Positions 1-64,000 of a stretch of DNA of 64,000 nt are shown one piece after another. Every line of letters begins with the position of its first letter. Position 1 is the first letter of the stretch. Location of the stretch: NCBI GenBank assembly GCA_043228905.1, contig JBHGNT010000016.1, positions 3,100,001 through 3,164,000 on the forward strand, read 5' to 3'. The stretch is from Azolla caroliniana (Eukaryota; Plantae; Polypodiophyta). The translations under genes and the position numbers were made by a program. Under the pieces are notes generated by a model, which saw only the letters and a program-made list of their open reading frames with translations, did not search any database and had not been told where the DNA came from.

Positions 1-11369: not shown

Positions 11370-12007
11370 ACTATAGTTCCTTCCTCGTTTTTATTATTGT
11401 CTTGGTGGTATACAATCTATCTATAGAGGAATGAGGCAGCATCTATATTTTCTGATGGATTTCACACCATTCAATGACTATTTGCGCAAGACTCATTGGT
11501 TCTCGTAGCTTCATTACAACGAATAATGCTTTTTGCATCATAGGTAAGACTCGCATGGTTAAACACTAAGATCAAATCTTTGGTTTAACACTATGTTCTC
11601 CATAGGTTTAGTGTTCTGTATGAGGTATTCTGGGATTCAGTATTAACATAGTCTTATTTAAAAATATCTGTTTTTTATAATTTCAGATTCATGGTTAACA
11701 TCTCCTTATGTTATTCAAAATCAACGTTGGGTTTAGTCTTATCAATTTTCTTCATTTATAACATATTCACCTGACATTCACAGATCTAATCATTGGTTTC
11801 AAATTGGACTATTCAAGGAAAATTGCTGTTCATTGTTAGCGACATCCTTACAAAATATTCCTGATTCGAAGAATTTCAGCATGCGTCATTAATGTTTTCT
11901 GAAATCTGCCTACTTGGGAAAACACTATTCAGATCTGAGAGTTGCAAGATTATATTACAATCCAAAGAGGTAAACCCCAAGTGAAAGTTAATTTTTAAAG
12001 GAGCGTG

Positions 12008-13301
12008 ATGGCCGAGAAGTCCAATAACCTGAATACATGGCCAATATCCAACCTAGAACATAATAAAGTATATGATGTTGATCAAAACATGGGAACACAC
12101 CTTACTGGCTCGGGAACATTTTTTTCCTTGTTCATGCCTCTAGTGGAGAGATATCAAGCTAATAATAGTATTAATTCCATGAATGAATCTCTACCACCCA
12201 AATTTGAGAATTTTGATATGCAAACATCAAATGCATGTCATAAAGATTTTGTCGTATTTGATCATACTGACACCAAAAACACTGTCATACTTCATCCATC
12301 ATGGTTGAATAACTGTACATGTGAATCATCTCTTGGGCCAGAAAGCAATCTAATCGGGAAATGTTTTCTAAATGAGGTAAAGGATTTTAATCAGCAAGTT
12401 AAAGAAGCTATGCCAAGCTTTCATTTCTCATCAGCTTTACGACCAAATTTATCAAGGTTAAATACTGATGACATTGTGCAAGATAGTACAACTATGAGGA
12501 CCAATCTTGCATTCATGCTGAACAGAGGAAAATGTGATATTGGGCATTACCACAATGTTCAGACCAAGGATGAAAGTGAGATTAGTTTGTCATCAGGCAA
12601 TGGAATCCTAAATCAGTTTCATGAAGATACAGAAGAGATAGATGCACTTTTAAGCTCTGATGATGACCTCGGTAGCACTGGGCATTCACCAACTGATGCA
12701 TCTTCATACCGGTATAATGAGGGTGAAGTAAAACATGAAGGAGATAGTCTCATAGGTATAAAGAGGAATCTAGAAAACATGTCTTCAGAGGAAAATGATG
12801 ATGCCGATTCAAAGGAAACTTCTCGATCTCAGAATAAATTCCAGAACTGTTTAGACTTGCGGACTCAAGAAAAGACTTACTACAAAGAGATGTTGAAATC
12901 ATCCTTGCTCAACCAGGTTTGTATCTAAAAACTAACACTTGTTAATGCACTGTATCAATATGAAAAATGGAAATCATTATTTATAAAGAGGACATAAATT
13001 AATGTGAATTTTGTTATCCTTGCTCAACCAGGTTTGTATTGGAAAGAAAAGCTGTTCATCATCGAGTGAAAAAAGCTTAGGAACATTGGGAGGACTAATA
13101 ATGGATCCAAAAAAGAGAACCATGATAGAGTCTTGTGTAAATCAGCTGAGGAATGTTATTCCAGGTGGAAATGGGTTAGATACTGTAGAAGTGTTGACCC
13201 GGACAGTGCAGTATGTGATGTGTTTGGAGGGTAGACTGAGAGACCTAGAAAAACTCAAGGAAATCCAAATCTTACCCAAGGAAACAGCGTGGATGGGTTA
13301 A
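12008..13301 (+). CDS. SACL: SAC51-like (SACL, bHLH142-145 group) transcription factor, exons 12008-12916 and 13032-13301, about 392 aa
   Basis: Family motifs FVVFDHT, HEDTEEIDALLSSDDD..STGHSP and an atypical C-terminal bHLH (IESCVNQLRNVIPGG..DTVEVLTRTVQYVMCL). The two track ORFs join in frame via CAG|GT...CAG. The diagnostic uORF lies upstream. Confidence 0.92.
12901..13039 (+). repeat. Perfect 24-bp direct repeat spanning both splice sites of the SACL coding intron
   Basis: ATCCTTGCTCAACCAGGTTTGTAT at 12901-12924 and 13016-13039. The offset of 115 nt equals the intron length. Confidence 0.95.
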
Positions 13302-13595
13302 ATGAAATATCAAATATTATTGTGCCAAGAATTTAATCTTACCAAGGAAAAAGGGGATGCAGTGGATGAATTAATACACAAGTTAATTGAGGTGTGATGT
13401 GTGGCAATGCTCCACTTAAGATTAATGATGGATTTGCCCACTATTTCAATTACATAGCCGGGACAAATTATGTTTAGAGTTGTTATTATGATGATGACTT
13501 GAATTCTACCAACATGAGCCATTCTGTTGGTATGCCTTTTTAGTTATATTATAAGCTATTATGACTTGGGTGTGGTTCATTCATATTTCCTTTAT

Positions 13596-14170
13596 AACCA
13601 TATGTTTGTTCACTGTTTGAATGGCTTCTTATGTTTCTGATACATAGTTCTCTAATGAACTTTGATATAAGCGTTCATGCTGTATGTTATGGTAGAACTT
13701 ATGTTAAAACAATGGATGGTTTCTGTTAGAACCATATGTTTTTTTCACTGTTTCAATGGTTTCTTATGTTCATGCTGTCTGGTATGGTAGAACTTGTGGT
13801 AAAACAGGTGTTTCTGTGGCTAGCTTAAGCTTAAAATTTTATCACTTTCTGTTATTAAGCAGTATTTATTATATTGGGTATTTCTTTATTATATTTTTAC
13901 AGGCAGATGGCTTGATTTGCACATCAATAATTTCAATTGTCACATATGCAAATATGTACGGTGCTAAAATTTAATCAGAGTTTTGTTATTAGGTGTGCAT
14001 GTTAATAGTTCCAATTGCTTATCATATACTTATAGATGCTGTGCATGACTTATACATTAATTTCAATTGTCATGTACCTAAATATGTAGGATGCTAAAAG
14101 TTTATTGGTGTTATGTTATTATTAGGTAAATATTGGGTGTACATATTAATAGTTCCAATTGTTATTTCTC
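13596..14170. repeat. Two diverged local tandem duplications in the SACL 3' region
   Basis: aaccatatgttt..ttcactgttt.aatgg.ttcttatgtt...tatggtagaactt near 13597 and 13729. aatttcaattgtca...aaatatgta.g.tgctaaaa...ttaatagttccaattg near 13929 and 14059. Confidence 0.75.
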
Positions 14171-15014
14171 TACACAAATACGATGCTGAGTTTTTGTAGT
14201 TCAGATAATATTTACTTGCACACCTTTCTTCTGCATAAGGAGTTTGCAATTACAGTACATATGTGCACAGCCTCAAGTGCTTTTCTGGTTCTGGCTATAT
14301 ATCGATCTTCAACAAGCCTAAAACCAAATATGAATGTTAAACGGTATCTCTGGTTGTCATAATCATGCCATGCATCAGAGCTGCAATAAACACACAAATA
14401 AAGAAGATGAGATATTAAACTCTACGAATAAAACTCTCTTCCTGGTTCTCGACATCTCCAGTTTTGAGAGATGCTTTCAATATCACATAGAAGCTTACAT
14501 ATACATCCATATGTTGCAAGGGAACTACATAAATGGGCTAAAAGACATTAACCATTAGTTCACTGACTTGAAACATTGGTGAAAAAAAGAATCAATTATC
14601 ATAAATAGATTACTGCAGACTTGATTGAAGGACAAAAGTAGAACAAGGCTGCTCAAAGAGAATAACCATAATGTCATGATCAAGGCTACATTGTAGGGTA
14701 GAGTTAGCATAGATAGTAGACGATCAGATATCAGATTGAATACAAAAAAAACAGAGCATCAAATGGTCACGAGTACTGGTATTTCAGAGAAAAAATACTT
14801 CAGAGAGACATTAAATCAGGCAAAGAATAAACAACCTAATACATTAGCACCATTATAATTTACTTGAGAACATCATATTATTCATATAATAATCGTAATT
14901 CACCAAAAGAGTTCTTTGTGGAAAATGGTCTATATTTGTACATAGCATCATATAGCATAAAAAGAAGTAAAAACCCTGCTGTCAATAATGGAGGCACCAT
15001 CTATCTTTTCATCC

Positions 15015-16140
15015 TCAGCGTGCTTCATACTGGACAACTGTTAAAAGACAAAGACATATATTACATAAGAATATAACAAAATGTAGAACACCAATAAATG
15101 TAAACCATATATTGTAACCATACACAGAAATCTGATTCAAATATACAACATAAAAATACAAAAATACACATAAAAAACAAATACTTCTGATTCAATTAGA
15201 TTCTAAAATACATTATTTGCGGGCATATATTAAAAAAAGATGTATCTGATTCATCTGGACAGAAAAAATACACGCTCAATCTATTTACAACAAAAAACGA
15301 TGTATGCAATTCAATTGAAATATAGAACCTTACATTTTTCAGGCATATACACCAAAGCGGATGTAAGACATGTACTGTGGGATATAAGTAACAAAAGCAG
15401 ATGAATATGGTTCATCTAGAAACAAAAAGTTTACATGTTTGCGATACATGCAATGAAAAAGGTTTTATGTGATGAATCTAAATGCCAAAAATGTATATCT
15501 TATTACTGTAGCACAAAAAAGAATGAGAAATTTATTCATATTCAGCAAAAACGTATACACAATCAAGTCATGCACAGCAAAACGCATTCAATTGACTCAT
15601 TTTCGGCAAAATAAGTGAGTCTAAACTATTCATACACAGTAAATACAAAACAAAACTATCATTTAATCAATTCGTGATTCTAGATTACATGTGTTTGGTA
15701 ATAAAAACAAACGAGTAGATGAACTTGATGCATTACACAGAAAAGGCATATGTATTTGAATTCATACACAGTACGAGAATATGAAGCATATTGATATTGA
15801 CCGCAGCATTAAAACAAGAGAGTAAGGATATTGGTTCATATCATACTTCTGCGAGTTCGCTTCTTGTAGAGGATCCGATAGCCGCATTCTCTGCACTGTA
15901 TAACATCCCCAGGCTTAAGGGCATTGTCCGCCCCACAATCTGGCAAATTACAATTTGTGAGTAAACAGGAAACAGCTTAGATACCTAAAAAGCAAAGAGA
16001 TGAGAAACAAACAAATATGTAAGCGACGAATGATGAGGCTAGTTAGACGGGGGAGATTCCTTGTGTTCATAAGACGGGGAGAAATTACCTCCACAGAGAT
16101 AGGAAACAGGTTCAGGAGGAGGCTGCGAGAGTCCATCCAT
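15015..16140 (-). CDS. NRPB12: DNA-directed RNA polymerase common subunit 12 (RPB12/RPABC4), 55 aa, exons 16140-16089, 15939-15847, 15037-15015
   Basis: Spliced peptide MDGLSQPPPEPVSYLCGDCGADNALKPGDVIQCRECGYRILYKKRTRRIVQYEAR* with a CxxC...CxxC zinc ribbon. Canonical GT-AG introns. Confidence 0.96.
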
Positions 16141-18641
16141 CTCGTTTCTGTCCTTCTGCGAAACCCTGATTGTTAATCGGTCTGTTTCCCGCCTCCTGTT
16201 TTTTCTGCTAAACCCTAAAATTATCCAAGGAATGCCAAACTTATAGAGCTCGATGGGGTCATATGTGTAAATAAAGAAAACCGCAGGGCTAGTTTTGTCC
16301 ATTCCGTTCTTTTCTTTTCAAATCAAATCCCTTGTTCACCTTCACGGTATGTACATAATTACATGACTACGAATGAGCGTGAGCACGGAGCGGGACCAAA
16401 CTTGAAAATCGGCTTTGGCACTTGTCTCTTTGGGGTCTCATCGTTGTACTCCATCGGTGGGTAAACTCTCTATCGGTCGTGCTCCTGATTTGTCTATTGA
16501 AAACGATTACGATTGGGGATAAGTTTATGTGTTGGAAGCCGAATGTTTGCGCTTTTCACTTTGGAATTGGAAGCAATTTGATCAACAATGGCTTTGATGG
16601 TTTCTTATTATTTACCTTTGGTGTCATGGCTAGAAAATGCTATTGATGACGTCTCATTGATGATGTGATGCATGTTATGGGATAGGAAGGACAAATTAGT
16701 AATATATTGGTAGTGCGGTGTCATATATGTACCACACCATGGAGGAGACTTGGTGGGTTGATTTATTAGAATCACACCATGAGCATGTGGTGCCCTAAAG
16801 ACATTCTTCCTTGATTGCTATGTTTGGTGACAATCATCCCTAGACAAAAATGGTAAAGTTCTATATTGAGAAAGTTCGCACAAGATAGCCATCAAGGCAA
16901 ACCGTCACTTCGTGGTGGTGAAGTTCATTTCAAGAGACAACTTAAAGGTACAAGATCTAAGATAAACTATAATTCGGTGGCTTTTTCACAATGTTCTTTG
17001 GGGGTTCATTCCATGGGGTCTTCCCATGCTTTGTAGAAAGAGGTGTTAGCAACATCAAGATTGTCGAAACTTGGCATGGGAGAGTACACACTTTGTTTTC
17101 AGATTAAAGATCAACTAGAAAGACTAGGTTATGTTTTAATTATAGTGCAAGATAAAATGTTGGGGGAGTAAGGATGAGGTTCATATTGCTAGAAATTATC
17201 GAAGCGTTTTAGAGATAAGTTATGACAAATGCCAATTTCAAAACGTCTAATTTGAAGCTTGCTAGAAACTTCATTTGAAGACGATTATGCATGTGAAGGA
17301 GGTAAGAGCACGATTAATATAAGGACTAATGATGTCCATCACAACATAATTAATATGCATGTACCGATGAGATAGAGTGTCAAAAGTATGGGATTTATGG
17401 TGGTAAGACGTGGTTGAAAGAGGGGTGGCACTCTCATCTTTCTTTTAAATAGAAGTTTATAAATGTGTTGCATGGTTTTCTTTTCTAGGTGTTTCTAATG
17501 GACCACTATCACTTCAATTTTGACATAATTAGTGTAATTGGAAGAAGTTAACATTTAGTGGACAACCTCCCCTCCAATTTATATGTGCAAAGGAAGGTTG
17601 AATGGGTGGATGTTTTGGTGATTAGTTGCAGGAAAATTCAAGTACATTGCATGAAGAGGAATTGTGTGTAATTTGGCTGGCCACCATATCCGTCAAAATA
17701 GTGCATTTAGTGGTATGACCTTGGCTGGGTTAAACTATTGGCGACCTTATTTGCATTGTATTCTATTGTGTATTTAAGGTTAGACTTTTACTGTTAAAAA
17801 TTGAATAACGAGATCAGGTTTGCAATATAAAGTTTGGCATGGCGTGAAATCTGTTTTTAGAATACCACTTCTAATTAGAGAACGTGTGTTAAACAATAAG
17901 TCAAGTCATAATATTCAGTGCTCTATTTGTCCAGCATTCATGGTGAAGAAAATTGTATGTTTCCAAAATAAGAAATATCCTTCCATGAATATCATTGACT
18001 TTGTGTAGTGATAAACGCAACAAGTATAATGAAACATAATTGAATTAAATCAATCTTTGCCATGTAAGTAGATTAATATTGGTCTAGTATAACATGTTCA
18101 TACATCTATTTATAACATTCCAACAAAACATTATAGTACACCATCATGTTATTATGCACATAAGGGCAATGATACAAAATTTCCAATCGGAATTATCACC
18201 ACCAAGTCTGCCAAAGTGCTTAGCAGCATCATATCACTGGTGGTTGTTTTAGTTTTATCCTTCTCAAAATAGGTGATTTATATCTGGAAGAGAGTTTCTG
18301 AGTAATATTCTGAGCTTATTATCTTTCTAAAAGCTTCAAGAGCACTAAAAACGGCCAACAAAATTGAAGTATGAAATTAATAGATCACCTCAAGCAATGA
18401 CACAGTGAGAGGAATTGGGTACTGTGGTGCACAAAATTTACGGTAACCAAAGATGGAAGCACAAAACAGTCCCAAAATTCATCTCATAACATTAATAATA
18501 GCCATACCAGATGGTTTAAAAAACCTAATAGCCATTACCAGTCAACCACACAAAACGGATGACAACGCATACAGGTAGACATCATTTTGGTGACTGTGAG
18601 GGATCTCATAAAGAAATGAACCTTCTTTGCAGTTAATTGCA

Positions 18642-21600
18642 TCATAATTCCTCATGAATCTTTGGCTCTAGTTGTGGTGGCATTTCATAACCAGAGGGAT
18701 ATTTGTCAAAACAAATATTGGCATCTGATATCTCTTCAATTGTTTTACTTTCTTCGGTTTCTGGAAGATGTTCAGATGGTAAAACTATGTCTATTTTACT
18801 TAACACATCTGTGTCTATTTGTGGCAATTGGTTAACAGAAATAGAAGATGACGCTTCATGTGATTTGAGTCCTCCATAGGCCACCTGACTTGTTCTCATT
18901 CTGAAGATCCCAATCCGTTGATTAAAAATGTATGTAACAACAAGGCTGAATATTATAAAGCCAAGAGCAATAATAATCCTGCATCCACATATGTACAAAA
19001 GAATCAGACAATCACAGATTCACATGCACCAACTTCCATTAAGATATTTTTTGTGCCAGACGATTTATATCAGAAAGAAGGAATATGTATGCTCACATAC
19101 CTTGTGAATTCAAAAAGCCATCATTTGAGAATTATCAAAGTTTTCAAGACCAAAGTTTATAGTACCTATATCTTTCTCCAGGCAAACACATTGCCAAAGG
19201 AAGATTCAGACTGAAGAACTATCTATAGGAGGGCCGAAGACAAGTTGGAAGAATGGTATCAGAAGCAATAGGAAGTCCTCAACAGAAAGACTGATCAATC
19301 CAGGTTCGCACTTATAAACATGGAAGTTCACATACCAGAATCTTTGATCTCTAAAGATCAGAACCTAGCAGCTTAGAGGATGTTGATGAACATTGACATA
19401 ACGACCTATGACATCATCAACTGCTGTCTCTGCAACAAACTGATCTTTGAAGTACACATATCAGGTTTGATACAGTCACATAGACAAGGTAGGTACAGGA
19501 AATGCAAGATGCATACAAGGTAGTGAGCTCCGACAAAACCCCCTTCCACCTTCGGAAAGAAATTGGGAGTGTTAGGTCTAGATTGTAAACTATTACATTT
19601 GTGAGTTTTCTCAACATACCAGGCTCAGCAACTTTCAGTGCCATCTACACATTTATTTGAAGATATCAAATAAAAAAATAAAGGTGTCATTAGCAAGTGC
19701 TTAAGTCAGAAGGAAATTTACAATAAATAAGCCATAAACTTAGTACATCCCTGCAACTTCCTCCCCGAATTTCCACTCCTAAACTATCACAATACTCATG
19801 CTGTTCAAATTCAAAGGATTGATGAGACTTCACCATAGTCATTCCTTACCAGATCAAAAGTGAATCCATTATACTAAGTCAATGAGAACTACATGATAAT
19901 AGATTCTGGATATATGTAAAAATTCATATGCTCATGTCAATGTATTATCTAGATGCTATCCCTTCAGCCATTGTGTTTCTATTAAGGACTTAATTCAGTG
20001 TTAACTCTACATTTTACCTGTCAGCAATGTCTTGCCGTTTTAAGATTGATAGCAATCCCCTGGTGGTAGTCAACAATGTGTGCTGGCCTTTGTATTCAGA
20101 ATCTGCTTTTCTCAAGGTTGTGGTGGACTCATCTAGAATTCAATCAACTATGTTCATTAAGTTCATCCACACTACAAAATTTCCTGATAAGCAATTATCA
20201 CTGTATTTACCTAATGTAGCAAGTGTGCCAGCACTCCTTTCAACCTCCTGTAAAGATAGAACTACACAAAAATGAGAAAGGTATGATGACCTTCTACCCT
20301 GTGTATTATCCGAGTATGCATGCATATAAAATTGTTTTATAATTATGTATACATATGTATATGCAAGGATAAAGTTTAGAGTTACCTGTATCATCATTTG
20401 TCTAGTTCTTCGAAGAGATTCTGTAACACTTTCTGCAGCAGCTGACATGCCTGCTTGGGTTCTTGCATCAACCGAAAGAAGATAATATATTAGTTAATAC
20501 ATTCATCCTAAAAGTATGATTTGACTGGATGTAAGCACAAAGGTCTCACTGTAAGTTGCGCCGCAATTTGGTTGATTCCTCCCCGCCACCAAGAAGAAGC
20601 TCTCTCTGTTTCATTCCAATAACGGATAAGATGATATTGAAAAACGGAAAGGGATCTCATGGTTGTAAAATTATTTATGTCTAACCTCCTGCTTTGCTGC
20701 CATCTGAATGTTAGCTTTTGCTTGGAGGTTTGCCGCCCTCAAGGTTGAGTGCAAACTGTTAGTAGAAATATCTTGCCTCTGTGAAAGTTTTCATTAAATA
20801 TAAAGGAATAGTTATTCCCAATAATCTGAAGTCGGCCATATGGCATACCTTTGGTATTCTCTTTTCCATTCCTCAAGGATCTTTAAGCATTCATCTTTCT
20901 CTTCAACACTGTGTCCCATCAGGAGCAACAGTAAATACAAAGAGAAATTCAAAATGATTGAAGATAAATCTACGTAAAGTATAAAATATAGAAACTAAAT
21001 CAAAGACCATTAATTTTGAGGACAAACGTCCATTCTTTGTCCAATCATAGGAAAACTGAGTCTCCCCAGATTCATCTTCAATCAAAGACCAGTTATGAGA
21101 TTGAGCAGCATTTACTAACTTCAACCTTAAAGAATCTATTAACTGCTAAGAAACTGTATTTCAAGTTTCAGCTCAGAACACAAGCATTGGATCATTTAAT
21201 TTATTTTCCATTCCACGCTCTTTAAGGTCGACCCACATTACACCTCAAAACTTGTTTCAAAAAGCAAAATGGTTCATCTATATTTGGCAAGGCTTTTCTA
21301 GTCAAAAGTTTATGATAAGATATTATGTGCTCAATATCTAGAGAAGATGAAAACTGATGTTTAAAAACAGATAATTTATTACAAGCTTTTATTTGATCCA
21401 GTCCCTCAAAATAAGAGAGAGTTTGGTTTACTTGCAGAATAATACACTGTAACACAAATATACTTTCCTTAATATTATTCAGAACCATATATTTTTAAAA
21501 CACATCCAGTTTAATGTAGATCAACATAAAACAACCTCTTATGCGTGATTAATCCTACTTGTTAAACCATTGTGGAAATGTGCATAGCATATATGCAAAA

Positions 21601-23028
21601 TGTAAATGCTAAGTTCATCTCGGGTATCTGAAAGTGCCCTGGAAACGATCACAGGCAATAGTGAAGCACCCTGGCATTGTAAGAAATCTACCATGATCAA
21701 ATCAAAATTTCTACCTCGTCCATTGACCTTCCAATATTCATAAACACATACATTTTAGTCACGAGAATGCAGAGTTACACCATATCTTCCCATGCAGGAG
21801 AGGCAAAGGGTATAAGGATAATGAATTCTTATAAACACATCATGTGGACATTGTTTAAACTGCTAATATGGGACGGAGCAGTCTGAAATGACCAGAGAAG
21901 CAAGAAGGTCTCCACAAAAATAACCAACTTCACCAAAAGATTGTTATAAATGTATTCAAATTTCAGCTATTTCCTAACTTCTCGATCTATCCTACAATTC
22001 AAGTCTTGTGTAATATATATATGCCTTATCCCACTTACTGTGCCCCAGTAATTACACCCCATTCTGTATTCCCATCTCCATGTGACTATGACAGGCATAT
22101 ATATAAATCACTTCAGAGGTTATCATGCACATATTACGAGTGAACACCATTTTGTATCTCTAGGATCATTCAATCAGGCATAATTTCTCTATTTCTAGTA
22201 GTGTGGACATGCAGATCAAGTTTAGTCAGCATCTGTAGAGAAAGAGGGGAGGAATTTTGAATTTTTCGTTGCCTTTGTTTCCTTTTTCTTAAAATCTTGT
22301 GTTTTGCAGTCAAAGGTAAAGAAAAGAAAAATGAAACGTACATATTGCAACATAAACATCGTCAAGAATAAATTTCTAATTTTATCTGGAAGTGTTTGTG
22401 TTATGAGTTGGAAAATAAAATGGACAGGTTATAGAATAAACAGTGTTGTGAAGGAATTTCTACTTGCATTGACGAATTATATAATTCTAATCCTCAAAGT
22501 TTGTGTTTAATGTTTTGTGTCTAGATTGCAAACGAAAGGGAGGGGAGTGTACATATTATAGCACAAAATAGCTGTGATAAAATGTAACGAAAATGAAAAA
22601 CAAAATGCAAAGCTTATGGCATGTATAAGCGTGTTGAAATATATATTTTGTTACATGTACCGGAAGTTCAGGAAATAAAGAAAAACTTGCGGATTTTAGA
22701 GTTTCTCCCGAGCATAAAACATGATCAACAATATGACAAAATGTCAACTTCGTTTCTGACTCTGTGCGCGAGCGCGTGTGTGTGAATTGGCATAAAGAAA
22801 AAAGGAATCAAACCTGATGAGCTGCAGGGAGAGAATCTCGAACTGCCGTTGAAGAGATCGCAGAGAAGAGAGGGAATCCTGTGCGAGAGCGTTGAGGCGA
22901 GGGAGAGAAACAGAATTATCTCCTGAAATGGAACGTAAGGATTGAGCATGAGCAGAAGAAGCTTCGCAAGAAGCCTTCCATCGATCCTTTAGATCGGAGA
23001 GGGCTTCAGACACCTCGTCGATCGCCAT
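18642..23028 (-). CDS. SEC20: SEC20 / BNIP1-like ER SNARE, 8 coding exons
   Basis: Exons give SLPRLNALAQDSL, LRAANLQAKANIQ, RELLLGGGEES, AESVTESLRRTRQMMIQ/EVERS and DESTTTLRKADSEYKG, then a TM helix (IIIALGFIIFSLVVTYIF) and a C-terminal HEEL ER-retrieval motif. Confidence 0.93.
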
Positions 23029-24411
23029 AGCTGTCTGTGTCTGCGCTTTCTTAATTGAATGAGAGCATGAAGAAGCAAGACGAAAAGAAAATGGGAGTTT
23101 AACGAAAATGCCCCTCGACCGTTTTCCTTAATTTCCAGAATACCCCTGTATCTTTCATACATAATTCCCAAATACCCCTCGTTTTTTCCCTAACCGGCTA
23201 AAAACCCCACCCCTTAAACACATGTAGTAAATGTCCATGATGCTAGTTAGGTCCACATGTGTAAATTGCATGACTATGTATATATATCTAGACTCCCTTG
23301 CATGTAAGCAATTCAAATAAGAACATGTAGTCAATGTCAATTTTCAAGCTCAAGGATCACTGCTAGTAGAAGTTCACACAACCCCTTCCCCCGGACGCCT
23401 CTTGCACACCAAATGAAAGCTCAAAAGTGTTAGGTCTTCAAACATATTCGAAGAGGGAATACCCATACAATTCCATTGTATATAGATATATAAGTTTTTA
23501 ATGTCCAAGGGAGGCCATTTGTGATCTATGAAACAAGGCATAGCCAAGGGCAAGGATTGAAGATTGATTCTCCCAAATTTTGCGAATTTGATGCTACCAT
23601 GTAAATCAACAACTAGCCTATTAACAACCAAAGAGAGTGGTTAATTTGAAGGGAGAAGAAAACTAGTCGAGCCGACCACACCTATCAAGGGAGCAACTAA
23701 AAAACCCTTGCTCTCACTCTTGGACACATTGGGGCAGGGCCTTTGCACGAGCTCACAAATGTACATGTCGGGCGACTCTACGCTTGGAAAGCATACATAT
23801 ATGTACATGCATGCTAAAAAAAAACCCCAACCCAAGAACCTACAAAAAAAAATGGAGGTCAAATAGAGCGCAGGGGTATATTGGGAGATTAAAGGAAAAA
23901 TTGGAAGGGGGGTAATTTATATATACTTAATGTATTATTATTATATGTACACATAAAGAAAGAAAGAAAGAAAGAAAGAAAGAACGATTTATTAACGTCT
24001 TCTAAGACCAAAATTGGCCCAAAATAAATATATCTTATAAAGTTATATGTACTAAATATAAAAGGCCTGTAAATACTGTAAATAAATGGAATACATAGAT
24101 AACCGACCAAGTAAATACATAAATACATAAAATATATAAAATAAATACATAGATACATAAAATAAATACATAAATACATAAATACATAAATACATAAATA
24201 CATAAATACATAAATACATAAATACATAAATACATAAATACATAAATACATAAATACATAATATATATATAATATATAAAATACATAAATACAATAGTAT
24301 TATTAGAAGGCATTTTAAACAAGAAAGGAGCACAGCCGTCTCTCGTTTCCCTGAGAAAGAAAGAGAGAGAGAGAGAGAGAGCGGCAGCGACAGAAGGGAG
24401 CTTCGACAGCG
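23029..24411. promoter_or_regulatory. Divergent intergenic region (about 1.4 kb ATG to ATG) between SEC20 and SPY
   Basis: Head-to-head start codons, a GGCCCA site-II motif near 24016 and a GA-repeat just before the SPY ATG. Confidence 0.6.
24112..24292. repeat. (TAAATACA)n octamer tandem array
   Basis: More than 10 consecutive perfect units with degenerate flanking units. It explains the spurious MYLCIYVF ORFs. Confidence 0.95.
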
Positions 24412-27400
24412 ATGGCGTGGCCTGAATCGCGTCTACTTCAACCTCAGAGCTCCCACGATAGAGACAACGACACAGTAGGAATTGTTTCGTCTGCTTCAAC
24501 CGAGAAGGAAAGAGATAGAGAGGCAGCAGCCGATGAAGAATCAGAAGGACAGAATCAGAGGCCCAAGCGTCACCATCTTCCCCTTCTGCACTCTTCTTAT
24601 TCTTCTTCTGCTAAAACCACAACTACGACAATGACACCGTTTTCTTCCCCTGGACCTCCTCATCGGGATATTTATTCGTCTTCTTCAGCTCGTTTCTCTG
24701 CCAAAGAAGAATCAAAAGAAGGAGGAGGAAAAAAAGATATAGAAGAAGAAATAGGAGACGATTCCTCTGAAGAGGATGATGACGATGACGATGACGATGA
24801 GGAGCTTTCATATGCAGAGATTCTTCGATCTAGGAACAAGTTCTCTGATGCACTCTCCATCTACGAAAGGATACTTGATAAGGAGCCCGGAAGTGTTGAA
24901 GCTCATTTAGGAAGAGGAATTTGTCTTCAAGTTCAAGGATTTTCTCAGCGGGCATTCGAAAGCTTTGCTCATGCCCTCACCTTGGATCCGAAGAATGCTT
25001 GTGCTCTCACTCATTGTGGTATATTGTACCGAGAAGAAGGTCATCTAATTGAAGCTGCAGAGGTATTGCGTATCTTACTTTTAAATTACTTATTCATGTT
25101 TGAATCTCTGCTTAATGATGTTTTCGACTATGCATTTTGTCATATTACAGTCTTTGTGTTCATACCCATGTTTAAATCTATGCCTAATGTTTCTGCCAGT
25201 ATGCATGTCATACTACCTTGTCTTTCTTCTTTTGTTTCATTTTCACTAGTTCATGCCAACTTGTCTTTCTCTGGCTTGAATCTCTGCAAAATGTTTTTCT
25301 TTATCCACTTCCAGATGTTATTAGAAATAATTACTTTCTCCTTGGGTAATGGATCAGCTACCATATTATTTCTTGTTGAATCATCAAGTATTTGATATTA
25401 AACTAAATTTAATCACAACTTCTGAGCTGACATGAAATTAGGCATCTGTTGATGATCTTCTAGATGGAATATGGATAAAAAAGCATTTGACAGTAAACTC
25501 AAATTAGTGATGAAATAACCTAATTGCTTGTTTTGGATCTCAGGAATTATTGTTGATACTAAATCAATTTTAATGGTAAATCATCTAAGATTTTTTTGCT
25601 AATTCTGAAAGTGGTGAATAATCACTTTGGCATGATGTATTTTTTGGTGCTCTAGGAAAAAACCATTTTTTTTGGAATATGTAGAATTTTACAGAAAATT
25701 CAAAAGCAGATTTCCCGGTTTGAATAAATTAAATTTAGTGAAGAAATTATTTAATCTGCATTTTCAAGGAGAAATTGTGTGTATTTGTCTTCAGGGATTG
25801 CTGTATTGGTTTTCGTGGTGAGCAACCTGTTTTGAATCATGCATTTTGTGGCGATCTTGTTGCTATATGAATCAGTTAGCATGTTTTAGGGCTAAAAAAT
25901 TGATTGGTGACATTGTAATGCTAAACTGGCTCTTTGGAAAATGGAACTAGCCAGTTGTTTGTAGCAAAATAATATTATCAACAAGATGATCTTATTGCAC
26001 TTTCGCGTAGACCTTTAACGCATCCATTGTCTGAGGAATTTTTCTTGTTGTTAAGCAAATTAAATGAGAGTTTATCTAAGTTCATTTCATTTAGGGGGCT
26101 GATATTAGTGGTGGAAAATTTTAACTACAGTTAATAGAGAACATTTCGTGCATTCTTCATCCTAAGATGGTGGTTGATGATTTTAATGTTGAACGATAAA
26201 AGTGCACGTCATGGAAAACTTTGCAGCATAATAGAATTTATTTTACTGATTGAAGTGGATATCAAGGATATGAAATTTTCAATATGGTTGTCTATATTGA
26301 ACATTTGATCTTCAAGGCTTTGCCAATATTGTGGAAAATCCTCATCTTTATCTTTCTTCTGGGTTCAGGCATGTCAGAAGGCTTTATTTGCTGATTCAAG
26401 CTACAAGCCTGCATCTGAGAACCTTGCAATGGCTTTGACAGATCTTGGGACAAATTTGAAGCTGTCAGGAAATGTTCAGCAAGGGCTTCAGAAATATTGT
26501 GATGCCTTAAAAGCAGATAGTACTTATGCAGTAAGTAATTGTCTTTCAATACAACAGATTTGGTGGATAGCACCGTAAATTGATATAATTTTTTGGACAC
26601 CTGTTACAATCTTGATCACCAGATGATGGTTGCTCTACCCTAGCAATGGCTAGCTGGAGAGTGGTGAGGCCTAGCACATGCTCTATATCTTTTGACTCTG
26701 ACCTTTCACCAACCCCCCATAATCCCATCATAACGATGCATGTATGACATAGCACATATGTACAATGTACTAGCATATTGCACACCTTGTAGCTGTTCAT
26801 TCCTGCGGTTTCAATGTGTTGTTTCCTAACTCTGCCCCTCTGTGATTGGAAGGCATTAGCAAGAAAGCTTGAAGCTTCACATATTCTTGTTATGCTGAGC
26901 AACAAAAATAAATTACTAGAATTTAAACCTCATAAATCTTATATTTAAGATAAAAGAGCCCATTTATTATGAAATTGGTGATTACTTACAATTTTGAAGT
27001 ATACATGATGTGCATTTGGAGATTACAGATATCACAAGTTTGAATCAGAGCCAAAGTGCTAGTTAGTGATTTGGCTTTTTAGGCAAATAAGAGATTTTCG
27101 TCAAATTGTACAGTTGTGGTAATTCATTTATGTAAATTACAGCCAGCTTACTACAACCTGGGAGTTGTTTATTCTGAGACGATGCAGTTTGATCTAGCTC
27201 TTCAGTGCTATGAGAAAGCAGCCCACCACAGGCCTATGTATGCTGAAGCATTTTGCAACATGGGGGTTATTTACAAAAATCGAGGAGATTTGGATTCAGC
27301 AATTGCTTGTTATGACAGGTATTTCTTTGTGAACTGAGACTTGACAGGGATTGGAAAATCATCTTGATTATACGATAATTCAGGGGGCTGATATCAATGC

Positions 27401-30400
27401 AGGTGTTTGGCTGTGTCTCCAAACTTTGAGATTGCAAAAAATAATATGGCTATAGCACTTACCGACTTAGGTACAAAGGTATGTTTTCCAATTACATCAT
27501 CTCTTACATGGTGTGAAAATTTCATGATTTAACTAGTGAGAAAATATTAACTGAACTGTCAGTTCTGTTCTTCTACCAACACTCTTGTATTTTCTCATTT
27601 AGTTTCCAGTTTCTTTTGCTGTTCGTATTATGCAGGTAAAACTTGAAGGTGATATCCATCAAGGGGTAGCATATTACAAGAAAGCTCTTTTGTACAATTG
27701 GCATTATGCAGATGCATTGTACAACTTGGGTGTTGCATATGGAGAAATGCTCAAATTTGACATGGTAGGATTAAGTTTAAGATTAAGATGAAGATGAAAA
27801 TCATCTAATTTTAAGGTTGAGAAATTGGTATGATTAATTGTATAGACCTTGACTGCAGGCTGTTATAATGTACGAGCTTGCGCTGCATTTTAATCCTCAT
27901 TGTGCTGAGGCATGCAACAACCTTGGAGTTATTTACAAGGACAGAGATAACCTTGATAGAGCTGTTGAGTGTTACCAGGTCTGTCAAGCAGAGGCCATCT
28001 CTCATCTGTGGTTTGAAAATGTTTGAATATTTTGTAATTTGAAGTTCATATTGACTAGGAATAAGTACAATTCAGTTACATAAATAAAACTCTCATGTAA
28101 GCAGTGATGTGGTTAAGAATCAAATGACGCAATACTGATCATGTTGCGTGTGTAATGTCAAATATTTCCACATTTTTGGGACTAGTTCGATATAAATAAA
28201 AATGTTATGAGCAGAGGTAAAACTATCTTTAGAATTACCTCTGTCATGTTCTCTTTTCATTATATAGATCAAGATATTTCTTTTTTGAAGAATCTGTCTC
28301 ACTGAAAGACATTGAAAATATTGATGTCACATATACATTCTATTTGGAATTGCATGAGCGGAAAGCTTCCAAAGAGGACTCAAGTATACTATTATTATTT
28401 AGGTGCCATAATATCACGTGTGCAACATTTAATTCGTGTGTTATGATGTCCTTTTAAAAAGCAGCCCACTCTCATTGACTGATGAAGCACTACTTTGGGA
28501 ATGTCATCTAGCCCGCCCCACAATTAGATACCTGTGCAAGAAGAGCACGCTTCCGAGGAGGGGGTAGATATGTTATTATTTCGGTGACATAAATACCATG
28601 GGTGCAGCTTAGAAATCATATGTTGGGATTTCTCTTTAAAAAGCAATAAACTCTCATTCACCTATAAAGCAATATTTGGAAATCGCATCTAGCTAATCAT
28701 ACAAAATATTAAAGAGATACCTCAATACAGCAGACACGAATATTCTATGATGCATATTCTTGTAATTCAGTGAGGATTTGATACTTTCATTGCTTACCTC
28801 ACCTGTCAGGATGTAAAATTTCTGTACTTAGACAGGCCAATAAATGCAATTTAACTTTAATATGCTTTCTTGTTGTATCACAGATGGCACTTTCCATCAA
28901 GCCAAAATTTTCCCAGTCACTTAATAATCTTGGAGTAGTCTATACTGTCCAGGTTTGTTGAAAATATTGGGGCTTTGGATTGTAGCATGGCATCTATAAT
29001 ACATGTATTTGAATTCCTATGCAGGGTAAGATGGATGCTGCTGCGAGCATGATCCAGAAAGCTATAATGGCAAATCCCTCTTATTCTGAGGCATACAATA
29101 ATTTAGGTAAAATCTTTATTGCCTAAAGTATTCCTGGTTTGGTTTGAAAGGCAACATCTACAAAATGGTTTCTATTTGTTTACTTTTTCAATTTTGCAGG
29201 TGTTTTGCACAGAGATGCTGGCAACATTTCTCTTGCTATAGAAGCATATGACCGCTGTCTACAAATTGACCCCAATTCACGCAATGCTGGTCAGGTATGA
29301 TACTGGTCATTATTTGAAGGAGTTAAAGTGGCACAATTGATTTTTCATCATGAATATTGTTGCAGAATCGACTACTAGCGATGAACTATATTTATGAGGG
29401 TGATGATGACCGACTTTTTAATGCCCACAGGTTGCCACTGAATCTTTGTTTAGTTTCCTGCAATTCTTAGGTTTCCTTGAGTATCCTTGCGTTGAGTCAC
29501 AACAGTTTCGTCAATTTTAGATCTTGCCTTTTGGATGTTGTTGTGGTTCCAGAACTTATGATGTTTCATGACATGTTCAGAGATGACCAATTTTTGTGGT
29601 TTCAACCTGATGAATTGTACTAATAATATTTATCTTTGTTGTATTTTACAGAGACTGGGGCAAACTGTTTAGCAAGCTTTACCCAAAATTCACCACTTGG
29701 GACCACACAAAAGATCCTGATCGTGCTCTAGTGATTGGCTATATTTCACCAGACTACTTCACACATTCTGTCTCCTACTTTGTGGAGGCTCCACTTGCGC
29801 ATCATAATTACTCAAACTACAGAGTAGTCGTCTATTCTGCAGTTGTGAAGGTGATTTTGATATGTGCTTCAGCGTATTCAAATGTTTCAATGTAGTCATA
29901 TTGATTCATTTCCTGATGATGCTAGGGTGATGCTAAAACACTTCGTTTAAAGGATATGGTCATCAAGAAAGGTGGTACTTGGAGAGACATCTATGGTATA
30001 GATGAAAAGGTTGTAGCCAGTCTTGTGAGGGAAGATAAAGTTGACATCTTGGTTGAGCTGACTGGACACACAGCCAACAATAAGCTTGGTGTATTAGCTT
30101 CCCATCCTGCACCTGTTCAGGTAGCTCTCCACTAATCTACTTGCAATTATTCTTGTGGGCAATGCAGAGAGCAGGGTTTGTTTTCAAGTGTTAAAGAGGT
30201 TCTTTTCAGGCCACATGGATCGGTTATCCGAATACAACTGGACTTCAAACAATCGACTACCGGTTCACAGATGCTTTGGTGGACCCTCCATCAACAAGAC
30301 AAAGGTATATAATACTGTTAAGGCTTGAAATTTGGACGCTTAACATTATCTTAGTCAGTTGAAACTCAATTGCAGACATGTTGAAGAGCTGGTGAGGCTG

Positions 30401-31745
30401 CCGGGCTGTTTTCTCTGCTATACACCATCTCCAGAAGCAGGAGCAGTAGTTGAATCACCAGCTATTTCCAATGGCTTTGTTACGTTTGGGAGTTTCAACA
30501 ACCTTGCTAAGGTTTAAACCTCTGATACTTCCTGTTTTGTTCAAGTAGGCATTTGGATTTTATTGAATTCCATGTCATGTACAGATAACACCTCGAGTAG
30601 TTTGTGTTTGGGCAAAGATACTTTGCGCTATGCCGACCTCAAGATTGATAGTAAAATGTAAACCCTTCGGTTGTGAAAGCATAAGAGAGTCATTTCTTGC
30701 TAAACTGGAGCAGCATGGAGTAGAACCGAGCCGTGTTGATCTTTTACCATTGATACTTTTGAATCATGACCACATGCAGGCATACTCTCTGATGGATATC
30801 AGGTTTGTGTGCAACGTACAAGAGTCAGTCATCTTTATTTTATAAGCTAGCTCTGAGTAGCCATGCATACATTTACTGATACACATACATGCAGATATTG
30901 TTATTACATATAATAAGTATCATAAAAAAGCAAAATATATTAGTACTACCACAATAGAAGGCAATATGGAATTCAAAGTTTTATAATTCAATGTATTTTT
31001 TTGTAATCGAGATATGAAGGTTATTGCTATTTTGTCATGGCTTTTTTTTTGCATGCGGTTTCTTAATGAAAATATTGTTTTATACTTCAAGCAGTTTGGA
31101 TACTTTCCCATATGCTGGCACCACTACAACATGCGAATCTCTATATATGGGAGTACCATGTGTTACCATGGCAGGGTTAGTTCATGCTAATAATGTTGGG
31201 GTGACACTTCTACATCAAGTTGGTAATACTCTTGTGTTTTATCAATTGCTTTCTTGTGACACCACTTTGTCAACCTGGGGTCTGAAGATAACTGGTATAT
31301 TTCTTAATCATAAATAATTGCAGGACTTGAGAAACTAATTGCAAAAACAGAAGATGAATATGTGAGCAAAGTGCTTCACCTTGCATCAGACATCACCACA
31401 CTGGCCAAGATAAGAATGACTCTAAGAGAACGTATGTCTAAGTCCCGTCTTTGTGATGGCAGCACCTCCGTTCGAGATCTTGAGGCAGTATACAGAAGGC
31501 TATGGCATAGATATTGCAATGGTGATATGCCTTCTCTGTCAAGTCACAGAAGATTAAGCGAGAAACTTGGCCTAAGGAATTCAATTGAAGAGCCTAAAAA
31601 TGACATGAACTCAAAGGAGCACCATTTCAACTCCATGAGTGTTCCCAATGGTCTAGATTGTACAGTAGCACTTATGTCATCGGAAGGTAGAAATGATGTT
31701 TCTACAGGGAAGCCATCGAAACAAAATCCTAGCCAACCTAGTTAG
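24412..31745 (+). CDS. SPY: SPINDLY, TPR-containing protein O-fucosyltransferase (GT41), about 17 coding exons
   Basis: TPR exons ([46 protein letters not shown]) and catalytic motifs [41 protein letters not shown] and [21 protein letters not shown]. All introns traced are GT-AG. Confidence 0.97.
28364..28695. repeat. Diverged tandem duplication (about 185-bp period) in a SPY intron
   Basis: gcttcc.a.gagg...ttattattt.ggtg.cataaata.ca.g.gtgca...tttaaaaagca...actctcatt.ac..at.aagca...tttgg.aat..catctagc occurs twice. Confidence 0.7.
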
Positions 31746-34700
31746 ATAGCCAAAGTCTTGTGAATCGTCTTTATTATTTGTTGTGGACATAACAGAGGAA
31801 AAGTATGCGGGAAAGACCCCCTTGGAAGTAGTCACAGCATCAGTTGCTGTGGGAGGCCACCATACTGATCACTGTTCATTGTATAGAACACCGACCAGCT
31901 CCAAGCAGAGGCTATTCAGATGCTTCAATATGGTATCCATCATGAGCATGTAATGGTAATAGATAGGACACAGGAAACACGGTGGTAGTTTGCAATATTT
32001 CATCTGGACTCCATTGGCTATATGCTAAACTACAGAGGTAACATGGTAACTTATAATATAAAAGAAACATATACCTTAACTATCGTGAGCGTCCCTCCAC
32101 ATACATGCTGATAACATTAGTGAAATGTATGCAATTTAAGATCATGCAAGGATCTTGAGTTTATGGAGTCTGTATTAATCCCCTCAAGAAGGGTTCAGAG
32201 GTTTGTAAATTACCACTGATTTGTTTCAAAAGATTCCATGAATGTGGTTCGTGAATGAGTGCTTCAGGCAGCAATGGTATAACAAGCTCCCCTTTTCTGA
32301 TAAGTTGTGTGGATGTTTTATGGTTTTCCATGTATTTGTGATGTTGAGGGATATGATTTCTACCAATTTTGTAACTCTTATCTACAAAACATTCTTGGGA
32401 AGAACTCGTAAGAGTTTGGTGCATACAAATGTATTAGTAATGGGTGAACCACTGGGGATTTGAACAACAATTAGGACAGTATTTGACTGACCTTTGTGTC
32501 TCTCAACCAATAGGGAAGAGGTCTATGGTGTGGAACTTTTTGGTGTTACATATTCTAGGTAAGGCTGTTTGCTCCAGATTAAGCACTCAATAATATTAGA
32601 ATCCTATCAGCAAAATCTTTCCAATCTTAGGTTTCTTAGTTTTCTGAGACCACTTTGTTGTTTTCTTGGTGATACTATAGTCACATTATTGTCCTGTTCC
32701 TTAATTTGTATTTTTGTCATTTACTCACCATCCTTGTAATCTACCTCTTCGTTATTTCTTCTGCATGGTCAGTTCTACCTTTCCTGCCCTACTAATTTCT
32801 GACCAAGGACGACCTGCATCACAAGTTTTTAATGTGTTCAACCTGTTCAATAACTATATTGCATTGATTGTATTAGTGGTTATGGTCTTTCTAGCAAATC
32901 GTTTAGGGCTTGTGAATGTGATAAGGAATGTAGTTATTGTCTGACCATTTTGTCGTACAAGTTTTAGAACACAACAAAAGTTTGCACATGCATTTGTTAT
33001 GTCATTACTAATAGTACATGTTTTTTTAGGACCTAGTGTAGTTTATTGGCCTAGAGTTCAACATATATAGATATAAAATTATGTGTACCAAGAGAATCCT
33101 TTTTATATGTGCAAAAAATACATAAATGTTTGTAATATTTGCTTTATAATAGTCATGCCAACTAACACTAAATGATGATAGTTTCGTACCTCAATAGCAT
33201 TAACCACTTTTGACAGGGATGCAACGTGTCTTCTTCATTGGTTATCGATTGTAAGAATGAGGGTAGACATTGTTTTTAACCACGCTATAGGAACTTCATG
33301 TATGTTTTCGCTCATTTGCCTCCCTTGCTTTTAGAGAAAAATGCTAGTTGAAACTTCACCTAAATTTAATGTGTAGATAAATACTACTAATTCATATAAA
33401 TTGCCCATCCCGTTATTTTCCCAAATAGATCCTCATTGTTTGGAATCTGGGTAGAGTTAAGTCTACTTTTAAATATCACAATTTCGTGCTCCCATTCTTT
33501 CATAGTTTTGTATATGCCTACGAAGGACCAACAAACATTTAAACACAAGCTAAGATTATGACTTTGATTTTGTTAAATCTTCAAGAATGTCATCTAACTA
33601 TGATTTGCTAGCACAAGCATTGGTAGCAACATAACAATTATAATTATTCCATAGATGTTTTTTATAGTTAACTTGTCTAATGGCAATTGAGCCCAATATA
33701 TGGTCAGTAGAAGTATGGTTTCTATTCACAAGTGCGAATATTTTTTTCTAGCAACAAAATGAACCAAAGAATAATTAACTTTTCAAGCCACGAATTAGTC
33801 CAAGACATCATGAACATATAATGATATATTAATAGTCATGTAGGCTAGATGCACATATGCTATCTTGATGAGAACTAGTTCATCTACCGAACTTGATCGT
33901 TATCGCATAAAAGTACTCTTGGGGCTAACTAGCAATAGGGTTCTTGAGTTGTGCACTTCTTCTTGCTATGCTCATACATTAATATACTCAATTAGGCCAA
34001 AGGTATACTTGCACTAGTATATGATTGTGAGGTGGTGTATGCTCATGGCATGTTGTAAGTTTCCCCTTTAGTGGTAATTATATGATGATATAATTTAATC
34101 TAATAATATTTAATCTAACTTGGTTAATGACAATTGGGCTTGAACATTAGCTAGATTTTCCAACGACAATTGAGCTCGAGATAAATAGGAATTGGGTTCA
34201 ACTATCAAATGGACATAGGGGTCAATTGAGTGTTGATTGGACCTAGGTGTTCAATCGAACCTATCTAATGAGAATCAAAGTTGTGGCAAATGACAATCAA
34301 AATGACATTGGGGGTGGAGGTGGAGGTGGAGGAATAATTTGATAGTGTCACCACCTCTAAACAAATAAAGTTATGTGAGAATTAAATGAACCCAAAACAG
34401 AAATCATTTTGATCTAAAATAAAGAAGTACTCATTAAATGTCCACTATGATTCCAAATTAGTTAGTAAAAAATTCAACTATTCAAACATAATCATTTCAA
34501 CGGTTATTCAATGGATTGTGAAACTTGTACCACTTCTTACAATTAATCAAGTAAGCCCTAAGATTGTTTTCTTTATTTAACAACGATTGTATCAACAAGT
34601 ACCCTTCTACATGAGAGAATTCGATGATGTCAAGAAGTTCCAAGAACCAAACATGGGTCACTCGTGTCCTTATCATCATCAAACTTTGGTCACTCGTGTC

Positions 34701-37700
34701 ACAAAAAGATGGTATTTGTAGGCCCTATCTTTAAATTGGTTGAATTTGCAATCGCTAGATTAACTTCAAAGATATTTCAATTTCTCAAGAACCAAACATG
34801 GATAATTTATGTGTATCATCATTATCAAAACTTGGGTCACTGGTCTCTTCATTGTTATTGGGTCATTGATGTCTCAAGAAGATTGTATTCATAGTGGGGG
34901 GCTGCTCATTCAAAATTTGAACAAATAACTAAATTTGTCACTAGAGTTTGAAATTTGAATGATTGCCAATTTCCATGATCTTCCTCACCTACAACTAGAA
35001 ACATTCATGGTAACTTTATTTTCTCTCAATCAACCAAAATGCTTGCTAGTGTAGAAGTTTATTGGCATTTTCTTTAATACAAAAGAAATAGCCCATATTT
35101 CACATACGTAAATTTCATGAAAATGTGGTTTTATGGAGGGGCAAAAACATTTCATTCATTTTCATATGTTTACCCAATATATAAATTAGACCAGTTTTCA
35201 CAAGCCCACATGCTTATGACTTAATCATACTAGCCCGAGAAATTTATTTGCACTTATCGTATTGATGAAGTTAGTATGGTCAACTCTAATTACATGCATC
35301 TAATGAGTCTAACTAGTAGAAGTTATAAATGGGAATGAGGATTTCTCGATAGCTACTGGTAGGCTCCACTAGTCAATATGAAACATGCACATTGATTTCT
35401 CTCTCTTTCACACAATCGATGAGAAAAATTACACTTTCATGGGTATAACTCCAAGCTTTGCTTTGTTTACATATATATCTTTTGATCACTGAAAGACCAA
35501 AGTTTGTCTCACCTCATGACATTTTATGTATTCTTAGGAATCTTAGTTTGTTTGTGCATGTCTTCAAAAGAGTACAACCAAAGTTATAACTAATGACCTT
35601 AAATTACCAATGCTAGTTAACCATCATCCATAATGGTCATTTTCAAAAGCCTGCTAAGTTTAAATGAATCAACATAGATTCCATTTCAATGTAATTCTAC
35701 TACACATATTTAGTGCATGAATAAGACGCAAGCATGACTGTAAGTTTTAGCATGCGTGTATGTAATGAAAATGTAATTTGCAACAAGCAAAGTTACAACA
35801 ATTGGAGTTTCATGGCATCTGGGACCAAGGAATATATTTTATAGATGGATTTCTAATAAGGTGGAGTGGTTCTACTCTATACTAAGGTATTTATTTAACC
35901 CGACAATTAGAACTTAGCATGGCTTAAATGTACATATTTTAGATATAGCCTTAGGGCATTTTCTTAATACTAATGTCATAATTCGAAATAAATAAATAAA
36001 TGTACTCATTACGTGCATGTTTCAAGAACCACAAAGTTGTCGAGTTTCCATTCTCATGAGTCACATCTTTATAATACTAGACCTTCAGACAAAGAGTGAT
36101 GATCAATTTATGCATGAAAAAATTTACACGAAGTACTTTGATATTGAATTACTCATTATTCCCCATGACTCAAATTCCACTTTTGTTTCATCCTCAACAA
36201 CACAAGTACAAAGCCCAAGCTCTCAACTTGTTCGTTTCATGATAAGCAGTGAGAATTGGTCACAAATTCTAGTATACATCTCAATCATCTCAGTATTCGA
36301 GGCCCTGCCAAGTTCCAACATTTAGTCTTGAGGGTTTGCATAACTATTAGTTATAGGTCACGACAACTTTGATTGTGATTGGGTTACATGGCACCAATTT
36401 CCATAGGAAATTGAAAAGAGTGAGTTCCTTGATACCCACCTCTTTTGGACATTGCAAATCGAGAGGTCAAAAGTTCTTCCAATGTACTAGCTTCGTTTTC
36501 GAATAATATGATTGATATAATTACCAAGTTCTAGATGTGAGATCGTGACTTTATCTCCTGACAACAAACTCTGTTGTCTTGCATCCTATGTAAAAAATTA
36601 CCTTTACTACAAATCTTTTGAGACAAGTTTTTGACCAAATATAGTTGAAACCTTGAGAAGTAAATGCTTTGATTTCACACATTTTAATAGAAAATCATAA
36701 AAAAAGGGATCATGACCATGGTCCATCATACATATGGTATTTTTCATAGTATTGAAACTACCCTTAGTCAAGTTGTAGAAAACGTGACACATGCAAGCTA
36801 TTAAAGAAAAACAACTTAAAATATATATCGAGCTTATTAATTATGATGCAACACAATTGGTGTGAAGTAAACAAAATTCCTAGTCAGATCAAACATGTTA
36901 TAATGAATATGCTAGCTAATGACCAGAGAAACTTAACCAACTCTAATTGTTTATTTCTAATCCAAGTTGAACCACAAGATTCCCTTTTTTTTTAGCCTTT
37001 TAAAATTCTTCTTTAATAGTGTATATCTAGTCCAAACATTACTTGCACACTTCACTTTTTATTAAGGTTTGGACTAAGAAAAGTATACTTTCATCTTTCT
37101 ACCGCTTGAACCAACGGCAATTTCAATACTATGAAACATATGCGGTGAATAATCGACATACCCAATCCCATATATGAGGTGTATTTGTGATGTTTTCCAT
37201 GTTGTTTTCCCTTCTTCTCGGGATAGTACTTATCGTAAACCCCCAATAAGTAGACTTCAAAGGAACTTAAGTTTATTAGATAATGTAAACATACACCACT
37301 AATAATAGTGATCAAGTAGATCAATCAAGCCTTTCATGTTAGGGATATACGAGCACACAAAGCTTCAACAAAGTTAACAAGCCCATGCATAGTGACCACA
37401 AATGTCACACAAAATGCACGGAAGTACCATTTCTCCTTGCATTGTGTCCTTTTGCTTCCATTTTTGGGAAAACATTTACTTCTATGTTTGTATGCACAAA
37501 ACAGTGATGTTTTTGATGCTTCGTTTATGAGAAAGCATTGCGAGTTTGCATGACCTCAACGATAACAACTAGGTTTTTAGTTTATGATGCAAATCATTGA
37601 AAAGAAAATAACTCGGAAAAATGAACAAACCCTATTTCATTTATCTTTCACATTTAGGGGCATTATAAGCAAACCGATTTGGGGGGATGGGGGGCCATAC

Positions 37701-40700
37701 TTCAGTCGTGCACATAAATCTATACAAATATGGAAATTTGAAATCATTTTTATCATGGTCACATTTTGAGCCTGTGTATTAGCGATTATCAGTCAAGCCT
37801 ATCTTGTTCATTGCGCATGCACATCATAACAGTGTTCTGGGGTAATATCAACGATTACATTACCACCCCTAGTAGTTTGAGAAACATCATGATATAGCCA
37901 TAGTGATTAAAGAAAGTTTCTCTCTCTAACTAAATTAGACCACATGAATAATGCATCATGACTATCCCGTCGCAACTAATGTGTATGTGTATCTAAGAGA
38001 GTCCCCACCCCCCTCCAAAAAATAAAATAAAATAAAAAATCGCCACTAGCCAAGACTTCCTAGGGATGATCAACAACCAATAAAATGAAGAGAGTACAAT
38101 AATTTATTTTTTACAATGTAGTTAATATGGCTATTTCAGTTATTAATTACATTAGCCATGATTTGTTATAGTGATTAAGCTCTAATCATATAAATTAATT
38201 GAGATAATGATTTATTGGTGAAGATCTAATGCAAAAAAGAGAAATTTGATGTTTTTTTTCCAAAAATAATTTGATGATGTTGATTGAGAGTGAGATCTAA
38301 TTGAAGAGATGATCACATGTCAATACATATTAATAGGAGAATTTAATACAAAATGTAACATACCTCATGTGACATTACAGGAGGATCAAGGTGGAGAATA
38401 GGTGAAAGGAAAACAAGGATAAATGTTCTCATTATGGAGCTGGAGGACATGGTCACATTCGAACAGAGGACATATGTTCAATACATATTCGATGTCTCAT
38501 GTCATTTTTATTTATTTTGTCTTTCACTACCCTTATTTGTGGATTTCCTAGGTCATCATGGCGAGAACCATTGTAATGCTTTTAGCCTAATCATTCCGTC
38601 ATGTATGCAGAATTCTATTATTGATGAATATTTTTTCGAAAAATTAATAAATGTAATAAGTAATGGTTGTTAAGATCTAGTGAAATAAGATAAACATGAA
38701 TATTACGTTTAAACACGAAAATTAATCAGATTAAAGCTCCAATCAAAGATTTGTCTCTATATTGAATGAATACAAAGTTCTTATCGAGAAGATTATTGTA
38801 AGGACCATTAAAGAATAGCACGATTAACAACACATAAATGAGTTTACTTTTTAACCAAGTCTATATGTAGTCAAATTATAAGGGGTTGTATTCTCATTTT
38901 ACCCCATTTACGAGATAAGGTTATCGTTTAGTTTTCAAACCTAGAAACCACATCATGCCAATTTTACAATCAAGTGCAGGCTTATTAAGCATTTGGAATA
39001 TCACAACTCATTCTCCCTTAGCCGATTGGAATGAAGGTATCGTTGAAGTTTAGAGAAAATGTCATAACTTTGAAACAAGGCTCCAAATAGAGCGACCAAT
39101 AATGCTTTGAAATCCCACTCCCTCTCTCACCCCCCCAAAGATGTTTCCAATATAGGTCATATCATAGGGTCTTTTGTAACATCAACTTGAAGCTTTAGAA
39201 ATCCTCAAACGAGAAAGTGTATAGATGACATGACATTTTTTAAAAGGCTTAATTTTGAGTTCAGCAATTTAATTAGTGCTACAAATTTGCTACCCTACTA
39301 ACGAGAAATGAAGTGGCATTTATACCTTCATTCTTCACATGATCACACAAAAACCTAAGCATTGATTGGGGAAAGGCATAGACGGAGAAACTATTTTTTG
39401 CAAAAGTCATCCTTGACTTGCAATGCAACATAACTTGGACCTCATTAATATACCACATAATTGGCATAAATAAAGACCATCTATTTTTGCAGTCCATACA
39501 AGAGTGGCTGGTCATTTTGAAAAACATGACACATTCATTAGTTGTAAGTATATTATACTATTTTGTTCATTTATGCTTATTCTAGAGCACCTCATTGTTA
39601 GCCTAGAAAGTTTCTAATTAACATCTTATTTACTTCACTAGTGCCAGATGTCATAGAGGAAACAAAAAAAACATGTATTCCCTTGTTATATGTAATTTAC
39701 AAGATATTCTCCACCATCAACCAATTTTAATGCTACGTTAACACCAAACTATATAGCATTTGTAAACAGTATCTTCAATTAGGAAACATGGCCATTTACA
39801 CATGGTTTTCAACCTCATTTTTCTCCTCGTATCATGTGTTTTAGACCTCAAAGATATGTTGGAACTATTCCCTTTCTTCAATTTTTGTAGATTTTATTCA
39901 ACAACTACGAATTTTGCTTGGGCCAAAGTACAACCTTATATAACCAATCTAGAAACAAGAAGCCAGTCTATATTAGTATTGTCATTGTCATAGAAAACTA
40001 ATGGAACATTCTTGTCAAGTTTCAAAAGGACTAGATGATTCAGACAACAATATGGTTCTCCTAGGCAAAAATTTCATAGGATTTTCCACATATTTGAGGG
40101 ACTTGTTTGTGTTGCTTGTTACATATCCACCACCCTAGATTTGTATGCATGATGTCATTGTGATGAAGGTATACCAATATCTAGTTGTAGGTATAAAAAG
40201 TCACATAAAGAATTTACCCAAAGATTCGGAGGGGCTCGAGGAGCTAGTGGAATATATAATTGAAAATCCTTTCTTCAACATGAGCAAGTGATGCATAAGA
40301 CCTAACCTTTAGTAATACATCAAATTGATTTTGATTTCTTTGAAGGAGTTGATTTCATTACGCGGGAATAAAGAAATAGTGCAATTTTATAATATGTCAA
40401 TCACTTACACTCTACCTAATGTAGGATTTTATAGAGCTCCCTCACCTCTCTCCACATCCAAGTCTATGTTTTAAACACCAAACCCCATCTCAAGGTTAGC
40501 AAAATGGAGTAATAAATTGTAAGATGCATTTTTCAAAAGGTTATGTGGTCAGTAGGTTAGAGAGAGTGTCATTACTAGTGAGAAGTTAGAACATTCATTG
40601 CATTTAGAATTTCACATTATTGCACTCTATACACATTCATGCATCGTTTTCAGGCATTTTTATATAATCAAGTTCCCCCTTCTTTTTATTTTTCACTAAT

Positions 40701-41037
40701 CTGTTAATCTCTTTAATGTATTCCAAGCACAAGTCGGTTGCTTGATAAAAATGAGAGTGTTTGCACTGATGATAATGCCCTATATTTTCTTTGAAATTAT
40801 GCCATGTCTCAACCTAAAGTTTGTCAACGATAGTTGAATTAATCCACTTGCCTTTGACACGTGGAAAAAAATTATGTGATTAACTAACGGATCCTATTGT
40901 TTTTTTTTTCCAATGCTTTGATGCTATCAAGCTCTACAATCAAGAGCCATTAAGAATAAAGAATACGTGTTACTACTAGAGAGAATATTTGTGAGATAAT
41001 TGTTTTAAGTTGATTTTGTCAGTATCTCATCACAACA

Positions 41038-42440
41038 TTTTTTTAAATTTTTTTTTTTTTCCAAAAAAAAAACACTACTTCCCATTAGTTAGCAAAAGAA
41101 GTACATCAAAGATCAACCATAATCAAAACAGCATAATCCCCACCCTACTATTTACAACAAAAGTATCCCGCTAACACTTTGTACATGGTGACCACATAAT
41201 TACAACTCCTGTCCATTCATGGAAGTCAATGGCGGAAACAACCATCTCGGTGCTTGGTAGTTCCATTTAGACCCTGACGCTGAATTTACCATCATAGGAG
41301 AACGACCCCATTTCAGCAAAAACTTTGACCGAGCCCTTTCTACTACATCTGAGTTCCCTTCAATCGAGTTGTATTGTCTGCGCAGCCAAGATACCAGCTC
41401 AAACCAAATGTTTAGCAACACCTCGCCGCTTGGGAGTTTTCGTTGCTGAAAAACAAACAAACATCGTCTGGTCCAAATGTGCCAGACCGAGAAGCATGCC
41501 ACCAACATCCATATCTCCTCAAAAAAACCAGAGTTTGTACCAAGTTCCACTCCAACACATTTGAATACATTGCCGCCCTGCACTATAAAACCATGACCGT
41601 GTGGATTTAGATGTTTCGCCCAACCTTCCTTAGTTAGTTTCAAACCCTGTAAGGACCCCCACACAACTCTCCCATTTACACCGCATGTTGCCACTATCTT
41701 GAGACTTCGACCCCAAATGTTGATTGCCTCTGCACAATTCCAAAAACAGTGAGGTATCGATTCCAAAGAGTGACCACATAACGTACAACCAGCCTCCCCA
41801 CCACGAGACCTCATCCACTCCCCTACAGGTAATGCCTTATGATTAAGAAGCCAAAACCACACCTTTATTTTTTCTGGCATATTTGATGCCCATAGTCTCC
41901 TCCAAAACGACTTCAACAAGTCATCTCATATGCCTTTATCCCTCCAACTATTGCGAGTCTGAACAACGCCCACTGATTTGGAGCCAATGATTTGCCTTCC
42001 GAGCTTAGTGTTATAATCAGAAAACCCCTCCAGTTTGTTCGTTCCCGGTTTCTGCCACCATACCTCTAGTGGATCCCACTCCAAATCATGTAGAGGCTTG
42101 TTGTCAAATAGCAATAGTTTACAATCAGTATCTAGCTTCCCTGGGTCCGGGTTTACTTGCCACTTCTTACCTTCCAACACTGCCAACCACCGACCATTGT
42201 TGGACAAAGCACTTAGGTTTCCCCACAAGTGATATTCATTAGATGGACACTTGCCACGAATAATTTGTCCATCACTCTCACCTACAAACCACCCAGACCA
42301 AACCCCCTCTTCCTTATTCAACCGATCTAGACCATCAACAGCCTTATTTATCAGTTGGGTCACCTTCGCAAGAATGAATCTAATCAACTTGACAATGTTG
42401 ATACCAAAACTATCATGGACACACCAACCATAAACTACGA
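41038..42440 (-). mobile_element. 5'-truncated LINE (L1-type) retrotransposon: ORF2 C-terminus with zf-RVT domain, 3' UTR and poly(A)
   Basis: KIKVWFWLLNHKALPV...CTLCGHSLESIPHCFWNC...VWHIWTRRC. ORFs 41926-42387 and 41200-41919 are the same frame split by one TGA. T-runs at 41038-41060 form the A-tail on the minus strand. Confidence 0.88.
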
Positions 42441-42801
42441 CGGAGCACAGGTGACAAGGCTACGACCAATGAGGCTACAAATGTGGAACTGGAAGTGACG
42501 AGGCTAGGAACTTTAGAAGTTGTGAGTGATGAGACTATGAACTGAGGAAGCTAGGATTAACTCAAGAGCATGAAGACAAATGTGACAATCAAGGAGACAA
42601 TATGGCATGAAACGAGAAGACTATATTGATGTGTCAATGGCCGGTGTTGAATCCCTTGAAAGGGACCAAGGAGGTTACAAGTATTTATACTGTGAGTTGA
42701 AGTACATGCATTAGAATATTCTAGAACCCTCTAGAACCTTCTAGTTTTAGAACTTTTTAGAGGTATGTGTTTAGAGGTATTTCTAATGGTTGAGCATGAC
42801 A
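42441..42801. mobile_element. Possible LTR fragment abutting the LINE 5' end
   Basis: Repeated gaggcta/gactatga motifs, 'gtatttatac' and tandem tctagaacc motifs typical of plant LTRs. Ends in TGACA. Confidence 0.35.
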
Positions 42802-45800
42802 TCTTTGTTGACATGAGATTGCATGTTCAATCCTCACCAACTATACATTTTATGTCATTGTATCGTGACACAGACAATGAAATTCATGTAGCAGCAATGT
42901 TGTATCATCTATCCAATTGTAATGGCGTGTATTCTTTTGTGAATTTGCAGCCAATGTGATAACCCCATTATAATATATGGAACCATATGTAAATAGAAAG
43001 AATTGTGGAGTAGATCAATCTATGGAACCATAGCTAGAGAGAAAACAAATGCACTAGTTTGAACACTTGCATGAGTACATAGAAAGTTATGTGGAGTATT
43101 ATTCAATATGCCTATACCAATAAAAGACAATATCAATGAATACACAGAAAAACACCACTAAACCATCGGCCAAGAATGTGTCTACGTGAAAGTGTTCGCT
43201 TCAAATCACCTAAAGTTGATATGATATTCTGTATCAACATTTCTCTTTACGTAAGGAGGTGTTATCTTTATGTACGCATTTGTTTTATCTATTCTTAAGG
43301 TACCAAACATAGTCAATATATGTTTCTCATACTTGGCAACATAAGTTACCAAAGCCCAAGGTCCAATCTATTAAATCCACCGCATGTGTATGCCATGCAT
43401 TAACAAACACAAGAGGAATATGAGTGTCAAAGCAATATGCAAAATTATAATTTTGGAATGACCCATTATTATACCAAAAAATAATTCTTTTAACCATCCT
43501 CTTAATTTTACAATAACCACTTCTTTTTTTTAAACATCAAAATATCGCATCAACTTTTAAATTGCTTGTTGAATGATACATTCTTGTCATAGGCGTTTTA
43601 GAATAGTTTCATTTAAAGTGTGATTGTCAATATAGTGCCTAATGCATTGGACCTATTTCTCTAACTAACAATACATTAGAGAAGGATGTGGAGAAAATGT
43701 AGCTCATCATATCAACACCTTCATCAACAAATCCTTGATTTATCTCATGTCACTATTTTCGCCTCTTTTAAATACACTTGATAATGTTTAGTACTCCATT
43801 GAATCGTTTCATCCACTCTCTATTAAGGAGGCTAATATGCAAGTATAGTTCTAAAACACCATCTAAACGTTATGTGAAATAATACAAAGACATTATTCGG
43901 ATTGCGTATATTTATCATGACACTCACTTGGTAAAAAAGAAGAAGAAGTCCAACAAATAAATCACAAATTACATATAAGCACCCACCTTACAATTTATTC
44001 CCGTTACGTTGCACAACCACATTCATCGAGTTTGCTGAAGCAATATTTCTTTAATTGTGAGTACAAAAAGGTATTGAAATATGTGTGGATCAATATGCAT
44101 GCTCTCGAATAAACAAGAGGACCTTATGCTAGTTTCTCATGGCAAGATTGAATTGGTTAATCCGAACTTGACCACTTGTTGATCCCATTATTTTGATACC
44201 CTTTACAACCAACTTGTTTACAAAGCATTCACGAGACGGTGGTTGAGTTTGAATGTTCAGTATATTTACTAGTTTTATATCGCGTTACTAAACATCAATA
44301 TCATCCCCATCCTCCTGCAACAATGAGCTCGGTCATAAAATACATGCATCCTCTTTTAACTTTTAAACACTAAAAAGGTTGCACAGGGCTATGGGATCCT
44401 TCTTGCGTATTTTAATATACATTACAACATTTTGTCAAATCTACGGATGACAAATCTTTGTCGCATTAACTCCCGTATTTGCTTGTCAATCAGGCTAGAG
44501 GTGACATTTGTTGTGCCATTTTGTCACAATATCCAAATCGGCTTTTTCCTAGGCAACCATACTAAAGTTCTTCACATCACACCTTTTCCTTTACTTTGGG
44601 CATTAGTACCAACTTCGAAAACATTTATCCGCAAAGGGAGTTAATTTTCTCCCTGTCCCTCTGACATTTAGTTCCAAATGGAATTGCATAGGTTTCTTCA
44701 CCTTGTCTCTTTCTTCCAAAGTGGATACAACATAGATTGTTTGCATTTTTGCATTGATACCCAGGATGTTTTTTCCATGTTGTTGAATAAAGAATCGATG
44801 TCAAAAAGTGTGGTAAAGCCTTTGCCTAGTAGTCATATTCTCAAAGGACATAATTAAGTAGAGTTTTTACAATAATAAGATATTGAACACCTCTTGAATC
44901 CACAACCTTATTGTTGCAAAAAAGTTCGATCTATTTGATACATTTTGATTTGTGAATTCCCTCAACGCGACCTCTAGCAAAAACATGTAAGGACATCTAA
45001 AATCTCTTATATGATGTATAACAAAACGCTTGATTGGGTATACCACATGATAGTGAATGAGTGATGTTATTTACAAATCATATACATTTCTACAACAAAT
45101 ACTTTTTGTTGGATATATGATACACAATGAATCGTTGCTCTATACTTTCACCAATTTGTATGCAATGGTGCCTATTTGTGTGCAAATGGAAGAAATGTAA
45201 GAGTCATGGGATTGTGTATAAAAAATGTGATTTCGTATTTACATGTCACAAATCTAGCTATAAAGGAGAACTTGAATTGTGATACCTTTTAAACGCATCA
45301 AATAATCTTATCACAAATATGACCACTTTATGTATTTATGTGGAGAAATATGTATGTATATTGAGACTTGGGCAGGTGGCTAAATGTAGTTTTGAGATGT
45401 TTATAATCATGCCATTTATTAAAATATTACATCATTGTACTTTTGTAGTATATATGCCATGGAAAGGCTCAAGGATGAAAGTGGCAAAACACATGGAAGA
45501 GTTATCTTACAAGTCAAGTGTTGTGTTTAGATGTAAGGCATTTGTTGTGAATCATAGAGCTTGGCTATATAGATATATCATATATATATATCAACCATCA
45601 ATGTGTTTGTCTAACCTCATAATGCGTAATGAATAGGAAAAAATGGAGCATTGAACTTGTGCATGACCAGATAACACAACTAGAACTCTTTCAGGATGTC
45701 CCTTGGGCATCTGTAATATGCGACCACTAGCCATTTTTAACTTATTATTGGACAACGATTTGAAACATTAAAATAAAAGCAATTCGTTATTTTTTGCTTT

Positions 45801-46617
45801 GTAGATTAAAGTAAATTGACATTATAAAATACAAAAAAAACAAATACAAATTTGTTAGGAATAATCTATACACACCCTTGTAGATGCCATTTAGAGTTAA
45901 GGAATTAGATTGTACTAGAGCATACTGGGACATTGATATATGTATATACATAGTTTGAGCACAAACAAGCGTTTAGCAATATTCATTACAAACATATTAA
46001 AAAATGCATGATATCATTTCCATTGTTTTTTATACAATTAGGTTTTCTCATTGTTTATTGTTCGAAACAATGAAACATGATGTGAATATTTGTTGTAAAT
46101 CCATTTGTAACAAGAGATATTATATGCGACAATAAATTCACAAATTTGGGAACGTGGAAATGCTCCATTAGAGATGAAAACAACGATGGTTTTTTAACAC
46201 ATGGACTCGTGAAAAACCATTGAAACATAAAACATAAAGTAAAAAAACATTCGCGATATATTCACTACAATGCATAAACAATAAAGACGAATGTGACATG
46301 TCAAATATCTTAACCAAATATGTCCATTGTTTTCTACATGAAAATATGTGTGTGAAGCCCTTGTCCCATCACTTATGGCTTGTAACGACAAATTGGGGCT
46401 AAATGCAATATTCACATCTTTCCAATTTTGCGTTGAGGAGACACCAATGTTGTCAAGGTAACGCATGATGGTTGTCAACTTAGTTGTTTTCCTATCCAGT
46501 ATCAAACGACCCTTTACCACACGGATTATAAAGGCTCCAACCTAGATTTCATTCATTACTTTGTCTTCCCTAGAATACAAGTATCTCCAAGGTAGGATGC
46601 CCATCTAAAAGGAATGG

Positions 46618-46676
46618 ACATACATACATACATACATACATACATACATACATACATACATACATACATACATACA

Positions 46677-46705
<29 letters not shown>
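46618..46705. repeat. (CATA)n tetranucleotide microsatellite
   Basis: Directly visible, about 22 units. Confidence 0.95.
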
Positions 46706-46707
<2 letters not shown>

Positions 46708-47299
46708 CCAAACATATTGTTTGTGCATTGTAAGAGGATAAACCAAAAGGTTTAGTAGGGAGCAAAAAAGACACCAAACTTTGGGTACTAGTGAAATTTC
46801 TTGAAAGAAGCAAAAGAAAAGTATCATATTGCAAGCAAGAATCCATGATTGGGAGCAACCCTATGTAGCTCTTTTCGTTCGTCATATCTCAACCCATACT
46901 CAATATGTTACTCATCAATATTGATAGATATCCCCTCCACTTATTGATGCCTTCACATCCTCGAGATCTTTATATGAAGTTTTATTCATCTTCTTTTTCT
47001 CTTCTCCCTGGTTAGGATCCTTCATATTATTCTATAAATACCAACCTAAGCAAAAGTCCTACAATAGGTTAATAAGATGTACAGTTGTACTCATGGTTTG
47101 TGTTTTGTGTTTTGTGTGGTTATATGGAGAGAGGGGATCAACCATCGTAAACTCAATTTACTTGGGAAGTGCTAAGCGCGAGAAGTGCTCCTCCATTTAG
47201 AAATATTGATCATTCACAAATGTAGATGCCGAATACATACATTTGATTAAGATTAATCACAAATGATGAGGCTAACTTAGATGTTGTAAGAGTTGTTTT

Positions 47300-48400
47300 G
47301 TGGGAATCATCTTTGTGGAGAAGTCATCAATAATAGAAAGGACACGATGGGGTCTATTTGCACATGGTAATACTGTGCTAAAATCTACAAATATGCATTC
47401 CCATTTTGAAGTTGGAATTTCAAGTGGTGGTGATCATGCCAAGTTTTCGTCTCCACTATTAATGTGAGACTTGTAAAATTAAGAAAAATCGTGCTTGATA
47501 TCCTTCAACCTAATTGGCTAAGTTCCCTCTAGTTTCATCATGCATGTACACAAAACTTTGATGGCTATCGTTCACAAAATGCTTGCTTTAATTCATCAAT
47601 AGGTCAATCAGCGGTAGTGTTCCAAAGCCATAAGGTTTCACTAACAAAAATAAACACTAATAAGGCCAAAGAAAGAGTACACCTCGATGAAAGTACATTT
47701 ATTTAAAGAGGTTGTCTTTTGCCACATCATCTATTAAACTTGTGAAATAAAGTTATTAAATCAATAACAATGTATACTACTTCTTGAGAATGAGTTGTGA
47801 TACTCGATTCTCGTGCACATGGATCAATCCTTCTTTTCAACCTAAAAAGATGAATTGGGATGGAGAAACCAGTTGGCCATGTACCCACTTAACGGTTCCC
47901 CTAGCTCATTTGTTTCAACAATATGGGTTTGTAAGCATCTTCAACTTCCTAAACTAGTTCATTGACATGGTCCATTGAATGATGAAATCCTAAACAAAAA
48001 GGAAATTGTCATAATATGGATAAATGTTCTTTGATTGAAGTAAAAACTCAAGTTCCAAACAATTGGAATTGCTTGATCTCAAGATGTCGATGTCGAAAAG
48101 AATGACATTGCATGCAACTTAAGCATGTTCCTTGTATTTCTTGGTTAGAAATTATTTTACGAGTTAATAGACATGGACATATTGCTACAGTTTACCAATG
48201 TATACATTGATGAATCATGAAACCAAGGGCAGTTGATCAACATTATATCCGATAATAAGAATCCCATAACCTTTCATCAAAGTGCCAAATAGTAATCATG
48301 ATAGGTTATAAATGGTTGGGGAACAAAATCCCACAACCATTCCCAATGAAGCAAAATGTTGGATTGGTTCATCTACATTTCATACAATGTAGTTTTATAT
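47300..48400 (-). mobile_element. Highly decayed LINE reverse transcriptase remnant
   Basis: Minus-strand fragments in the expected order resemble the VEW, RQGCPL (caactgcccttgg, ~48225) and SQFADD (atttcacaa..tagatgat, ~47725) motifs, with many stops and frameshifts. Confidence 0.3.
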
Positions 48401-51147
48401 AGTATAATTGTCTAGATCAATTTCCAAATCATCTACGAGAGAATCCAAAATATGTTTATCAACACAATTGCTCATGAACACACATAAATTGATGCTTAAT
48501 AGGGTTTTAATGGAGCTTCTATATATTCGTGAAAGCATAATCAACAAAGTAAAAATATGTGGATGCCTCATCGAAAATGTGCAGATTTTGTGGAGAGATA
48601 AAATGCATGCCCAAAATTTGTTTTTTATGCATGAACTTGATGTACATGTTGAAGTTGAGATTTTTTCACAAACTATTGGTCTACGCGCACGTGCGTGTGT
48701 GTGTTTACTGTTACTTAAGGAACTTAGGATATGTCCACTACAAATACTAAATGTGAATGGTTCACTATCTCATGTTTACAGAAATCATGTTAATGCAAGT
48801 AATATATCGCAAAAATTTAAGTTTCGATTTCTCAATTTATATCACTAGCACAACAAAAGGGCCAATATTTAGGTTATGGTCTATTCTACGTGTATTATTC
48901 GCATTGTGTCAATTAAAAGGCAATGTTATCATCTTTAGAATTCACATTATCTTTGATAGAGAGCAAGGTTATCGAGATTTAATTTTTGCATTGCATTACC
49001 CATGTTAAAAGACAATCCAATTGATTTGAGTCTTGGCCTTATTTATGAAACCATTGTTTTAAGAGTAGATCATTAGTCTAGATGTTCTCAAGCTAACATA
49101 CAAAGTTTTCTAATTTTTGCTTAATAATTGACACCATTTAAAACCCATTACTCATGACTTATATTAAGGTCGAAAGTCATGAACTTAAATTAGAACGTTT
49201 TGGCAACGTAAACTATTGAGGCTACAAATGATGATGTCATCGAATTGAGGTTGTTTTTGCGGCATGGGGGCCTTTACATTCTCATATTTAGCATGTAAAA
49301 GCAAATATTGCATATGACGCTTTCGTGTGTAATGTGTTGGTTTTGTCCAACAGTTCGAACTCGAGTAGATTTAAGAGTGAAACATAAACTCTCATTTTTT
49401 TTCTCCAATACAACCATTCTTTCCATGTGAGACACTTGAGGTGCGAGGGCTCCACATTCGATAACATGTGTTCAAATTTGGCATTTAACAACCTCTTGAC
49501 ATGATCGAAAATATCTCATGCACAAGTATTCAATACGCCATTGTTCCTCCATTAGTGCAAAGAATACTACAGAAAAATGAGCGCACAAAAACCAACAAAC
49601 AGTTATTGTTGTCTTGTATTAGATCTTTGGTTTTCACATAAGCAATCAATTTTGACCGTAGGTTAGAATGCATTAGTGATATTAAAGAGTTTACCTTCCC
49701 ACAAAGACAGGCACGAGAATGTCAACTATCACCCCATACTTCTGTGAAGCACTCCAATTGGATTGTAAACCTGGCCATGAAACCCTTTATGATCGAACAT
49801 TGGCAACATGTATTCAAAGTAAAGCACAAGCTATTAGAGGACAAGCAGAGGTTTAAGCTTGTCGAGGCAATATGACACTTATCGTTTTCATTGACTAACT
49901 GTTTCTTTAGATTCAACCACTGAATATCTTAGAAAATATGCCATGGTTCTTTCGGAAAATCAGATACGACCAATGGTTAATTGGTTGCAAACAAAGTTGG
50001 TACAATTTACTTTAGAACCCAAGTTGTATCTCTAAGTATATTCAATCATGTGAGTTATTATGATCAATTATTATTGATTGTCTTGGAAATATGTAGCCAT
50101 AAACTATAGACTACTTTTGTGACCATGCACATTTCATGTCGATGAAACCTACAAGGTCCTTCAATTGTTGACATAAAATAAACCGTAGGCACGTATGTAT
50201 GCACGTATGTGATAAAATGGGTCAAGTTTGTATTGTTCTGGAAAACAATTAGAGGAACCAAATAATGCTCGATGCAAGAGAAGGAAACTAGGAAGATACA
50301 ACTTCAAAAATATATCGTAACGTTTTGCAAAACTAATAATTTGTAGTGATGTTAGAACTTGAGTTGCGGTGGAAATTATGTGTATGGGAATAATGATCTT
50401 TCAATACCATGTATTGACTCGATATTTGTGGATTCATAATGAATTGATAAAACCGTCAAGAGAAGATTTCCACGAAAATGCTCGACTTATTTAACTCATA
50501 TCACCCGATCTTTGGCATTATTTTCTCATGATAAATTATGATATCCTTGATCTTTTCTCAAACCTCTCAAGAGCTTTTTGTATATATACATATATATAGC
50601 TCTACCTCCTCTTCCATAACATATACACTTGGTCAAATATACATCATGGCAACACTTCGTGGATATGAATATTACCATATATATATTATTCATTTTATCT
50701 ATTTACCTCAGGTAAAACTCTCCAAGCACCTTTCAGACATGAACATAGGCTTCCATGTCATCGAGTAATGTTTAGATTGTGATTGTATGTACTTATATTT
50801 TGTGTTGGTTTCTTTAAAATGTGTCTAGCTCAAGAATTTATTGAGATAGGCTCTTGTAGCAGACGACATCCTCTAAACAGGGGGAGGATCGTGTAACATG
50901 GCCAATGACCCTCTTTGCACATTATCCAACACGTCGCTGACACCAAGCCATGTGAGTGCAAAAGGATGAAAAGTAGTAGAACAGATGACATTCATTCCAA
51001 GCAAAAGTTATCTCCTCGTGCAACCGTCATTAATGAACTTTGAAATGGCATGCAACCAAGTGGGAAACATGATAAACAAGGATGCCCATTCTAAGGATGG
51101 TGACACGAAGGGGGAAAAAAAGAGGGTTTTCATAATGGTAATGTGAA

Positions 51148-51370
51148 TTAACGCAATGGAGAACGGTAAATGTTATCACCATCCACGTATATTTTGTCAA
51201 CTCGGTTTCTAGATATGGTTTGGCTAAATGCATTCATTCCAATGGTTGCAGTACATAGAGAAAAGAGGAGTTTTGATAATTGTGGGTGCGCATGTAAAGT
51301 TATGTTGCATGCTAAAAAGGCATGATAAACACTATGACTATCAAAGTACATTTGTGGTCGCCCTTCGTTT
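51148..51370 (-). mobile_element. Degenerate retroelement RNase H-like fragment
   Basis: MYFDSHS ... LFSLCT ... KIYVDGDN has spacing similar to the RNase HI motifs LYFDGSS ... CTNNxAEY ... LxVxGDS. Confidence 0.35.
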
Positions 51371-51916
51371 ATAGTTACGGTTTGAGGAATGCAAACAAAA
51401 AAGTTATAGGCGACAAAGGGAGGAAAGGAGATGCAAACACATATGTGATCTTCAAATGAAGGGAGGAAGGAAGCCTTTTGTAACATATATCACACGTGTG
51501 TGGATACATATCTTACATCGGAGGAAAGATACAGAGAGATCGATTGAACTCATGCTAGTTCCAAGGAGTTCCCCTGGTAGGAGAAAGAGCCAGAGAGTCT
51601 CTCACCACATATTATTACCTACACAAATCGTTTTCTTGCAGGAGTTGGCGCGACGCACTCATTCGTGTGGCAGAGAAAGATATCTGCGTCATACCCACAG
51701 TGCAAGCATGTTGGGCATACGGGTCCACCTAGTCGTAGGTTAAATGGATTTGGGAGTGTGCGCTCGAGGACCGCCCCCCAATGGGCTTTTTTATACAACA
51801 CATGCTCTTTCGCTCTCGTTGCATTGCGAGACAAGAAGAACACGACGGAGTTAGGGGCATGCTCCATCGATCTCTCCCTCGACATAACTCTCTCTCTTTT
51901 GTAATTAGATGGCACT

Positions 51917-51994
51917 ATGGAATGTAGGGTTTGAACCCATGCTTATGACCACCTGGTTTCCATTGGGCAACCTTACTAACTGAGCTACATCCAT
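51917..51994 (-). mobile_element. tRNA-derived SINE head or tRNA pseudogene
   Basis: Minus strand ATGGATGTAGCTCAGTTAGTAAGG...GGGTTCAAACCCTACATTCCAT has an A-box (TAGCTCAGTTAG), a B-box (GGTTCAAACCC) and complementary ends, but no canonical anticodon arm. Confidence 0.6.
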
Positions 51995-52239
51995 CTGGGC
52001 TCTCTTTCTCTCTTGTAGAGTAAATAGGAGGATATGTTATGTGTTCAGATGGCCCAACATAAAAAGGCTTGATGAGCAGACCGAGCTGTTTGTGAGCATG
52101 GGGTGGTGGCGGCGGCACACGGTACGAGCTCGACCTGTCGGCCGAAGCCCCGAGATGAAGGCGGCTAGCCGACCCTGTCCCAACCAAACCAAACCAACGC
52201 GACCTGTCCATGTCCATGTCCGCCCGGGAGATGGCTGAG

Positions 52240-52241
52240 CC

Positions 52242-52279
<38 letters not shown>

Positions 52280-52572
52280 CTCTTCACACACTCTCACTGG
52301 CCTTCACACGAGGAAGACAAAACTAACACACACACACACACACATACCTTCTTCTTCTTCTTCTTCTTCTTCTTTCTTTCTTTCTTCTTCTGTGTGAGTT
52401 CCCCTGTTTCTGTGCGTGTGTGTCCCCTGTCTGTGTGTATACACACCTACCTTCAATCTTCATCTCTGAGACTTGTCTCTTTCATTCCTTCTTCTTCATT
52501 CAACCTCCCTTTCTCTCTCACCCCCTCCCTCCCTCCCTCTTCTTTCTTACCTACAAAGTTCAAACCCTAGGC

Positions 52573-52620
<48 letters not shown>

Positions 52621-52970
52621 ACTCGTGTATGTATGTACATATATATGTATGTATGTATGTCTGTAATTCGCCCACTTCCGAACTCCTGAGACACAGAGTA
52701 CCCCCCCAATAATAACCCTAATCCGTTTCCTTCCCACTTCCTTCCATCATTCCTTTTCCTCTCCTGCTTCTTCTTCTTCTTATAAACCCTAATGCCCTAG
52801 CTCTGCAGACTTATAAACCCTAATGCCCTTGCTTGTACTTTAAAGACCTCTCAATCCTTTGCTCTTCTCTGTGCAGCTCCAAATCCTTGTCTTGTTTCTG
52901 TGCTTCAATGTCCTTGTTGGGTCCTTAAAACCCTAGTTTCGTCGCACCTGAAACTCAAAAACCCTAGTCT
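52240..52970 (+). promoter_or_regulatory. Promoter/5' leader of the orphan gene: CA, CT and CTT microsatellites plus a cluster of telo-box-like AAACCCTA motifs
   Basis: aaaccctag, aaccctaat and aaaccctaat recur at about 52562, 52714, 52784, 52815, 52928 and 52959, including a 31-bp tandem duplication (cttataaaccctaatgccct). Confidence 0.6.
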
Positions 52971-53111
52971 TTTGCTTTGTGGCAATCCAGAACTCCGCAT
53001 TCTCTTCTCCTTCCATCGCCACCTATGCCGAAGCTTCTGCGTTCCCTCTGCTGCTTCACAATACCACGATCAGATTGCTAAAGAGAAAGGCAAGCATCAG
53101 AGGAAAAGGCG

Positions 53112-53229
53112 ATGGAGAACTGGCACCTATTCACTGCCGCCTTCGTTCTGAGTCTGGTCGACTTGGTAATGGCTCCTGTGCCCATGGCTATGGAAACCTG
53201 CGCGTCTTTTTGTTTTCTTCTCCTTCTTT

Positions 53230-53323
<94 letters not shown>

Positions 53324-54013
53324 GTCACTAGTTTGATGCCCGTTTTAGCAATGGAAACTAAATTTTTATTCTTCTTCTCGTTCTCGTCATCGTACGTATT
53401 AATTTGTTTTGGCGATCGAAGCTCAGCATTGTCGTCTTCTTCTTATACTGTATTTATGCTATATGACGATGCAATCTGTCGTAAATTATTATTTGGCCAT
53501 GATAGCTTAGCTTCTTCTTCTGCCATGTCTGTGTTTGATCCATGGGAATTAAGCATTCTTCTTCTTTCTTCTTCTTCAATGGCAACGGGTCTGCATTCTT
53601 TCGTATATCTGGAAATGGATGCTCTGATTCTTTCTTCTCTTCTCTGCCTTCTTCTTCTTCTTCTTCTTCTTCTTCATCTCAGTGAAATCTATTGTAGCTA
53701 TGGAAAACTAAGTTCGTGTCTCAGTTTGTTCTTCATCTCAGATTCCTGATTTAGCTATCGAAAATCAAGGTTTTTTATTACTTCTCTCTTTCTTGCTCTT
53801 TTGCAGAGCGTATTAGGCGCGTTTCTATGGTATCAGTTCTCTACGCTGTACTTCGCTTGGCATCTCTGCCCCATGATCGTGAATCGTATCTGCGAGCTCA
53901 TAGCTTTCATGTTCACAGGAGGAATGCTTCCATCTCTGGTATGAAAGAAAGAAACATGAAAGAAAGAAACCATGGATCTCATCAAGTATATATCGATACT
54001 GATAAAAAATATA

Positions 54014-54054
<41 letters not shown>

Positions 54055-56432
54055 ATTTGAGAGATACTGATCTATATAAGTTCTTTTCAAAGAAACCCTA
54101 ATTTCCTAGTGCAATCCGTATGATAGATCTATGTGAAATAAAAAAATGTAGGAGAAATGCATGTTTGCATCTCTGACAGGATGAAAACAGAAACAAAGGA
54201 GCCATGCCATCAAATTTAGTAGTGGTCTAAATACATTGAAGTTCGTCCTTAGATGAACATATGTAAGAAAAGAAGAAGAAGCCATGGATTCTAACCAAAT
54301 GCATGTTTGAGTTATCGTATATATAAATTCTCTAGAAATAAAGGTTGATCTTCTTATACTATTGCTTTGTTCGTGTTTCAAAAGCAAGTATAGTTTTGTT
54401 GGGCTATATTCCTTTTCTATAAAGAATCCCTAATTTCCGAGGAAATCCTAATGATTTCTGAATTTCATTTACAGGGAAATCTCTCTAATTTGTTGGCTTG
54501 ATCTGTTTCATTGCATCTGCAGTTTGCCATTGTCCAAGTACCTCTCTCATTGTTCTCCACCACCATCTATGCCAACAGGCAGCAACGTCTGCAGAACAAG
54601 CTTCTTTTGGCTGTTTACTGTACTCTTCTTGTGTATGAGGTGAATTCTGGGAGAGGTCTCTCTACAATCAACAGGATTCTTCAAGCGCTTTTAAAACCTC
54701 CCTCTCATCTCCCTCTGTTCTTTTGCTTTTTTGCTTTCATTTTACAGTTCCTTGTAGCAGTGCTTATGATCAAGATGGGTCGTTATCTTAAATGCCCTAG
54801 ATTGAGATCACATCAGATGGCTCGCCCTTCTTCGTCACAGCCGGTAGGACTTATCTTTCTTCTATGATCTCTTCCTGTATAAAAGGGTTCATCCACATAG
54901 AAGGATGCTATGGTGCATGGATATACTTCATTTCCTTTGTATGCATACGAACTATTGTTTTATACCAGGATATGGTGATTTGTATGTATATATGTACTGT
55001 TTTGTATAGACATACAGAATGTAATTCAAATAAAAGGATGTGCATTGTTGCTTTTCTGTATATACATGCAGAGCATCATCTTTATACAAAGTTACAAAGG
55101 TGATCATTTATATGAACATCATCCAAGTTCTATGCTTATGTTTTGTCTATGATGTATGCTATGGTATGTAATATTAGCTACTTTGATTTCTATGCATCCA
55201 AAGTGTGTACAAGGTTATTGTGTGTGCATTGTTGCTTTGGTTGGTTGTAAGTTGTCTTAATGATCTACTCTTTTATCTATTTGGGGTCATATGGTTTCTC
55301 ATTGTGTCATCCATTATGATAAGACCACTTCTATGATGAGTATCATGTGAAGGTCTCCATTCGTTTGTGTTATAACTTATAAGCATATACATATCAAGGA
55401 TCAGATTTTAACAACTGTGCTGACATTGTCCTAACATTGCATTGGTTTTAACTTTCTTTTTCCCTCTGTGTATGAATGAATGTAGATCTCTCAACCTTAT
55501 ATTGCCTTCCATATGTTTGCATTGTTCACACAACCAGTAGGGCAAGGCTTTCCATATCTGAACAACCCAGAGAGTGAGGTACATCACTCTAAATCGTGTG
55601 AAGTCTCATCATTTTTTTGTATTCGACAAGAATGTCTGTCATAAATGTTAAATCAATGAATGAAATGGTTTGATGGAAGGTATCTCAAGCAGAAGGATTT
55701 GTTACTGTCCAACAACCTGACGGGAAAAAGGTTCCATTCTTATTTTCAGCTTGTGTAGTTAAAAGATATCGACAATTGATGACTTTTCATTGGCTTCATT
55801 CTCATGAACTTGATTTTGCTTGCTGCTCAAAATAGGTTATGCTTGGGAAGGTGTTGGAATCGAAAGTTGAACCTCTTCAAATAACGGAAACTGACCATAC
55901 CAATAGTTACATTAAACCATTACAACCGACTATAAATGGACATATTATTGATGTTCTGGATGATGTTTTGGAGCAACAGGACAGTCCTATTGAATCTGAC
56001 CCTGTCAGATTGACATCAAGAAATATCATGGAACAATTGATAATTCCTGTCCAAGGGCAACAAGAAACCTCTCATGAAACCGATAATGGATTGGATCCGG
56101 TTGTGCCAACATCAAGTTATGTCACTTCAGATATTGAGCAGTCCATGGGTTTGACAAGTGAACCATCACTTGCTCCTATGAATGTCATGATTCCTGTCCA
56201 AGGGCAACAAGAAACCTCTCATGAAACCGAGAATGGATTTGATCCGGTTGTGCCAACATCAAGTTATGTCACGTCAGATATTGAACAGTCCATGAGTCTG
56301 ACAAGTGAACCATCACTTGCTCCTATGAATGGCCTAACAGTCAGGTTGGAAACCAACAGTGACATTGAACCTCCCAACACGATTGAATTTGTTGGGTTGT
56401 GCCAGGGGTCTGAATCTACAATCTTGCAATAA
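53112..56432 (+). CDS. Uncharacterised multi-pass membrane protein, about 359 aa; exons 53112-53165, 53807-53878, 54523-54639, 54748-54843, 55486-55578, 55680-55730, 55836-56432
   Basis: Strong start context (gcgATGG). Seven exons joined by GT-AG introns, all phase 0, give a continuous ORF MENWHLFTAAFVLSLVDL/SVLGAFLWYQF.../FAIVQVPLSLF...LLVYE/FLVAVLMIKMG.../.../VSQAEGFVTVQQPDGKK/VMLGKV... The exon 6 acceptor is weak. No family recognised. Confidence 0.7.
53231..53323. repeat. (ACT)n trinucleotide microsatellite in intron 1 of the orphan gene
   Basis: About 31 perfect units. Confidence 0.95.
56043..56330 (+). repeat. In-frame 147-bp (49-aa) tandem duplication in the last exon
   Basis: IPVQGQQETSHET(D/E)NG(L/F)DPVVPTSSYVTSDIEQSM(G/S)LTSEPSLAPMN occurs twice. 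Units start at 56043 and 56190. Confidence 0.95.
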
Positions 56433-56920
56433 TTGGCATATCTAAGGTATCCAACAATTGTGTTTGAAACCAGCTAAAAAGCAATCTAGTTCAAAAGGCA
56501 ATGGCACTTTTTCCTTACCTGCCTTGTTAGTAAACCCTAACATTTTCCACCAGTGAAAATACAAGGGGCTTTTTTTCAAGTGGGAATTTGCTTGCTCTGT
56601 TCAGAGATCCAAAATTTTTATTTTTGAGAGTTTTGAGGCCTCCTTTGATGGTTGCCTCAAGGTTGAAAAAGGGAAAATCTGATTATTTGCTTGATCAGCA
56701 AGATCGAGAAGAGAAGCTCACCATCAGATACCCTATTATCTCGTCTTGTACTATGTCCAAAATGTAAAAAAAAAAACAAAAGTGTTCACTATGTCCACCA
56801 TCTCATATTGTATTATGTACACCTCCATGTCTCAAATGCCCAATGCTTTCTTAAGTACGGAAAAAGAAAGGGATGAAGCTATGATTATGTGATTTGTTAT
56901 GCAATTAAATGTCTACCATG

Positions 56921-57455
56921 AGGGAAATAAAAATGTCTGGTATGGTTGAAGGTTGTAGCACGCTAGATGTGTATATATATATATATATATATACATACAT
57001 GTACAAATTGTGTTTGTTGCAATTTAGCTAATGCTATAACCTCATGTACACTTGTTATGATTCATTTATTGTCCCTTGTTTACTGTATAAAATTTGGTAG
57101 CATGATTTCCCTAACTGATCTACATTATCATTTGGATTGAACTGGGTTGTATGATTTATGGAGTTGTTTAGTATTGTTTAAGGGAAATAAAAACGTATCT
57201 GGTATAGTTGTGCCTTGTGGAACGTTAGATGTATATACATGTGCAATTGTGGTGGTTGCAATTGAGCAAATGCTATGAATTTCATTTACACTTACTATTA
57301 TTCATTCCTTGTCGTATCAGATGTATATGCATGTGCAATTGTGGTTTGTTCATAGACTTGGTGGTGGTTAAGTGCTGTATAGAATTTAGTAGCATGGTGT
57401 ATATAATTGATTTACATTATCATTTGGATTGCATTGGGTTGTATGGTTTGTGGGA
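56921..57455. repeat. Diverged tandem duplication of about 260 bp downstream of the orphan gene
   Basis: agggaaataaaaa..tctggtat.gttg...tagatgt.tata...aattgtg.t.gttgcaatt.agc.aatgctat...tacattatcatttggattg...tgggttgtatg at 56921 and 57181. Confidence 0.8.
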
Positions 57456-60400
57456 CCCATTTTGTCACCCGCATCCGTTGCTTGTTGGGCTTCGTGTTTT
57501 GATATGGTTGTTTCATAATTCACATGGGATTCTTATAGGTTGTTTGTTGGGATGGAATGGCAAGAGTTGTTTTCTATTCCAGCTCCTTTGCCTATTTGTC
57601 TTTGAGTTTGATGTTATAAAAAAGTGTTGATTGGATTATAATTGGTCATCACTTAGGATGCATAGTTTTAACCAAATACATGATCTAGAGCCCAATTTAT
57701 GTTTACCGCTTGAGTTGGTAGTTTGTTGTTATAGGTGTTATTATATGAGTCTTGATTGCATGATTTCCATGGGTTTGCACTCGGCTTGTTTGCAGAAGTT
57801 TATCTCAATATAATGCTACATCAAGCATGTTATGGGTTTGTGTAATGTTTGTTTATATTGTGATAACTTACTACAAGGTTCTTGGAGTCTTAAGGTGTAA
57901 TAAATGAAATAGAACTGTCAAGCAAGCATTATGAGAGTGTTGTTTTCATTCGCCATCCTTGAGGTGTTGTGTGTTTAGTCTTTAATTCTTCTTGGTTGGC
58001 TTGATCTTATGGATTGTAATAACTTGGAAGCTGATTTCTTCCGAGTTGGTTTTGGTTTTGAAAATTTTAGTGATTCTTGGCATCTTTTGGTTATGAAAAC
58101 TACTTTGATTTGGCATATGAGCATATGTACTTGTCTTCTGCAATACATAATGTAGTAGATGGGCCTCGAGTCAAGTGGTGTTGTAAAGATTTGGGAATCT
58201 TGGATAAAAGAAAACGAGAACTTAAAATGTGGATTCAACTAAGTTGAGGTGTGCAAAAGATTGAAGTAATCTAACAAGCCATCATATGGTTTAAATTTGT
58301 ATGTTTATAGTTGATCTTATGTTTCTGTAAACGAGAATAATGATTCACTAGATTTCATACCGTACTATGATCATTATCAGTATCATGCCACCATTTTGCT
58401 AGACTAAGATTCAGTCATGCAACATGGTGCCATTTTTTGTGGAGAATACTAAGAAGATATACATTATCACACTTATAGTTGCTCATTATAAATCAACGTT
58501 ATTTGTTTTCAGATGAACACATGAATAGCTTGGTTGATGTTCCCTAAGGATCTTTGAATTTATCTTTCTATCTTGAATCATAGTTAAGTTATAAATGTAT
58601 TGGCATGCAACTAGCACATGACAAAGCATGGCATAGTGAGGATCCATCATCTATATTGGATTTGTTATTGAGAACAAAAAATAAAGAATTTGACACTGTT
58701 GATATGTTGATATGCAGGAGATTGCCCAAATATAAAAGAAGTGTCAATCATTTTGAAATGAGCCTAGAAAACTTATGCTCCAACACTAATATTCCTTGGA
58801 AAGTCACATGTTTTGAGATACATGAAGAGTCATACTTGTAATCTTATTATAATCAAAAGTAGCAGTTGTTTATTGACTCACATCACAAAATATTCGGACT
58901 CTTTTCTTTGTGGGTTGTATGCATACAAATATGATAAAAGAACCCAAAAGGGCTCAGGGTTTGGATGTAAAGACAAAACATATAACAAGACAGTATGCAC
59001 TGCTTGTTTTTCTATTGTTAGTTTTCGAACATAGCTTATTGTAGCACGAGCTTGTAGCTTGAGCTTCTGCGTGCAGATGTGCACATGTTTGGAACTATGC
59101 ATGCCTTGTTGTAAAGCATTGATTTACCATTTTTATGTGATATTTTGTAAATTGCATTCAGTGACATATTTATTATGGCAAATTGTCCCCCATTAAAGTA
59201 GTGAATAAAGTGATCAACTTAGAAACAAGACAATATATGTCCCCAATATGCGCTATGTGCATGTAACTAAGGCGAGCTTGACGTTGTAACTTGTGATATT
59301 AGATGGTATTTGCAAGTGTGAGAGTTTGAAGAATAAGTGAATTCATAGAGGCTCTCATAACAAATAGTACATGCATTACGATACTCAAATAAGACATATG
59401 CCATTTTGGTAATTATAATACATGGTCATTAACGTAACTATGCTCGAGACGACATTACTTGTTGGCATTACACACAATATGCTAGCATCTTGTTTATACA
59501 CCGGGTAGAAACCATTAGCTTATGTGGTGTAAGCATAACTTTTGGGGCACACTTCTATATTGATGAAAATGATGTTTAGATCCATTATCCAAAACATTGG
59601 CATATCCCTCTTAAAGATTATTATACGAGATCCATTGTTTAGATCTTCATTTTTTGTAGCCTTTTTAAGGTATTGCTATTAAACAAAAAATTACGAAACT
59701 TGAGGTAGACTATTCTATATTAGTATGTAGGATGGAAATATCAAATCATTTTGAAGACGTGAATAAAATTATGGTTTCAATCGAACCAGAAGGTGCAAAT
59801 ATAACACGAGGTGTGAAGCACTAGTAAATGACATAGTATAGCTCTTTCTCTTGATAATGTATCAATCATGAAAATGAGCTTAATGAAACATGAAAATACG
59901 TTGTTTTGTTTGAGATTAGAAGAGAGGCAAGATTTAACACGATGCATATTTGAGCTTACAACTTTGGATGATAAATAGAGCATCATTCAATCCCATGGTA
60001 GTTTTGTTACCTCCTTGCATTTTGAATACACAAAATGGACGAGCAAATATTGAAAACAATCATTTTGAGGACTTCAATCTCTATTTCATTGCAATGGCTT
60101 CCTGAGTTCACGAAAATCCATCCCCCAAAACACAACTATAATGTGGGATTTAGGCCCAATAATAATTGTGATACCAGTTTGTTGATTGAAATGTCAAAAA
60201 ATGTGACATGTGAGACTTGTAGGCTAAGAGCAAGACATAATCGAACTTCGAATCAAAGAAATATAAGCATGAAGTATCCATCAAAACTTTCAACAATAGA
60301 TTGTGTTTTTAGTTGCTTATAAGTTTTGTGAAGTGTTGTTTGTAGCTTCACGATGCTATTAACACAATTAATCCAAACATATGTTTGCCCTAAATTGAAA

Positions 60401-61936
60401 CAATGAACACCTTTATCAACTACCTCATGTTGGGTTTATAAAAGCATTGAAGGGTTTCTTCCTCGAACATGTAATAAAATAAAATGCTAGAATAACTCTA
60501 TTTAAAACAAGCATAACCATTAGAGATGAACACGGTTTTCAAATTTGCACTGCTCCATTTTCATCGCGACGTGTTGACATGGGTGAGGATTGGATATCGT
60601 TATGTTGCTGGAGCCAAAACGATGCACGACCTCATGAAAATAGTCAAGCATTCATACTACTACATGCATGGCAGTCAGGGCGAATAAGCCTTGGAACATT
60701 CACATGCATGTGTTTGTGTCCACTGCAAATTTCCAATAAATTATAAAGTGCCATCTCTTTGTGGGTTTTGAAGGATGCAAGGATTGCACGTAGGATGGAC
60801 ACAATGATATCATCACACGGTTTAGATTCCCTTTTTCCAAACAAAGTTATTTCGAAGAGTCTGAAACGGGCCCTATATTCACGAGGGTATTGAGCATCGA
60901 CATTTTTTGTTCCACTGGGTTTGCAGGTCGGGCCAGATCGAAGTCCAAACATGGGCGATCGATGCCCCAGATAAAGTGAGGAAGGAATCATGGGAATCGA
61001 ATCAAAGCTACATAGGAAAGGGGATCGAAGTGATGACTGACAACCTAATAAAAAAAACAAACGGAATTGAAATTGGCTTAGAGAAACGTTTACAAAAAGG
61101 TTGGTCCTGTGGACTGAACGGAATGGCTCGAAATCGAGGGCTAGAATTAGAGGTTGGGGTGGCCATGGACATGATGGCGGGGTCAATACAGTGAAACTGG
61201 GACTTATGGGCGGGCGGGCATCTCTCGGATCGTCTTCGCATGTTATGTACTTAACTTACTTCTTTAGCTTTCCAAGAGGAGGAAAAATGGAAGAGATGCT
61301 CTGTTTTGAAAAGAAATAAAAGAGAGACAGACCCCACTCCTCAAGTCCTGAATCAGGCCAAGCTAAATTTAACCTAAGACAAAGTCTTAAGCTTCTAAGG
61401 GTTCTCTTAGGGTTTTCTCTAAGAGAAGAGAGCTCCCCATACCCAGAGGGAGAGGGAGAGAGAAAGAAGAAGAAGAAGAAGAAGTAAAAGGAAAGAAGCC
61501 ATCCCTGGTTCATCTCAAGTAAGAAGAAAAAGAATCCTTCTCTGTTATTTATGTGTGTTAATCTCCCAGCATGCTATCTGGCCTCCATGGATCTCTCACT
61601 TTGACTGCTTTCCCGATTTCTGCTCTTGATTACTTCGCCTTCTTCTTCTTCTTCTGATTCAATTTAGTGGGTTGTCTTATTTTTTATTAGAATTAGGGCT
61701 GCGTTTATCGTCCAGTCTTCCCATTCCCGTAGAGTTGCTTCTGTCTGATCTATGTATTTCAAGCCTTTGGGCAGCTGAAATAGCATTCCTCGTTCCCTTA
61801 AAACAATTTTTTTGCAGGATCATTCTATATTTAATAGGATTTACGGCTTAGAACTTTGTAATTCTCTCTTTCCTCTGTTACTACGGTGTACTTCTCTATA
61901 CAAACTCTCGTTTTTGTCATGCAGTTTTGAGATATC

Positions 61937-64000
61937 ATGACTTCTTCAACCGCAACATTTACAAGCTCTCAGTTAGCAAGATCTCCAATGGAAGCAATTT
62001 CTAAAGGGAAGAGTTGTATTCTTGCTTCGTCACCGTTTTCTTCGTTTTATTATGCTCCTATATCAAGGTTGAATACAATGGAAGGTATCAGATTTTCTCT
62101 TAGATCTCCAACCAGTGAAAAAATCAAACTCAAATCATCTCTATTTGGAGTATCATTGTGTACGAATGGCCCTTCACTACCTTTGCTCTCAAAGAAGGAT
62201 AATACTAAGAATAAATCTCTGGTGTGCATGGCTTCGTCTGCTGATGATGTTCCATCCGCAAGTGATCCGTCTATTCCGTAAGTTTTTTCTTTTTGATTTT
62301 TTAGTTTCCTTTTAAAATTGGTTGGTCTATTTAGTTATTTTTTCTTTTAATTTATTGTGTTTTAGTTAGATTTCTTCTTAATATATTTCCCCCAACTTTT
62401 ATTGATTTGTTCTGCGTGTTTTGATTATAATATTCTCCTTGGTTTTTTAAATTATTTCCTTTTCTCTGATTTTTGAGGCAGTTTTTGTTTATTTATCTCC
62501 TCTGTTTCCAGATTCCTGGTTCATTTATTTCCCCAAAATTTTAGTTCATGCTGTGCCTGTCCTGTTTTTCGGGTCAAGTTTTTTTATCCAAGTTTATTTG
62601 GTTATCGTGTATTAGGGGTCAATCTGGTTTAATTCTCGAAGTTTCAATTAAATCTGTTCTTTATATGGTGTTAGTTTGTTTTGTTTTTTTCGGAGATTTG
62701 GTTTACTAGTTTTTTCTTTTAGATTTATGGTTTAAGGTTATGTTTTGTCAACCATTTGTGATAAAGGAATCATCATTATTTTGCTGAAAAATCATCATCA
62801 TCATCTCTCTGTGGACAGGGTCATAGCTCAAAAATCTGAAGGCTTCTTAGAGAAGTACCCAGCGTTGGTGACCGGATTCTTCTTCTTCATGTGGTAAGTA
62901 ATGTCTTTATTCATATTCACATTCATGCCTGATGTATAAATATCCCCATGCCTAATGCTAGCAAGTATTTCAATGGTTCACACATGTTTTGGTGATTTAT
63001 TTGAAAAACGGAAAAGCCAGTTCAAAATTTTGCATGGTTTTTATTTCAAAAATTTCCGTTTTAGTTTACAATGTTAAAAAATCCTGATTTGTTTGTGAAA
63101 AAATTGCCGCAGTTTTCTTTTTTTTTCACAAAGACGTGACAGATGAGTCCTCCTCTTAGGGTACTTGTTTCTAAGGATGAGAATGATCATGAGCATAACC
63201 AAGTGTCTTCAAATCTTATCATCCATGAATCATGATAGTGTTTCTTTTGGGGTTTGAACATTTGACAGTAGGCTCTTATTTATGATGATATGCTTATCCT
63301 GATAAATTGATTGCTTTTAGAAATCATATGCATGATGTGTGCTGATTTTATTTTTATGATCTATGCTAATTTTTTGTCATTTTGCCCTCTACACTTCTCT
63401 GAAAAAGGTTAGAAAAATAACTGTATTTATTTTGCACCAGTAAATAATAAAAATATTAATGTGATATTTAAAAGAACAATTTAAATCTCAGGTGGATAAT
63501 TTCTATGGTTTTGACTCATTTTTCTTTGTTTTATTTACAGGTATTTTTTGAATGTGATATTCAACATTCTCAACAAGAAGATCTACAACTATTTTCCTTA
63601 CCCATAGTAAATACTCTTCCACTCTCTGTGTTCTACTTTCTATGTACATTATCCTTCTGTAAAAAAGTAATACGAAGAGGAGAATTATTTGATTGAGTTT
63701 TCCTTTCAATTTGCAGTTTTGTGTCCACGGTTCATTTGATAGTGGGCGTTGCTTATTGTGTGGTGTCATGGGCTTTGGGTGTGCCGAAAAGAGCTGTAAG
63801 TATCTAAATGTACAGCATTCATACTATTATACATGCTATCTAGACACATTACCCTGATCATATACATGTTGTCTGGACATAAATCTTTATCACAAACATT
63901 TGCTAAGACTAGAATTTGCTTTTTTGTGCATCCGTTTTAATACGTTTTGACAGCCTCTCAACAAGGAGACGTTTGGACTACTTGTTCCTGTGGCTGCCTG
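61937..64000 (+). CDS. TPT: Plastid triose-phosphate/phosphate translocator, 5' part (continues beyond the window)
   Basis: Ser-rich transit peptide exon 61937-62277, then [17 protein letters not shown] (from 62819), [21 protein letters not shown] (from 63541), [26 protein letters not shown] and [15 protein letters not shown]. Intron(s) are likely in the 5' UTR (acceptor tgcag just before the ATG). Confidence 0.95.

Follow-up and report, generated by a model that had tools for sequence, protein, structure and literature searches.

According to the Rogers model, a new intron can be born by tandem duplication of an exon segment that bears AGGT (PMC3443670), and such a duplication in ATP2A, as its report describes it, has been re-enacted in cells with 6-16% splicing (PMC3265369). 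In the accessible part of the literature, intron gains with a source that can still be read appear to be rare and purely exonic AGGT-duplication cases few, and the plant precedent on record, from potato, is described as having borrowed the signals of an existing intron (PMC4974935). The SAC51/SACL genes (bHLH142-145) are described as thermospermine-regulated bHLH genes (PMC13582744, PMC2075485). Like the members of this family in those accounts, the gene studied here has a long leader, a spliced uORF and a putative C-terminal bHLH domain, and it differs from them in a main ORF that is interrupted by a gained intron and in a basic region that has drifted in this copy (KRTMIESCVN, against KRTKIKTNIN in the orthologue P0020). 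It lies in a stretch of 64,000 nucleotides of Azolla caroliniana DNA, hereafter the window, to which all coordinates refer. At the level of titles and abstracts, the literature on Azolla intron gain and on fern SAC51 introns held no description of this intron. The intron is absent from the paralogue and, by its presence in relatives, old. We consider it somewhat better than an even chance that it was born when some 115-130 nt of the CAG|GT-bearing exon of this gene became duplicated in tandem, an origin drawn from comparison of the sequences.

Gene structure and family identity

The gene lies on the plus strand with all the features given here. Its uORF is encoded by two exons (10940-11032 and 11331-11369) which are joined in X9, X6, X23 and X20 to give a peptide of 43 aa, presumably the conserved peptide uORF of homology group 15. 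The 298-nt GT..AG intron between them (11033-11330) is skipped in these four runs, and a second GT..AG intron of 240 nt in the 5' leader (11544-11783) is skipped in X6, with the equivalent joint in X9 and X20; both served as control introns. The 3' exon of the uORF reads AEYFRQLLKPVT and a stop, for which the paralogue has AEYFRQLLKPIT and a stop, and it is kept in the paralogue as well as in X22 and X23. The main ORF comprises exon 1 (12008-12916), 303 codons that form the SAC51-like N-terminal part, and exon 2 (13032-13301), 89 codons and a stop, which carries the helix-loop-helix domain; when spliced, it is a SAC51-like bHLH frame of 392 aa spanning 12008-13301.

The closest named relatives of the window protein are fern proteins (Adiantum), and judged by similarity the gene is not an angiosperm one, fern-type relatives being the nearest. 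Exon 2 of the window gene matches Pfam HLH and bHLH_LHW, both below the cut-off, while orthologue P0020, paralogue P0006 and P0005 match bHLH_SAC51, likewise below the Pfam cut-off. A family profile search recovers the Amborella bHLH143. The bHLH basic region (13101-13145) has drifted in the window lineage relative to both P0020 and the paralogue.

Terminal repeat and splicing of the intron

The sequence ATCCTTGCTCAACCAGGTTTGTAT occurs at 12901-12924 and again at 13016-13039, the copies being 100% identical, 115 nt apart and separated by 91 nt of 23% G+C (12925-13015), which agrees with the perfect 24-bp duplication of a CAG|GT site that an earlier note on this DNA had described. The first copy is made of 16 exonic nt and the 8-nt donor end of the intron (CAG|GTTTGTAT), and the second of the 16-nt acceptor end and 8 exonic nt; the match stops sharply at both ends. 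A terminal repeat of 24 nt is far beyond chance: it measures 16+8 nt in this intron, against 3+1 and 2+0 nt in the two other introns of the gene. Other exact AGGT-bearing repeats of at least 14 nt in 264 kb of the genome are mostly tandem or dispersed, as judged collectively by spacing and length. Tandem Repeats Finder returned no rows over 12000-14300 at score 30.

The donor GT stands at 12917 and the acceptor AG ends at 13031, thus delimiting a phase-0 GT..AG intron of 115 nt (12917-13031) with a branch-like TTAAT at 12999. Its removal gives the 392-aa SAC51-like bHLH frame, as the earlier note had foreseen, and the unspliced main frame runs after 306 aa into a stop at 12926-12928, before the bHLH-bearing exon 2, again in line with that note. 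The alternative pairs 12907/13051 and 12917/13046 (GT/GC..AG) also hold a long frame and are used by no contig.

As X3, an independent DNA run from another study, spans 10900-13450 in a single gap-free contig that differs at 17 letters, and a contig of X2 matches 12912-13186 with 0 differing letters, the repeat is not the assembly duplication that the earlier note had named as a danger to its reading. X9 and X6 have one contig each that joins 12900 to 13016, consistent with GT..AG, where 24 letters fit either side, and thereby skips exactly 115 nt. No run is recorded as RNA, and the RNA nature of X9, X6, X23 and X20 was judged from the skipped control introns; since X9 and X6 both lack the leader intron and the 298-nt intron of the uORF as well, they are taken as spliced RNA. 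The junction contig of X6 has 0 differences over 213 nt, and 6/6 of the substitutions listed for X6 are common to X3. A 6-nt insertion of X6 (after 12188) is also present in P0001, an ORF that ends at VCI like the unspliced frame, and the allele type of X6 therefore has the intron in its DNA. X9 is a more divergent allele, known from the spliced contig alone, with 12/31, 9/25 and 11/31 listed variants common to the related loci L004, L005 and L006. The 115-nt element is a genuine spliceosomal intron, precisely spliced, as had been claimed. That X9 and X6 show no intron-retaining contig, and X20 no contig or joint over 12878-12963, is an absence of cover and carries no evidence on retention, by which, in the earlier note, a bHLH-less isoform could arise.

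The organism labels of the runs do not follow the sequence, X9 having the window's label and a divergent allele and X2 holding two haplotypes. The runs labelled C span 0.53 to 0.00 in share (among X2, X9, X5, X10, X22 and X23).

Intron gain and the duplicated block

A genome search for family members gave 3 matches from 12 scored candidates, namely the paralogue and the two exons of the window gene. The paralogue is intronless, its 365 codons forming one open frame in which the site occurs once, as ILEQ|VCMG, with GTTTGTAT unaltered, and the spliced window frame is collinear with it at EQ|VCMG. As both ends of the intron copy ancestral exon, which loss cannot produce, and the DNA of the paralogue has no intron, these alignments indicate a gain in the window gene and not a loss in the paralogue, and the gain at a duplicated CAG|GT site proposed in the earlier note is upheld.

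The multi-exon neighbour at 24355-31742, a TPR-repeat gene that looks like SPINDLY, has its own paralogue beside the C18 SAC51-like copy, marking a duplicated block. The SAC51-like pair has a Ks of 0.95 and the neighbour pair one of about 0.75, the latter from rough exon bounds. These block values (0.75-0.95) are close to the Ks peak of about 0.8 that is given for the Azolla genome duplication (PMC6786969).

Age of the intron

The earlier note had read the intron as a recent birth that close relatives should lack, and had named its presence in distant relatives as evidence against this; the related sequences contradict it on both counts. Three of the four related loci fetched (L004-L006, 93% nucleotide identity, Ks 0.11, 0.13 and 0.14) carry the same 115-nt insert. 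The fourth, L007/P0003, was excluded as a likely assembly chimera, its front matching the window gene and its rear the paralogue, with the switch at the conserved HEDTEEID motif. At 55% protein identity, P0004 ends in SSLLNQVYI and a stop, at the same codon as the unspliced window frame. On the tree, P0004 is reached over a path of 0.79, P0002 over one of 0.13 and the paralogue over one of 1.83, which places P0004 six times further away than P0002.

The loose ends of X22 and X23 read FQTGVKLQDC, as in P0004, and LVQLEKFQI, as in P0020, and by these letters the two runs come from the species of P0004 or one very near. From 12823 to 13138, X23 has 202 letters, against 314 in the window and 199 in its spliced form, the P0004 protein being one codon longer in this part; X23 also skips the uORF intron. 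In four alignable pieces X23 has 98/542 differences, L004 27/541 and the paralogue 137/491. As the distant species has both a form stopping after VYI and a form that reads through, we infer from the protein end and the contig letter count that it carries an intron at the same codon. The X22 contig still has the uORF intron and extends for 832 letters beyond 12823 with no match to the bHLH piece, and P0004 and P0020 are on different contigs; the distant species may have a much longer intron, or the X22 contig or transcript may end inside it. The DNA of the P0004 contig and a full-length spliced protein of its species were looked for, and neither was found. In a profile search of 1.84 billion representatives, one further protein, P0039, ends at the intron codon among the 5 examined of the 150 matches listed.

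Over 11514-12204 the length in the distant species is 493 letters, whether in X22, where the contig has the uORF intron, or in X23, where it is spliced. The 240-nt leader intron at 11544-11783 may be absent there, through a second gain or a loss, or X22 may be partly spliced.

Taken over these comparisons, the intron appears to be old, its gain probably falling between the block duplication (Ks 0.75-0.95) and the split from the distant species. The split of the two Azolla sections lies at about 50 million years, and the age of the intron would be tens of millions of years. For the duplication itself, a date of 80 million years is given (PMC11314209).

A duplicated exon segment as the proposed source

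Under the Rogers model, both splice sites would have been made in one step when about 115-130 nt of exon were duplicated in tandem, with copy 1 supplying its GT as donor and copy 2 its AG as acceptor. As the GT of copy 1 and the AG of copy 2 are the sites in use, splicing removes the length of one copy and leaves the protein unchanged, as in the gene today. Of the four features that define the Rogers or ATP2A1 type, the locus shows two, the same exonic AG|GT at both ends of the intron and an unchanged spliced coding sequence; on absence of the intron from paralogue and outgroups the comparison covered the paralogue, which has none, and on homology of the interior to the flanking exon it gave the weak frame-specific signal described below. 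The interior would have drifted afterwards to A+T-rich intron sequence, while the 8 nt past the donor, the 16 nt before the acceptor and their coding twins would have changed slowly under splice-signal and codon constraint, leaving what is now seen as a 24-bp repeat. It is a speculation that, as long as the new intron was spliced inefficiently, its loss of function may have been cushioned by the intact second gene that the block duplication had left.

On this reading the interior would descend from the first part of exon 2 and have decayed since. At the DNA level no significant likeness to either exon was obtained: for exon 2, scores were reached by 588-1720/2000 shuffles in local and by 72-676/1000 in anchored alignment, and against the paralogue by 283-402/1000. 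At the protein level, the interior in the frame of copy 1 reads IKRT-stop-I at 12983-13000, a weak match, where the orthologues have IKRTKI or IKRTMI, and this motif falls 4 codons short of a collinear position. When three orthologues of exon 2 made up the profile, the score of this frame was reached by 5, 9 and 18/2000 shuffles (window, L004 and L005, respectively), by 12, 11 and 49/2000 when the paralogue was included, and by 89, 46 and 286/2000 with a profile of 11 fern sequences, where the signal is weaker. The other two frames were never notable (561-1337/2000). Among the controls, 2/458 AT-rich genomic segments and 0/54 exon-1 profile tiles reached the profile score of the interior, and the pairwise protein tests gave 17-69/1000, against P0020 only. 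The whole signal is one 6-codon motif that had been spotted by eye before testing, and it makes us lean, short of proof, towards a decayed copy of the exon 2 start.

The matching exon stretch has 37% G+C, against 23% in the interior. Selection favours A+U-rich sequence in plant introns, and the low G+C of the interior is as expected on this account. In the 264 kb of genome examined, tandem arrays with units of 96-226 nt occur frequently, decayed ones just downstream of the gene among them, and the mutation needed for an origin by duplication is therefore a common one here.

Several tandem arrays were recorded in the window in their own right. Decayed repeats with spacings of 95-144 nt occupy 13586-14161, just downstream of the gene; two tandem copies of about 116 nt each lie around TC microsatellites at 3654-3860; and two 147-nt copies, 95% alike, lie at 56043-56331 in frame within an ORF of 198 codons (55836-56430, plus strand), with AGGT listed on the minus strand only.

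Alternative explanations

An old gain could also have come about by repair of a staggered double-strand break, in which about 91 nt of unrelated DNA was inserted and the 24 nt around CAG|GT were duplicated, the source being now unrecognisable; we regard this as possible, though on the unlikely side. The sharp ends of the repeat and the lack of significant DNA likeness of the interior to either exon are what such an insertion would leave, and the mechanism is one described for Daphnia neointrons, in which the terminal repeats are nevertheless given as 4-12 bp, against 24 here (PMC4202315). No source was found in the genome, exact matches of nearby sequence to the interior being at most 11 nt, which is at chance level, and the likeness of the interior to exon 2 in one frame alone speaks against unrelated DNA. 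A recent insertion or an introner-type element, the reading of the earlier note, we hold to be very unlikely. It has in its favour the perfect repeats of the window gene, and against it the presence of the intron at Ks 0.11-0.14 in related loci and, as judged from a protein end and a contig letter count, in a species at 55% protein identity. The foreign filler which that reading supposes also finds no match: the search for a second copy of the interior in the genome, which skips very common words, gave 1 match from 1 candidate, namely itself, and the ends of the interior have no terminal inverted repeats, nor does an inverted repeat run across it. That the element is a disrupting insertion, a mark of a pseudogene or an assembly duplication is hardly credible; the stop of the unspliced frame at 12928 and the bHLH scores below the Pfam cut-offs would fit a broken gene, but the intron is spanned by an independent DNA contig and skipped by transcript-like contigs, Ka/Ks against L004-L006 is about 0.4-0.5 and exon 2 is open.

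The lasting identity of the two copies is accounted for only partly by the preferred duplication reading. In a rough neutral model, 5-7 mismatches between the copies are expected at Ks 0.4, the probability of none being 0.001-0.007, and 0 were observed; perfect identity therefore needs constraint, luck of ascertainment, the locus having been chosen for its perfect repeat, or later conversion. Within the intron the repeat reaches to +8 and -16. Splice signals, the footprints of U1 and U2AF, end at about these positions. It is improbable, in our view, that in an old intron of either origin gene conversion, for which spliced cDNA may have been the template, made the copies alike again, or that dual use as donor and acceptor kept them so. 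Besides the missing mismatches, 47/48 repeat positions are unchanged in L004-L006, against 7-9/91 interior positions changed, and dual-specific AGGT sites are described in tandem-repeat genes (PMC10809524); yet 1/48 against about 8% is not significant by itself, and no other joint at these sites appeared in 8 runs, the contigs of which drop rare forms. Moreover, the sole repeat change in L004-L006, at 13034, is confined to the exonic part of copy 2, copy 1 being without it, and P0039, which stands for another allele or another species, has an in-frame loss of 9 nt in the exonic part of copy 1 (KSS-QVCI) with the donor kept, both of which read, in these alignments, as signs of ordinary decay. 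Equally doubtful is the narrower version, a Rogers case in late decay in which some active process has preserved the identity of the CAG|GT copies over tens of millions of years, be it conversion from spliced RNA or the use of each site as donor and acceptor, giving bHLH-less or bHLH-only forms. The change at 13034 (L004:3160) is synonymous, and exon 2 then starts as CAG|GTATGT, a donor-like site stronger than the real donor.

Comparison with described intron gains

In the introners and transposon-derived introns of the published account, AGGT is likewise duplicated on both sides and splicing is precise (PMC3443670). The window intron differs in having no second copy and no terminal inverted repeats, and its repeat is far longer than the usual target-site duplication. 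Introners occur in many similar genomic copies, with terminal inverted repeats and a short target-site duplication. The neointrons of Daphnia, as they are described, are alike in the direct repeats of exon ends at the intron termini and in an interior of unknown source (PMC4202315, PMC3443670); their repeats measure 4-12 bp and the introns are polymorphic and about 10^5 years old (PMC4202315), whereas the window intron has a repeat of 24 bp and is common to several species. Perfect terminal repeats do not date an intron, those here having outlived a split at 55% protein identity.

The potato RdRp intron is a plant intron gained via internal tandem duplication, as we propose for the window intron, but its duplication is reported to have crossed an existing intron-exon boundary, from which it inherited its signals, and to be recent (PMC4974935), whereas the two sites of the window intron apparently came from an AGGT segment that was wholly exonic, which is what the classic model supposes. 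The likeness to ATP2A1, so far as its description goes, lies in an intron gained precisely at an AG|GT of the exon that follows a pyrimidine-rich stretch, in an unchanged protein and an old age, and in the presence of the intron in one paralogue of a genome duplication and its absence from the other. The origin of that vertebrate intron is argued from exon sequence and was re-enacted in cells, whereas the plant intron of the window is known from sequence alone, its ends still matching the exons over 16+8 nt and its interior apparently keeping a faint trace of exon. With an intronless paralogue, several intron-bearing species and spliced transcripts combined at one locus, the duplication model becomes testable here.
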